Part shown: positions 1 to 64,000 of the stretch, piece after piece
How positions within the stretch are numbered: position 1 is the stretch's first letter
Layout of the letters: every line of letters starts with the position of its first letter
Source of the DNA: Geminicoccus sp.
GTDB lineage: Bacteria; Pseudomonadota; Alphaproteobacteria; UBA7985
Direction: 5' to 3'
DNA: 64,000 nt
NCBI GenBank assembly: GCA_002708995.1
Contig: PAPT01000025.1
Location: 10,548 to 74,547, forward strand
The notes under the pieces: model-generated
What the model saw: only the letters and a program-made list of their open reading frames with translations
What the model was told of the DNA's origin: nothing
Databases searched by the model: none
Program-made: the position numbers and the translations under genes

Positions 1-134
1 TGCGGGTACTACCCGATGTCGCCGGCCCGTCATTCCAGGCGTTCTTCGTCTACCCCGAAGAGCTGCGTTCGACCCAGCGGGTCAACGTGTTCCGCGACTT
101 CCTGTTGGAAAAGGTCCGCGCCTCGCAGTTCTGA
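1..134 (+). CDS. C-terminal fragment of a transcriptional regulator (LysR-like tail ...VNVFRDFLLEKVRASQF*), 5' end outside window
   Basis: Frame-3 translation of 3..134 gives RVLPDVAGPSFQAFFVYPEELRSTQRVNVFRDFLLEKVRASQF ending at TGA 132-134. It resembles the C-terminal motif of LysR-family regulators. The terminator hairpin follows. Confidence 0.35.
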   Translation, partial: RVLPDVAGPSFQAFFVYPEELRSTQRVNVFRDFLLEKVRASQF

Positions 135-185
135 GGACGGCGATCAAGGCACTGATCGAAGCACTGAACCGATCAGAATTCGCAG

Positions 186-222
186 GACAAAGGGCGGCTC
201 TCGGGCCGCCCTTTGTCGTTTC
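186..222 (+). terminator. Rho-independent terminator (aaagggcggc-tctcg-ggccgcccttt + TTTGTCGTTT) between convergent LysR-like gene and hemF
   Basis: Perfect 10-bp GC-rich inverted repeat with 5-nt loop followed by T-rich tract, seen directly in sequence. Confidence 0.55.
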
Positions 223-236
223 GGTTGCGAGCGGGG

Positions 237-1178
237 TCAGTCCCAGCCCACGGCGGGCGGCAATGACATCAGAATGGCCTCGACGTTACCGCCGGTCTTC
301 AGACCGAACAATGTGCCCCGATCGTGCAGCAGGTTGAATTCCACGTAGCGACCCCGACGCTTGAGCTGGTGCGCGCGCTCCTCGTCAGTCCAGGGCCTTT
401 TGCTGTGCTGCTCGACCAGCGGGACGTAGGCCTTGCGGAAGGCCTCCCCCACGTCGCGGGTCAGGGCAAAATCCGCCTCCCAGTCGCCGGTGTCGAGATA
501 GTCGTAGAAGATCCCGCCGACCCCGCGCGGTTCGTTGCGGTGGGGCAGGAAGAAGTAGCGGTCACACCAGTCACGGAAGGCGGGATAGAAATCGGCGTGG
601 TGCTGGTCACAGGCGGCCTGAAGCGTGCCGTGAAAGTGTCGGGTGTCGGGCTCGTGCGGCACCATTGGGGTGAGGTCAGCACCGCCGCCGAACCAGCCCT
701 TGGTGGTAATGATCATGCGCGTGTTCATGTGCACGGCGGGGACCAGCGGACTGTGCATGTGGGCGACGAGGCTGATCCCGGCCGCATAGAACCGGGGGTC
801 GTCGCCAGCGCCGGAAATCGACTTGGCAAATTCGGGGCTGAACTGCCCGGAAACGACAGAAATGTTGACCCCAACCTTTTCGAACACCCGACCTTTCATG
901 ATCGACATGACACCGCCACCGCCATCAGGTCGGTCCCAGGCCTTGCTCTGGAAGCGCCCCGGCGCGATGCCGGCGGTCTGGGGGTGGTCCGGCCCGCCAC
1001 TGTCTTCAAGACCTTCGAAGTCCGCGCAGATACGATCCCGCAGGCCCCGGAACCAGTCTTCGGCCCGGGTCTTTCGGGCATCTATGGCGCCTTGATCGGG
1101 GAGTGGCGACGTTCCCCGCCACCACGGCAGGTCGGCCTCGGGGGCGGCGATTGCGCCCTTGGTGGTGGCCTCAGTCAC
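237..1178 (-). CDS. hemF: Oxygen-dependent coproporphyrinogen III oxidase HemF
   Basis: ORF 237..1322(-) has strong HemF-like motifs ([31 protein letters not shown]; [13 protein letters not shown]). The N-terminal region of the ORF overlaps trmL. The likely start is GTG at 1178 (about 313 aa) or ATG at 1229. The start is uncertain. Confidence 0.85.
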
Positions 1179-1659
1179 GGCTGCGGTCTCCCAAATCAGT
1201 GAACCAATCGAGTTGGCGGCAGGCTTCATAGGCAAAAATGCCGGCCGCCTGCGCCACATTGAGGGAACGCCGCCCCGGGGCAAGGGGCAGGCGCACGCGG
1301 TGCTGACACGCCGCATGCACATAGTCCGGCGCGCCGGCGCTCTCCCGGCCGAGAATAATGATGTCTCCGGGCGCGAAACGGAATTCGGGCAGAGGCTCGG
1401 CGGCGTGGGCTGAGGCGAGGATCAGCCGCGCTGGCGCCACTGCACCGGCAAAGGCCGCCCAGTCATCGTGCCGGGTCAGCTGCGTATCCTGCCGATAGTC
1501 CATGCCAGCGCGGCGCAGTTTGCGGTCGTCGAGCAGAAACCCGCAGGGCTCGATGATGTGCAGCAGCAGATCGAGGCAGGCACAGAGCCGCATGATCGCC
1601 CCCGCGTTCTGCGGAATGTCGGGTTCAAACAGGGCGATTGAGGGTCGCTGCGAGGACAA
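1171..1659 (-). CDS. trmL: tRNA (cytidine/uridine-2'-O)-methyltransferase TrmL (SpoU family)
   Basis: 162 aa with SpoU/TrmL motifs ([19 protein letters not shown]...; C-terminal [10 protein letters not shown]). Confidence 0.85.
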
Positions 1660-1953
1660 TCCACCGGGGCCTTTCGGGTCTGCGGAGCCTGAGGCCTCGC
1701 TTGTTACAGTAAGGACGAATAACAGCTTATCGAATACCGGGGCTAGACCCTAAACGGACGCTTGGGTATAGCCGTCTCACACCATCGTTCGTGAGGTGCA
1801 AAATCGTGCTGTTCGTGCCGGTCGTGACACTGAGTCACTCTGGTACCTGACCGGTTTTCGGGCAGGGTGGACAACGTGGGTTAACCACTCTTCGCCGCAG
1901 TGCCCAAAATCTGTTCGGGCGTTGCATATTTTGAAGGAAGAAGGACTTCGCAA

Positions 1954-2502
1954 ATGGCTGACACGCCGAACGACGTCGCAAACCCGGATCGCCGTAATTT
2001 CCTCGTCCTGTCCACCATGACCATGGCGGGCATTGGTGCCGCCGCTGGCGGTGTCGGACTGATCCGGACCATGACCCCGACCCGTGACGTAGCGGGCGGC
2101 GGTGTCATCGAGGTTTCGCTCGAAGGCATCTCCGAAGGCTCTGGCATCATCGCGACAGCAGGCCGGAAAAAGTACTCGATCCGGCGCCGGACGGCCGAAG
2201 AGATCGCAGCAGCGGTGGCGGACGACGCCAGCCCGATGCGCGACCCTCAGCCCGATGCCGACCGGGTCAAGCGGCCCGAATGGCTGGTGCTGCGTCTGCA
2301 GTGTCCGCACCTGGGTTGCCCGCCGCAGGGCACCGCAGCGGGTGAGAAGCGTGGCGAATACGGTGGCTACTTCTGCCCCTGCCATAACTCGCAGTTCGAC
2401 ACGTCCGGCCGGATCCGCAAGGGCCCGTCCCCGGCGAACCTGCCGGTGCCGAAGTACTTCTTCGCTTCCGACGACATGATTGTTATTGGTAAGGAGGCCT
2501 AA
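1954..2502 (+). CDS. petA: Ubiquinol-cytochrome c reductase Rieske iron-sulfur subunit
   Basis: Rieske boxes CPHLGC and CPCHNS. Tat-like N-terminus DRRNFLVLSTMTMAG. ATG at 1954 is preceded by gaaggaagaagga RBS. First gene of petABC. Confidence 0.95.
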   Translation: MADTPNDVANPDRRNFLVLSTMTMAGIGAAAGGVGLIRTMTPTRDVAGGGVIEVSLEGISEGSGIIATAGRKKYSIRRRTAEEIAAAVADDASPMRDPQPDADRVKRPEWLVLRLQCPHLGCPPQGTAAGEKRGEYGGYFCPCHNSQFDTSGRIRKGPSPANLPVPKYFFASDDMIVIGKEA

Positions 2503-2507
2503 GTCTG

Positions 2508-3911
2508 ATGGCTGGCTCTCGTTCACCGTTCACCAATCCCCTGCTCAAGGGCTTTGACGAACGTCTCCCTATTCTGCGTGCCGTGCACTACTCGATGACA
2601 CAGCACGCCTACCCCAAGAACCTGAACTACTGGTGGAACTTCGGCTCGATCTCCGGGATCATGCTGCTGGTGATGATCGTGACGGGTCTGTTCCTGGCCA
2701 TGCACTACAAGCCATCGGTTCAGGAAGACACCTACGGCATCAACCAGGCGTTCCGCTCGGTCGAGCACATCATGCGTGACGTGAAGGGTGGGATGTTCCT
2801 GCGCTACATCCACTCGGTCGGGGCGTCGTTCTTCTTTATCGCCGTGATCTTCCACATGTTCCGCAGCCTCTACTACGGCTCGTACAAGGCGCCGCGGGAA
2901 CTGCTTTGGATTCTGGGCTGTATCATCCTGATCCTGATGATGGCGATTGCCTTCCTCGGTTATTCACTGGTCTGGGGCGTGATGTCCTTCGCCGCTGCTG
3001 AAGTGATCACCCAGGTCTTCACCGCTATCCCGGTTCTGGGCGACGATATCCTGATGCTGCTGCGCGGGGGTGAGGACGTGGATGACGCGCTCCTGAACCG
3101 CTTCTTTGCGCTGCACTTCCTGCTGCCGTTTATCCTCGCTGGCGTAGTGATTCTGCACATTCTGACGCTGCAGACCGTGGGTTCCAACAACCCGCTGGGG
3201 GTCGACATCAAGTCGAAGAAAGACACCGTGTCCTTCCACCCCTACTACACCTTCAAGGACATCTTCGGCCTGTCGGTGTTCTTCACCATCTATCTGGCGG
3301 TTGTTGCCTGGGCGCCGGAGCGTCTGGCCGAGGCGATCAACAACCAGCCGACGGACTACAACCTGCCGTCCCACATCGTACCCGAATGGTACCTGCTGCC
3401 GTTCTACGCGATCCTGAAGGTCTTTACCTGGGACCTTAACATCTTCGGTCTGGTGATCACCGGTAAGCAGCTGGGTGCCCTCGCCATGGGCGGTTCGCTC
3501 GGCGTACTGTTCCTGCTGCCGTGGCTCGACACCTCCCCGGTGCGGTCCGCGCGCTTCCGGCCGCTGTACCGGCTGGCGTTCTGGGGCTTCGTGCTGACCT
3601 GCGTGATCCTCGCGCTGGTCGGGGCGCAGACCTCGGGTGAAGCCTTCTTCATCCCGACGCCTTTCGGCCGTATCCCGCTGGGCTTCGAAGCTGAGAATGG
3701 CTTCGTCTGGGGTTCGACCCAGCAGTGGGGCGTGCTGTTCATGCTCTACTACTTCGGTTTCTTCATCGTGCTGATGCCGGTGCTGGGTCTGTTCGAACGA
3801 ACCCGGACGCTACCAGCTTCGATCTCCGAACCTGTGCTGCCATCGAGCCAGGGCGCGGGCGCTGTTGCTGCTGCTGTGGCGGTGGCCAAGCCGATGGCCA
3901 AGGCCGACTGA
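2508..3911 (+). CDS. petB: Cytochrome b (bc1 complex)
   Basis: 467 aa polytopic protein with cytochrome b signature (YGSYKAPRELLWILG, heme-ligand His-containing helices). Immediately follows petA. Confidence 0.95.
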   Translation: MAGSRSPFTNPLLKGFDERLPILRAVHYSMTQHAYPKNLNYWWNFGSISGIMLLVMIVTGLFLAMHYKPSVQEDTYGINQAFRSVEHIMRDVKGGMFLRYIHSVGASFFFIAVIFHMFRSLYYGSYKAPRELLWILGCIILILMMAIAFLGYSLVWGVMSFAAAEVITQVFTAIPVLGDDILMLLRGGEDVDDALLNRFFALHFLLPFILAGVVILHILTLQTVGSNNPLGVDIKSKKDTVSFHPYYTFKDIFGLSVFFTIYLAVVAWAPERLAEAINNQPTDYNLPSHIVPEWYLLPFYAILKVFTWDLNIFGLVITGKQLGALAMGGSLGVLFLLPWLDTSPVRSARFRPLYRLAFWGFVLTCVILALVGAQTSGEAFFIPTPFGRIPLGFEAENGFVWGSTQQWGVLFMLYYFGFFIVLMPVLGLFERTRTLPASISEPVLPSSQGAGAVAAAVAVAKPMAKAD

Positions 3912-3983
3912 CCTTTTCGCGGGACGGGCCCCGGCCCGTCCCATTCCGCCGAAGCCAGACCCTCATTTAAGAAAGCATCGTTC

Positions 3984-4799
3984 ATGCGTTTCGGAACATT
4001 GATCAAAACCCTCAGCGCCGCCGCCGCCTTCATGGCCGTCGCCGCTGCGCCAGCCCAAGCCGAAGAAGCCGGACCGGTCGACTCGCAAAGCTGGACCTTC
4101 ACCGGCCCTCTGGGCCACTACGACGAGCGCCAGCTGCAGCGCGGTCTCTACATCTACCAGACCCGCTGTCAGGCCTGTCACTCGCTGGGTCTGGTGCGCT
4201 TCTCCTCCCTCGCCGACCTTGGCTGGGAGCTGCTGGAAGGTCAGACCGGTGAGGACGTGGCCAAGGCCATCGCATCGAACTACGAAATTCCGTACATCAA
4301 CGACGACGGCGAAAACGACACCCGCCCCGGCGTGCTGAACGACACCTTCCCCTGGGCGCTTGGCAATCCCAAGCGCGCCACGGCCACTTACGGCAAGGCA
4401 CCGCCAGACCTGTCCACCATGGCGCGTTCGCGCATCGGCGGGGCCGACTACATCTACGCGCTGCTGACCGGCTACGACGATGCCCACGAGCAGCCTGAGG
4501 GCGCCTACTACAACAAGGTCATGCCCGTTATCGCCATGCCCAACCCGTGGCCCGCGGATATGTCCGACTTCGAATACCCGGACGGCACCGTGCCGACGCT
4601 GGAGCAGCAGTCTCGCGACGTGACAGCCTTCCTCAACTGGGCAGCTGACCCCTACCTTGAAGCCCGCCACAAGTGGGGCATCGTGGTCGTGCTGTACATG
4701 CTGGCGCTGACCATCATCTCGTTTTTCGCCTACCGTATCGTTGCGGCGCAGGTGCACAGCCGCCTCGAAGCCGAGGGTGGGCCGGAACCGGATCACTAG
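3984..4799 (+). CDS. petC: Cytochrome c1
   Basis: Signal peptide, single CQACH heme-binding motif, C-terminal membrane anchor. Third gene of fbc/pet operon. Confidence 0.9.
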   Translation: MRFGTLIKTLSAAAAFMAVAAAPAQAEEAGPVDSQSWTFTGPLGHYDERQLQRGLYIYQTRCQACHSLGLVRFSSLADLGWELLEGQTGEDVAKAIASNYEIPYINDDGENDTRPGVLNDTFPWALGNPKRATATYGKAPPDLSTMARSRIGGADYIYALLTGYDDAHEQPEGAYYNKVMPVIAMPNPWPADMSDFEYPDGTVPTLEQQSRDVTAFLNWAADPYLEARHKWGIVVVLYMLALTIISFFAYRIVAAQVHSRLEAEGGPEPDH

Positions 4800-4859
4800 G
4801 CCGGGTCGCGAGATCGATCAGACATCGAAAAACAGGTCTCCTCGCGGGACCAGAGAAAA

Positions 4860-4893
4860 AAGGCTGCGGCATCCCCGCAGCCTTTTTTGTTGT
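4860..4893 (+). terminator. Rho-independent terminator after petABC (ggctgcgg-catcc-ccgcagcc + TTTTTTGTTG)
   Basis: GC stem-loop followed by 6-T run 60 nt downstream of petC stop. Confidence 0.75.
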
Positions 4894-4986
4894 CCCCAGG
4901 TTACCAGCCGCCAAGGGCGTTCAATTCGCCCCGGCTTTGCTCTAGAGTACCGCCACTTGCCCCCGCACTGGTGGAGAAATAAGCCC

Positions 4987-5862
4987 ATGTTCTCAGTTGT
5001 CACCGACCACCCGGACGTTCCGGGCGATGCGCCCATCATTGGGCTCGACCACGTCATTCTGGCGGTGAGCGACCTTGAGGCTGCGCAGGCGAAGGCCCGC
5101 AAACTCGGTTTCACCACCACCGACATCACCGCCCACGTCGGCTGGGGTACGGCCAACACCTGCGTAATGTTCCGCGGGCTGGATGATCAGGGCGACTATC
5201 TCGAAATCCTAGGCGTACGCGACGCCAGCATCGGCACGAACGGCCTCGACGACCATCTGGCCGAACAGGGTGAAGGCCTGCTGTCGCTGGCGCTCAAGGG
5301 CCGGGCCGAGCTGGCGGCCGCTGCCTTCGATGAAAACGGGCTGGCGCATCTGGGCATCGAGAACCTGCACCGCAACGTCGAGGTTGTGCCGGGCATGTCC
5401 CAGCGCGCCTCGTTCAAGCTGGTGCGGCCACAGCGCGGGCCGTTCTCGCCCGTGCCGCTGTTCGTCTGCGAGCACCTGACCCCGCAGGCGGTCTGGGCCG
5501 ACCGCTTCGTTCACCACGAGAACGGCACCCTTGGCATCCGGGCCGTGCAGATGCGGATGGCCGATGGCAGCACGCTGGGCGAAGGCTACGAGGCCCTGCT
5601 CACCGGCAAGCTCACCGGCAGCATCGCAAAGCCGATCGGCGCCGACCTCGAATTCTACAGCGCCGAGGACTGGGCGCAGATTTACCCCGACGCCGAAGCC
5701 CACGAAGCCATCGTCTATCAGGTCGAGGATCTGACTAAGACCGGGGAGTTCCTCGCCAATTCCGGGCTGGCCTTCCGCCCGGCGATGGCGGGCTATCGCG
5801 GCTACATCGTATACCCCGGCGACGCGGGCGGGGCCTACGCGGTGTTCACCGACGGCACTTGA
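4987..5862 (+). CDS. VOC (glyoxalase/bleomycin-resistance/extradiol dioxygenase) family protein, two-domain
   Basis: Long ORF 4741..5862 overlaps petC. The in-frame ATG at 4987 (MFSVVTDHP...) gives a 291-aa protein with a VOC-like pattern (GLDHVILAVSDLEAA ... repeated beta-alpha-beta-beta-beta halves). Function is not assignable. Confidence 0.65.
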   Translation: MFSVVTDHPDVPGDAPIIGLDHVILAVSDLEAAQAKARKLGFTTTDITAHVGWGTANTCVMFRGLDDQGDYLEILGVRDASIGTNGLDDHLAEQGEGLLSLALKGRAELAAAAFDENGLAHLGIENLHRNVEVVPGMSQRASFKLVRPQRGPFSPVPLFVCEHLTPQAVWADRFVHHENGTLGIRAVQMRMADGSTLGEGYEALLTGKLTGSIAKPIGADLEFYSAEDWAQIYPDAEAHEAIVYQVEDLTKTGEFLANSGLAFRPAMAGYRGYIVYPGDAGGAYAVFTDGT

Positions 5863-5978
5863 GCCGCGACGGCCCACGCGGGATTAATCACACAATTTTC
5901 AGCGCCCACTAATATTGCCCCGTGCCGGCAACGGCCTAGTTTCACCTGACAACCGAGTCCTCGCAAAAAGAGGTTGTC

Positions 5979-6365
5979 ATGCGCGCCCTTTTCTTCTCTC
6001 TCGTCGCGGTCGTCAGCGTCGCTTCTCCATCGCTGGCCCAGGATCTGCGCGGCATGTGGCTGGACAACAAAGCCTGGGATGGCGTTCAAGCGGTCGTGCA
6101 GATGTACGACTGTGAAGACGGCACCGGCCTGTGCGCCCGCATCGTGCGCGCCTATCAGGGGGAGCTGGCAGCGGGGCAGCAGAACTATCTGCTGATCCGA
6201 TCGGTTCAGCCGCGCCGTGCCGGCATGTTCGAAGGCATCATCAACCCACCGGTGAGCTTCGTCGGTGACTCAAAGGTAACCATCAAGGTTCAGGACGCGG
6301 TGACGATTTCCTACAGCTCGTGCTTCTTGCCCGTGTGCAAAGGCACCATGACCCGGATGCAGTAA
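5979..6365 (+). CDS. Secreted DUF2147-like protein (paralog 1)
   Basis: Signal peptide (MRALFFSLVAVVSVASPSLAQ), then the GxW...LC..I motif characteristic of DUF2147. RBS aaaaagagg upstream. Confidence 0.5.
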   Translation: MRALFFSLVAVVSVASPSLAQDLRGMWLDNKAWDGVQAVVQMYDCEDGTGLCARIVRAYQGELAAGQQNYLLIRSVQPRRAGMFEGIINPPVSFVGDSKVTIKVQDAVTISYSSCFLPVCKGTMTRMQ

Positions 6366-6488
6366 GCCGGCGGCAGGACCCTTCTGCCGATCCCTAAAAT
6401 CCAACTTTTTTCTTCTCGAGCCGGGCCCGAACGCTGTTCAGGTCCGGTTTTTGCGTTTTCCGGGGGTAGCGACATCGTCACTCGGCAT

Positions 6489-6899
6489 TTGCATCGCATG
6501 CTGCTCAAGACTTTTGCTGCCTCTATCCTGCTCAGCCTTCTCGGTGGCGGTGCGTTCGCGCAGGCTAACCCGTTGCAGGGCTACTGGCAGATGGACAGCC
6601 CGATGCAGGGTATGCAGGCGATCGTCGAGCTCTACAACTGCGGCGATGACGCCGTTCTGTGCGGGAAAATCGCCGCCGTGATCGGGGAAAAGATCGACCG
6701 GCGGGAGGTGCTGAAGCGGCAGCTGCTGCACGGCCTGCGTCGCCAGCCAGACGGCAGTTACAAGGGCAAGATGAAGATGCCCGCCAGGTCCCTGCCGGTC
6801 ATGAATGCGCTGGTGCAGCCTGCCTCACGCGACAACCTAGCGATCAAGGCCTGTTTCTTCCGGCAGTGCCGCTCGGGCAACCTGTCCCGGCTGAACTAG
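6489..6899 (+). CDS. Secreted DUF2147-like protein (paralog 2)
   Basis: Signal peptide plus region alignable to the upstream paralog (GYWQMDSPMQGMQAIVELYNCGDDAVLCGKI vs GMWLDNKAWDGVQAVVQMYDCEDGTGLCARI). Confidence 0.5.
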   Translation: MHRMLLKTFAASILLSLLGGGAFAQANPLQGYWQMDSPMQGMQAIVELYNCGDDAVLCGKIAAVIGEKIDRREVLKRQLLHGLRRQPDGSYKGKMKMPARSLPVMNALVQPASRDNLAIKACFFRQCRSGNLSRLN

Positions 6900-6911
6900 C
6901 GCCGCACCTGC

Positions 6912-8009
6912 TCAGACGTTAAAGCGGAAGTGGAAGATGTCGCCGTCCTTGGCGACGTAGTCCTTGCCTTCGACCCGCAGTTTTCCCGCATCCTTGGCAC
7001 CAGCTTCACCGCCGCAGGCGATGAAGTCGTCGTAGGCGATGGTCTCGGCCCGGATGAAGCCCCGCTCGAAATCGGTATGGATGGCGCCGGCAGCCTGCGG
7101 TGCGGTTGCACCGGTGCGCACGGTCCAGGCGCGGGCCTCCTTTAGCCCGGCGGTGAAAAAGGTCAGCAGGTCGAGCAGGCCATAGCCCCGGCGGATCAGA
7201 CGCGCCAGCCCGGTCTCCTGCAAGCCAAGGGTTTCGAGGAACTCGCGCTTGTCTTCGTCGGTGGGCAGCGCGGCAATCTCGGCCTCGATCGCCGCAGAGA
7301 TGAGGATGGCGCTGGCGCCCTCGCGCTCGGCCAGCTCGAACACGGCGGCGGAGTGGTGGTTGCCTTCGGCGGCGTCTTCCTCGCCGACATTGCAGACGTA
7401 GAGCACCGGCTTGGAGGTCAGCAGCTGCAGCTGGCGCACGATCTTCATCTCTTCAGGTGAAAACTCGACTGTGCGGGCGGTCTTGCCTTCGGTCAGCGCA
7501 GCGGCCAGCGGCTCAAGGATCGCCATCAGCTGCCGGGCTTCCTTGTCGCCCGACTGCGCGCGCTTGGATTCCTTGGCCATGCGCTTTTCCACGGCATCGA
7601 GGTCGGCGATCATCAGCTCGGTGGTGACAGTCTCGGCGTCGCGCACGGGGTCGACCGAGCCGTCGACGTGGGTGACTTCACCGTCGAAGCAGCGCAGCAC
7701 GTGCAGGATGGCGTCGGTTTCGCGGATGTTGGCGAGGAACTGGTTGCCGAGGCCTTCGCCCTTGGATGCCCCTCGGACCAACCCGGCGATGTCCACGACT
7801 TCGAGCTGGGTCGGCAACACCTTGGCACTCTGCGCGATATCGGCGATGACGTCCAGTCGCGGGTCGGGAACCGCTACGCGGCCGGTGTTGGGCTCGATGG
7901 TACAGAAGGGGTAGTTGGCCGCTTCGGCCGCCGCCGTTTCGGTCAGCGCGTTGAACAGCGTCGATTTACCGACGTTGGGCAGCCCGACTATACCGCAGTT
8001 GAATCCCAT
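6912..8009 (-). CDS. ychF: Ribosome-binding ATPase YchF (Obg-family GTPase)
   Basis: [24 protein letters not shown]-loop; C-terminal TGS domain. Start placed at ATG 8009 rather than the upstream ORF extension. Confidence 0.95.
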
Positions 8010-8085
8010 GGTCTGTGTGTCCTTGTTCTGGTCCGAGCCGCGCCACTTCGCGGGTTGCAGTGCGCGAGCGTCGCCCCCCGGGGCG

Positions 8086-8823
8086 TCAGTCGTCTTGATC
8101 GGGGGAGGATTTCCCCCGGTTGAGCAGGCGGGACAGGGCGGCACCCAGCGCGGTGGGCGGCCCCTTGCCGATAACCTTGGTCGGCGCCGCGACCGGCGCA
8201 TTGGTGCCGCTGCGGCTGCCACTGCCTCCTTTAGCAGGCTTGGCGCCAGAGGCGGGCTCGTCCAGCACCTGCATCGACAGGCTCATGAACCCGGATTCAT
8301 CGCCGCTGAGCAGCCGCGGCAGGTTGTCTGCCATGGCCCCGAGCAGGGTATCGACCCGGCGGCGGTCGTCCTTGCCGAAGTCGTGCAGCACGTGGGCCGG
8401 AACCCGGTCCTTGTGGCCGGGATGGCCGATGCCGATGCGTACCCGGCGATAGTTCTGCCCGATGTGGGCGTCGAGCGACTTGATACCGTTGTGCCCACCC
8501 GAACCACCGCCACGCTTGATCCGCACCTTGGAGGGGGGCAGATCGAGCTCGTCGTAGAATACGGTCACGGCGTCGGCCTTGAGCTTCCAGAAATCCAGCA
8601 CGTGCCGAAGCGGCTGCCCAGATTTATTCATGAAGCTCTGCGGCTTGACCAGCACCACCTTCTCACCGTCGATGCGGACCTCGGCGACCTTGGCCTGTGC
8701 ACGCTCCTTCCACTTCGCCGCGCCGAAGCGCGCAGCAAAGAGGTCGAGGGCCATGAACCCGACGTTGTGACGGTGGCCCTCGTACTGTCGCCCGGGATTA
8801 CCCAGTCCAACAAGAATGTGCAT
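8086..8823 (-). CDS. pth: Peptidyl-tRNA hydrolase with Gly/Ser/Pro-rich C-terminal extension
   Basis: MHILVGLGNPG...HNVGF...GHNG motifs. Classic ychF-pth-rplY-prs cluster. Confidence 0.9.
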   Translation of the reverse strand: MHILVGLGNPGRQYEGHRHNVGFMALDLFAARFGAAKWKERAQAKVAEVRIDGEKVVLVKPQSFMNKSGQPLRHVLDFWKLKADAVTVFYDELDLPPSKVRIKRGGGSGGHNGIKSLDAHIGQNYRRVRIGIGHPGHKDRVPAHVLHDFGKDDRRRVDTLLGAMADNLPRLLSGDESGFMSLSMQVLDEPASGAKPAKGGSGSRSGTNAPVAAPTKVIGKGPPTALGAALSRLLNRGKSSPDQDD

Positions 8824-8933
8824 GGTCCGTGCTCCGGTCTGTCTTCAGCGGGCAGCGGTCAGCTGAATAGCCCGGGCCGAAGCCGATGGTTCACAACGGC
8901 TGGCCGGGGCTGTCTGGCCGGATCCGATCCGGC

Positions 8934-9581
8934 CTATTCTTCGGCGTCGCCGCGTTCGGCATCGCCGTCGCCATCGGCCGCGGCCGCAGCCTGATCCATC
9001 ATCTGACGCTTCAGAGCGGACGGTGCGGTCACGGTTGCGATCACGAAGTCACGGCCAACGATGGTCGGTGTTACGTTACCGCTGACCTGCACCATGGAGT
9101 ATTTCACGGCGGCGTTGATCTGCAGGCCGGCGAGATCGGCGTCGAACTTGGTCGGGATTTCACCGGCCTTGCAGCGCACCTCGACCGAGTGACGGACGAC
9201 GTTGAGCACGGCGCCGCGCTTCAGGCCCGGTGAATCGGCTTCGTTGACGAAATCGACTGGGACGCGGACCTTGACGATGGTGTCGGGGTCGACACGCATG
9301 AAGTCGACGTGGATCGGCTGATCGGTGACGCGGTCGAACTGCACATCGCGGGGCAGCACGTTCATCTGCTTGCCGTCAACGTCCAGCGCCATGACCTTGG
9401 CGAAGAAGCCGCGCTCATTGAGGCCCTTCCAGATCGGGCGGGGGTCGATGGCCACCATTTCAGGGTCAGCCGCACCACCGTAGATCACGGCGGGGACGAG
9501 GCCTTCCTTGCGGGCTGCCTTGGCTGCGGTCTTACCGGCGCCGGGCTTGGCCTTGGCCGGAATAGTCATTGCGATGTCCAT
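8934..9581 (-). CDS. rplY: 50S ribosomal protein L25 / general stress protein Ctc
   Basis: L25/Ctc beta-barrel homology plus acidic C-terminal tail. AGGAG RBS 8 nt before ATG 9581. Confidence 0.9.
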   Translation of the reverse strand: MDIAMTIPAKAKPGAGKTAAKAARKEGLVPAVIYGGAADPEMVAIDPRPIWKGLNERGFFAKVMALDVDGKQMNVLPRDVQFDRVTDQPIHVDFMRVDPDTIVKVRVPVDFVNEADSPGLKRGAVLNVVRHSVEVRCKAGEIPTKFDADLAGLQINAAVKYSMVQVSGNVTPTIVGRDFVIATVTAPSALKRQMMDQAAAAADGDGDAERGDAEE

Positions 9582-9676
9582 GGGGACTTCTCCTGTATCA
9601 GAGGTAAGAATTTAAGTGTCAGAAAGCTGCCGGGTCAGGACAGACGGTAAAGTCGAAACCGGGACGACGGTCCCGG

Positions 9677-10618
<942 letters not shown>

Positions 10619-10815
10619 CGATTTTGCTCCGGCTCCGAGAGTGCTCGCCGCGCCGGGGGCCGGCAGGACGACATCTGGCACCAAGAAAGTGTGTTATGCC
10701 CGTGCTTTAGACCACAGCGGGGCGCAGGGTCAACGCGCACAGCAGCTTATGAGAACGAAAGCGGGCATGCGAATCTTGCAGGCACGCAGCCGAACGGGGG
10801 CCAGTCCGAGGCCGA

Positions 10816-11649
10816 TCAGTTGCCCCCTTGGAGCGCAATGGCGGAAATCAGGCGGCCGAAGTCAGGCTGCCGCTGGTGCGCGCTGCGGCGGGCTGAAAAG
10901 AAGCGGCCCGGATCGGCGTAGGTGTCTCCGCCAATATCCTCGAAGTGGGTGACCCCCTCGGCGGCGGCCTGCGCCGCAATGATCCCGGCGATGTCGCCCA
11001 GAAAATGTCCGTCCCGGGCAGCGGGGCGGAAAAAGCGCTCATGGTCGGCGACTGCGCCGCGAAAGTGGTCGGGAAACTCGGGGCCGACTTCGTAGCTTGC
11101 CTGCCGGATCATCGGGCCGAGCGCCAGCCTGATTCGCGCGGGCTCCGCGCCCTGCACCGCCATGGCGTCGATCAGGGCGCGGGTGATGTTCCCTGCCGTG
11201 CCTTTCCAGCCCGAATGCGCAGCGCCGATTACGCCCGCCACCGGATCGACAGCGAGCAGCGAGCCGCAGTCGGCCGACAGCACCCCCAGCGCCAGCCCGG
11301 GAACCCGCGTGACAAGGCCGTCACCCTCCGGCCCCCGGCCGCGCGGCCAGTCGGGCGCAGCGGTCAGACTGACCACCTCGGTCGAATGGGTCTGTGTCAG
11401 GGAGACCAGTGCCTGCGCCGGGAGGTGATCCCGGACGCGGCGGCGGTTCTCATCGACATGGCTTGGGTCGTCGTCGGCTGCGAGGCCACAGTTGAGATCA
11501 TCGCGACCCCAGCTGGTGCCACCCTGCCGAGTGAAGAACCCGTGCCGCACGGTCGATACGCCAGAAAGCAGAGGAGAGAGCAAGGGCGAGACGAGTGGCT
11601 GCGGACCCTCTCTCTCAGTCGCGGTGACAGGTCCGGGTTCGTGCGCCAC
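10816..11649 (-). CDS. pgeF: Peptidoglycan editing factor PgeF (YfiH/DUF152 laccase-domain protein)
   Basis: Conserved HS...VVSLTADCG...AHSGWKG pattern of the YfiH family. GTG start. Confidence 0.8.
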   Translation of the reverse strand: MAHEPGPVTATEREGPQPLVSPLLSPLLSGVSTVRHGFFTRQGGTSWGRDDLNCGLAADDDPSHVDENRRRVRDHLPAQALVSLTQTHSTEVVSLTAAPDWPRGRGPEGDGLVTRVPGLALGVLSADCGSLLAVDPVAGVIGAAHSGWKGTAGNITRALIDAMAVQGAEPARIRLALGPMIRQASYEVGPEFPDHFRGAVADHERFFRPAARDGHFLGDIAGIIAAQAAAEGVTHFEDIGGDTYADPGRFFSARRSAHQRQPDFGRLISAIALQGGN

Positions 11650-11652
11650 GGC

Positions 11653-12801
11653 TCAGTCCTCCGCCGGACCGGCTTCGGCAGTGGGAAAGCCCGCCGGCGG
11701 TGGCAGGGTCTCCGGGAAGGAGCAGGTCCAGGCCTTGAACCGCTCGCCCATGTGGGACTTGCCAACCAACCGCTGGAGCGACTGCAGCAGCTCTGGCGCG
11801 TCGTCGGGGGCGGCTTCGGCCAGCACCTCGAACCGCTGCCAAGCGCCGAGCACCAGCAGGAAGTCGCGCTGAGACACCGGCTTGGGCACGCTCAGCCCGA
11901 CACCGCGCGCAAAGCGGGAGGCCGCGTCGAAATCCACCAGCGTGGTCAGGTCGGCGAGGCCAGGGGTCGCCAGCGGGTCGACCTTCTCGTGTTCGCGAAC
12001 GGCCTGCAGGCTCCAGGCCGCAGCGCGGTCGTCGTGGGCGTAGTCGATGAACAGAGCGGCTCCGCCGTGGGGCCGGAGCAGCGCACTGAGGTCCTTGAAG
12101 AAGCCCAGCAGCGACGGCATGAGCTCGGTGAACAGCCCGTCGGCGGGTGGGGGCAGCAGCGGCAGCACCGGGGTCTGCGGCTGGCCCAGCACGAAGCCCA
12201 GCGCACCATCCTCGCCGACCGCCACCAACCGTTCCAGCCACGCCCCCTGTACCACGGCAAACTGGGCGGTGGGCAACACGTCGAGGAACTCGTTGCCCAG
12301 CACCAGGGTCGGGTGCTCCGGTTCAATCGCGCTCAGCGCTTCGACCCAGCGCGGGTTGTAGGCGGCGAGGTGTTCGGCCTGCAGCGCTTGTAGGGTCGGG
12401 TTGGTCTCGACCATCACCAGATCGACGGCGGGCAGAAACCCGGGCATGGCGCTGGCGGCGCGCAGGGCATCGGCCATGAGCGTCCCACGCCCTGGGCCCA
12501 GCTCGACCAGCGAAACCCGGCCGGGTTGGCCCAGGTCGATCCAGCGCTGCACCAGCCACAGCCCGAGCAACTCGCCGAAGACCTGGCTGATTTCCGGAGC
12601 GGTGACGAAATCACCGGCCGCGCCGATGGCCTGCTGTCGGCGGTAGTAGCCGTGCTCGGGGTGCTGCAGCGCGAGGGTCATGAATTCCGGCACGCTCAGC
12701 GGTCCGGTGGCCCGGATCTGGCGGCGGATCAGATCGGTCAGCGGCCCGGCGTCACTTGCTGGGGTGTCGCTTCCGGTCGGCGGGGGGGGCGTTTCGGTCA
12801 T
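11653..12801 (-). CDS. Class I SAM-dependent methyltransferase, DUF185/MidA (NDUFAF7-like) family
   Basis: LVELGPGRGTLMAD SAM-binding motif and overall MidA-like architecture. Start chosen at ATG 12801 (MTETPPPP), 1 nt after the lgt stop. Confidence 0.7.
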   Translation of the reverse strand: MTETPPPPTGSDTPASDAGPLTDLIRRQIRATGPLSVPEFMTLALQHPEHGYYRRQQAIGAAGDFVTAPEISQVFGELLGLWLVQRWIDLGQPGRVSLVELGPGRGTLMADALRAASAMPGFLPAVDLVMVETNPTLQALQAEHLAAYNPRWVEALSAIEPEHPTLVLGNEFLDVLPTAQFAVVQGAWLERLVAVGEDGALGFVLGQPQTPVLPLLPPPADGLFTELMPSLLGFFKDLSALLRPHGGAALFIDYAHDDRAAAWSLQAVREHEKVDPLATPGLADLTTLVDFDAASRFARGVGLSVPKPVSQRDFLLVLGAWQRFEVLAEAAPDDAPELLQSLQRLVGKSHMGERFKAWTCSFPETLPPPAGFPTAEAGPAED

Positions 12802-12802
12802 C

Positions 12803-13762
12803 TCAGTCGGTCTTCGATTTCGCTTTTGATTTTGGCGTTGGTGCTGGCGCTGCAACTGGCGCCGGGCTGTTCCGAAGCCAGAGCATCAGCGCCACCCCGA
12901 CGATGATCATGGGGACTGATAACTCCTGCCCGGTCGTGAAGGTGCCCAGACCGCCGAACTTAAGCAGGCCCGCCTCCAACCCGTCGTCGGGCTTGCGCAC
13001 GAACTCCACCAGAAAACGAAAGATGGCGTAGCCGGCCATGAAGGCGCCGGTGACAACGCCGGCGCGCGCGCGGATGCCGGGATTTCGCCAGAGCAGGTTG
13101 AGGGCGATGAACAGCACGATGCCTTCGAGCGCGGCTTCATAGAGTTGGCTGGGGTGCCGGGGCTCGGTAAAGCCGATGATCTCCCGGTCGCGGCCATAGA
13201 CCGGAAAGCGCATGGCCCAGGCGACATCGGTCGGGCGACCGTAGAGCTCGGCGTTGATGAAATTGGCGATGCGGCCGAAGAACAGGCCGATGGGCGCGGA
13301 AATGGCCAGCAGGTCGCTGATCTCCCAGTAGTTGGTCCGGGGGTTGAAGCGCGACCACAGGATCACGGCCAGCACCACACCCATGAAACCGCCGTGGAAG
13401 GACATGCCGCCATCCCAGACCGAGACCCAGGCCATCGGGTCGCTCAGATAGCGCTCCGGCTCCCGCTGCAGACCGTAGAACAGCACCGATCCCAGCCGCC
13501 CCCCTGCGACCACCCCGACGATGATCCAGAGGAACAGGTCGTCGACCGCACGCGCGGTGATGGTTTTGGTGCGCGGCAGGCTAGACCGGACCCACAGATA
13601 GCCCAGCAACAACCCGGCGATGTAAGCGAGCGAATACCAGCGGATCGGGATAGGGCCGATGCTAACCAGAACCGGATCGATCTGCGGGTAGGTGATTTCG
13701 GCCAGCCACGGCAGAGCGAGGCCCGCGTCGGGTGCAATTGCGGCGAGGAAAGCAGGGAGCAT
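12803..13762 (-). CDS. lgt: Prolipoprotein diacylglyceryl transferase with Pro/Lys-rich C-terminal tail
   Basis: Lgt signature (YGRPT...WAMRFP, HPSQLYEA) in the C-terminal part of ORF 12803..14188. Start at ATG 13762 (MLPAFLAAIAP...). Confidence 0.9.
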   Translation of the reverse strand: MLPAFLAAIAPDAGLALPWLAEITYPQIDPVLVSIGPIPIRWYSLAYIAGLLLGYLWVRSSLPRTKTITARAVDDLFLWIIVGVVAGGRLGSVLFYGLQREPERYLSDPMAWVSVWDGGMSFHGGFMGVVLAVILWSRFNPRTNYWEISDLLAISAPIGLFFGRIANFINAELYGRPTDVAWAMRFPVYGRDREIIGFTEPRHPSQLYEAALEGIVLFIALNLLWRNPGIRARAGVVTGAFMAGYAIFRFLVEFVRKPDDGLEAGLLKFGGLGTFTTGQELSVPMIIVGVALMLWLRNSPAPVAAPAPTPKSKAKSKTD

Positions 13763-13925
13763 CAGGCTTTGACCTTCAACTATTGGCAGCGTTGCCCTCT
13801 GTTCTATGTCGATGCTGTGGCGAGCGGAAGGCATCGTCGCTATATGGCGGGGCAGGACCGGCGTGCGAGCAGGGCGGCCGGACCGCAGCACTAACGCAAC
13901 GCCGCAGCTAATGGGGACCGACGAC

Positions 13926-14177
13926 ATGCAGAACCAATACCGCTTATTCGACGACCTGGCGCGTCTTGCCAACGGCGCTGTGGGCACGCTCGCCGGCGCC
14001 CGCAATGAGGTCGAAGTGCTGTTCCGCCAGCGGCTTGAAGCTGCGATAGCAGAGATGGACGTGGTCCCGCGCGAGGAATTCGAGGTGGTGCGGGAGATGG
14101 CCCGCAAGGCCCGCGAAGAGAACGAACAGCTGCTGCAGCGGCTGGAGGAACTGGAACAGAAGCTGGCCAAAACCTGA
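13926..14177 (+). CDS. ubiK: UbiK/YqiC (BMFP) family accessory factor
   Basis: 83-aa coiled-coil protein (MQNQYRLFDDLARLANGAVG...EELEQKLAKT) typical of UbiK. Divergent from lgt. Confidence 0.7.
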   Translation: MQNQYRLFDDLARLANGAVGTLAGARNEVEVLFRQRLEAAIAEMDVVPREEFEVVREMARKAREENEQLLQRLEELEQKLAKT

Positions 14178-14486
14178 GGCCGCTCCACCCGCGGACACGC
14201 CTGGAGTTTTCCCGGCTTCTCCTCATTTTATCCCCATGCCTGTGGTCAAAATCGGGGCTCTCAGGCCATCGCTCCACAGAGCCTGTGCGCAAATTATTAT
14301 GCGACCGGTATGGACTTCGACTCGGCGATTTGAGATACAGAGTCCGTCAGTTGCAGCAAACCAGCCTATTGGGAAACGCGGGTTTGGGCGGGCAGCGGAT
14401 AGAGCGAAAAATTCGCCACCGCTTTCCACAGCTGTTGATAACTGTTCGGGTCGGTTTGATCAGAAGGCTGTTGGGGAGCTTATTCG

Positions 14487-14996
14487 ATGGCGTTTTCACG
14501 CTTGGACGTCGCGCGCGAAGACATTCTGAATCCGATAGACGCGCTGGAAGACATGCTCTCCGGAGAAAGCGACTGGACCATCGCCCGTCCCAGCGAAGCC
14601 GAACTCGTCATTGCCTGTCCTGGCCAGTGGGCCACCTACCAACTGCATTGTTTCTGGCAGGAAGACGTCCAGGCCCTGCACACGACCTGCATGCTGGAAA
14701 TGCGGGCACCGGCTCGACTGAATGCTGAGATCAACACCCTGCTCGCCGAAGTCAACGCCAAGCTCTGGGTCGGTCACTTCGAGCTGTCCAAGGAAGAGAC
14801 ATCGCTGATGTTCCGCCACACGCTGCTTCTGCGCGGGATCGGCGGGGGGAGCCACGAGCAGATTGAAGATCTGGTCGACGTGGCCGTTGGCGAGTGCGAC
14901 CGCTTCTATCCAGCCTTTCAGTTCGTGATCTGGGGTGGCCGCGACCCGCAGGATGCGCTGGCATCTTCGCTGCTGGAGACCCAGGGCGAGGCCTGA
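14487..14996 (+). CDS. YbjN-domain protein (putative sensory transduction regulator / T3SS-chaperone-like fold)
   Basis: 169 aa, YbjN-like pattern (paired repeats ending in conserved hydrophobic core). No signal peptide. Confidence 0.55.
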   Translation: MAFSRLDVAREDILNPIDALEDMLSGESDWTIARPSEAELVIACPGQWATYQLHCFWQEDVQALHTTCMLEMRAPARLNAEINTLLAEVNAKLWVGHFELSKEETSLMFRHTLLLRGIGGGSHEQIEDLVDVAVGECDRFYPAFQFVIWGGRDPQDALASSLLETQGEA

Positions 14997-15000
14997 CCGC

Positions 15001-15165
15001 AGCCACGGCCTCTCTCTTCTTTTTCTTTGCGCTCAAACGGCTGCGCCTGGGAGCGCGTCTCCCCTTTGCGCTCAAAACGCTGCGCTATTAGCGCGTTGGC
15101 GTTCTCTGCTGAAACAAGGTTGCGCCGACTTGCCCCCGACCGCGCTTAGCGCGGCGGGGCCAAGC
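15001..15165. repeat. Cluster of GC-rich hairpin repeats ending in an imperfect-palindrome REP-like element (15110-15158)
   Basis: Direct sub-repeats tttgcgctcaaacggctgcgc / tttgcgctcaaaacgctgcgc, palindrome gcgctattagcgc, then ttgcgccgacttgcccccgaccgcgcttagcgcggcggggccaagcgtcg. The latter recurs inverted at 21681-21729. Confidence 0.6.
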
Positions 15166-15257
15166 GTCGACCAACTTTCCTGTATGGCGCGCTCGGGCCT
15201 TGGCTGGCCCCTAAATCAAGGGTTTCCGTGATCCCGAGGCTCTGGCAAGACTGAACC

Positions 15258-16106
15258 ATGACTGATCTTTCGTTCTTTTCATCCCAAAGGCCACTGATCC
15301 TCGCCGGATGCGGCAATATGGGCGGCGCCCTGCTCGACGGCTGGCTCGCCGCCGGTATCGATCCCGGTGCCGTGTTCATCGTCGATCCGCAACTGGCCAA
15401 GGAAGGCTCCGGCCGCAAAGGTGTGGCCTGTGTCGCCTCGACCGCCGACCTGTCGGCCTCGATCGCACCGGCCATGGTCATGCTCGCCGTCAAGCCTCAG
15501 CTCATGCCAGTGGTCGCGCCCGACTACATCGCCATGGTCCGGGAGTCTGGCGGCGCCGTCATCTCCATCGCCGCCGGGATCGGCATGGCGGCCTACGAGG
15601 GCTGGTTCGGCACCGACACCCCCATCGTGCGGGTCATGCCCAACACACCTGCAGCCGTGGGTCAGGGCTTGAGCCTGTTGCTCGGCAACACCGCGGTCGA
15701 CGCCGGCCTGAAAGACCTGAGTGAAGTCATGCTCGAGGCTGTGGGCGCTTGCCTGTGGGTGGACACGGAAGCGCAGATCGACTCGCTGGTCGGCGTCACC
15801 GGCAGCGGTCCGGCCTACGTCTTTCTGCTGATGGAGTGCATGGCCGCTGCGGTCGAGCGCACCGGCCTTTCGCCCGAACAGGCCCGCATGGCCGCGCGCC
15901 AGACCATCCTCGGCGCGGCGACGCTCGCCGATCGGCAACCGGACATCGAGCCCGGTGAACTCCGCCGCCAGGTCACGAGTCCGGGCGGGGTAACTCAGGC
16001 CGCGCTTGAGGTGCTGATGGACGAGGATCGCGGGCTCAGCGCCCTGTTCCTGGAGGCCATGGCCGCCGGCGAGCGGCGCAACGCTGAACTCTCCGGCACG
16101 TCGTAG
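15258..16106 (+). CDS. proC: Pyrroline-5-carboxylate reductase
   Basis: N-terminal Rossmann GCGNMGGAL and C-terminal P5CR dimerisation domain (VTSPGGVTQAALEVL). Confidence 0.9.
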   Translation: MTDLSFFSSQRPLILAGCGNMGGALLDGWLAAGIDPGAVFIVDPQLAKEGSGRKGVACVASTADLSASIAPAMVMLAVKPQLMPVVAPDYIAMVRESGGAVISIAAGIGMAAYEGWFGTDTPIVRVMPNTPAAVGQGLSLLLGNTAVDAGLKDLSEVMLEAVGACLWVDTEAQIDSLVGVTGSGPAYVFLLMECMAAAVERTGLSPEQARMAARQTILGAATLADRQPDIEPGELRRQVTSPGGVTQAALEVLMDEDRGLSALFLEAMAAGERRNAELSGTS

Positions 16107-16190
16107 GCTCAGCCTCGACCGCAGGCTCGTTCCAAGTCCCATTTGCAGATCCGGGCGCAGATCCCTGCGAAATCCCGCTCGCAGGCCTGC

Positions 16191-16889
16191 TTATTCCTCG
16201 CCCCGATGCGTCGTGCCCTCGCCGTCGTGGCCGGGCTCTGCCCGAGCCTTGCCACCGCCAAAACTGATCGCCGGTTCCGTGCCCCGGATCAGCCGGAAAA
16301 CGTTGGCGCGATGCTTGTACCAGACCACGGCAGCGAGCAGAAAACCGAGGATGACGAACCAGTAGGGCAGCGCAATGGCCGAAGCCGCCGCCCGCTCACC
16401 GAACACCGCCGTGAGCAGCGGCAGTGGGGTGAAAGCACCCAGAGCGCCCGCTGATGACCGCCGCGTCACCGCCGCCGTCGCCAGCCACGCCAGCGCCATG
16501 CCGACGAAAATCGGCCACGAAACAGCAGCGAAGGTGCCCAGACCAGTCGCGACGCCCTTGCCGCCTCTGAAGCCCAGCCACACCGGGTAAAGGTGGCCGA
16601 CAAAGGCGGCGGTACCGGCAAAGACGCCCGCTTCCCAGCCGACCAACCACCAGGCCAGCGCAGCCGCGAACCCGCCCTTGCCGGCGTCGAGGACCAGCAC
16701 CGCCAGCGCCAGCGGACGGTTGCCCGTCCGCAATACGTTGGTTGCGCCGATGTTGCCCGAGCCGATCTTGCGGATGTCGCCGTAGCCGGCCAGCCGGGTC
16801 AGCACGAGGCCAAAGGGAACCGCCCCCAGCAGGTACCCCACGCCGATCGACAGCAACCAGGGAAGGAGTGACCCGTTTTCCAACATCAT
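16191..16889 (-). CDS. plsY: Glycerol-3-phosphate acyltransferase PlsY
   Basis: PlsY motifs (GSGNIGATNVLR, GGKGVATG). Start at ATG 16889. The upstream ORF extension is rejected. Confidence 0.9.
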   Translation of the reverse strand: MMLENGSLLPWLLSIGVGYLLGAVPFGLVLTRLAGYGDIRKIGSGNIGATNVLRTGNRPLALAVLVLDAGKGGFAAALAWWLVGWEAGVFAGTAAFVGHLYPVWLGFRGGKGVATGLGTFAAVSWPIFVGMALAWLATAAVTRRSSAGALGAFTPLPLLTAVFGERAAASAIALPYWFVILGFLLAAVVWYKHRANVFRLIRGTEPAISFGGGKARAEPGHDGEGTTHRGEE

Positions 16890-16992
16890 GCGCTTTGTCC
16901 TCGCTTTCGTCTCTCGATCTGTTCTAGAGCCTTTTGCAGCCGAGGCATACAACAGCCTCAACCTTCCACAGCGCAGGCGCGAAAGGTCTGAT

Positions 16993-17331
16993 ATGGCTGA
17001 AATCAGTTTCGACGACTTCCTCAAAGTCGACATCCGCGTCGGCACCGTGACCCGGGCGGAGCCCTTTCCTGAAGCCCGGCGGCCGGCGATCAAGCTCTGG
17101 GTCGATTTTGGCGAGGAGCTCCGCGAACGCAAATCCAGCGCTCAGATCACCGAGCACTACCGTCCTGAAGAGCTCGTCGGGCGGCAGGTCATCGCCGTGG
17201 TCAACTTCCCGGCCAAGCAGATCGGGCCGTTTATGAGCGAGTTTCTGACCCTTGGGCTTCACGACGAAAATGATCACGTGGTGCTGGTGGCGCCGGATCA
17301 GGGGATTCCGAACGGTGCGCGACTGGCTTGA
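16993..17331 (+). CDS. csaA: tRNA-binding protein CsaA (MetRS C-terminal-like tRNA-binding domain)
   Basis: DFLKVDIRVGTV...IKLWVDFGEE pattern of the Trbp111/CsaA family. Confidence 0.8.
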   Translation: MAEISFDDFLKVDIRVGTVTRAEPFPEARRPAIKLWVDFGEELRERKSSAQITEHYRPEELVGRQVIAVVNFPAKQIGPFMSEFLTLGLHDENDHVVLVAPDQGIPNGARLA

Positions 17332-17742
17332 TCAATCGTTGGACCCGGCTTCGTCCTGAAAATCCATCACGCAGCCGTTCATGCAGTAGCGCAGGCCCGT
17401 GGGTCCAGGGCCGTCGGGGAAGACGTGCCCGAGGTGCGATTCACAGCGCGCGCAATGGATCTCTGTCCGGGTCATGAAGAAGCTGCGGTCGGTGGTCTGG
17501 CCCACGACTTCAGCGTCGATGGGCTGGGTGAACGACGGCCATCCCGAGCCTGAGTCATACTTGTCCTCAGAACTGAACAGCACCTGACCGCAACCAGCGC
17601 AGGCATAGCGACCGGCGGCCTTGTTATCGTTCAGCGGCGAGGAAAAGGGGCGCTCGGTCCCGTGCCGGCGGGCGACCTGAAATTGTTCCTCGGAGAGGCG
17701 TTGCTTCCAATCGGCTTCGGAGAGGGCTTTGAAATCGGTCAT
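17332..17742 (-). CDS. msrB: Peptide-methionine (R)-S-oxide reductase MsrB
   Basis: Two CxxC zinc motifs (CAGCGQ; CARCESHLGHVF) and catalytic RYCMN signature. Confidence 0.9.
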   Translation of the reverse strand: MTDFKALSEADWKQRLSEEQFQVARRHGTERPFSSPLNDNKAAGRYACAGCGQVLFSSEDKYDSGSGWPSFTQPIDAEVVGQTTDRSFFMTRTEIHCARCESHLGHVFPDGPGPTGLRYCMNGCVMDFQDEAGSND

Positions 17743-17837
17743 GCTTTGTCTCAGGGTTCCCGGGGTTGAGGCTGGCTGGCGCGGTAGGCGGGTTGGGCGT
17801 TGTCGGCGGGTTTCGCGGAGTTGGTAACGCCGGGGCT

Positions 17838-18491
17838 TCAGGCTGTGCCCGTACTCAGGCGGACCTGGTCAGGAATATGGACCTGCGAGGCCCGAAACCA
17901 ATCGTCGCGCCACAGGCGATAGCGCCGTAGGCGCACCTGGGTGCCCGGCGGTTCCTCCCAGCTCAGTGGAGCGCTGACGAATTCCTCGCCCTGAACGCCG
18001 AAGTGCAGCCCCTGCAGCAGATCGGCGGAAGCATCATTGCCTTCGATCACCGCTGCCTCGACCGCGATCAGCGCCGGATCCGCGTCGAACATGTGCGAGA
18101 GCAGCAGGCGCAGTGCGGTCCGGCCATAGCCCTGCCGCTGCCAAGGCGGTGCCACCCAGTAGGCCAGCTCCGGTGGTCGGCTGGCATCGCCGACGAAAAT
18201 CGCCGAGCACGCCCCGACCATGGGCTTTCCGGGTTGGTCATCGGCGGTGATGGCGAAGTGGTAACCGCGGCCGGACGCCAGATCCCGGCGCGACTCCCGC
18301 ACCCGCTGCCGGGCCAGCCAGCGCGGCCAGGGCACAGGAAAACTGATCATCCAGTGCGCCACGGCGCGGTCGCTGCCCTGCTCGACGATGGCTGGAACGT
18401 CAGCCTTCTCGAAGGGCCGCAGGCGCACCCGGTCTGCGCTCAGGGCAGTCACAGGTGAAGGCGGCAGAGGCAGGAGCCACAGATCAATCAT
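17838..18491 (-). CDS. GNAT family N-acetyltransferase (RimL-like)
   Basis: Acetyl-CoA binding motif QRQGYGRTAL. Confidence 0.75.
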   Translation of the reverse strand: MIDLWLLPLPPSPVTALSADRVRLRPFEKADVPAIVEQGSDRAVAHWMISFPVPWPRWLARQRVRESRRDLASGRGYHFAITADDQPGKPMVGACSAIFVGDASRPPELAYWVAPPWQRQGYGRTALRLLLSHMFDADPALIAVEAAVIEGNDASADLLQGLHFGVQGEEFVSAPLSWEEPPGTQVRLRRYRLWRDDWFRASQVHIPDQVRLSTGTA

Positions 18492-18604
18492 TTTCGACTT
18501 CAGGTTTATGACGCAAGTGTCTGATAACTTTACTTTGGTGCGACCCTATGAGAAACCATTTTCGCGCGGACCTCAATCGCCCCGCGACCGCATACTCCAG
18601 CCGG

Positions 18605-19168
18605 ATGAACCATTCCATGATCCTGAAGCGACCGAGCCGCGTGCTCGCTGGTCTCGCCTTTCTCTTCGCGCTCTTTGCCACCCCGACAGGGGCGGTGGCA
18701 CAGTCCTCGAACGGTGGCGACAGCCAGCAGTCCGCCTCGGGGTCGGAAACGCCGTCTGAGCAGCAGGCCAAAACCCGGTCGGGTTCCGGTTCGGGAGCGG
18801 CGGGCGACTTGACGCTGGACAAGCTGCGCGAGCTGACCCCGGAGCAGAAGGCGCGGCTGCGCTCCCAGTATGAAAAGCGTTCGTTCCTGCGCCACTTCAC
18901 CAAGATGGACCACAACAACGACGGCGCGCTGACCCGCGACGAGATGCTGACCTACTTCACCATCATCCACACGGTTTTCGATGCGGACTACAATGACGTC
19001 GTCAGCATGGTTGAAGCGCCGACCCTGCTGCTGCGGATCAAGCTCATGGGCAGGGCCTTCCCCGAAGAAGGCCTGACCCTGCCCGACTTGCAGGCCCGGC
19101 TGGACGAGACCTTCACCTTCCTCGACGAGAACCAGAACGGCAAGCTGGGTTGGCCCGAACTTCTCTGA
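18605..19168 (+). CDS. Secreted EF-hand calcium-binding protein
   Basis: Signal peptide (LAGLAFLFALFATPTGAVAQ), low-complexity Ser/Gly linker, two canonical EF-hand loops DHNNDGALTRDE and DENQNGKLGWPE. Start ATG 18605 or 18617. Confidence 0.7.
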   Translation: MNHSMILKRPSRVLAGLAFLFALFATPTGAVAQSSNGGDSQQSASGSETPSEQQAKTRSGSGSGAAGDLTLDKLRELTPEQKARLRSQYEKRSFLRHFTKMDHNNDGALTRDEMLTYFTIIHTVFDADYNDVVSMVEAPTLLLRIKLMGRAFPEEGLTLPDLQARLDETFTFLDENQNGKLGWPELL

Positions 19169-19260
19169 CTGGGCTGCTCTGACTGGGCTGTTCCGACGAG
19201 ACTGTTCCGACCGGGCTGTTCCGACGAGACTGTTCCGACGAGACTGTTCCGACTGGCCGG
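19167..19260. repeat. 14-bp tandem direct repeat, ~6.7 copies (consensus gacgagactgttcc / gactgggctgttcc)
   Basis: Units at 19167, 19181, 19195, 19209, 19223, 19237, plus a partial unit at 19251. The array starts inside the stop codon of the EF-hand gene and fills the convergent gap to uvrB. Confidence 0.85.
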
Positions 19261-19272
19261 TACACTCCGGCT

Positions 19273-21567
19273 TCAGGCGCGGCGGCGCGGTGACTTGCGC
19301 GGCCCAGCGACCTTGGCCAGCGGATCGAGCGGGGCGGATTTGGTCGCACTGAGGTCCTTTTCAGCCTCGCGGCGGGCGCGGTTGCGGCCCGCGGTCTTGC
19401 CCTCGGCCCGGGGCGCGCGCTCGGCTTCGGCGGCACGGTTTGACACCGCCCCACCCAGCCCCAGATCCGCCGCTTCCAAACGCTTGAGTTCATCGCGCAG
19501 GCGCGCGGCTTCCTCGAATTCGAGGTTGGCCGCGGCGTCCTTCATCCGGGTTTCCAGATCGGCCATGACCTCGCGCAGGTCCTTGCCGCCGGTGGTAATG
19601 AGGTCTTCATCACCCGTTCCGATGGTAACCCGGTCCTTCTCGTAGACCGAGTCGATGATCTCGCCGATGCGCTTTTTGATCGACGCCGGGGTGATGCCGT
19701 GCTCTTCGTTGTAGGCGAGCTGTTTGGCACGGCGGCGCTCGGTTTCGTCGAGGGCAGCCTGCATGCTCTTGGTAATTGTGTCGGCGTAGAGGACCACGCG
19801 GCCGTCGGCGTTCCGGGCGGCGCGGCCGATGGTTTGGATCAGCGACGTGGTCGAGCGCAGATAGCCTTCCTTGTCCGCATCGAGGATCGCTACCAGCGCG
19901 CACTCGGGAATATCGAGGCCCTCGCGCAGCAGGTTGATCCCGACCAGCACGTCGTAGACCCCCAGGCGCAGATCGCGGATGATCTCTATCCGCTCGAGCG
20001 TGTCGACGTCGGCGTGGATGTAGCGGACCTTGAGCCCTGCTTCATTGAGATAGTCGGTCAGGTCTTCGGCCATGCGCTTGGTCAGGGTGGTGACCAGCAC
20101 GCGATAGCCGGCGGCCACGGTCTCCTGGCACTCGGCGATCAGGTCGTCGACCTGGTTGTCCGTTGGCCGGATCAGACACGGCGGATCGAGCAGCCCGGTC
20201 GGGCGGATGACCTGCTCGGCGAAGACGCCGCCGGTGCGCTCGAGCTCCCAGGTGTTGGGCGTGGCGGAGACGTAGACCGTCTGCGGGCGCATGGCGTCCC
20301 ACTCTTCGAATTTGAGCGGGCGGTTGTCCTGACACGACGGCAGGCGGAAGCCGTAGTCGCTGAGCGTGACCTTGCGCGCGCGGTCGCCCTTGAACATGGC
20401 GCCGATCTGGGGGACCGACACGTGGCTTTCGTCGACGATGAGCAGGGCGTCTTCGGGCAGGTATTCGAACAGGGTCGGGGGCGGCTCGCCGGGCGCGCGT
20501 CCCGTCAGGTAGCGGCTGTAGTTCTCGATCCCGGCGCAGACACCGGTCGCCTCCATCATCTCCAGATCGAAAGTGCAGCGCTGCTGCAGGCGCTGGGCTT
20601 CGAGCAGCTTGCCCTCGCTCTCCAGCTCCTCGAGCCGCAGGCCAAGGTCGTTCTTGATTTGCTTGACCGCCTGCATGATCGTCGGCTTTGGGGTGACGTG
20701 GTGAGAGTTGGCGTAGAGGCGGGCCTTCTCCAACTCGGCCGTCTTCTCCCCGGTCAGGGGGTCGATTTCCCAGATGCCCTCGATTTCGTCACCGAAGAGC
20801 GACAGGCGCCAGGCGCGGTCCTCGAGGTGGGCTGGGAAGATCTCGATGGAATCGCCCCGGACGCGGAAGGTGCCGCGCTGGAAGCCGACGTCGTTGCGCC
20901 GGTACTGCAGCTCGACGAAGCGGCGCAGCATTTCCTTCTGGGGGATCTCGGCGCCGACTTCGAGCAGCATGGTCATGGCGGCGTAGGTCTCCGGTGCTCC
21001 CATGCCGTAGATGCAGGAAACCGACGCGACGATGATGACGTCGCGGCGCTCGAACAGGGCCCTGGTCGCCGAATGGCGCATGCGGTCGATCTGCTCGTTG
21101 ATGGTGGCTTCCTTGTCGATGTAGGTGTCTGAGCGCGGGACGTAGGCCTCGGGCTGGTAGTAGTCGTAGTAGGAGACGAAGTACTCGACCGCGTTGTTGG
21201 GGAAGAACTCCTTCATCTCACCGTAGAGCTGCGCGGCGAGGGTCTTGTTGTGGGCCATAATCAACGTCGGGCGCTGCAAGGTCTGGATGACGTGGGCCAT
21301 GGTGAAGGTCTTGCCCGAACCGGTGACGCCGAGCAGGACGCTGTCGCGATCGCCGTTGCCGAGGCCCTCGAGCAGATCACCGATGGCCTTTGGCTGATCG
21401 CCGGCGGGCTCGAAGTCCGAGACAATCTCCAGCGCCGGACTTGCATCCAGCGGCGTGCCGTCAACCGGGTGCAACCGCGGAGCGGGTTCAGCGCCGTCTG
21501 TGGTTTCCACGGCGGCTGCGCCGGCGGCGGCCTGGACGAGGGTTTCAGGGTCGATGAGGCCGGTCAT
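19273..21567 (-). CDS. uvrB: Excinuclease ABC subunit B
   Basis: UvrB helicase motifs ([16 protein letters not shown]). Basic C-terminal tail. Start at ATG 21567 (MTGLIDPE...). Confidence 0.95.
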
Positions 21568-21680
21568 GCAAATCCTTGGCTGGCGACAGAGTGGGCGGAG
21601 ACGGGCGGGGCGCTGTCCATGATGTACGCCGTCGGGCGACGCGCGCAAGGCGACAGGGTCATCGTGGGCTCAAGATTGCG

Positions 21681-21729
21681 CGACGCTTGGCCCCGCCGCG
21701 CTAAGCGCGGTCGGGGCAAGTCGGCGCAA
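21681..21729. repeat. Second, inverted copy of the REP-like imperfect palindrome seen at 15110-15158
   Basis: cgacgcttggccccgccgcgctaagcgcggtcggggcaagtcggcgcaa is the reverse complement of 15110-15158, differing by a single C. Confidence 0.8.
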
Positions 21730-21893
21730 CCACCCACGCCTCAGAAAATTTTGCACAACCGCAACTGCATATGCGTTATTGCATGCAACTCCCTTGAACC
21801 CGGGCTCTGACGCCCAAGGTCTAAAGCAAAGCAATCCCGCCCGCCCCGAGGTCATGCCGACCGCCACCGGGTTCAAACAAGGACAGGCGCACT

Positions 21894-22856
21894 GTGGATC
21901 TGATCATCGCTCTTGTCTTTCTGATCATCGGCCTCGGCGGGTTGAGCTTCGGAGCCGAGTTCCTGATCCGGGGGGCGGTCTCCATCTCGCACCTGATCGG
22001 CCTGTCGCCCTTTATCATCGGCCTGACCGTCGTCGCCTGGGGCACCAGCGCGCCCGAGGTCGTTGTCACAGTCGGCGCGGCCGTCAACGGGGTGCCGGAT
22101 GTCGCCGTCGGCAACGTCATCGGCTCCAACATCACCAACGTCCTGCTCATCGGTGGGGCCGCGGCACTCCTGCTGCCGCTCTGCTGCGCGCGGGCGACGA
22201 TTTCCCGGTCCGGCCTGATCCTGATCCTGGCGACCCTGTTCGTGCTGTTCCTGTCCTTCGGGCTGGAGGTGCTGCCGCGCTGGGCTGGACTGCTCATGCT
22301 CGGCGCCATGCTGGTGCAGACCATCGCCATCTTCATCGGGCAGGAGTCCCAGGCCGTCGAGGAAGCCACCAACCCCGGCTGGAACTGGGGTCTGTCTTCA
22401 GCCGCCCTGATCGGAGGGCTCACGACACTGATCGTTGGCGGTCAGATCTTCATCATCGGTGCCGTTGACCTCGCCGAGCAGATCGGCCTGCCCGAAGCGG
22501 TAATCGGCGCCACCATCGTCGCCATCGGCACCAGCCTGCCCGAGCTGTTCGCCTCGCTTGCCGCGGCGCGCCATGGGCATGGCCAGGTGGTCATCGGCAA
22601 CATCATCGGCTCCAACCTGACCAACATTCTACTGGTGCTCGGTCTGGTCGCGGTAATCTCCCCGTTGGATGTCCCCCCCGACCTGGTGCCGTGGACCCTG
22701 ATCCTGTTCGGGCTGACCTCGGGCGTGTTCATCGCGCTGCTGCTCGCCGGGCAGAAAATCGGGCACTGGATGGGGCTGGCGTTCCTGGTCGTGTTCGTTC
22801 TCTATATCCTGCAAATCCTCTCCGGTGGACTGGAGTTCTTCGATGTCGCATTCTAA
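21894..22856 (+). CDS. Calcium/sodium antiporter (CaCA family, YrbG-like)
   Basis: Two internal alpha-repeats (GTSAPEVVVTV / GTSLPELFASL). About 10 TM segments. GTG start. Confidence 0.85.
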   Translation: MDLIIALVFLIIGLGGLSFGAEFLIRGAVSISHLIGLSPFIIGLTVVAWGTSAPEVVVTVGAAVNGVPDVAVGNVIGSNITNVLLIGGAAALLLPLCCARATISRSGLILILATLFVLFLSFGLEVLPRWAGLLMLGAMLVQTIAIFIGQESQAVEEATNPGWNWGLSSAALIGGLTTLIVGGQIFIIGAVDLAEQIGLPEAVIGATIVAIGTSLPELFASLAAARHGHGQVVIGNIIGSNLTNILLVLGLVAVISPLDVPPDLVPWTLILFGLTSGVFIALLLAGQKIGHWMGLAFLVVFVLYILQILSGGLEFFDVAF

Positions 22857-23613
22857 GGCAGCCCTCATCACCGGCGCCTCGCACCGGATCGGCGCCGCCA
22901 TGGCCGAACACCTCGGCGCACAGGGCTGGTCGGTTGCCCTGCACTACCGCGGCAGCCGCGAAGGCGCCGAAGCCACCGCCGACCGCATCCGGCAGGCTGG
23001 GGGCCGTGCCGCGCTGGTGCAGGCTGATCTGGCCATCGAAGCCCAGGTCCGCCCGCTGGTCGACGCCGCCGCCGCCGCGCTGGACCAGCCCCTGAGCCTG
23101 CTGATCAACAATGCTTCGGCCTTCAGCTACGACAGCATCGAGACCAACGACCGCGACAGCTGGGACGCCCACATCGAACCGAACCTGCGCGCGCCGGTGG
23201 TGCTCAGCCAGGCCATGGCCGCGCAGTGCCCAGCGACGGGGGGCTGTATCATCAACCTGATCGACCAGCGGGTCTGGAACCTCACCGAGCACTTTCTGTC
23301 CTATACCGTCTCCAAGTACGCCCTTTGGGGACTGACCCGGCAGATGGCGCTGGGGCTGGCGGCCCGGAAAATCCGGGTCAACGGCATCGGCCCCGGGCCG
23401 ACCCTGCCCTCGCCGCGTCAGACCCAGGCCAACTTCGACGAGCAGGTGCTCGAGACCCCGCTGCAGATCGCCACGCCGCTGGCGGATATCTGCGCCGCCG
23501 TCGACCTGATCGTGAAGGCGCCGTCCATGACCGGCCAGATGATCGCGCTGGATGGCGGTCAGCACCTAAATTGGGCCGCACCTGCGCCAGACCGCCCTGC
23601 ACCGATCGAGTGA
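22843..23613 (+). CDS. SDR family oxidoreductase, pteridine-reductase/FolM-like (adjacent to folB)
   Basis: TGASHRIG cofactor motif and YxxxK (YTVSKYAL). The start overlaps the antiporter stop. The pterin-reductase assignment is inferred from genomic context. Confidence 0.75.
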   Translation: MSHSKAALITGASHRIGAAMAEHLGAQGWSVALHYRGSREGAEATADRIRQAGGRAALVQADLAIEAQVRPLVDAAAAALDQPLSLLINNASAFSYDSIETNDRDSWDAHIEPNLRAPVVLSQAMAAQCPATGGCIINLIDQRVWNLTEHFLSYTVSKYALWGLTRQMALGLAARKIRVNGIGPGPTLPSPRQTQANFDEQVLETPLQIATPLADICAAVDLIVKAPSMTGQMIALDGGQHLNWAAPAPDRPAPIE

Positions 23614-23622
23614 TCTCCTGCC

Positions 23623-23988
23623 ATGATTCGGAAACAGCGCAGCATCGCCGTCGAGAACCTGGTTGTCAGCGCCAGCATCGGCATATACCCGCACGAACAC
23701 GAGGCACCCCAGCGGGTGCGCCTGTCGTTCGACGCAGAGGTCGCCCTGCCCGACAGTCTGTCGGACGATTTTTCCAACGTTCTGAGCTATGAAGTGTTCG
23801 TCAACACCGCGCGCGCCATGATGCTCGAGGGCCATTTCAACCTGCTCGAGACCCTCGTGGACGAGCTGGCGGATCGGATTTTCAGCGATACCCGGATGAT
23901 CAGTCTGCGGGTCAAGGGCGAGAAGCTGGACGTGTTCGAAGACGCCGAGAGCGCGTCCGTGACTTTGACCCTGAGTCGCGAACCTTAA
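23623..23988 (+). CDS. folB: Dihydroneopterin aldolase
   Basis: 121 aa with the FolB pattern (VENLVVSASIGIYPHE ... LLETL). Confidence 0.85.
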   Translation: MIRKQRSIAVENLVVSASIGIYPHEHEAPQRVRLSFDAEVALPDSLSDDFSNVLSYEVFVNTARAMMLEGHFNLLETLVDELADRIFSDTRMISLRVKGEKLDVFEDAESASVTLTLSREP

Positions 23989-24401
23989 AGCCGCGATCTA
24001 AAGCACTGAATTCCTTAGCCTTGCTTCAGCTGCGGGTGGAAAGTCGGTAGTTGGTGGGATTGTCTACAACCTCACGTCTTCCATCAGGCGACCCTTGAGT
24101 CTCACCTGCCGCGCGCCTGATCTGCCGAGGACTGCACCAAAGCCGGTCAAATCCATAGTACTTTCAGAGACTTAGGCGGTATGCCAGAATATCGCAGTTT
24201 TTTCGGCAAACGCGACCAAACCGTTGAAATCAGGTTAAAACATGGTGGGGCGCTGGTTTTATAGACAGACTTATCCACATGCAGAACCGGCCACCTTGGC
24301 CGCCCTTACAATCGAGATCGAAACGCGATACCACAGGCCTTATGCGACGCGGTAAAACCCATCAGGAATCCGACAGCAGCGCGGGCGGCAAGCGCGCCGC
24401 C

Positions 24402-26360
24402 ATGCTCGCGGACGAAACCGCGGTGGTGTCCCTGCGCGAAGAAGACGCCGACTATCAGGGTCAGACCGCGGTCCTGCCCGGCGCCCAGCCGACCAGCCCC
24501 GACCTCAACGGCAGCGACCTCCAGCACGGTCTCGGGGTGCTCCGGGACGGCGTCCGCACCCTGAGCGCCTCCCCCGGGGTCTACCGCATGCTCGACCGAC
24601 GGGGCGACCCGATCTACGTCGGCAAGGCCCGCAACCTGCGTCGGCGGGTCACCAACTATATCCAGCTCGATCGCCTGCCCAACCGCCTGCGCCGGATGGT
24701 GGCCGAGACCAAGGCGCTGGAGATCGTGGTCACCAACAGCGAGGTCGAAGCCCTGCTGCTGGAATCCAACCTGATCAAGCGGTTCCAGCCGAGGTACAAC
24801 GTGCTGCTGCGCGACGACAAGTCCTTCCCCTACATCATGCTCACCGGCGAGCACGACTTCGCCCGGATCACCAAGCATCGCGGCGCGCACAAGCGCAAGG
24901 GCGACTACTTCGGCCCCTTTGCCAGCGCCAAGTCGGTCAACCGCACCGTCACCGCGCTGGAAAAGGCGTTCCTGCTCCGCTCCTGCTCGGACAACGTGTT
25001 CGAGAACCGTGACCGGCCTTGCCTGCTCTACCAGATCAAGCGCTGCTCGGCGCCCTGCGTGGGCAAGATCGACAAGGCCGGCTACGACGAACTGGTGCGC
25101 GAGGCCAAGGCCTTCCTGTTCGGCGAGAGCCGCGCGGTGCAGGAGGAACTGGCCGCCAGCATGCAGGACGCGGCAGAAAACCTGCAGTTCGAGCGCGCGG
25201 CCAAGCTCCGCGACCGACTGCGGGCGCTGAGCGCCGTGCAGGCGCACCAGGACGTCAACATGCAGGGTGAAATCGACGACGCCGACATCATCGCAGCCTT
25301 CGACGGTAGCGGCCAGATCTGCGTGCAGGTGTTCTTCTATCGGGCCGGGCGAAACTACGGCAACCGTGCCTATTTCCCCCGCCACGACCGCAAGCAGACG
25401 GTTGCGGATGTGCTGGGCAGCTTCATCGGCCAATTCTACGCGGACAAGCCGGTGCCTCGACAGATCCTCGTCAGCCACGACCCCGATGAGGCCGACCTGC
25501 TCGCCGAAGCCCTGAGCCACAAGGCCGAGCGCAAGGTCCGGCTCAACCGCCCGCAGCGCGGCCCCAAGCGGGACGTGGTCGCCAACGCGGTCCGCAACGC
25601 CCGCGAAGCACTGGAGCGGCGGCAAGCTGAATCCTCGACCCAGCGCAAGCTGCTCGACGGGATCGCCGAAGCCTTCGGCCTACCCGCGGCACCCGAGCGC
25701 ATCGAGGTCTACGACAACTCCCATATCCAGGGCGCCAACGCCGTCGGTGCCATGGTGGTCGCCGGTCCCGAGGGATTCCAGAAAAACAGCTACCGCAAGT
25801 TCAACATCCGCCGCGACGGCGCGCCGGGCGACGACTACGCGATGATGCGCGAGGTCTTCAGCCGCCGCTTTTCCCGGGCGCTGAAGGAAGACCCGGACCG
25901 CGATCAGGGGCAATGGCCCGACCTGGTGCTAATCGACGGTGGCAAGGGCCAGCTTTCGGCCGTGCGCGAAACCCTGACCGAGCTGGGCATCGACGACGTA
26001 CCGCTGGTGGCCATCGCCAAGGGCCCCGACCGCAACGCCGGGCGCGAGCAGTTCTTCCTGCCCGACCAACCTGCCTTCCAGATGCCGGAGCGCGATCCTG
26101 TGCTGTTCTACCTGCAGCGCCTGCGCGACGAGGTCCACCGCTTTGCCATTGGCACCCACCGCGCCAAGCGGTCGGCAGCGATCAAGAAGAGCCCGCTGGA
26201 CGACGTGCCGGGCATCGGACCGCGGCGGAAGAAGGCGCTGCTGCTGCACTTCGGCTCAGCGCGTTCGGTCTCCCGCGCCAGCGTCGCTGACCTGCTGACC
26301 GTCGAGGGCATCTCCGAGGCGGTGGCGCAGAAAATCTACGACCACTTTCACCAGGAATGA
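24402..26360 (+). CDS. uvrC: Excinuclease ABC subunit C
   Basis: GIY-YIG ([26 protein letters not shown]), UvrBC-binding, RNaseH-like and HhH domains. The start is uncertain: in-frame ATGs at 24279, 24342 and 24402, none with a clear RBS. Confidence 0.9.
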
Positions 26361-26956
26361 CCCCAGCGATGCAGCACGTCCCCAACGCCCTGACGCTTTT
26401 GCGTCTGCTGATTGCCCCGGTGATCGGGGCGCTGCTGCTGCTGGTCGCGCTCGGGGGTTGGGCGCCGGCGCTGTGGCTGCCGGTGGCGCTGGGGTTGTTT
26501 CTGCTCGCCTGCCTCACCGATCTTGCCGACGGCGTGTTGGCGCGGCGCTTGTCGGTAGAGGGCGCGGCGGGGGCTGTGCTCGACCCAGTGGCTGACAAGC
26601 TGCTGATGCTGTGCACGGGGCTAGGGCTGGTGGTGCTGGTGCCGGATCTGGCGCTGGCGGGGGCGGTCCTGCTCATGCTCGGGCGGGATCTGGCCGTCGG
26701 TGGTCTGCGTGAACTGGCACTGAGCCGGGGCCGTCGCCTGCCTGTGGCCGGACTGGGAAAGGCCAAGACCGTGCTGCAGTGCATGGCCTTTGCCGCTGGA
26801 CTGGCACAAGCGGCATTGACGGTGCGGGGCGCCAATGTCATGCCGGGGGGATTGATCCTCGCCCTGTTCTGGCTTGCGGCTGTGGTCAGCCTTGCCAGCG
26901 CGATCGCGTACGCGCGCGGATACCGGGACGGAGCCTCAGTCAGGCACGATGACTAG
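26357..26956 (+). CDS. pgsA: CDP-diacylglycerol--glycerol-3-phosphate 3-phosphatidyltransferase
   Basis: CDP-alcohol phosphatidyltransferase motif DLADGVLAR...[14 protein letters not shown] overlap with uvrC stop (conserved uvrC-pgsA pair). Confidence 0.85.
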
Positions 26957-27034
26957 ACGGTCTTGCCCCACGGCCGAACGCCGCAGGAGCAAGGGCCTCC
27001 GGAAGTCGGTCTGAAACCTCAGTGAGTGAGTCGC

Positions 27035-27910
27035 TCAGAGACCGCGGACGTGGTTGTGGTAGTCGGTCAGCAGATCGCGGGTTACTTCACCAACCTGATA
27101 GTTGATGTCGCCGATCTGGTTGATCGGGGTGACTTCCGCCGCCGTACCCACGATGAATACTTCCTGCATCTCGGCCAGTTCCTCGGGCAGGATGTGGCGC
27201 TCGATCACCTCGATGCCCTTGACCCGGGCGCGTTCCATTAACGTCTGCCGGGTAATGCCGTCGAGGAAGCAGTCCGGGGTCGGGGTGTGCAGCGCGCCAT
27301 CCTTGACGAAGAAAATGTTGGCACCCGTGCACTCAGCGACGTAGCCGCGCCAGTCGAGCATGATCGCATCGTTGAAGCCCTGCGCCTCGGCCTCGTGCTT
27401 GGAGACAGTACAGATCATGTACAGCCCCGCCGCCTTGGCGTGGACCGGTGCACACTCGGGCGAGGGCCGCTTGTACTTTGCCCACTGCAGCTTGATCCCG
27501 GCCATGCGGGCTTCGGGGTCGAAGTAGGAGCCCATGTCCCAGCAAATGACCGCGACGTGGGTCGTGGTCTGCTGGGCCGAGATCGCCATCATTTCCGACC
27601 CGCGCCAGGCGACCGGGCGGACGTAGGCGTCGGTGAAGCCCTGCGCCTCGAGCGAGGTGTAGGCCGCATCATAGAGTTCCTTGTTGGAATAGCCGATGTC
27701 CATGCCGAGGATTTCGGCCGACTTGAACAGCCGGTCGGTGTGTTCCTGGTGCTTGAATATCTTGCCCCCGTAGGCGCGCTCGCCCTCGAACACACAGGAC
27801 CCGTAGTGCAGCCCGTGAGAGAGGATGTGCAGCCGCCCTTCATCCCAATCGACCATTTCACCGTTGTACCAGAGCTTGCCGCCAAGCTTATCGAAGGGAA
27901 TGCTAGCCAT
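27035..27910 (-). CDS. ilvE: Branched-chain amino acid aminotransferase
   Basis: Class IV aminotransferase signatures (ECTGANIFFVKDGALHTP, VGTAAEVTPI). Start at ATG 27910. Confidence 0.9.
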   Translation of the reverse strand: MASIPFDKLGGKLWYNGEMVDWDEGRLHILSHGLHYGSCVFEGERAYGGKIFKHQEHTDRLFKSAEILGMDIGYSNKELYDAAYTSLEAQGFTDAYVRPVAWRGSEMMAISAQQTTTHVAVICWDMGSYFDPEARMAGIKLQWAKYKRPSPECAPVHAKAAGLYMICTVSKHEAEAQGFNDAIMLDWRGYVAECTGANIFFVKDGALHTPTPDCFLDGITRQTLMERARVKGIEVIERHILPEELAEMQEVFIVGTAAEVTPINQIGDINYQVGEVTRDLLTDYHNHVRGL

Positions 27911-28033
27911 ACTGAGGACTCCACTTTGGCCGAGGCACCACCATCGGCGCCTCTTTCGCGGATAACGGGGGGCTGGATTTATGTCAACAGTCCTGACATA
28001 TTTTGCCAAGCTTAACGAGTACTGGACCCGAGC

Positions 28034-28555
28034 TTGTCTGATAACCCGCCCGACGCCGACGCCCCGACTGCGTCCGACAGCCCCCGGCGCGCGGCGTCAC
28101 TGGACTCGGCGGCCAACGAAGCCATCGAACTGATGTTCTTCGCCTACCGCGACTTTACCGATGTCGCCGACCGCATCCTCGAGCAGCACGACCTGGGGCG
28201 GGCCCACCACCGGGCGCTCTATTTCGTCGGTACGGGGCAGGATGTCACTGTCGGCCATCTGCTCGATACCCTCAATATCACCAAGCAGAGCCTGGCGCGG
28301 GTTTTGCGCCGCCTGATCGATCTGGGTCTGGTGGTGCAGGAAGTGGGCGCGGTCGACCGTCGACAGCGGCTGCTGCGGCTGTCGGGGGAGGGTGACGCGC
28401 TGCTGCAGGAACTGATCGAGGCGCAGCGCCGGTTGCTGCGCGAGGCTTTCACCGAAGCCGGAACCGAGCGGCTCGAAGGCTTCAGACGCGTGATGCTGGC
28501 GATCATGAATGAAGAAGACAGCGCCCGGTTCAACCGCCGCAAGCGCTTGCGCTGA
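28034..28555 (+). CDS. MarR family transcriptional regulator
   Basis: Winged-helix region (VGHLLDTLNITKQSLARVLRRLIDLGLVVQ). Divergent from ilvE. TTG start at 28034. An internal ATG at 28130 is possible. Confidence 0.7.
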   Translation: MSDNPPDADAPTASDSPRRAASLDSAANEAIELMFFAYRDFTDVADRILEQHDLGRAHHRALYFVGTGQDVTVGHLLDTLNITKQSLARVLRRLIDLGLVVQEVGAVDRRQRLLRLSGEGDALLQELIEAQRRLLREAFTEAGTERLEGFRRVMLAIMNEEDSARFNRRKRLR

Positions 28556-28613
28556 AAAGGCAGGCTCAGGCCGGGATCAGCTTAGCAACCTGCCGGTTGC
28601 CCGCTTCACCCAG

Positions 28614-29861
<1,248 letters not shown>

Positions 29862-29989
29862 TTAGCGCCAAAGGCTTCCCCCGCAAGCGGTGGTTGCCGT
29901 CGCACAGCCCTGCGTGCTACGGCCAGCCCTCGATTCCACACCTGGTGCGGTTCACACCGTTTGACTTCGGGGCGTCAGACTGCCATTTC

Positions 29990-30088
29990 AGGCGGGTCTG
30001 GGGTGCCGCCAGGTTCATTCCGTGCCAGCGGCTGAGATCATACCCATCGAACCGGATCTGGATCATGCCAGCGGAGGGAGACCCATCA
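29990..30088 (+). promoter_or_regulatory. TPP (THI-box) riboswitch
   Basis: Conserved elements in order: CUGGGGUGCC ... GCUGAGA ... ACCC ... GAACCGGAUCUGGAUCAUGCCAGCGGAGGGA. P1 halves gggtc/gaccc flank the element. It ends 2 nt before the ATG of the downstream gene, so the start site is embedded in the aptamer. Confidence 0.9.
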
Positions 30089-30090
30089 TC

Positions 30091-31194
30091 ATGAAACACA
30101 GCCGCCGTCGCTTTCTCAAGCAAGCCGCCCTTCGTGTCGGAACCGGGGCCAGCGCCGTTGCCGCCGCTGCAGCCAGTGGCGCCGTCGCAGCAGCGGGGCT
30201 CGGCCTCGCCACCCCGGCAATCGCGCAGGGCCTGCAACGCTGGCATCTGGTCACGTCGTGGGCAAAGGGCAGCGCCGGCCCGGGCACCACGGCCGACCGC
30301 CTCGCTGCGCGGATTACCGCGGCCACCGACGGTAAAGTCGACGTGCGCGTGCTGGGCGCGGGCGAGCTGACCTCGCCCTTCGGCGTGCTCGACGCGGTCA
30401 TCGATGGTGCAGCAGAAATGGCGCACACGGCCTCGTTCTTCTGGGCGGGACGGGCGCCTGCGGCGAGCTACTTCACTACCATGCCCTTCGGCCTGTCGCC
30501 GCAGGCGCACAGCGCTTGGGTCCGCTTCGGCGGTGGGCAGGCGCTCTGGGACGAGACCTACGCCCCGCTCGAGGTCAAGCCGCTGATGGCCGGAAACTCG
30601 GGGGCCAACATGGCAGGCTGGTTCAAGGCGCCGCTGCAGTCGCTGGCCTCGCTCAGCGGGGCTAAGATCCGCACCGCCGGGCTGGGCGGTGAAATCTACC
30701 GCCGGCTGGGGGCGACCACCGTGACCCTGCCCCCGACCGAGATTTTCGGCGCCCTACAAACCGGTGTCATCGACGCCGTCGAGTTCCTCGGGCCGTTCTC
30801 CGACCGCAGCCTCGGTTTCGATCAGGTCGCGGACCACTACTACTTCCCCGGCTTCAACAAACCCAACGGCACGGCTGAAGCCCTGATCAACGCCAACCTC
30901 TGGGCCAGCCTTAGCGACGACCTGCGCGCGGCGGTCCAGAATGCCTGCGACGCCGAAAACGACGCCGGACTGGCCGAAGCAACCTGGTTCAATGCGCAGG
31001 CACTCGCCGCCCTGCGCGCAGGCAGCACCCGCATCGAAGCCCTGCCCGACGACATTGTCGAGGCTGCCCGCGCGGCCTCGGTCGAAGTGCTGGCTGACTA
31101 CGCCGACAAGGATGCCATGACCCGCCGGGTCGACACGTCCTACCGCACCGCCCTGGAAGCACTGTCGGGTTGGGAGCGCCTTTATCAGGGCTGA
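30091..31194 (+). CDS. TRAP transporter solute-binding protein (DctP family), Tat signal (SRRRFLKQAAL). No adjacent DctQ/DctM.
   Basis: 367 aa. Twin-arginine signal. DctP-like length and motif distribution. Directly controlled by the upstream TPP riboswitch and followed by thiM-thiE. Confidence 0.6.
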   Translation: MKHSRRRFLKQAALRVGTGASAVAAAAASGAVAAAGLGLATPAIAQGLQRWHLVTSWAKGSAGPGTTADRLAARITAATDGKVDVRVLGAGELTSPFGVLDAVIDGAAEMAHTASFFWAGRAPAASYFTTMPFGLSPQAHSAWVRFGGGQALWDETYAPLEVKPLMAGNSGANMAGWFKAPLQSLASLSGAKIRTAGLGGEIYRRLGATTVTLPPTEIFGALQTGVIDAVEFLGPFSDRSLGFDQVADHYYFPGFNKPNGTAEALINANLWASLSDDLRAAVQNACDAENDAGLAEATWFNAQALAALRAGSTRIEALPDDIVEAARAASVEVLADYADKDAMTRRVDTSYRTALEALSGWERLYQG

Positions 31195-31278
31195 ACCCGG
31201 GGACAAGCCTTGGCGCACGAGAGGGCAGGCCAAGCCGAACCGGGCGCTAACCAGAGATGAACGAGGGATGAACCGCTG

Positions 31279-32049
31279 ATGTCTGCCATCGCCACCCTGC
31301 TGCCGCGCCTGCGCGCCGAACGCCCAATGGTCCACGCCGTGACCAACCCGGTCACCCAGCTGTTCGTCGCCGACGCGCTCAACGCCGTATCGGCGCGGCC
31401 GATCATGGCAACCGGCATCGACGAAATCGCCGAAATCAGCGCCGGCGCCGCGGGCCTGCTGATCAACATCGGCGTGCCGCAGTCGGTCGAGCCCTACGCG
31501 GCGGCCGTCAGCGCCCGCAAAGGCGGCAAGAACGCCACCAAGGGGGGCGGCTGGGTGCTCGACCCCGTGGGCGCAGGCGCCTCGCCGCTGCGCGACCGGA
31601 TCGCGGCGAGCCTGCTGGCCTCCAATCCCGGCCCGGCGATCATCCGCGCAAACGCCGGCGAAGTGCTGGCGCTGGCAGGGCAGGCCGGACTGACCAAAGG
31701 CGTCGACAGCCTCGCCAGCGCGGAAGAGGCAGCGGGCGTGGCCAAAATGCTGGCTGAAAAGTACGGCTGCGTCGTCGCCCTGACCGGCGCCACCGATTTT
31801 GTGGTCTCCGGCAGCCGCGTGGTCCGCTTGACCGGCGGTGACCCGATGATGGCGCGGGTGACTGGTATGGGCTGCGTCGCCAGCGCGCTGAGCGCGGCCT
31901 TCCTCGCGGTCGCCGACGACCCCTTCGACGCCACCGTCGCCGCCCTGCACCTGATGAGCGGGGCAGGCGACCACGCCGCCGCGACCACCAAGGGTCCGGG
32001 CAGCTTCCGCACGGCCTTTCTGGATGCCCTTCATGCCGCAGCGGCTTAG
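31279..32049 (+). CDS. thiM: Hydroxyethylthiazole kinase
   Basis: ThiM signatures (VHAVTNPVT, GAGDHAAATTKGPGSF). Confidence 0.9.
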   Translation: MSAIATLLPRLRAERPMVHAVTNPVTQLFVADALNAVSARPIMATGIDEIAEISAGAAGLLINIGVPQSVEPYAAAVSARKGGKNATKGGGWVLDPVGAGASPLRDRIAASLLASNPGPAIIRANAGEVLALAGQAGLTKGVDSLASAEEAAGVAKMLAEKYGCVVALTGATDFVVSGSRVVRLTGGDPMMARVTGMGCVASALSAAFLAVADDPFDATVAALHLMSGAGDHAAATTKGPGSFRTAFLDALHAAAA

Positions 32050-32713
32050 CCCCGAGACCCTGCGCCTCTATGCCATCTTCGGCCCGCAGGACCTCGCCGA
32101 AGGCTGGACAGCAGCCGGGCTGGCAAAAGCCGTGCTGCGCGGTGGGGCGACCTGCCTGCAGTGGCGGGACAAGACCGCGCTGGCCCGCGCGTCTCTGACC
32201 GAACGCGTGAACGCCTGCACCCCGGTGCTCGAGGCCGCCCGCGCCGCCGGTGCGCCGCTGCTGATCAACGACGATGTCGACCTCGCCGCCGCGCTGCAGG
32301 CTGAGGGTGTGCACCTGGGGCAGGACGACCGCGACCCGGAAAGCGCCCGGTCGCAACTGGGACCGGCAGCGATCATCGGCTGGTCGGTCGGCACGGAAGC
32401 CGAGCGCAAACGCCTGCTTGCGCTGCAGGCCAGGGCGCCGGACACGCTCGATTATATCGGGGTCGGCCCGGCCTTCGCCACCACAACCAAGGCCGACGCA
32501 GGGCAGGCGCTGGGGCCGCAGGGCATGGCAGCGCTGGTCGCGGGCCTGAGCTTGCCCGCCGTCGCGATCGGCGGTATCGACCGCACGCGCGCGCCGAAAC
32601 TGGCACAAATAGGCGTGGCGGGCGTCGCCGTGGTCAGCGCCCTGTCCCGGGCATCTGACCCGGCAGCCGAAGCCACCGCGATCCTGCAGGTCTGGAAACA
32701 CGCCGTGACATGA
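32024..32713 (+). CDS. thiE: Thiamine-phosphate synthase
   Basis: ThiE TIM-barrel motifs (LQWRDK, GVHLGQDD, IGGI). Overlaps the thiM 3' end. Confidence 0.9.
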   Translation: MPFMPQRLSPETLRLYAIFGPQDLAEGWTAAGLAKAVLRGGATCLQWRDKTALARASLTERVNACTPVLEAARAAGAPLLINDDVDLAAALQAEGVHLGQDDRDPESARSQLGPAAIIGWSVGTEAERKRLLALQARAPDTLDYIGVGPAFATTTKADAGQALGPQGMAALVAGLSLPAVAIGGIDRTRAPKLAQIGVAGVAVVSALSRASDPAAEATAILQVWKHAVT

Positions 32714-32866
32714 TGAAGTACGGCGAGACTTCGCTTTCACGGCAGATTCAGCTAATCTCGAAATTGCCAAACAAGAGGTGCAGATTAGGTTTCCCATAAG
32801 CCGGGACAAAACCGGCACTGGTCCAGCACCCGAGCCCATATTTGATCGATCATTCAGGAATTCACG

Positions 32867-33520
32867 ATGCACAAGTCCGCTGACGTAACCCGCCGCTTTG
32901 CCCTCGAAGCCGGTGTGGGCAGCGTACTCGCCCTCGGTTTGACGCCGGGGACCCTGCTGGCCCAATCCGATGAAGACCCCGCTGAGATCATCCTCCGCAT
33001 CGCCGGGGATGCCTTCAACCTGTTCGGGTCACTCAACGGCCGCAGCCGCGACTGGGGCTCCCGCCGTGCCTGGGCGCGCGACGTCACCCGACTGCGCTTC
33101 GCCACCAAGGACATGGCGGTGCGCGCCGGTGGTGCCTTCCTGCGTGAATTCGACGACGAAGAGCTCGAAACCTACTTTGCGCTGACCGAGCAGGCCGCAG
33201 CCGAGTTTCTGCTCGACATTTTCTCAGTCTACGAGACCAACACCTCGTTCTTGGTGAACCGGGTCCGTCCTAACCGCTCGAACACGGCAACGATCATGGA
33301 AACCACGGTGGTGGCGCAGGGCACGACCTACCGCGTCGACTGGACGGTGATCGACGATGGCGGCGTGCTCAAGGTCTCCAACGTCTCGATTTTCGGGCTC
33401 AATCTGGTGTCGGATTTCCGCGCCTCGTTCCGCGATTCCCATCGCAACGGCGGCGTGCGCAGCGTGCTGTCCATGCTCGACACCCGGGTCAAGCGCTCGC
33501 AGCGTAAGTTCCCCGGCTGA
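32867..33520 (+). CDS. MlaC/Ttg2D-family phospholipid-binding periplasmic protein (Tat-type signal)
   Basis: Signal RRFALEAGVGSVLALG and a loose match to the Tgt2/MlaC fold. Stand-alone gene. Low-confidence family call. Confidence 0.4.
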   Translation: MHKSADVTRRFALEAGVGSVLALGLTPGTLLAQSDEDPAEIILRIAGDAFNLFGSLNGRSRDWGSRRAWARDVTRLRFATKDMAVRAGGAFLREFDDEELETYFALTEQAAAEFLLDIFSVYETNTSFLVNRVRPNRSNTATIMETTVVAQGTTYRVDWTVIDDGGVLKVSNVSIFGLNLVSDFRASFRDSHRNGGVRSVLSMLDTRVKRSQRKFPG

Positions 33521-33582
33521 AGCCACACAGCACCGGGTCGCGTGGCATGACCGGCCAGCGCAGGTTACAGTTTGGCCGATGA

Positions 33583-34092
33583 TTAGTCTCTGAGCGAGAG
33601 CTCCATGAACAGGCTTTCGGGCGCATCATCGCCGATGTAGTCCCCGAAGGCGTCGCGCTCGACAAAGCCCTTTTCCCGGTACAGCGCGACGGCGGCCTCA
33701 AGCTTCAGCCCGGTTTCCAGCCGCACGAAAGCCAGGTCGCGCCGCTGCGCCATATCCAGCAGGGCTTCGAGGATCGCCCGCCCCAGTCCTTTGCCGCGGG
33801 CCACGGGCCGCACGTACATGCGCTTGAGCTCGCCCCAGTCGAGGTCCTTGACCACCAGCGCGCCGCAGCCCACGGCGTGCCCCTGATAGCGGGCGACCAG
33901 AAAATGCACGTAGTCGGTCGCCAGATCATCGACGCTGGACATGTAGACCGCGTCTTCGTCGTAGACCCCCAGCATTTCCCGGTCCAGCTCAGCAACCAGC
34001 GCCGCGACATCGGCCTGTCGCGGGTCTTCGAGGGCAAAGACCGCCACACCCGGTGCGGCGGTCTGATCAGCAGCAGGGCCGTCCGCAGCCAC
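33583..34092 (-). CDS. GNAT family N-acetyltransferase
   Basis: Acetyl-CoA motif RGKGLGRAILEAL. Confidence 0.7.
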   Translation of the reverse strand: MAADGPAADQTAAPGVAVFALEDPRQADVAALVAELDREMLGVYDEDAVYMSSVDDLATDYVHFLVARYQGHAVGCGALVVKDLDWGELKRMYVRPVARGKGLGRAILEALLDMAQRRDLAFVRLETGLKLEAAVALYREKGFVERDAFGDYIGDDAPESLFMELSLRD

Positions 34093-35087
34093 TATTCAAC
34101 GCCATCCGGTGGCGCGACCATGGGGGTGCGGTTGGTGCCCTTGGGCACGACCTCCCAGCCCGGGTACTCCGGCTCGTTGTCGACCATTTCGGCCGGAAAG
34201 CCATCGGCAAGAATCTCCACGCCAGCGGCTTCTTCCAGCCTCCGGATGATATTGGGCGACCACTCGCGCGCGCCGTAGCGGGCCTCGCCGTCCTTGAAGA
34301 TGTCGATCAGCATGGGTGAGATTTCGAGCTCGATCCCGGCCCGGTCGGCCACGGCCTGGAACAGGCCGATGTCCTTGCTGACCAGATCCATGGTGAAGTT
34401 GATGTCGCGCGACCCGTTCAGGATCACCTGACTTTCGGTTTCGTGGACAAAGGATGTGCCGCTGGAAATGCGGATCGCCTCGTAGGACGTGTTCAGGTCC
34501 ATGCCCGCCAGCTTGCAGGTGACCAGCGCCTCGCTCAACGTCACCAGATTGGCGGTTGCCAGATAGTTGGTCACCACCTTAAGGATGCTGGCGCTGCCCA
34601 GTTCCCCGGTGTGCAGGATGCGCCGACCCAGCGACTGGATCACCGGGAAGGCGCGCTCGAAGGTCTCACGCGTGCAGCCCGCGAAGATCGAGATGTTGCC
34701 CGTCGCTGCACGGTGACAGCCGCCGGAAACCGGGCAGTCGATCGGCTCCGCACCCTTGGCTTTGACCAGCGCCCCCAGACGCCGCACTTCACTCTCATCG
34801 GTGGTGCTCATCTCCGCCCAGATGCTGCCGGGGCGCAGACCGGCGAGGATGCCGTCATCGGCCTCCATCACCGCCGCGCTGGCGGCGGGCGAGGGCAGGC
34901 AGGTGATCACCATATCAACGGCCTCGGCCATGGCCTTGGGGCTCTCCGCCCAGTGCGCACCCTTGTCGAGGAAGGGCTGAGCCACGTCCTTGTCGAGATC
35001 GCGCACGGTCAGGTCAAAGCCGTTGCGCAGCAGGCTGCCGGACAGTTTCCCGCCGACGTTACCCAGACCGATAAATCCTACTTTCAT
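34092..35087 (-). CDS. NAD(P)-dependent oxidoreductase, 3-hydroxyisobutyrate dehydrogenase (HIBADH/6PGDH-like) family, with C-terminal extension
   Basis: GFIGLGNVGG Rossmann motif and HIBADH-like core. Start at ATG 35087. 1-nt overlap with the downstream GNAT gene. Confidence 0.75.
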   Translation of the reverse strand: MKVGFIGLGNVGGKLSGSLLRNGFDLTVRDLDKDVAQPFLDKGAHWAESPKAMAEAVDMVITCLPSPAASAAVMEADDGILAGLRPGSIWAEMSTTDESEVRRLGALVKAKGAEPIDCPVSGGCHRAATGNISIFAGCTRETFERAFPVIQSLGRRILHTGELGSASILKVVTNYLATANLVTLSEALVTCKLAGMDLNTSYEAIRISSGTSFVHETESQVILNGSRDINFTMDLVSKDIGLFQAVADRAGIELEISPMLIDIFKDGEARYGAREWSPNIIRRLEEAAGVEILADGFPAEMVDNEPEYPGWEVVPKGTNRTPMVAPPDGVE

Positions 35088-35250
35088 CGCTACCCCTCCT
35101 CCCGGGCTTCTGTGATTCGGCGTCGGGATACCATGTCCCGGGAACAGCATCTTTCGTTTTGCGACCCGCGGGCGGCGGGCGAAAGACGATTGCAGCCCCC
35201 AACCGAAATCGGCCCTTTACCGACTGGGCCAAAGTAGGCAAAAGGCGAAC

Positions 35251-35646
35251 ATGTACGAAGCGACCACGCGCAACATCCGGGTTCTCGCCGAACCCTTCTT
35301 CGTCGACAGCGAGTCCCGGCCCGAAGAGCATCATTTCTTCTGGGCCTACCGCATCGTCGTGGAAAATCAGGGCGAGGAAACCGTGCAGCTGATCTCCCGC
35401 TACTGGCACATCACCGACGCGCGCGGCAACGTCGAGGAAGTGCGCGGGCCGGGCGTGGTCGGCGACCAGCCGACAATCTCCCCCGGCGAAAGCTTCAGCT
35501 ACGAAAGCGGCTGCCCGCTCTCCACCCCCAGCGGGATCATGCGCGGGCACTACAACTTCCAGAGTGAAGACGAGCAGGACAAGTTCATGGTCGCGATCCC
35601 GGCATTCTCGCTGGACAGCGACTACGAGCACGGCTCGGTCAACTGA
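35251..35646 (+). CDS. apaG: ApaG (DUF525) protein
   Basis: Characteristic ApaG pattern (FFWAYRIVVENQGEETVQLISRYWHITDARG...GVVGDQP). Confidence 0.85.
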   Translation: MYEATTRNIRVLAEPFFVDSESRPEEHHFFWAYRIVVENQGEETVQLISRYWHITDARGNVEEVRGPGVVGDQPTISPGESFSYESGCPLSTPSGIMRGHYNFQSEDEQDKFMVAIPAFSLDSDYEHGSVN

Positions 35647-35683
35647 CCACACCACTCGCCTGCTCTTTCCTGCTCCTCAATGA

Positions 35684-36412
35684 TCAGAAATCGAGATCCA
35701 GCTCCAGCCGGTCGCGCAGGTCGTCCTCGTCGCGCGCCTCGACCACGGCGAGGCAGATGTCGTAGCTGAAGCCGCGTCGGGCCAGCGCCGCCATATCCTT
35801 CTCCCGCCGCTCGGCCCGGACCTCGCTCAGCGGATTGAAGACGCCGAGCCGCCGCCGGCGGGCAAACTCCAGCCCGGCCCGGCGATCCATGGCGCGGGTG
35901 TCCTCCCCGTGCCCCAGCTCGTCCGCCGCCGCCGCCATGGCGCGGTCGAGGGCCTCCCCCCGGATGCCCTTGCCGACCAGCGTCTGGCGGATCGCCCGGG
36001 CGGACTTGCCACTGCGGTGCAGGGAGACGGCGCGGGTCTGGGCAAAGGCCTCGTCGTTGATGAAACCCAGCCGCTTCATGTCGTCGATCAGGGCGTCGAC
36101 CCAGGCAGGAATATCGGGGTCAGGCTCGTGCAGGGTCGCCGACTTGCGGATACGCCGGTTCAGGACCGCGCGCAGCGACGCTTCGGTCGCGCTGTAGCGA
36201 TCAAGGTAGTGCAGGGCGACCCGGCGCAGGTATTCGGGGGTGATCTTCCGGGGTTTACGCGGCTGCCGTCGACCCGCGTTGCGACCCCGGCGAGGGTTCT
36301 GCTGCGGCCCATCCTCGCCCGCTTCGCCGCGGCCCTGCGGGCGCGCTGACGCATAGTCGGGATCGAAATCTGCAGAGGGGTCATCGCTTGACAAAGGACG
36401 GGGGCTCGGCAC
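35684..36412 (-). CDS. recX: Recombination regulator RecX with basic/low-complexity N-terminal extension
   Basis: C-terminal three-repeat RecX helical domain (LRRVALHYLDRYSATEASLRAVLNRR...). The start is placed at GTG 36412. The longer ORF (to 36523) would run through a terminator-like hairpin and overlap argD. Confidence 0.65.
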   Translation of the reverse strand: MPSPRPLSSDDPSADFDPDYASARPQGRGEAGEDGPQQNPRRGRNAGRRQPRKPRKITPEYLRRVALHYLDRYSATEASLRAVLNRRIRKSATLHEPDPDIPAWVDALIDDMKRLGFINDEAFAQTRAVSLHRSGKSARAIRQTLVGKGIRGEALDRAMAAAADELGHGEDTRAMDRRAGLEFARRRRLGVFNPLSEVRAERREKDMAALARRGFSYDICLAVVEARDEDDLRDRLELDLDF

Positions 36413-36432
36413 AACGTTGAAATCAATGGATT

Positions 36433-36467
36433 CTCCCGCTGTCCGCGCAGCGGGAGTTTCTTTTTTA
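36433..36467 (+). terminator. Terminator-like hairpin + T-tract on + strand (ctcccgctg-tccgcg-cagcgggag TTTCTTTTTT) in recX-argD divergent region
   Basis: 9-bp perfect GC stem followed by a 10-nt T-rich run. Unusual in a 65% GC background. No + strand gene ends here. Confidence 0.4.
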
Positions 36468-36501
36468 CGCCCCTGCGGTCGCTTGTGAAAGGTCCAAGCC
36501 C

Positions 36502-37710
36502 ATGCCCGACGGCACCCTGTCACCCTCGCCCCATATCGCCCCGACCTATGGCCGCGCGCCGCTGGCCTTCGAGCGCGGTGAAGGCTGCTGGCTGTACACG
36601 GCCGAGGGCGAGGGCTACCTCGACTTTGCCTCGGGTATCGCGGTGAATGCGCTCGGGCACGCGCATCCGGTGTTGGTCGAGGCGCTGCGCGATCAGGCGG
36701 GGAAGCTGTGGCACACCTCGAACCTCTACGAAATTCCGCACCAGCGCGAGCTGGCAGAGAAGCTGGTCGCCCACTCCTTTGCCGATCTGGTGTTCTTCTG
36801 CAATTCAGGCGCTGAAGCGCTGGAAGGCTGCTTCAAGGCCGCACGCCGTTACCACCACGTCCACGGCAACCCGCAGAAGTACCGCATCATCTGCGCGAGC
36901 AACTCCTTTCACGGCCGGACGCTGGCGACCATCGCCGCCGCCAACAACCCCAAGCACCTCGACGGCTTCGGCCCGGCGGTCGACGGCTTCGACCACGTGG
37001 CGTTCAACAATCTGAACGAGACCCGCGCGGCGATCACCGAAGAAACCGCTGCCATTCTGGTCGAACCCATTCAGGGCGAAGGCGGCATAAACCCGGCGGA
37101 TCTGGACTACCTGCGCGCCCTGCGGTTGGTCTGTGACGAATTCGGGCTGCTGCTGATCTACGACGAAGTGCAGTGCGGCATGGGCCGGACCGGGCGCCTG
37201 TTCGCCCACGAATGGGCCGACGGCGAGGCCGACCCGGACCTGATCGCAGTCGCCAAGGGCATCGGCGGCGGCTTCCCGCTCGGCTGCTTCATGGGCACCG
37301 GCGCAGCCATGGAAGGGATCAGCGCCGGCACCCACGGCACCACCTACGGCGGCAACCCGCTGGCCAGCCGCGTGGGCTGTGCCGTGGTCGACCTGCTGCT
37401 GGAGCCGGGCTTCCTCGATGGCGTCTACGCGCGCTCGATGCGGCTCTGGGACGGGCTGGGCGGCGTCGTGGCGGCGCACCCCTCGGTCTACGAACTCCAC
37501 CGGGGCGCGGGCCTGATGCAGGGTCTGAAGGTGGCCGAACCCCATGCCGCCGGTGACCTCGTGGCACGCCTGCGCGACGACCATCGCCTGCTGACCGTAC
37601 CCGCGGGGCAGAACGTCATCCGTATTCTGCCGCCGCTGGTGGTCAGTGACGCGGAAATCGACCAAGCACTGGCCGCCTTCAGCGACGTCGCGGCGGCTGT
37701 CTCAGCCTGA
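36502..37710 (+). CDS. argD: Acetylornithine aminotransferase (class III PLP aminotransferase)
   Basis: Class III aminotransferase motifs ([26 protein letters not shown]). Precedes argF. Confidence 0.9.
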
Positions 37711-37777
37711 ACGCGCCCGAAACCCTGACAAACCACCGACCCATCAACTCACCACGGAGAAACGGAGACTGTCCGAC

Positions 37778-38686
37778 ATGACCCAGCATTTTCTCGACCT
37801 CAAAGACGTCCAGACCAGCGATCTGAGAACGATCATCGACGGCGCCAAGGCCCTCAAGGCTGCCCGACGAGCTGGGTCTGAAGAACGTCCGCTGGCGGGA
37901 AAGAGCCTGGCCATGATCTTCGAGAAGCCCTCGACCCGGACCCGTGTGTCCTTCGAATGCGCAATCCGGCAGCTGGGCGGCGACGCCGTCGTTCTCAACG
38001 CCGGCGATATGCAGATTGGCCGCGGGGAGAGCATCCACGATACGGCCAAAGTGCTGTCGCGCTACGTCGACGGCATCATGATCCGCTGCTTCTCCCACGA
38101 CCTTCTGACGGGGCTGGCCGAGCACGCGACGGTGCCGGTGATCAACGGTCTGACCGACCGCTCCCACCCTTGTCAGCTGATGGCCGACGTCATGACCTAC
38201 GAGGAGCATAAGGGCGACATCGCCGGTTCAACCCTCGCTTGGGTCGGCGACGGTAACAACGTTGCCGTGTCGCTGATCGAGGCGGCCAAGCAGTTCGGCT
38301 TCCACGTCCGCGTCGGCACCCCGCCCGAGCTGGCACCGCCGGCGGAGACCGTGGCCTGGGCCGGCGACGCAGCCGTGACCCTGACCCACAGCGCAGAAGA
38401 GGCAGTGGCCGGCGCTGATGCGGTCTTTGCTGACACCTGGGTCAGCATGGGCGACAAGGACGCTGCCAACCGCCACAACCTGCTCGCACCGTTTCAGGTC
38501 AACGACCGCCTGATGGGGCTGGCCGACAAGGATGCGATCTTCCTGCACTGCCTGCCCGCGCACCGCGAGGAGGAAGTCACCAACAGCGTCATGGACGGCC
38601 CGCAATCGGTTGTCTTCGACGAGGCTGAAAACCGCCTGCACGCGCAGAAGGCCGTTCTGGCCTGGTGCATGGGCGCGCTGTCGTGA
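37778..38686 (+). CDS. argF: Ornithine carbamoyltransferase
   Basis: STRTR carbamoyl-phosphate motif, HPCQ, HCLP motifs. Start at ATG 37778. Confidence 0.9.
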
Positions 38687-38701
38687 GGCAATAGAACGAG
38701 C

Positions 38702-39637
38702 ATGGCCACCATCGACCTGACCGACACCAGCGGTGCGGCACCCGTGGGCGGGGACAACATCGCCCTGCCCTACATGGTCCACGGTACGGATATCTCCGGC
38801 CGGCTGGTGCGGCTGGGGACGACGGTGCAGGACATCGTCGACGTCCACCGCTACCCAAGGCCGATCGCGGCTCTGCTCGCCGAAGCCTCAGCGCTTGCCG
38901 CTGCCATGGCGTCCTCGCTGAAGTTCGACGGCAAGCTGATCCTGCAGACCCAGTCCGACGGGCCGGTGACCATGCTGGTGGCCGACGTGACCACCGATGG
39001 CGCCCTGCGCGGCTACGTGCAGTTCGACGAGGCGCGCTACGCCGCCCTCGGCATGCACGATTTCCGCTCGCTGCTGGGCAAGGGCTACATCGCTTTCACG
39101 GTCGATCAGGGGCAGTACGCGGAACGCTATCAGGGCATCGTTGACCTCGACGGCGGCAACCTCGCCGAATGCATCGAGCACTACTTCGCCCAGTCCGATC
39201 AGGTCGATATGGCCGTGCGCACCGCCGTCGACGTGGACGCCGATGGCCGCTGGCGGGCAGGTGCGATCCTCGCGCAGCGGCTGCCGGAAATCGGCGGTGA
39301 GGGCGAGGTTACCGACAGCGAGGCGGCGGCCGAGGCCTGGAACCGCGCGCTGGCCTTCGTCGGCTCAGTGCGGCCGGGCGAGCTGACCGATCCGGCGCTG
39401 GAGGGCGAGACGCTGCTCTACCGCCTGTTCCACGAAGATGGGGTCCGGGTGACGGAGACGCAGGCGCTGCGGCAGGCCTGTCAGTGCTCGGAAGACCGGC
39501 TGCGGACAGTGCTGCTGTCGCTCAGCCCGGAGGAGCTAGCCGATTGCTTCGTCGACGGGCGGGTGAGCTCGACCTGCGAGTTCTGCAACACCACCTACAG
39601 CTTCACCCCCGAAGATCTCGCCATCACGCGCCAGTAA
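38702..39637 (+). CDS. hslO: Redox-regulated chaperone Hsp33
   Basis: Hsp33 N-terminal domain plus C-terminal zinc centre CQCS...CEFC. Confidence 0.9.
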   Translation: MATIDLTDTSGAAPVGGDNIALPYMVHGTDISGRLVRLGTTVQDIVDVHRYPRPIAALLAEASALAAAMASSLKFDGKLILQTQSDGPVTMLVADVTTDGALRGYVQFDEARYAALGMHDFRSLLGKGYIAFTVDQGQYAERYQGIVDLDGGNLAECIEHYFAQSDQVDMAVRTAVDVDADGRWRAGAILAQRLPEIGGEGEVTDSEAAAEAWNRALAFVGSVRPGELTDPALEGETLLYRLFHEDGVRVTETQALRQACQCSEDRLRTVLLSLSPEELADCFVDGRVSSTCEFCNTTYSFTPEDLAITRQ

Positions 39638-39696
39638 GCGCTGATTGGCGGAGGCGCGCGCGAGGACAGTGCGCCGCCGCCACCGCCACCGCCGGA

Positions 39697-41142
39697 CTAT
39701 TCGCGCCAGAAGCTCGGCACCAGCAGCACCAGCACGGTGAACAGCTCCAGCCGGCCCAGCAGCATGCCCGCCGCCATGACCCACTTGGCCCCTTCCGGCA
39801 GCCCGGCAAAGGTCGACGACGGCCCGACCACCGGTCCCAGCCCGGGGCCAACGTTGGCGACCGCCGTCGCGGCCGAGGAAATCGCAGTCACCATGTCCAG
39901 CCCCATGAAGCCCAGCGCCGCGGCGATGCCCGCGAAGGTCAGGATGAACAGGAAGAAGAACACCTGCACCGACTCAGCGACTTCGTCGGTCAGCGGCTTG
40001 CCGTTGTAGTAGGTGACCCGCACCCGGCGTGGCTCGGCGAGGCGCCGGACCTGCGCAACCGAGGTCACGTACAGCACCTGAAAGCGGAAAACCTTGATCC
40101 CGCAGGAGGTCGAGCCCGCACAGCCGCCGATGAACATGGCCACGAGCAGCAGCGCCTGCGGGAAAGCGCCCCAGGCTGAATAGTCCGTGCTGGCGTAACC
40201 CGTGCCGGTGATGATCGAGGTGGTGTTGAAGGCCGCGTGGCGCAGCGCGTCCGGCCAGGCGGCGGTCGAGGACGTGACCTGCCACAGGGTCAGCAGCCCG
40301 ACCCCGACCGCAACAAGGGTCAGGAAGGTCCAAACCTGGCTGTCACCACGCAGGGCCGTGGCGTCGCGCTGGGACAGTCGGATGAACAGCAGGAACGGAA
40401 TCGAGCCGAGGATCATGAACAGGATCGCAGCGCCCTCGATCGCGGCACTGTCGAAGAAGGCAAAGCTGCTGTCGTGGGTGCTGAAACCACCGGTGGCGAT
40501 GGTGGTCATGGCGTGGGTGACAGCATCGAAGGGCTTCATGCCAAGGATGAAATACGTGGCCGCCGCGATGGCGGTGAGTACGACGTAGACCTGAATAATC
40601 TTGAAGGCCAGTTCCCCGGCGCGCGGCAGCAGCTTCTCGGTTTGCTCGAAGGACTCGGTGCGGAACAGCTGCATACCGCCGATTTGCAGGACCGGCAGCA
40701 GGCTCATCGCCGTCACCACGACCCCGACCCCGCCAAGCCACTGCAGCAGGGCCCGCCACAGCAGGAACCCGGGCGAGAGCAGGTCCAGCCCGGTCATGAC
40801 CGTCGATCCCGTGGTGGTAATGCCAGAGGTGGACTCGAACACCGCCTCGGCGAGGCTCAGATCAAGGTCACCGAGGACAAAGGGCAGCGCACCGAACAGG
40901 CACACCAGCGCCCAGGCCACGGTGGTGAAGATGAAGGCATGCCGGACCGAGAAAACCGGCTTCTTGGTCCGCGTGGTCATGCTCAGCGTCAGCCCGGCAA
41001 AGCCGGTGATCGCTGCGGACGCCACAAACGCGCGCCAAGCCGGATTGCCGTGCAAGGCCTCGAAGGCCGCCGGCACCATCATCGCCACGGCAAGAATGCC
41101 GAGCAGATAGCCGACAAGGTTCGCGACTGATCGGAGATCCAA
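39697..41142 (-). CDS. trkH: Trk-type potassium uptake protein TrkH
   Basis: 481-aa polytopic protein with repeated selectivity-filter-like GITTTG/TGG motifs typical of TrkH/KtrB. Confidence 0.9.
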   Translation of the reverse strand: MDLRSVANLVGYLLGILAVAMMVPAAFEALHGNPAWRAFVASAAITGFAGLTLSMTTRTKKPVFSVRHAFIFTTVAWALVCLFGALPFVLGDLDLSLAEAVFESTSGITTTGSTVMTGLDLLSPGFLLWRALLQWLGGVGVVVTAMSLLPVLQIGGMQLFRTESFEQTEKLLPRAGELAFKIIQVYVVLTAIAAATYFILGMKPFDAVTHAMTTIATGGFSTHDSSFAFFDSAAIEGAAILFMILGSIPFLLFIRLSQRDATALRGDSQVWTFLTLVAVGVGLLTLWQVTSSTAAWPDALRHAAFNTTSIITGTGYASTDYSAWGAFPQALLLVAMFIGGCAGSTSCGIKVFRFQVLYVTSVAQVRRLAEPRRVRVTYYNGKPLTDEVAESVQVFFFLFILTFAGIAAALGFMGLDMVTAISSAATAVANVGPGLGPVVGPSSTFAGLPEGAKWVMAAGMLLGRLELFTVLVLLVPSFWRE

Positions 41143-41206
41143 AGTCCCGCTCCCGGGCCGTTATTCCAGCCTCAGAGCTTAAATCTGCTTAACCCGCAGA
41201 GCAACC

Positions 41207-41875
41207 TCAACGCAGCGCGTCGAAGAACTCCCGACGCAGGTTGGCATCTTCGCGGAACACGCCCGAGAGGTGCTTGGTGTGCATGACGGTATCGTGGGTG
41301 TGGATGCCACGGGTGGTCATGCAGTGGTGCTCGGCCTCGATCACCACGGCGACACCGGCGGGCTCAAGCACCCGCTCGATGGTCTGCGCCACCTCTTCCG
41401 TCATCCGCTCCTGAATCTGGAACCGACGGGCAAAGGCATCGACCACGCGCGCCAGCTTGGAGATGCCCACGACACGGCCACGGGGCATGTAGGCAACGTG
41501 CGCCTTGCCCACGATCGGCGCCATGTGGTGCTCACAGTGGCTGTGGAACGGGATATCCCGCAGCAGAACCATGTCATGATAGCCCTCGACCTCGTCAAAG
41601 GTCTTGGACAGTAGCGTTTCGGCGTCGATTTCATAGCCGCCGAACCATTCGTCGAAGGCTTTGACGACCCGCTTAGGGGTCTCCTGCACACCGGGACGCT
41701 CGGCGTCCTCACCGGTGTAGGCGATCAGGGTTTTCACCGCTGCTTCGGCTTCGGTCCGGTTGGGTTGCTCTGAAACTTTGATCGGAACGACGTTGTCGGT
41801 CGATACGACTTCGATGGTTTCTTCGACGTGATCGCGATCGGCGTCAAAGAGTGCTGCGCTATCGTGCGGTGCCAT
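41207..41875 (-). CDS. folE: GTP cyclohydrolase I
   Basis: FolE signatures (FHSHCEHHMAPI, VVIEAEHHCMTTRG). Start at ATG 41875. Confidence 0.9.
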   Translation of the reverse strand: MAPHDSAALFDADRDHVEETIEVVSTDNVVPIKVSEQPNRTEAEAAVKTLIAYTGEDAERPGVQETPKRVVKAFDEWFGGYEIDAETLLSKTFDEVEGYHDMVLLRDIPFHSHCEHHMAPIVGKAHVAYMPRGRVVGISKLARVVDAFARRFQIQERMTEEVAQTIERVLEPAGVAVVIEAEHHCMTTRGIHTHDTVMHTKHLSGVFREDANLRREFFDALR

Positions 41876-42042
41876 GGTGCTCGGCCCCATTCTGTGTGTC
41901 GAGGTCTGACGACGGCGAGCCGGGCACGCCGGGCGCGTCGCGATCTTCCTCGGGATCACGACATCAAGTGGTGACGAACGAAATGAAGTAAAGCTGTTGA
42001 TTTTCGGGCCAGTGATGCCAAAACCGAAATAAAGCAGCTGGA

Positions 42043-45267
<3,225 letters not shown>

Positions 45268-45422
45268 CTCCCGCGAACGATAGTCGCATAATCTAAAGCA
45301 TTTACTCGAATCCGGCGACAAAAATTCTCGGTTTACGGACTCAAAAATAATGCCGTACGGCCTTGGCAATTGCCGCCAGCGCCGTAGAGTCCCCGCTGCA
45401 ACAGCGCGACAAGGCGGAGCTC

Positions 45423-46097
45423 ATGCCCTTTTCCGATATCGACACTTGGGTCTTCGACCTCGACGACACCCTCTACCCGGCCAGTTCCAACTTCTTCCCG
45501 CAGGTGGCAGAGCGCATGGGTTTGTACGTCGCGGAGACCTTCGATCTGCCGCTGGACGAGGCCAAGCTTGAGCAGCGGCGGCTGTTTCTGGAATACGGCA
45601 CCACGCTGTCCGGTCTGGTAGCCGAGCACGGGATCGAAATCGATGCCTATGCCCGCTTCCTGATGCAGGTCGACTATGGCCGCATTCCCCGCAATCCGGC
45701 GCTGGTTGACGCGGTTGCGCGGCTGCCCGGGCGGGTGCTGGTCTTCACCAACGGCTTCCGCGAGCACGCCCACGCCTGTCTGGATCAGCTCGGTTTTCCG
45801 CCCGACAGCTTCGAAGCGATCGCCGACATCCGAACCATCGACTTCAAGCCCAAGCCGCGGCCCATCGCCTTCGAGACCTTTTTTGCTGAGCACCGCGTCG
45901 ACCCGACCCGCTCGATTTTCTTCGAGGACAGCCCCCGCAACCTGCGCACGGCCAAAGACCTCGGCATGAAGACCGCCCACATCGTCACCGACACGGCGTG
46001 GGGGAATATGGGTCTCGAAGACGGAGATGGCTTCATTGATCATTCGGTAGTGGACCTGTCGACATTTCTGACCGACACGGTGCTGACCAACGTCTGA
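45423..46097 (+). CDS. HAD-IA family pyrimidine 5'-nucleotidase-like hydrolase
   Basis: HAD motif I (FDLDDTLY) and downstream motifs (FTNG; FFEDSPRNL). Confidence 0.7.
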   Translation: MPFSDIDTWVFDLDDTLYPASSNFFPQVAERMGLYVAETFDLPLDEAKLEQRRLFLEYGTTLSGLVAEHGIEIDAYARFLMQVDYGRIPRNPALVDAVARLPGRVLVFTNGFREHAHACLDQLGFPPDSFEAIADIRTIDFKPKPRPIAFETFFAEHRVDPTRSIFFEDSPRNLRTAKDLGMKTAHIVTDTAWGNMGLEDGDGFIDHSVVDLSTFLTDTVLTNV

Positions 46098-46151
46098 CCC
46101 CCGATGGCTGCGCGGCCGCGCAGTCCTCGCCCCCGTTTACAGGAGCCCGCA

Positions 46152-46985
46152 ATGGACCTCGCCCGCCTTGAAACCCTGATCGAAGCCGCCTTCGACGACC
46201 GCGACAACATCGGCGTCGATACACAGGGCGACGTGCGCGACGCCGTCAACGCCACCCTCGAAGCCCTCGACAACGGCAGCCTGCGCGTGGCCGAACGCGA
46301 GGGCGTCGGCCAGTGGCGGGTCAACCAGTGGGCGAAGAAGGCCGTGCTGCTCGGCTTCCGCCTCAATGACATGTCAGTCATGGACGGCGCCTGCGGCGGC
46401 GCGCCGGGCTGGGACAAGGTGCGCCTGAAAACCGACGGCTGGGGGCCTGAGCGCTTCCGCGAGGCTGGTTTTCGCGCGGTACCGGGCTCGGTCGTGCGCC
46501 ACTCGGCCCACATCGCCAAGGGCGTCGTGCTGATGCCGTCGTTCGTCAACCTCGGCGCCTTTGTCGACGAAGGGACCATGGTCGACACCTGGGCCACGGT
46601 CGGGTCGTGCGCGCAGATCGGCAAGAACTGCCACATTTCCGGCGGCGCCGGGATCGGCGGGGTGCTCGAACCCCTGCAGGCCGGGCCGGTGATCATCGAG
46701 GACAACTGCTTCATCGGTGCCCGTGCCGAAGTGGCCGAAGGCGTGGTGGTCGAAGAAGGCTCGGTGCTGTCCATGGGCGTGTACCTCGGCGCTTCGACCA
46801 AGATCGTCGACCGTGCGACCGGCGAGATCCACATGGGCCGGGTTCCGGCCTACTCCGTGGTGGTCTCCGGCACCATGCCGCCCAAGTCCGGCGACGGGCC
46901 ATCGCTGTACTGTGCGGTGATCGTCAAGCGCGTGGACGAGCGCACCCGGTCGAAGACCAGCATCAACGAACTGCTGCGGGACTGA
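46152..46985 (+). CDS. dapD: 2,3,4,5-tetrahydropyridine-2,6-dicarboxylate N-succinyltransferase
   Basis: DapD left-handed beta-helix hexapeptide repeats and N-terminal domain. Start at ATG 46152 with ggag RBS. Confidence 0.9.
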
Positions 46986-46993
46986 CCCGAACC

Positions 46994-48172
46994 ATGGCGG
47001 CGCCCGGCACCTCATCTTCATCGGCTTCGGCTTCGGCTTCGGCGTCAGTTGAGCACGCTCAGGCGCTGATCCGATGCCCCTCGGTGACCCCGGTCGAGGG
47101 CGGGGCGATCGCCTATATCGCTCAGTGGGCCGAAGCGCTGGGCGGCTGTGCCGAGCGCATCGACCGCAACGGCGTGCCCAACCTGTTCGTCAAATTCGGG
47201 CCGCGCGGGGCGTCGAACGGCCGTCACTTTGCCTTCGCCGGCCACACCGATGTTGTCCCGCCGGGGGACGAGAGCGCGTGGAGCCACCCGCCCTTCGCGG
47301 CCAAAATCGTTGACGGGCAGCTCTACGGACGCGGCGCGGTCGATATGAAATCCGGCGTCGCGTGCTTCATGGGTGCGGTCGAAACCATGCTCGGTACGCT
47401 GGCCGAGGGGGACGCCATATCCCTGATCATCACCGGCGATGAGGAAGGCCCGGCGACCGACGGCACCCGCGCCGTGCTCGACTGGATGCAAGACGTCGGC
47501 GAACGCCCGGATGTGTGCATCGTCGGCGAGCCCACGAACCCCGAAGCCCTCGGTGATGCCATCAAAATCGGCCGCCGCGGCTCGATCACCGCCTATTTCG
47601 AGAGCAACGGCACGCAGGGCCACGTCGCCTATCCGCACCTCGCCGACAACCCCGTGCACCCGCTGCTGGCTGTGCTGGGTTCCCTGACCGCCGAGCCGCT
47701 GGATGCCGGCACCGAGCACTTTCAGGCGTCATCGGCACAGGTGGTCAGCTTCGACGTCGGCAACCCGGCCGACAACCTGATCCCGGCGAAGGCAACAGCG
47801 ACAGTCAACATCCGCTTCAATGACAGTCACAGCAGCGACAGCCTGCAGCGCTGGATCGACGCCGCCGTCGCGCCGCACCGCCAGCACGTTTCGGTGCGCT
47901 ACCGGGTATCGGGCGAGAGCTTCATCTACCCGCCCGAAGCCTTCGGCGCGCTGATCGCCGACGTGGTCGAGGACCACACCGGCCGCCGGCCCGAATATTC
48001 GACCGCTGGCGGCACCTCGGACGCGCGCTTCATCAAGGATATCTGTCCGGTCGCTGAATTCGGGCTGGTCGGCCAGACCATGCACAAGGTCGACGAGCGT
48101 GTTGCCGTCAAGGACATCGACGACCTGACCGCGATCTACGCGTCGCTGCTCCAGCGGTACTTCGCCGGGTAG
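46994..48172 (+). CDS. dapE: Succinyl-diaminopimelate desuccinylase
   Basis: M20 peptidase motifs (GHTDVVPPG, GRGAVDMKSG, ITGDEEG). N-terminal Ser/Ala run encoded by a (ggcttc)n microrepeat. Confidence 0.9.
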   Translation: MAAPGTSSSSASASASASVEHAQALIRCPSVTPVEGGAIAYIAQWAEALGGCAERIDRNGVPNLFVKFGPRGASNGRHFAFAGHTDVVPPGDESAWSHPPFAAKIVDGQLYGRGAVDMKSGVACFMGAVETMLGTLAEGDAISLIITGDEEGPATDGTRAVLDWMQDVGERPDVCIVGEPTNPEALGDAIKIGRRGSITAYFESNGTQGHVAYPHLADNPVHPLLAVLGSLTAEPLDAGTEHFQASSAQVVSFDVGNPADNLIPAKATATVNIRFNDSHSSDSLQRWIDAAVAPHRQHVSVRYRVSGESFIYPPEAFGALIADVVEDHTGRRPEYSTAGGTSDARFIKDICPVAEFGLVGQTMHKVDERVAVKDIDDLTAIYASLLQRYFAG

Positions 48173-48906
48173 CTTGCCCGCATGAAGTAGAGCCCGCAGG
48201 CGGGGGCCTTCGGGCCACTGACCTGCCGGTCGCGGGCTTCCAGAACCTCCCGAACCCAGTCCACCGGCTTGCGCCCGGCGCCGACCTCGACCAGCGTGCC
48301 GACCATGTTGCGCACCTGATTGTGCAGGAAGGAACGCGCGGCGGTCTCCACGATGACCCGCTCGCCCGTGCGCCAGACCTGCAGCCTGTCGAGGGTCTTC
48401 ACCGGGGTCTTGGCCTGACAGATGATTGCGCGGAAAGACGTGAAATCGTGGTGCCCGACCAGCGCCTGTGCAGCCTCGTTCATGGCGTCAGCGTCCAGCG
48501 GTGAGCGCACCAGCCACGCCCGGTCCCGCTCCAGCGCCAGCCCGGGGCGGCGGTTGACGATAATGTAGCGGTAGGCCCGCCCGGTGCATTCAAACCGGGC
48601 GTGGAACGCATCGTCGACCTCGATCACCTCCAGCGCCGCGATGGGGTGCGGGCGCAGGCAGCCGTTGAGCGCCTCGCGGATGCGGTTGGCGTCGAAGCGG
48701 TCGCCGTCGATATCGACGTGAATGACCTGCCCCAGCGCATGCACCCCGGCGTCGGTGCGGCCACTGGCGTGGACGGTCAGGGTCTCGCCGGTGAATTCGC
48801 GGAAGGCATCGATGACAGCGCCCTGCACCGAAGGGCCGTGCTCCTGATACTGCCAGCCCATGAAGGGCGTGCCGTCATACTCCAGCCGGATGGCGAACCG
48901 GGGCAT
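48136..48906 (-). CDS. truA: tRNA pseudouridine(38-40) synthase
   Basis: TruA motifs (RTDAGVHA catalytic Asp). Confidence 0.9.
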   Translation of the reverse strand: MPRFAIRLEYDGTPFMGWQYQEHGPSVQGAVIDAFREFTGETLTVHASGRTDAGVHALGQVIHVDIDGDRFDANRIREALNGCLRPHPIAALEVIEVDDAFHARFECTGRAYRYIIVNRRPGLALERDRAWLVRSPLDADAMNEAAQALVGHHDFTSFRAIICQAKTPVKTLDRLQVWRTGERVIVETAARSFLHNQVRNMVGTLVEVGAGRKPVDWVREVLEARDRQVSGPKAPACGLYFMRASYPAKYRWSSDA

Positions 48907-49832
48907 CAGTCGAGCCTCGTGCCGGGGCTGATGGGGCTGCCGCGCAGGAAGTCTTCGGCGCTGCTGACGGTCTTACCCGCGCGCTGCACGTCCAGCAGGG
49001 CCACGCTCCGGCCGTCGCCACAGGCGATTTGCAGGCCCGGCCCGCTCAGCACCGTCCCGGGCGCCGTGTCGGGGGCTGCCGTCGCGGTGCCGGCGTCGGC
49101 GCGCAGGGCCTTGACCCGCTCCCCTTCGCGCTCGAACCACGCGCCGGGGAAGGGTGAGAACGCGTTGATCCGCTGGCGCACCACGGCCGCCGGTGCGTCC
49201 CAGCGGATGCGGGTTTCGGCCTTGTCGATCTTGGCGGCGTAGGTCTGTCCGGCCTCGGCCTGCGGGGCTGGTGACAGGCTGTCGAGCTGCGCCAGCGCCT
49301 GCACGATCAGGCGCCCACCCAGCGCAGCCAGCCGGTCATGCAGCGCGCCGGTGGTCTCGGTCGGGCCGATGCCGAGCCGGTCTTCGAGCAGCACCGGGCC
49401 GGTGTCCAGCCCGGCTTCCATCTGCATGATCCCGACCCCGGTTTCGCTATCCCCGGCCTCGATCGCGCGGTGGATCGGCGCCGCGCCCCGCCAGCGTGGC
49501 AGCAGGCTGGCGTGAATGTTCAGACAGCCGCGCCGGGGTGCGTCCAGCACCGCTTGGGGCAGGATCAGGCCATAGGCGACCACCACGGCAACGTCGGCCT
49601 GCAAGGCGACAAAGGCGTCCCGGTCGGCTTGCTCGCGGAAGTTCAAGGGCGTCCGCACCGGGATCCCGGCCGCCTCGGCAAAGGCCTGCACGGGCGAAGG
49701 CTGCTCCTTCTGCCCGCGCCGCGCGGGGCGGGGTGGCTGCGCGTAGGCACAGACCACGTCGTGGCCCGCCTCGATCAGCGACCGCAGCGCTTCGACCGCA
49801 AAGGCCGGTGTGCCCATGAACACCACGCGCAC
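48906..49832 (-). CDS. fmt: Methionyl-tRNA formyltransferase
   Basis: Formyltransferase N-domain ([16 protein letters not shown]) and C-terminal domain. Confidence 0.9.
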
Positions 49833-49835
49833 GGC

Positions 49836-50330
49836 TCAGCCCTTGGTTTCAAAGCCCGGCGGCAGGTATTCGGGCCAGAACTCGTGGCCGTGGGCGAACT
49901 GCTGCGCGGCAAATTTGTTGAAGAAGGCTTCGGGCGGCTCAAAGGCCCCGGCGAAGCTCTCGTGGGCGGCTTCGGAGAAGAAGGCGACGGCGTACTCGAC
50001 CATGCCGTTGCCGAGCCGGACCGCAACCAGCGAACCGCCATCGCCCGGGATCGCAGCGGTGATCGCGGCTTCCATGGCCGCGAGGCCGGCTTCCATCTCC
50101 GGGTCAGGGCCGCCTGCGCCCTTCAGCGGATCGTCTTCAAAGCGCCAGAAGAAGGTCACGCAGTCCGCGACGCTGGCCCGGACGGCAGCGTCGAGAAAGC
50201 CGGTGTTGTAACGCAGGGTGATCGGCACCACGCGGCCAAAGGCGTCGGTGACTTCCAGCGCGCCAATGGCCCACTGCGCATCCAGCGAGACTTCGGCGCC
50301 GGTCGGCGTCGGCGCGACCCCCTCAACCAT
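49836..50330 (-). CDS. Hypothetical protein (164 aa, acidic, no recognisable domain) embedded between def and fmt
   Basis: The ORF overlaps the def stop by 8 nt and ends 3 nt before the fmt start. Codon usage is consistent with the neighbours. No signal peptide or TM segment. Confidence 0.5.
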   Translation of the reverse strand: MVEGVAPTPTGAEVSLDAQWAIGALEVTDAFGRVVPITLRYNTGFLDAAVRASVADCVTFFWRFEDDPLKGAGGPDPEMEAGLAAMEAAITAAIPGDGGSLVAVRLGNGMVEYAVAFFSEAAHESFAGAFEPPEAFFNKFAAQQFAHGHEFWPEYLPPGFETKG

Positions 50331-50862
50331 CGGCCGCCGCGTCTTCCTCGCGCTCCTTGAGCAGCTTGCGCAGCTTCTTCATCAGCATGTTGCGCTTGAG
50401 GTTGCTGAGGTGGTCGATGAACAGAATGCCGTCGAGGTGGTCGATTTCGTGCTGGATGCAGGTCGCTTCCAGCCCGGTGAAAATCTGCTCCTGCTGGGCG
50501 CCGGTCTCGTCCTGATAGCGCACCTGCACCGCCGCCGGGCGTTCGACATCGGCGTATTGCTCGGGGATGCTGAGGCAGCCTTCCTCGTAGCTGCTCATCT
50601 CCTCGGAAATGCCGGTTATCTGCGGGTTGATGATCTTCATCGGCCGCGGGGCTTCGTCCTCGGTGCGGGAACCGCAGTCCATCACCAGCACCCGCTGCAG
50701 TTCACCGATCTGGTTCGCGGCGAGGCCGATCCCGGGCGCGTCGTACATGGTCTCCAGCATGTCATCGAGCAGCTGGCGCAGCCCATCATCGATGGTTTCG
50801 ACGGGCTTGGCCTTGGCCTTGAGCGTCGGGTGCGGCGCGATCAGGATGTCCAGAACTGTCAT
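50323..50862 (-). CDS. def: Peptide deformylase
   Basis: PDF motifs GIGLAANQIG, EGCLS, HEIDHL. Confidence 0.9.
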   Translation of the reverse strand: MTVLDILIAPHPTLKAKAKPVETIDDGLRQLLDDMLETMYDAPGIGLAANQIGELQRVLVMDCGSRTEDEAPRPMKIINPQITGISEEMSSYEEGCLSIPEQYADVERPAAVQVRYQDETGAQQEQIFTGLEATCIQHEIDHLDGILFIDHLSNLKRNMLMKKLRKLLKEREEDAAADG

Positions 50863-51070
50863 GGGCGAGACTTTTTGCGGCGAAATAAAGGGTCGTGGCC
50901 CTTAGGTATCCCCCTGACCGGCTGCTGACAAGCGCGCAGGGCCGCAGCGTGGTAGCCTGCATGCTTCCGACGACATACCTTGCAAAGCCCCCTCTGCGTC
51001 AGCATATCAACTGTAAAGCATGCGTGGGCTGGCTTAGTCTGTCCGCATCATTCCTTTGAGGAGTAAGGCA

Positions 51071-52018
51071 TTGGAAATCTTTGGTTTTTTCATGAACTTC
51101 AGCTCGATCACCATCGTTGCTGTGTTCCTGGTTGCGATCTTCATCGTCACCGGCGCGGTCAAGTCGGTTCCACAGGGGAACGAATGGACGGTGGAACGCT
51201 TCGGTAAGTTCACCCGTCTGCTCGACCCGGGCCTGCATATCATCGTGCCGTTCTTCGACCGCATCGGGGTCAAGATGAACGTCATGGAACAGGTGCTGGA
51301 CATCCCCAGTCAGGAAGTGATTTCCAAAGACAACGCCATGGTAACGGTCGACGGCGTGGTCTTCTATCAGGTCGTGGACACCCCGCGCGCGTCCTATCAG
51401 GTCCGCAACCTGACCCGCGCCGTGGTCAACCTGACCATGACCAACATCAGAACCGTGGTCGGCTCCATGGATCTCGATGAAATCCTGTCCAACCGGGACA
51501 AGATCAACGAGAGCCTGATGCGCGTCATCGACGACGCTTCTGACCCCTGGGGCGTCAAGATCACCCGCGTGGAGATCAAGGACATCACCCCGCCGCGCGA
51601 TCTGGTCGACGCCATGGCGCGTCAGATGAAGGCCGAGCGTGAGAAGCGCGCCAACATCCTCGAAGCCGAGGGCTTCCGGGCGGCTGAAATTCTCAAATCC
51701 GAGGGCGAGAAGCAGTCGCTGATCCTCGAGGCCGAGGGTCGGCGTGAAGCCGCCTTCCGCGACGCCGAAGCCCGTGAGCGTGAGGCCGAAGCCGAAGCCC
51801 GTGCCACCGAAATGGTGTCCAAGGCCATCGCCGAAGGTGACCTGCAGGCGGTGAACTACTTCGTCGCCAACAACTACATCACCGCGCTGAAGGAGATGGC
51901 GACCTCGAACAACAACAAGCTGGTGTTCATGCCGCTGGAAGCCTCCAACGTCATCGGCGCCATCGGCGGTGTGACCGAGCTGGCCAAGGCCGCGCTCGAG
52001 CAACAGCAGGAGAAGTAA
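51071..52018 (+). CDS. SPFH/Band-7 (stomatin-like, QmcA/YbbK-type) protein
   Basis: N-terminal TM, SPFH core, Glu/Ala/Arg-rich coiled coil. The start is ambiguous: TTG 51071 after a GAGGAG RBS, or ATG 51092. Confidence 0.8.
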   Translation: MEIFGFFMNFSSITIVAVFLVAIFIVTGAVKSVPQGNEWTVERFGKFTRLLDPGLHIIVPFFDRIGVKMNVMEQVLDIPSQEVISKDNAMVTVDGVVFYQVVDTPRASYQVRNLTRAVVNLTMTNIRTVVGSMDLDEILSNRDKINESLMRVIDDASDPWGVKITRVEIKDITPPRDLVDAMARQMKAEREKRANILEAEGFRAAEILKSEGEKQSLILEAEGRREAAFRDAEAREREAEAEARATEMVSKAIAEGDLQAVNYFVANNYITALKEMATSNNNKLVFMPLEASNVIGAIGGVTELAKAALEQQQEK

Positions 52019-52023
52019 GAGCC

Positions 52024-52494
52024 GTGGAACTGACGCAAGTAACCGACCTGCTCGCCGCCCCGTGGTTCTGGCTGGCCATTGGCTGTGTGCTGCTGGTGAT
52101 CGAAATGGTGATGCCGGGGACCATGATGCTGTGGTTTGGCGTCGGCGCCCTGCTGACCGCATTGCTGGCCTGGCTGATCCCCGGTGATCTGCCGTGGGTC
52201 AACCTGCTGCTGTTCGGCTTGTCATCGCTGCTGGGGCTGATCCTCGGCCGCAATGTCTGGAAACGCTTCCTGAGCAGCAGCGAAGACAGCGACCTCAACG
52301 ACCGGGGTGCGTCCATGGTCGGGCAAGTGGTGGAGGTTCACCGCGCCATCCGCGCCGGGGCCTCGGGATCGGTCCGGGTCGGCGACACGGTCTGGCGCGC
52401 CCGCTCTGACGAGAGCTTCAAGGTCGGAAGTTACGGCAAAATCGCCGATGTCGACGGCGCTACGGTGGTGCTGGTCAAGCCAGACGACGCCTGA
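52024..52494 (+). CDS. NfeD-family membrane protein (stomatin operon partner, YbbJ-like)
   Basis: Three TM helices followed by a C-terminal OB-fold-like domain. GTG start 5 nt after the SPFH gene stop. Confidence 0.7.
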   Translation: MELTQVTDLLAAPWFWLAIGCVLLVIEMVMPGTMMLWFGVGALLTALLAWLIPGDLPWVNLLLFGLSSLLGLILGRNVWKRFLSSSEDSDLNDRGASMVGQVVEVHRAIRAGASGSVRVGDTVWRARSDESFKVGSYGKIADVDGATVVLVKPDDA

Positions 52495-52500
52495 CGCCGT

Positions 52501-53106
52501 TCAGACCGAGCGGCGGGCGTTCATGGCGGCGAGCAAGGTGCCGTCATCGAGGTATTCCAGCGACCCGCCCACCGGCACGCCCTGCGCGACGGCGCTGACC
52601 TCGGCGCCCAGTTCCCGCAGCCGTTCCGCGAGGTAGTGCGCCGTTGTCTGGCCGTCGACCGTCGCTGACAGCGCGAGGACAACCTCGCGCGCTTCGCCTC
52701 GACGCACCCGTTCGAGCAGGCTGCCGACCCGCAGCTGGTCCGGCCCGCGGCCATCCAGCGCGGACAGGGTGCCGCCGAGCACGTGATACCGGCCCTTGAA
52801 GCTGCCGGAGCGCTCCAGCGCCCACAGGTCGCTGACGGTTTCCACCACGCACAGCACAGCTCTGCCGTCCTCGCCCAGCCGGCTCGGCGACAGACAGATC
52901 CGGCACGGGTCCTCGGTATCGAGGTTGCCGCAGGCGCTGCACTCGCGCACTGCATCGGCGGTGTCCAACAGCGACTGGGCCAGCGGCCGCATCAGCGCTT
53001 CCTTGTTCTGGATCAGCTCCAGCGCCAGCCGTCGCGCCGAGCGCGGGCCAAGCCCGGGCAGGCGCCCGAGCAGGCGCAGCAGCGGCTCAAGGTCGTTGAG
53101 GATCAT
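52501..53106 (-). CDS. recR: Recombination protein RecR
   Basis: HhH, C4 zinc finger (CSACGNL...CRIC), Toprim domain. Confidence 0.95.
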   Translation of the reverse strand: MILNDLEPLLRLLGRLPGLGPRSARRLALELIQNKEALMRPLAQSLLDTADAVRECSACGNLDTEDPCRICLSPSRLGEDGRAVLCVVETVSDLWALERSGSFKGRYHVLGGTLSALDGRGPDQLRVGSLLERVRRGEAREVVLALSATVDGQTTAHYLAERLRELGAEVSAVAQGVPVGGSLEYLDDGTLLAAMNARRSV

Positions 53107-53108
53107 GC

Positions 53109-53432
53109 CTAGAAGGGCATTTTCATGCCGGGTGGCAGCTGCAGACCGTCGGTCACGGCCTTCATCTCTTCGGCCATCATCGCTTCGGATTTGGCCTTGG
53201 CATCGTTGTGAGCGGCGACCAGCAGGTCTTCGAGCACCTCGACTTCTTCAGGATCGATCAGGGCGGGGTCGATGGCGACACCGCGCATCTCGCCCTTGCC
53301 GGTCAGCGTCACCTTGACCATGCCGCCACCGGCGGCGCCTTCGACCGTCATCTGCTCCAGCTTGGCCTGCATTTCAGCCATTTTGGCCTGCATGGCCTGC
53401 GCCTGCTTCATCATGTTGCCGAGGTTCTTCAC
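53109..53432 (-). CDS. ybaB: Nucleoid-associated protein YbaB/EbfC
   Basis: 107 aa, [18 protein letters not shown]... YbaB pattern. GTG start 53432 with AGGAG RBS. The longer upstream ORF extension is rejected. Confidence 0.85.
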
Positions 53433-53436
53433 GGCT

Positions 53437-55356
53437 CTACTCCTCTTGTGGGATCGCGTTGGGTTTGTAGCGCACATCCTGCACTTTTGCGCTCGGGAAA
53501 GCCTGCAAAGCTGCCTGCACCGTCGGGTGGCGGGTGGCTTCATCGAGTTCCGCCTGTCGCGCCAACCGGCGCGCCTCGGCAAGCGGTGACTGGCCCTCTT
53601 CATCGGAAATGGCAACCGTCAGGCGCTCGCCGGTCAGGCGGAGCACGGCATCCTGCACCTGTAGCGGCAGGTCGCGCGGCGCCCGGGATGTTAGGCGCAA
53701 GTCCAGACGCGGCGGCTCGAAGCGGACCAGATGCACGTCCTCGGCCAGCTGCGCACCCAGCAGCGCCGAAGCCTGCTCTCCGATGAGGCTGACCAGCCCT
53801 TCGAAGCCACCGGGCAGCGTCTGGGGCCCGGGGTCGGGCGTGGGCGCAATATCGCCGTCTTCGGTGAGCGCGTCGGCGCCTGTCGGCAGCGCAGTGGCTG
53901 CCGTGGGGGCATCGGGGGCATCCGGGGGCGGAATATCGGCCCAACCCGGCGGCCCGCTTTCCGTCGCGGAGACAGCTAGCGCCTCAGTGGCCGTTTCCGG
54001 CTGCGGTGTCGACGGTGCTGGCGGTACTGGCGGGGTCGGTGCAGGAGGAGGCGGAGAGGCTGACACGGGTGCACCAGAAGGCGCCAGCGCTACTCGCGGG
54101 CCGTTGTCCGGCGCCGAAGCCGGCGCGGGCGGTGGCGGCTCAGGCGATGCCGGCGGCGTTTCAGCCGCCGCGCCACCGGCACGCATCTGCTCGACCAACT
54201 GCCCCGGATCGGGCATCTGGGAGAGGTAACAGAGACGCAGCAGCACCATTTCAGCAGCCATGGACGACTGGAAGGCGGACTGCACCTCGCGCAAGCCGGA
54301 CAGCGCTGCCTGCCAGAACCGGCTCAGCTGCGCCATGGACAGGCTGCGCGCCAGCGCCAGCATGGCGTCGCGGTGGCCCTCGCCGCTGGTCAGACGGGCT
54401 TCGCCCTGGGTGACGTGCAGGCGGGTCAGCTCATGGGCAAATTCGGCAATCGAGCGCACGACCGCAGCGGGGTCCGCGCCGTCTTTGTAGAGCGCATCGA
54501 ACAGGGTCAGCACCTGCTCGGTCTGACCGCGGGCGATGGCCTCGAACAGCTCGACGAGCCGGCCGTAGTCGGACAGGCCGAGCATATCGCGCACAGCCTC
54601 GACCTCGATGGCACTGCCACCCAGCGCAATCGCCTGATCCAGCAGCGACAGACCATCGCGCGCTGACCCGTCGGCGGCCTGCGCGATCAGGTGCAGGGCA
54701 TCGTCGCTGATGGTCACGCCTTCCTTGTCGGTCAGTCCCCGAAAGTACGTCGCCAGCTGCTCGGCGGAAATCCGGCGCAGGTCGAAGCGCTGGCAGCGGC
54801 TGCGAACCGTAATCGGTACGCGGTCGGCTTCGGTGGTTGCAAAGATGAACTTGACGTGGGCCGGTGGCTCTTCGAGCGTCTTCAACAGGGCGTTGAACGC
54901 CGCCTTGGAGAGCATGTGCACTTCATCGATGATGTAGATTTTGTAGCGCGAGGAAACCGGGACGTATTTCATCCCGTCCATGATTTCGCGCATGTTGTCG
55001 ACACCGGTGTGGCTGGCGGCGTCCATCTCGATCACGTCGACGCTGCGATCCTCGCTGATGGCGAGGCAGGACGGGCAGGTGCCGCAGGGGTCAGCGGCGG
55101 GGGAAGTGCGGCCGTCTTCCTGACAATTGAGCGCGCGCGCGACGATCCGCGCCGTGGTGGTTTTACCTACGCCACGAACGCCGGACAGCAGAAACGCATG
55201 GGCCAGGCGGCCGGTTTCAAAAGCATTGCGCAGGGTCCGGACCAGCGCGTCCTGACCGATGAGGGTCGAAAAGTCGCGCGGACGGTATTTGCGCGCCAGA
55301 ACGAGGTACTCGCCGGCTTCACCATCGATCAGGGATGTCTGGTTGGAAGGGACCAT
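53437..55356 (-). CDS. dnaX: DNA polymerase III subunits gamma/tau
   Basis: AAA+ clamp-loader motifs ([13 protein letters not shown], zinc module CGTCPSC, SRC). Long Pro/Ala-rich linker. Classic dnaX-ybaB-recR order. Confidence 0.95.
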
Positions 55357-55440
55357 CTGCCACTTTATCCACGTTCTCGCCGTGTCCGCGCCCTGCCCTT
55401 CCGTTGGAATTGCGCTACACAGGGCGGCAGAAGAAATCTC

Positions 55441-55534
55441 AAGGGAAGATTGGAACGACCCGCACCGAATTCGTTACGGCTGCTTCCTTCCGGACCTGAC
55501 CGGATTGGCGAGAGGCACGTCCGCCCCAACCTTC
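55441..55534 (-). ncRNA. ffs: Signal recognition particle RNA (4.5S / SRP RNA, small bacterial type)
   Basis: Minus-strand sequence contains the conserved domain IV core GGUCAGGUCCGGAAGGAAGCAGCC. The 5' (GAAGGUUGG) and 3' (CCAAUCUUCC) ends pair. Located immediately upstream of dnaX as in many bacteria. Ends are approximate. Confidence 0.75.
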
Positions 55535-55539
55535 ACGGT

Positions 55540-55570
55540 ATTATATGGAGCACAGCCGAGCGGCTTGCAA
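55540..55570 (-). promoter_or_regulatory. Sigma70-like promoter for ffs (TTGCAA -19- TATAAT)
   Basis: On the minus strand, TTGCAA (55570-55565), a 19-nt spacer and TATAAT (55545-55540), 6-7 nt before the predicted ffs 5' end. Confidence 0.5.
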
Positions 55571-55578
55571 GACAAGGC

Positions 55579-56634
55579 ATGAACAACGACGACCCGCAAA
55601 AGACGCTTTCGCCGGCCCATCTTGACCGCTATGACCCCTCACCCAGCGCCGTTCCGCGGCGCACGGAGATCCGCGATGTCGACGACCAGACCTCGCGACC
55701 CTTCTCCGGTTCGGCCCAGCGGCTCTTTGACCGGCCCCTACCCTATACCTTCGACGGCCTCGACCGCGACGGGCTGGACCGCAGCGATCCGGCCGCCATT
55801 GCCGCGGCGCTGAACAGCCCGGAAGCCAAGATTCTGCCCGTCTGGCGGCGGCGGGTGCTGATGAGCGACGACGGCGACACCCTGCACAGCTGGCCCCGCG
55901 ATAGGTTGAACGAGGGCGACCCGCTGGTCTTCCTCGGCCTGCGCGACGGCACGCCCTACTTCGCAGCGGATATTTCAGCCCACGAGAACCCAGAGACCGA
56001 AGGCGCTCGCGCGCAGTTCATTGACCCGTGGATGGTCGGCCCGAACCTCGACCCCTTCCTCGCCGGGGTCGGTGCCTACGCCCGGCATTTGCTCGCCTGG
56101 CACCGCAGCAGCCGGTTTTGCGGGCGCTGCAGCAGCCCGACCGAAGCCGCACGCGCCGGGCTGGAGCGGCGCTGCACCAACCCCGACTGCGGCGAAGTGC
56201 ACTTCCCCCGCATCAATCCGGCAACGATCATGCTGGTGCAGGACCCCAGCGGCGAGCGCTGCGTCATGGCGCGCAACCACAACTTCCCGCCGACCATCCA
56301 CTCGATCCTCGCGGGCTACGTCGACGCGGGAGAAACGCTCGAACAGACGGTCGCGCGCGAAGTGGCGGAGGAAGTCGGCCTGCGTATCGGCCGGGTGCGC
56401 TACGCGGCGTCTCAGCCCTGGGCCTTCAGCAACTCGTTGATGATCGCGTTCTTCGCGTGGTCAGAGACCGAAGCGCTGCAGGTCAACACCGAGGAGCTGG
56501 AGCGCGCGGACTGGTACAGCCGGGATGAGATCGACGCGCACCGGGACTCGGACAGCTTCCGGCTGCCGCGTCGGGATTCGATCGCGCGCTTCATGATCGA
56601 ATCATGGATGGCCTCGGACCCAGAACCGCTATGA
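55579..56634 (+). CDS. nudC: NAD+ diphosphatase NudC (NUDIX hydrolase with zinc ribbon)
   Basis: C4 zinc ribbon (CGRC...CTNPDC), Nudix box (GYVDAGETLEQTVAREVAEEVGL). Start at ATG 55579. The long fused ORF upstream is rejected. Confidence 0.8.
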   Translation: MNNDDPQKTLSPAHLDRYDPSPSAVPRRTEIRDVDDQTSRPFSGSAQRLFDRPLPYTFDGLDRDGLDRSDPAAIAAALNSPEAKILPVWRRRVLMSDDGDTLHSWPRDRLNEGDPLVFLGLRDGTPYFAADISAHENPETEGARAQFIDPWMVGPNLDPFLAGVGAYARHLLAWHRSSRFCGRCSSPTEAARAGLERRCTNPDCGEVHFPRINPATIMLVQDPSGERCVMARNHNFPPTIHSILAGYVDAGETLEQTVAREVAEEVGLRIGRVRYAASQPWAFSNSLMIAFFAWSETEALQVNTEELERADWYSRDEIDAHRDSDSFRLPRRDSIARFMIESWMASDPEPL

Positions 56635-56688
56635 AGTCCGCTCACAGGGTGCAGCCGGTCTGACTGGCGCCCTGTTATCCGTCAGAGG

Positions 56689-57525
56689 TCAGGACTTGCG
56701 GAAGGACGAGGCCGGGTAAGACCCCAGAACCCGCACGTGCTCGCTGAAATAGGCCAGATCCTGCAGAGCGATGGCGACGTTGGTGTCATCCTGCGCGCCG
56801 TCGATGTCGGTGTAGAATTGCGCGACCGTGTGCCGGGCGTCGGTGATGTAGCTCTCCAGCTTGGTGATGTTGACGCCATTGGTGGCAAAGCCGGTCAAGG
56901 CTTTGTACAGCGCGGCGGGCACAGACCGGGTCTTGAACACCAACGAAGTGATGACCTTCTCCTCCTTGCCCGTGACTTTGTAAGGCTCGGGCGCGAGCAG
57001 CACGAAGCGGGTATTGTTGTCGCTCGAATCGCTGACGTCGGCCTCGAAGATTTCCAACCCGTACATCTCGGCGGCCAGCGATGGCGCTAGCGCAACCTGC
57101 TCCGCCGACCCATCGGCCACGACGATTTTGGCGGCACCGGCGGTGTCGTGGGCGACAACCGGTTCCAGCCCGTGCTTGCGGATCACGTCCCGGCACTGAC
57201 CCAGCGCGTGGACGTGGCTGAGCACGCGTCTCGCCTCTGTCACGGATTGGCCCGGCAGGCCCATGAGCTGGAACTGGATGGGTAGGAAATGTTCGCCGAT
57301 GATGTGCAGACCGCTCTCAGGCAGCAGGCGGTGCACGTCGGCGACCCGACCGGCCGTGGAGTTGTCGATCGGGATCATGGCGGCGTCGGCCAGCCCGGCC
57401 GGGACAGCCGCAAAGCTTTCTTCAAACGTCCGACAGGGGACCGGCTCGACAGAGCTGCCCCCGTAATACTGCAGAACTGCCGTGTGTGAATTGGCGCCCA
57501 ATTCCCCCTGAAACGCGACCTTCAT
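56689..57525 (-). CDS. pheA: Prephenate dehydratase
   Basis: PDT domain (conserved TRF motif, ESRP-like region) and C-terminal ACT domain. Confidence 0.85.
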   Translation of the reverse strand: MKVAFQGELGANSHTAVLQYYGGSSVEPVPCRTFEESFAAVPAGLADAAMIPIDNSTAGRVADVHRLLPESGLHIIGEHFLPIQFQLMGLPGQSVTEARRVLSHVHALGQCRDVIRKHGLEPVVAHDTAGAAKIVVADGSAEQVALAPSLAAEMYGLEIFEADVSDSSDNNTRFVLLAPEPYKVTGKEEKVITSLVFKTRSVPAALYKALTGFATNGVNITKLESYITDARHTVAQFYTDIDGAQDDTNVAIALQDLAYFSEHVRVLGSYPASSFRKS

Positions 57526-57712
57526 GACGTCTCCCTGCGCTCTCTGCGCGTCGCTTGCATTAACCGTGACCCTGTACCAGCATTGCTGAACCCCATTTGC
57601 GGCGTTGCAGCCCTTGCGTTTTCCAGCCCCTTAGGTCATCCAACACAACGAATGCAACCTTCCTTAGCCTTTTCGGGCGCGGGAGCAAAAAAGTCCACCG
57701 CAGGTCTAGTCG

Positions 57713-58306
57713 ATGAGCAATTCCTTTCTGATCTTCGCCTCTGTCCTATTTGCAGCGTTTCTGGGTCTGAGCTTCATTCAGATTACCAAGCTGTTCGACC
57801 CGTCGCACCACGGCCACCACGACAAAGTTGTCAACGGTTTCCCGATCCCGGAACTGGCTGTCGGTGGCGGTGAGAAAGAGGTGTTCATCACCCCGATTTC
57901 GATCCGTCTTGCCGACGCGAACCCGGCACTGGGTCCGAAAGCTGCCGCCAAGTGCACCACCTGTCACGCGTTCGAGCAGGGTGGCGTCAACAAGATCGGC
58001 CCGGCGCTGTGGAACATCGTGGGTCGCGATATCGCTGCCGACGCCACCTACTCCTACTCCGGCGCGCTGGCTGGCATCGATGGCAACTGGACCGCTGAAG
58101 CCCTCGACGGCTTCCTACTCAAGCCCAAGGCCTGGGCACCTGGCACCAAGATGGGCTTCGCGGGTCTCAAGGATGAGGCCGACCGTGCCAACCTGATCGC
58201 GTGGATGTATCAGCAGGCTGACGCACCGCTGGCGCTGCCCGAACCATCGGCTGAAGATCTGGCTGCGGTCGAGGCCTATAACGCGGAAACCGCCGCTGCG
58301 GAATAA
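57713..58306 (+). CDS. Membrane-anchored c-type cytochrome (CycM/c552-like)
   Basis: N-terminal TM anchor, single CTTCH heme motif, Met-containing distal region. Terminator downstream. Confidence 0.75.
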   Translation: MSNSFLIFASVLFAAFLGLSFIQITKLFDPSHHGHHDKVVNGFPIPELAVGGGEKEVFITPISIRLADANPALGPKAAAKCTTCHAFEQGGVNKIGPALWNIVGRDIAADATYSYSGALAGIDGNWTAEALDGFLLKPKAWAPGTKMGFAGLKDEADRANLIAWMYQQADAPLALPEPSAEDLAAVEAYNAETAAAE

Positions 58307-58332
58307 CGCACTTTTGATCACCAAATCTTGAG

Positions 58333-58366
58333 CCCACGGACTGAAAGGTCGCGTGGGCTTTTTTGT
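58333..58366 (+). terminator. Rho-independent terminator (gcccacg...cgtgggc + TTTTTTG)
   Basis: 7-bp GC stem with 12-nt loop followed by a T6 run, 27 nt after the cytochrome c stop. Confidence 0.7.
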
Positions 58367-58473
58367 TCCTCGTTTTGCCCCATTTTGTCTTTTGCATCTG
58401 ACAAGGGCAGAGCTTAGGCGAAAACCCGAAACCGAAATCTCAAAGCTGACCGCAATCAACTGGGGGAAAGACT

Positions 58474-60354
58474 GTGACCAACCACCTTGGAAAAATCGTT
58501 TCCGGCACCGCGCTGCTGCTGCTGGCCGCCGGTGTGGCATCTGCCGAAAATGACATGGACGCACCGATCCAGCACTTCATCCACAAATTTGATGGCGAGG
58601 CCAGATACCCCGCCGACGTGGAAAGCTACCCCTATCTGAATGCTGACGCGCCGGTGTACGGCGAATACGTCTCCGCCGTGGTCGGCGGCTTCAACGACTT
58701 CAACAACCTCAACGGCCGGGGCGACGATGCTGCTGGTCTGGGCCTGCTCTACGACAGCATGCTTGGTGGGGTCGCGGACGAACTCGACACCTCTTACGGT
58801 ATCCTCGCCGAGACCATCCAGATGCCCAAGGACCGCTCTTGGGTCATCTACAAGCTGCGCGACGAAGCGCGCTGGCCCAACGGCTCGCCGGTCACGGCCG
58901 AAGACGTCAAATTCACCTTTGATTTCCAGTTCGAGAAGGGCTGGCCCGGCTTTGCCGATGCCTTCGCCATGATCGAGAGCATCGAAGTACTGGACGGCAA
59001 CCGGGTGAAGTTCTCCTTCACCGAGGACAACACCGACCGCAACGTCCCCTTCACCATCGGCGGTGAGGCCATCATCCCGAAGTACTTCTGGGAAGACCGC
59101 GACCCGCAGGAGATTTTCCTCGACGTCTACCCGGTCGGCTCTGGTGAGTACCGCATCAAGGAACACCAGGACGAAAACTACATCATCTACGAACGCCGCG
59201 ACGACTACTGGGGCGACAGTTTTGCCTGGGCACAGGGTTCGGCCAACTTCCAGACCATGCGCTACAAGTACTACAACGATGTCACCACGATCCGTAACGC
59301 GATCAAGGTCGGTGAGATCGACATGCGCGGCGAGAACCAGATGAAGGCCTGGGTCAACGACTACAAGGCCGAAGACATCCCGGCGATTGCCGAAGGGCTG
59401 CTGATCAAGAAGGAATTCGAAGACAACGAAATCCAGAACACGCAGGCCATGTTCTTCAACCTGCAGAAAGAGAAGTTCCAGGACCGCCGCGTTCGTGAAG
59501 CCATCGGCCTGGCCTTCGACTTTGAATTCACCAACAAGCAGCTGTTCTACGGCCGCTACCTGCGCCAGAACTCGCACCTCGAGAACTCGCAGCTGGAAGC
59601 CACCGGCGTGGCTTCGGGTCGTGAGCTGGAAATCCTGCAGGCCCTCGACGCCAAATTCCCGGGCCAGCTGCCCGCGACCGTGTTCGGCGAGCAGTATTTC
59701 TACCCCGAGACCGACGGCTCCGGGAACAACCGCGATAACCTGCGAAAGGCCCTGAACCTGTTCGCAGAGGCGGGCTGGAACCTCGAAGACGGTAAGCTGG
59801 TCAACGTCGACGGCGAACAGTTTGCGCTGGAAATTGTCGACAGCTCGCCGGACAGCGAGCGCTATATCCTGCCATGGGTGGAGAACCTGGAGCGGATCGG
59901 CATCGACGCGACCTTCAGCCTCCTCGACCCGACCCAGTGGATCGAAAAGATCCGGACCCGTGACTTCGACATGACCGACTACGTCTACCGCGCGTCGTAC
60001 ACGCCGGGCACGCAGATGCGTTACTACTGGTCCTCGGAGCTGGCAGCGACCCCGGGCTCGATCGCCTTCCACGGCTACGAGAGCGAGGTGCTGGACGACC
60101 TGATCGCACAGCTGACGAGCGCCGAGAGCCGTGAGGAGCTCAACGCCGTCTCCAAGGCGCTGGACCGCGTGCTGATCTCCGAACACGTCGTGGTGCTCGA
60201 GTGGTACTACAACAAGTCCCGCCTGCTGTACTGGGACAAGTTCGGCGTGATCGACCACAGCGACGATGAGGACTACCTCGGCTCGCCGACCGGCGGTTGG
60301 TGGATCGATGAAGCCCTCGACATGACGCTCGACGAGCGTCGTGAAGCGCTCTGA
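58474..60354 (+). CDS. yejA: ABC transporter substrate-binding protein, family 5 (YejA/oligopeptide-microcin C type)
   Basis: 626 aa with signal peptide and cluster-C SBP architecture. GTG start. First gene of a yejABEF-like operon. Confidence 0.8.
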   Translation: MTNHLGKIVSGTALLLLAAGVASAENDMDAPIQHFIHKFDGEARYPADVESYPYLNADAPVYGEYVSAVVGGFNDFNNLNGRGDDAAGLGLLYDSMLGGVADELDTSYGILAETIQMPKDRSWVIYKLRDEARWPNGSPVTAEDVKFTFDFQFEKGWPGFADAFAMIESIEVLDGNRVKFSFTEDNTDRNVPFTIGGEAIIPKYFWEDRDPQEIFLDVYPVGSGEYRIKEHQDENYIIYERRDDYWGDSFAWAQGSANFQTMRYKYYNDVTTIRNAIKVGEIDMRGENQMKAWVNDYKAEDIPAIAEGLLIKKEFEDNEIQNTQAMFFNLQKEKFQDRRVREAIGLAFDFEFTNKQLFYGRYLRQNSHLENSQLEATGVASGRELEILQALDAKFPGQLPATVFGEQYFYPETDGSGNNRDNLRKALNLFAEAGWNLEDGKLVNVDGEQFALEIVDSSPDSERYILPWVENLERIGIDATFSLLDPTQWIEKIRTRDFDMTDYVYRASYTPGTQMRYYWSSELAATPGSIAFHGYESEVLDDLIAQLTSAESREELNAVSKALDRVLISEHVVVLEWYYNKSRLLYWDKFGVIDHSDDEDYLGSPTGGWWIDEALDMTLDERREAL

Positions 60355-60379
60355 TCACCACAGCTGCTGTTGCCGCTGA

Positions 60380-61495
60380 ATGCTCGCGTACATCATCCGA
60401 CGCTTGTTGCTGATCCCCGTCACCCTGACGGGGATCTTCCTGACCAGCTTCCTGATCATCAACTTCTCCCCCGGGGGACCGCTGGAAGCCCTCATCGCTG
60501 AGATGCAGGGCATTTCGACGGACCTGGGCGACCGGATGATTGGGGCTGCGGGTGACGTGGGCGAAGCCACCGAAGAAGGCGGCGAGATCGAGGTCGGCCG
60601 CGACCTCAACCAGATCGAGGGCTACCGCGGGCGCGAGGGCATGGACCCCGTGACCTTTGAGCGCTACGCGGTGATGTTCGGCCTCGACCGGCCCTGGTAC
60701 GTGCGGCTGGGCGACTACTTCGTCAGCTTCCTGCGCTTCGATTTCAAGGAATCGCTGCGCTACGGCCGGCCAGTGCTCGACGTCATCGTCGAGCGCATGC
60801 CCGTGACCATGGGACTGGGGATCATCGGGGCCCTGTTCACCTACCTGATCTGTATCCCGCTGGGGATCGCCAAGGCCCGCCGCGACGGCAGTCGCTTCGA
60901 CTGGGCGACGACCACGGGCGTGGTCGGGATCGACGCCATCCCCAACTTCGTGCTGGCCATCATGCTGATCGCCATTTTCGCCGTGCAACTGCAATGGTTC
61001 CCGCTGGAGGGGCTGGTCAGCGACAACTGGCGCGAGCTGAACTGGCTGCAGAAGATCGGCGACTATTTCTGGCATATGGCACTGCCCGCCGTGGTGATCC
61101 TCGTTGGCGGCTACGCCGGGCTGATGATGCTGACCAAGAACAGCTTCATGGACCATCTGGGCCAGCAGTACGTCACCACCGCCCGCTCCAAGGGGCTGAG
61201 CGAAAGCCGGATCATGTACGGCCACGTCTTCCGCAACGCCATGATCCTCGTGCTCTCGGGGCTGCCGGGGCTGTTCGTCGGACTGCTGTTCACCGGTTCG
61301 GTGCTGATCGAGCGTATCTTCAACCTCAACGGCCTCGGGCTGCTGGGGCTGGAGAGCCTGTCCAACCGCGACTACCCCGTGCTCTACGCCAACATCTGGA
61401 TCGGCGGACTGCTGGGCCTGACCCTGCATCTGATCTCAGACATATCCTACACGCTTATTGATCCCCGGATCAGTTTCGAAGCGCGCAAAGTCTGA
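60380..61495 (+). CDS. yejB: ABC transporter permease (YejB-like, DppB/OppB family)
   Basis: 6 TM. EAA-like loop (TARSKGLSESRIMYGHVFRNA). Confidence 0.85.
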   Translation: MLAYIIRRLLLIPVTLTGIFLTSFLIINFSPGGPLEALIAEMQGISTDLGDRMIGAAGDVGEATEEGGEIEVGRDLNQIEGYRGREGMDPVTFERYAVMFGLDRPWYVRLGDYFVSFLRFDFKESLRYGRPVLDVIVERMPVTMGLGIIGALFTYLICIPLGIAKARRDGSRFDWATTTGVVGIDAIPNFVLAIMLIAIFAVQLQWFPLEGLVSDNWRELNWLQKIGDYFWHMALPAVVILVGGYAGLMMLTKNSFMDHLGQQYVTTARSKGLSESRIMYGHVFRNAMILVLSGLPGLFVGLLFTGSVLIERIFNLNGLGLLGLESLSNRDYPVLYANIWIGGLLGLTLHLISDISYTLIDPRISFEARKV

Positions 61496-61510
61496 GGGAG
61501 GGGCAGACGC

Positions 61511-62686
61511 ATGAAACTCAAGCCCTACAAGATCCTCGGCCTGCTGCCGGTTACCGAGATCACCTTCCGCCGCTGGCTGCGCTTCCTCGCCGACCGACGG
61601 GCGCTGGTGTCCGTGATTCTGGTTGGACTGATTTTCGGCACCAGCCTGTTCGCCAACGTGATTGCGACCGACCGGCCGCTCTATGTTTCCTACAAGGGCC
61701 AGAACTACTTCCCGTTTCTGGTCGAGTACCCGGAGAGCGAGTTCGACGGCTTTGCCGGGCCGACCAACTACTACGACCCCTTCATCGCCGAAGAGGTCAA
61801 CGATAACGGCTACATGGTCTGGCCGGTCGTGCCCTACCACTACCGGCGGGTGGTCAAGGACGCGGGCGCAGAGTTCCCCAGCGCGCCCGACGCCAACCAC
61901 TGGCTGGGAACGGATGACAAGGGCCGCGACGTGGTCTCACGCCTGATCTACGGCATCCGGGTCAGCTTCCTGTTCGGCTTCATGTACGTCGCCATCACCG
62001 CCGTGGTCGGGATCGCCGCCGGGGCGGTCATGGGCTATTTCGGCGGCTGGGTCGACCTGCTGTTCCAGCGAATACTGGAGATTTACGGCTCTCTGCCGAC
62101 GCTGTTCATCATCATCGCGATCGCCGGGCTGGTGCAGCCGAATTTCTGGCTGCTGCTCGGGTTACTGTCGATCTTCGGCTGGACCGGATACGTCGGCACC
62201 ATCCGCGCCGAGTTCCTCAAGGCCCGCAACTACCAGTACATTACCGCCGCCCGCGCGCTGGGCGTGAGCAACGCCACGGTCATGTGGCGGCACGTCTTCC
62301 CCAACGCCATGGTCGGCACCATCACCTTCATGCCGTTCGCGCTCGCCGGGTCTGTGACCGTGCTCTCCGGGCTCGACTTCCTCGGCTTTGGCCTGCCGCC
62401 GGGCTCGCCGTCGCTGGGTGAGATGACCCGTCAGGGGCTGGCGAACATCCGCAAGTGGTGGCTGGGGTACCCGATTTTCGTCGGGCTGGGTGGGATCACC
62501 ATGCTGATGGTCTTCATCGGCGAGGGCGTCCGTAACGCCATGGATCCGCGCAAGGCGATCCGCATCCGCCTGCCCAAGAAGCACGCCGGCGCGGTCCAGC
62601 CCGGTGATGCCGCGGGTGAGGCGGCGGGTAAGGCGACGGGTGAGGCGGCGGCCGATCCATCCGCAGCGGTGGAGACGAAGCCATGA
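61511..62686 (+). CDS. yejE: ABC transporter permease (YejE-like, DppC/OppC family) with Ala/Gly-rich C-terminal tail
   Basis: 6 TM. EAA loop (AARALGVSNATVMWRHVFPNA). Confidence 0.85.
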   Translation: MKLKPYKILGLLPVTEITFRRWLRFLADRRALVSVILVGLIFGTSLFANVIATDRPLYVSYKGQNYFPFLVEYPESEFDGFAGPTNYYDPFIAEEVNDNGYMVWPVVPYHYRRVVKDAGAEFPSAPDANHWLGTDDKGRDVVSRLIYGIRVSFLFGFMYVAITAVVGIAAGAVMGYFGGWVDLLFQRILEIYGSLPTLFIIIAIAGLVQPNFWLLLGLLSIFGWTGYVGTIRAEFLKARNYQYITAARALGVSNATVMWRHVFPNAMVGTITFMPFALAGSVTVLSGLDFLGFGLPPGSPSLGEMTRQGLANIRKWWLGYPIFVGLGGITMLMVFIGEGVRNAMDPRKAIRIRLPKKHAGAVQPGDAAGEAAGKATGEAAADPSAAVETKP

Positions 62687-64000
62687 GCCTGCTGCAGGTG
62701 CGGCGCCTCGACGTCTTCTTCGATACCCCCGATGGTCGTCTCGTCGGCGCGCAGGATATCGCGTTTTCGGTCGAGCCGGGGCGGACCACGGCGCTGGTCG
62801 GTGAATCCGGCTCGGGCAAGACGGTTTCGGCCATGTCGGTGCTGCAGCTGCTGCCCTACCCTGTGGCGGGCCACAGCCCGGACAGCGAAATCCTGTGGAA
62901 GGGTCAAGACCTGCTCAAGGCGCCGGCCAAGGCGTTGCGCAGCATTCGCGGCAACGAAATTTCGATGATCTTTCAGGAGCCGCAAATCTCCCTCAACCCG
63001 GTCCAGCGCATCGACCGGCAGGTGGCAGAAATTCTGGTCACCCACCAGCGGATCGACTGGCGCAGCGCGCGCGAGCAGGTTCCCGATCTGCTCGCCGACG
63101 TCGGTCTCGCCGACCCTGAGCGGCAGGCGCGGGCCTACCCGCACCAGCTCAGCGGCGGGCAGCGTCAGCGGGTGATGATCGCCATGGCGCTGGCCAATGA
63201 TCCCGACCTGCTGATCGCCGATGAACCGACGACCGCGCTGGACGTGACCATTCAGGCGCAGATCCTCGAACTGCTGCGCGAGAAGCAGCGCGAGCGGAAC
63301 ATGGCCATGCTGCTGATCACCCACGACCTCGACGTGGTCGGGGCCATGGCCGACGACATCGTGGTCATGGAAAAAGGCCACGTGGTCGAAACCGGCACCG
63401 CGCGCGAGATCCTCGAAGCACCCAAGCACCCCTATACCCGCATGCTGATCGACAGCCAGCCCAGCGGCACCCCGGCGCCTGTACCCGAGCAGGCGCAACC
63501 GGTGATCGAGACCACCGATCTGCGGGTGCATTTCCCGATCCTCGCCGGCGTGCTCAAAACGCAGGTCGGCAGCATCAAGGCAGTCGACGGGGTAAGCCTG
63601 TCGATCCGCGAGGGTGAGACGCTCGGCATCGTCGGCGAGTCCGGCTCGGGCAAATCCACGCTCGGCATGGCGCTGCTGCGGCTGCTGTCAGCGCAGGGGC
63701 CGATCACCTACCTCGGCCAGTCGATCGAAGGCGCCAGCCCGGCCGCCCTCGTGCCGCTGCGGCGCGAGATGCAGGTTGTGTTCCAGGACCCGTTCTCTTC
63801 GCTGTCACCACGCATGACCGTGGGTGAGATCGTTGGCGAGGGGCTGAGCGTGCATGCGCGTGAGCTCGACGCCGCGACGGTCGAGGCGCGCGTGATCGGC
63901 GCGCTGGAGATGGTCGGCCTCGACCCGGCCTCACGGCACCGCTTCCCGCATGAATTCAGCGGGGGGCAACGCCAGCGTGTGGCCGTCGCCCGCGCCCTGA
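62683..64000 (+). CDS. yejF: ABC transporter ATP-binding protein with duplicated ATPase domains (YejF-like). 3' end beyond window.
   Basis: ATGA overlap with the yejE stop. Two Walker A motifs (GESGSGKTV, GESGSGKST), LSGGQRQR signatures and a second domain beginning about residue 290. The ORF is open to the window end. Confidence 0.85.
   Translation, partial: MSLLQVRRLDVFFDTPDGRLVGAQDIAFSVEPGRTTALVGESGSGKTVSAMSVLQLLPYPVAGHSPDSEILWKGQDLLKAPAKALRSIRGNEISMIFQEPQISLNPVQRIDRQVAEILVTHQRIDWRSAREQVPDLLADVGLADPERQARAYPHQLSGGQRQRVMIAMALANDPDLLIADEPTTALDVTIQAQILELLREKQRERNMAMLLITHDLDVVGAMADDIVVMEKGHVVETGTAREILEAPKHPYTRMLIDSQPSGTPAPVPEQAQPVIETTDLRVHFPILAGVLKTQVGSIKAVDGVSLSIREGETLGIVGESGSGKSTLGMALLRLLSAQGPITYLGQSIEGASPAALVPLRREMQVVFQDPFSSLSPRMTVGEIVGEGLSVHARELDAATVEARVIGALEMVGLDPASRHRFPHEFSGGQRQRVAVARAL

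Follow-up and report, generated by a model that had tools for sequence, protein, structure and literature searches.

The closest described periplasmic receptors of thiamin salvage are ThiY (of ThiXYZ) and ThiB (of ThiBPQ), which are regulated by TPP riboswitches and serve ABC importers for HMP/FAMP and thiamin, respectively. They have NMT1/THI5-like and class II ABC receptor folds, their systems are ATP-driven, and they are always encoded together with a permease and an ATPase. For the thiazole moiety, the transporters ThiW (an ECF S-component) and ThiU were reportedly predicted by Rodionov and co-workers from the linkage of a THI element with thiM; to our knowledge, neither has been proposed for a carboxylated thiazole. 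Gene catalogues list thiB, thiT, thiY, thiV, cytX, ykoF and omr1 for thiamin and pyrimidines, with the kinase thiM as the only entry for thiazole salvage (PMC10881298; PMC12998435). Studies of vitamin B1 in marine and freshwater environments have no marker gene for the uptake of thiazole precursors.

The structurally described proteins closest to the receptor reported here are TakP of Rhodobacter sphaeroides (2HZK/2HZL) and its relatives 7UG8 (Synechococcus CC9311), 5CM6, 4PET, 4YIC/4YZZ and TTHA0766 (2ZZV), all with the same PF03480 domain and the same fold; 4YIC we take to contain picolinic acid. The initial annotation of this DNA knew of no TRAP receptor under THI control, and a literature search likewise found no paper linking a TRAP or DctP receptor to thiamin or to a TPP riboswitch (RegPrecise and SEED were outside its scope, and unpublished annotation is not excluded).

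A TPP riboswitch upstream of a TRAP receptor gene, thiM and thiE

The operon lies in a 64 kb stretch of DNA, referred to as the window (Table 1). An affiliation of this DNA to the Rhodobacterales, assumed at first, is not shown: the closest genomes are MAGs that carry the labels Alphaproteobacteria, Rhodospirillaceae or Geminicoccus. The genes downstream of the solute-binding protein (SBP) had been read as thiM and thiE, and both score above the cut-off of equivalog-level profiles. They overlap by 26 nt, and no terminator-like site was found on the + strand inside the operon.

Table 1. Positions of the riboswitch and genes in the window
Feature	Position	Strand	Evidence
TPP (THI-box) riboswitch aptamer	29989..30096	+	RF00059, full-length model match
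Shine-Dalgarno-like GGAGGGAG	30073..30080	+	sequence reading and Rfam structure line
Orphan TRAP (DctP-family, TakP-like) periplasmic SBP, 367 aa	30091..31194	+	PF03480, AF2 model, Foldseek
thiM, hydroxyethylthiazole (thiazole) kinase	31279..32049	+	PF02110 214 bits; NF006830 equivalog 251 (cut-off 180)
thiE, thiamin-phosphate synthase	32024..32713	+	PF02581 167 bits; TIGR00693 171 (cut-off 145)

The riboswitch, initially recognised by its THI-box, matches RF00059 over model positions 1-105 with 63.5 bits and an E value of 4e-10 (gathering score 54.3; Rfam, window). Its P1 helix pairs GGGUC (29994-29998) with GACCC (30080-30084), and the ATG of the binding-protein gene (30091-30093) follows 6 nt after the end of P1, not 2 nt after the aptamer as first claimed; the Rfam alignment of the aptamer even extends across this ATG. 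GGAGGGAG, located 10 nt upstream of the ATG, lies within the 3' part of the aptamer (3' strand of P4, junction and first base of P1), and the syntenic loci L001-L010 share GGAGGGAGACC followed by 4-8 nt and the ATG. Because the ribosome binding site lies inside the 3' part of the aptamer and the ATG just 6 nt after P1, we propose that both are occluded at high TPP, when the aptamer would fold and translation of the binding protein would be repressed; the coupled expression of thiM and thiE would probably drop together with it. This occlusion is read from the sequence and has not been shown, and TPP binding and ligand-dependent repression are inferred too. Single-sequence RNA folds gave no signal, neither for the leader (z-score 0.99) nor for the spacer between the SBP gene and thiM (z-score 0.50).

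The binding protein was correctly recognised as a DctP-type SBP with a Tat signal: it matches PF03480 (DctP) with 137 bits (cut-off 23.4) and NF037995 (TRAP_S1) with 64 bits (cut-off 50), and its N-terminus, MKHSRRRFLK, carries the twin-arginine motif (SRRRFLK), of which R5 and R6 are invariant across 47 relatives. The Tat signal peptide comprises approximately residues 1-45, with the boundary between AIA and QG. The best PDB sequence matches are 7ug8, 4yzz/4yic, 5cm6 and 2hzk (E 1e-65 to 1e-52), and Foldseek aligns the AF2 model (pLDDT 88.5) to the same structures with TM 0.82-0.92. The model, which is a monomer prediction only, has long C-terminal helices (320-338 and 342-366). In a neighbour-joining tree, the thiamin-linked SBPs form one clade within the TakP-like TRAP receptors, and the best reading is that of a periplasmic receptor recruited from this alpha-keto-acid branch of the TRAP SBPs.

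The conserved linkage and the proposed ligand of the receptor

The comparative set comprises 118 loci of the SBP clade, 65 of which are complete operons with a riboswitch. The position of the riboswitch in the leader is conserved in that it heads all 65 operons; Rfam checks of another 35 loci placed RF00059 above the gathering score at the head of the related operons, and in the remaining loci the riboswitch was called by its THI-box pattern and not by Rfam. The complete operons contain thiM in 64, thiE in 51 and thiD in 44 cases. The most common gene order is riboswitch-thiM-thiE-thiD-SBP (34 operons), followed by the order of the window, riboswitch-SBP-thiM-thiE (17), riboswitch-thiM-thiD-SBP (9), riboswitch-thiM-SBP (4) and riboswitch-thiD-SBP (1). 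The immediate neighbour of the receptor gene is most frequently thiD, which is located directly upstream in most loci; as the gene of an HMP kinase, it could point to a pyrimidine ligand.

The linkage is found in several alphaproteobacterial groups, among them Hyphomicrobiales and Xanthobacteraceae, Beijerinckiaceae, Roseibium, Sneathiella, Lutibaculum and Benzoatithermus, and recurs in marine, soil and freshwater metagenomes; peptide patterns specific to the clade match at least 569 metagenome stretches. Loci L001-L010 form one syntenic lineage with the window. The linkage or the riboswitch is missing from a few clade members (L129, which has a LysR neighbour, L058 and L023). An EamA gene upstream of the riboswitch in the Roseibium and Lutibaculum type is a case of lineage-specific synteny.

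The key residues of the SBP are R194, E231, N173, N256, K257, P64 and G260. Two of these, R194 (R177 in TakP) and E231 (E214 in TakP), do not vary in any of the 62 sequences derived from loci or in the alignment of 47 sequences. Other residues of the binding site are remodelled: Q156, E214, E240, W215 (carbonyl) and Y100 of TakP correspond to N173, E231, K257, F232 and F117 in the window SBP, leaving E214 as the only residue kept of the cation-coordinating set and Y100. Lysine replaces E240 in about 87 of 120 relatives, Q156 is replaced by N, C, S or T in many clade members (part of the clade), and the cavity has the substitutions V97 to A, V245 to A/G/S, P243 to G and W239 to N, with several residues being smaller. 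In relatives linked to dctQM, position 156 is still Q or E and position 240 still E or Q. The Roseibium type (signature H/E), about a quarter of the close relatives, has kept the TakP cation ligands Q156, E214 and E240 and is nevertheless thiamin-linked; the lysine is therefore not required for a role in thiamin salvage.

At low TPP, the binding protein would be made, exported by the Tat pathway and capture a precursor of the thiazole moiety in the periplasm, most likely 5-(2-hydroxyethyl)-4-methylthiazole-2-carboxylate (cHET). The carboxylate of cHET would be clamped by the invariant R194, and K257, N256 and N173 would stand in for the Na+/Ca2+ site used by TakP-type proteins for the alpha-keto group. 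The ligand would then be passed to a TRAP DctQM unit that has its genes at another place in the genome and also serves other receptors, ThiM would phosphorylate it, and ThiE would join the product to HMP-PP, yielding thiamin phosphate. There are no binding data and the ligand is inferred from gene context and residue conservation only; we regard a thiazole-moiety receptor of this kind, with cHET as its most likely ligand and an unlinked TRAP unit feeding ThiM and ThiE, as probable by a modest measure.

The initial annotation had considered HET the obvious candidate ligand; its choice of the thiazole moiety is favoured by our data and HET itself is not, since the SBP belongs to the carboxylate-binding TakP subfamily and has kept the carboxylate-clamping arginine. 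Among the thiamin precursors discussed in the literature that we found, cHET is the only one that both has a carboxylate and depends on ThiM. ThiE accepts cHET phosphate as a substrate, and cHET itself is used at concentrations in the picomolar range or below (PMC5899164), implying high-affinity capture. HET supports growth of E. coli only at a concentration roughly a million-fold higher than cHET (PMC5899164), which suggests that it is not a substrate of high-affinity uptake.

A receptor for HET or for a pyrimidine moiety (HMP, AmMP or FAMP) in place of cHET is unlikely, and has several points in its support: thiM is annotated as a HET kinase, and thiD directly precedes the receptor gene in most loci. 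Some TRAP receptors, a minority, bind ligands other than carboxylates; one of these is presumably 4uab, a TRAP receptor with ethanolamine, a ligand without a carboxylate. The carboxylate clamp R194 is, however, invariant across the clade and all near relatives with a bound ligand hold a carboxylate, and thiM is present in more of the complete operons than thiD: 21 operons have thiM without thiD (the four with riboswitch-thiM-SBP and the 17 with riboswitch-SBP-thiM-thiE) and a single one has thiD without thiM, favouring a thiazole over a pyrimidine ligand. In addition, the operon of Benzoatithermus flavus (L059) also contains an NMT1-type, ThiXYZ-like ABC system, and as this is a known type of HMP importer, the pyrimidine route is already covered there. 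Against HET itself stands the high concentration needed by E. coli. At L114, a ThiXYZ-like set adjoins the operon on the opposite strand.

The inferred membrane partner and the remaining alternatives

The absence of adjacent dctQM genes, which had been noted for the window, was borne out there and in the clade: tblastn found no DctM in the 64 kb of the window and no adjacent dctQM in the 118 clade loci (about 895 kb of flanks), and a tblastn search with DctM and DctQ of the window and all 139 loci identified none adjacent to the receptor. Most clade loci have no transporter gene nearby, and among clustered ORFs within 7 kb of the receptor there was no conserved membrane protein, only lineage-specific synteny. 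The sole DctM matches in the flanks are from five near-identical Beijerinckiaceae loci, at a distance of at least 4.9 kb; they were rejected as partners, being on the opposite strand and separated from the receptor by an HTH regulator, cytochrome b561, cytochrome c' and a molybdopterin oxidoreductase. In the sister clade, three receptor paralogues stand in tandem next to one DctQM (L027, L030, L033 and L035), which makes a membrane unit common to several receptors plausible. We infer that the thiamin-linked receptor is served by a distant DctQM, with no partner identified in any genome.

It is improbable that the receptor works without any TRAP membrane unit, as a stand-alone scavenger or buffer, as a sensor or by docking on a non-TRAP importer. 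This would fit the fact that dctQM adjoins none of the 118 loci, in contrast to most non-thiamin relatives of the SBP, where it is found within about 2 kb, and at L059 the receptor gene is directly followed by genes for an ABC ATPase and permease. Yet the ABC set of L059 already has its own NMT1 receptor, most loci have no transporter gene in their vicinity, the sister clade exemplifies several receptors per DctQM, and we know of no DctP-family protein that serves a non-TRAP carrier.

We consider it more doubtful still that the protein has remained a receptor for alpha-keto acids or pyruvate, with a link to thiamin that is regulatory and does not reflect the substrate, explained by the consumption of alpha-keto acids in TPP-dependent reactions or by the role of pyruvate as a feed for DXP and thiazole synthesis. 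All liganded near relatives hold an alpha-keto or alpha-hydroxy monocarboxylate together with a cation (according to the structure descriptions, alpha-ketovalerate with Ca in 7ug8 and lactate with Ca in 2zzv; Na with an alpha-keto acid in 2hzl, where the TakP binding site is described, PMC1839085), and Roseibium-type members retain the full cation set Q156, E214 and E240. On the other hand, E240 has given way to lysine in most of the clade and many members have lost Q156, which, together with the several smaller cavity residues, argues for a different and larger ligand. Also, the gene resides in salvage operons (thiM, thiD, thiE) and not in operons for de novo thiazole synthesis (thiG/thiS/thiO) or for keto-acid metabolism, and unlike keto-acid systems it lacks its own DctQM. 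A chance juxtaposition of a riboswitch-controlled thiM-thiE operon and an unrelated TRAP receptor gene, for which the only point is the single syntenic lineage of L001-L010 with the window, is refuted by the comparative data: the riboswitch-SBP-thiM linkage predicted from the window is kept in 64 of the 65 complete operons and persists through at least five gene orders, several alphaproteobacterial groups and marine, soil and freshwater metagenomes.

Significance and comparison with known systems

The SBP clade can be tested as a candidate for the as yet unidentified receptor of the carboxylated thiazole precursor of vitamin B1: a riboswitch-controlled receptor that is tied to thiM is a concrete protein to purify and test, and could mark thiazole scavengers in metagenomes. 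The SBP also represents a naturally occurring orphan TRAP receptor and a cation site that a lysine may have replaced. More tentatively, and short of what we would call probable, the clade may be the missing high-affinity periplasmic receptor for cHET, the thiazole currency that aquatic microbes exchange, and the first part of vitamin B1 salvage to come from the TRAP family, having evolved from Na+/Ca2+-dependent alpha-keto-acid receptors by replacement of the cation with lysine and borrowing, as an orphan, the DctQM of another TRAP system. If this were true, TRAP systems would extend into vitamin salvage.

With TakP and its relatives, the window SBP shares the Tat-type signal, the arginine R177 (R194) and the glutamate E214 (E231), and the fold is kept (rmsd 1.4-1.9 Å) at only 29-36% identity; the long C-terminal helices of the monomer model may correspond to those of the helix-swapped TakP dimer. 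It differs from TakP by Lys for E240, Asn for Q156, Phe for Y100 and the changes V97A, V245A, P243G and W239N, and its gene is under the control of a TPP riboswitch in a thiamin-salvage operon, without adjacent takQM-type genes. Extracytoplasmic receptors that are orphans and share a membrane unit are known, for example as multiple SBPs per ABC permease or as the Bug proteins of the TTT family; the SBP clade resembles these in that the receptor gene has no adjacent membrane genes and differs in that its shared membrane unit has not been identified.

The assignment to the thiazole moiety follows the same logic as that of ThiW and ThiU, namely co-localisation with thiM under a THI element, except that ThiW and ThiU belong to other families and are integral membrane proteins, not periplasmic receptors. 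The SBP, whose gene likewise lies among salvage genes, would resemble ThiY and ThiB as a TPP-repressed periplasmic receptor of a thiamin moiety; unlike them, it is an orphan of the DctP family.

The operon in the window and its regulation

The initial annotation described a TPP riboswitch in front of a gene for a DctP-type TRAP solute-binding protein (SBP) with a twin-arginine signal, followed by thiM and thiE, and profile searches bear out each of these parts: the riboswitch is the only one in the window (Rfam release 15), the receptor scores above its cut-off with the NCBIfam family TRAP_S1 and starts with MKHSRRRFLK, a twin-arginine signal, and both thi genes exceed the cut-offs of their families. 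The distance between aptamer and start codon had to be revised from 2 to 6 nucleotides, measured from the end of the P1 helix. A GTG at 30022, in frame with the receptor, would fall within the aptamer, and relatives conserve the ATG start. Receptor gene and thiM are separated by 84 nucleotides, thiM and thiE overlap by 26 nucleotides and no terminator-like sites were found on the forward strand within the cluster. The flanks are housekeeping genes: uvrC, a CDP-alcohol phosphatidyltransferase, a class IV aminotransferase, marR and an aspartate aminotransferase upstream; an MlaC-like protein, a GNAT protein, a HIBADH-like dehydrogenase, apaG, recX, a class-III aminotransferase (argD-like) and an aspartate/ornithine carbamoyltransferase (argF-like) downstream. 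We consider it very probable that the riboswitch-SBP-thiM-thiE module is a functional thiamin-salvage unit.

Features of the window with their supporting profile scores
Feature	Position	Strand	Evidence
TPP riboswitch (RF00059)	29989-30096	+	63.5 bits (gathering score 54.3), full model
P1 helix of the aptamer	29994-29998 (GGGUC) with 30080-30084 (GACCC)	+	Rfam
Purine-rich GGAGGGAG	30073-30080		
Receptor gene	30091-31194	+	367 aa; first ATG after aptamer; PF03480 (DctP) 137 bits
thiM	31279-32049	+	PF02110 214 bits; NF006830 equivalog 251 bits (cut-off 180)
thiE	32024-32713	+	TIGR00693 171 bits (cut-off 145)
MlaC-family periplasmic protein gene	32867-33520	+	PF05494 51 bits
Small SRP RNA, bacterial (RF00169)	55441-55535	-	60.4 bits (gathering score 40)

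The SRP RNA is the only Rfam match of the window besides the riboswitch. The product of the MlaC gene 3' of thiE has a twin-arginine-like leader (TRRFAL). The order SBP-thiM-thiE-MlaC recurs in related loci (L001-L010, L061, L064 and L066) and also in the distant locus L058 (54% SBP identity), where only 26 nucleotides separate thiE from the MlaC gene; the MlaC gene may therefore be co-transcribed with the thiamin operon.

In operons of the window type, the start codon lies directly 3' of the aptamer and leaves no room for a terminator. GGAGGGAG spans the 3' strand of P4, the junction and the first base of P1 and lies 10 nucleotides upstream of the receptor ATG; L001-L010 conserve GGAGGGAGACC, followed by 4-8 nucleotides and ATG. 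If ligand folds the aptamer, this ribosome-binding site would be buried, so that translational repression is the likely mode as far as sequence can tell, and thiM-thiE expression would follow that of the receptor via coupling or polarity. Single-sequence folding provided no support for or against occlusion of the ribosome-binding site. Operons with other gene orders have the riboswitch in front of thiM and the receptor gene in last or second place, often with a 4-nucleotide overlap between the receptor gene and the stop codon of the gene before it. Three window-type leaders (L004, L009, L066) have the THI-box pattern without reaching the gathering score of Rfam; the leader alignment shows a longer P3-region insert for L004 and L009 (L066 is not in the alignment).

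Conservation of the thiamin linkage

Related loci came from a scan covering a single genome of each species (54 loci), from five isolate or MAG contexts identified by exact protein and from a metagenome scan (80 further loci). At least 569 metagenome stretches encode relatives of the receptor, and one metagenome locus (L060) encodes exactly the window protein (100% identity). Neighbourhoods were searched by tblastn with ThiM, ThiE, ThiD, DctM, DctQ and ThiXYZ queries, with the THI-box pattern and with Rfam. The clade of thiamin-linked receptors has 118 loci including the window, and 65 of these are complete operons headed by a TPP riboswitch: 34 have the order riboswitch-thiM-thiE-thiD-SBP, 17 the window order riboswitch-SBP-thiM-thiE, nine riboswitch-thiM-thiD-SBP, four riboswitch-thiM-SBP and one riboswitch-thiD-SBP. 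thiM is thus present in 64/65, thiE in 51/65 and thiD in 44/65, and the co-conservation of riboswitch, receptor and thiM, which the initial annotation had proposed as a check of the module, holds. Its taxon, Rhodobacterales, needs correction. Named carriers include Roseibium/Labrenzia, Sneathiella, Lutibaculum, Benzoatithermus, Rhabdaerophilum and MAGs of Xanthobacteraceae and Beijerinckiaceae, all Alphaproteobacteria.

Among the other loci, the majority are truncated on the 5' side and still have thi genes upstream. True exceptions are few: L129 has a LysR neighbour and no thi genes, L058 has no detectable riboswitch before SBP-thiM-thiE-MlaC, and L023 has thiM-SBP without a riboswitch. At L129 (711-4010), the LysR-type regulator gene precedes a receptor of 47% identity, no riboswitch was detected and a 401-aa ORF without Pfam match overlaps the receptor stop codon; this receptor may represent a secondary change of function.

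L001-L010 are a single lineage whose whole neighbourhood is syntenic with the window, and independent evidence therefore rests on the other gene orders. Within this block (window positions 27035-35150), the receptor (71-95% identity to the window), ThiM (60-95%) and ThiE (52-94%) diverge much faster than the neighbouring aspartate aminotransferase (91-98%) and HIBADH-like protein (86-99%). In Benzoatithermus flavus (L059, 7580-15020; GCA_037908215.1), one of the 34 operons of the commonest order, a single riboswitch heads nine genes: thiM-thiE-thiD-SBP is extended by an ABC ATPase (ThiZ), a permease (ThiX), an NMT1 receptor (ThiY) and a second thiM-thiE pair, so that thiazole kinase and synthase are duplicated in one operon. 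A metagenome protein from ENA (P0065, 624 aa) combines PF08543/PF00294 (ThiD-like kinase) with PF03480 and represents either a genuine fusion of thiD with the receptor gene or an error of gene calling at the 4-nucleotide overlap that these two genes usually have.

Receptor family, binding site and membrane partner

By sequence, the nearest proteins of solved structure are 7UG8 (E 4.5e-65), 4YZZ and 4YIC (about 5e-61), 5CM6 (1e-54) and TakP, the alpha-keto-acid receptor of Rhodobacter sphaeroides (2HZK, 1e-51); 4PET and the lactate-binding TTHA0766 are further relatives. With an AlphaFold2 model (mean pLDDT 88.5, 47-sequence alignment as input), Foldseek placed the same PDB entries on top (TM 0.82-0.92, rmsd 1.4-1.9 Å), including 7UG8, a Synechococcus CC9311 receptor with alpha-ketovalerate and calcium, and 2HZL, TakP with sodium and an alpha-keto acid. 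Because sequence and fold agree, the receptor belongs to the TakP-like branch of DctP-family receptors, whose characterised ligands are alpha-keto or alpha-hydroxy monocarboxylates bound along with a cation. In a neighbour-joining tree, every thiamin-linked protein falls into one clade with the Roseibium type basal, and its sister group is made up of loci in which three receptor paralogues stand in tandem beside one DctQM.

In TakP, R177 salt-bridges the carboxylate and Y100 hydrogen-bonds; Q156, E214, the W215 carbonyl and E240 bind Na+, and F40, I47, V97, Y99, T153, A212, P243 and V245 line the cavity (PMC1839085). HMMER alignments place the window residue at the TakP number plus 17 in the core.

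Binding-site positions in TakP, the window protein and relatives
TakP	Window protein	Thiamin-linked clade	DctQM-linked relatives
R177	R194	invariant	kept
E214	E231	invariant	kept
E240	K257	Lys in about 87/120 close relatives	E or Q
W239	N256	mostly Asn	W, H, Q or S
Q156	N173	many N, C, S or T, others Q	Q or E
I47	P64	mostly Pro, one subgroup Val	various
P243	G260	Gly	various
V97	A114	smaller residue	various
V245	A262	A, G or S	various
Y100	F117	F or Y	mostly Y

Read across the clade, these aligned positions indicate that the predicted carboxylate clamp is fixed and that most members have a dismantled cation site, Lys at a former cation-ligand position and smaller cavity residues. The Roseibium type (~33/120) retains Q156 and E240, with H at 239, yet is found in riboswitch-thiM-thiD-SBP operons.

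The absence of adjacent dctQM was already remarked in the initial annotation; tblastn found no DctM match in the whole 64 kb window and none in ~895 kb of flanks of the thiamin-linked clade (36 loci with at least 5 kb on either side), with the exception of five near-identical Beijerinckiaceae loci. The DctM of these five was rejected as a partner: it lies on the opposite strand, at least 4.9 kb off, with genes for a regulator, two cytochromes and a molybdopterin oxidoreductase in between. In the same scan, relatives without a thiamin link mostly have DctM within ~2 kb. No other conserved membrane protein emerged near the receptor when all neighbouring ORFs were clustered; the receptor gene thus consistently lacks a membrane-partner gene beside it.

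Four loci of the sister group (L027, at 3494-7005 and 7888-9701, L030, L033 and L035) have three tandem TakP-like paralogues with 40-45% identity to the window protein and, next to them on the opposite strand, just one DctQ-DctM pair. They are a natural example of a TRAP membrane unit that goes with several receptors. As sharing occurs in the TakP-like branch, a distant shared DctQM is the most economical inference for the thiamin-linked receptor; we lean towards it, with the partner unproven.

Ligand inference and relation to known systems

The operon context argues for the thiazole moiety as ligand, since thiM is near-universal, since thiM occurs without thiD in 21 complete operons and thiD without thiM in only one, and since the Benzoatithermus operon already has an NMT1-type ABC system. 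NMT1/ThiY-type ABC systems import HMP, the pyrimidine moiety. That the receptor handles the thiazole moiety is, from this context, fairly probable. The chemistry in turn argues for a carboxylate ligand. Among the thiamin-related compounds discussed in the cited literature, 5-(2-hydroxyethyl)-4-methylthiazole-2-carboxylate (cHET) is the one that bears a carboxylate; its use needs ThiM in vivo, its phosphate is a ThiE substrate, and E. coli uses it at sub-picomolar level, with a roughly million-fold higher requirement for hydroxyethylthiazole (HET); a transporter is not named (PMC5899164). Its C2 carboxylate beside the ring nitrogen presents the O-C-C=X arrangement of an alpha-keto acid, which, by inference, fits descent from alpha-keto-acid receptors. 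From thiazole context and carboxylate chemistry together, we therefore favour cHET, at about even confidence. The initial interpretation of the module is supported overall, with its preferred ligand changed from HET to cHET. Less favoured are HET itself, a pyrimidine, an as yet unrecognised acid related to thiamin, and alpha-keto acids as such.

Recent marine B1 surveys still list no transporter for thiazole, and thiM is their sole marker of thiazole salvage (PMC10881298, PMC12998435). A full-text literature search found no report linking TRAP or DctP to thiamin, thiazole or a TPP riboswitch; earlier annotation at database level is not excluded. A receptor without adjacent DctQM raises the question of its membrane partner. 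TPP riboswitch, DctP-family receptor, ThiM and ThiE are all known kinds of part. Apparently undescribed, as far as the literature is searchable, are a TRAP-family receptor within the TPP regulon, a monophyletic orphan TakP-like subfamily dedicated to thiamin salvage and a candidate receptor for carboxylated thiazole. This is not a new principle; it makes the trace-level capture of thiazole precursors, a question of B-vitamin ecology, directly testable by binding or knockout.
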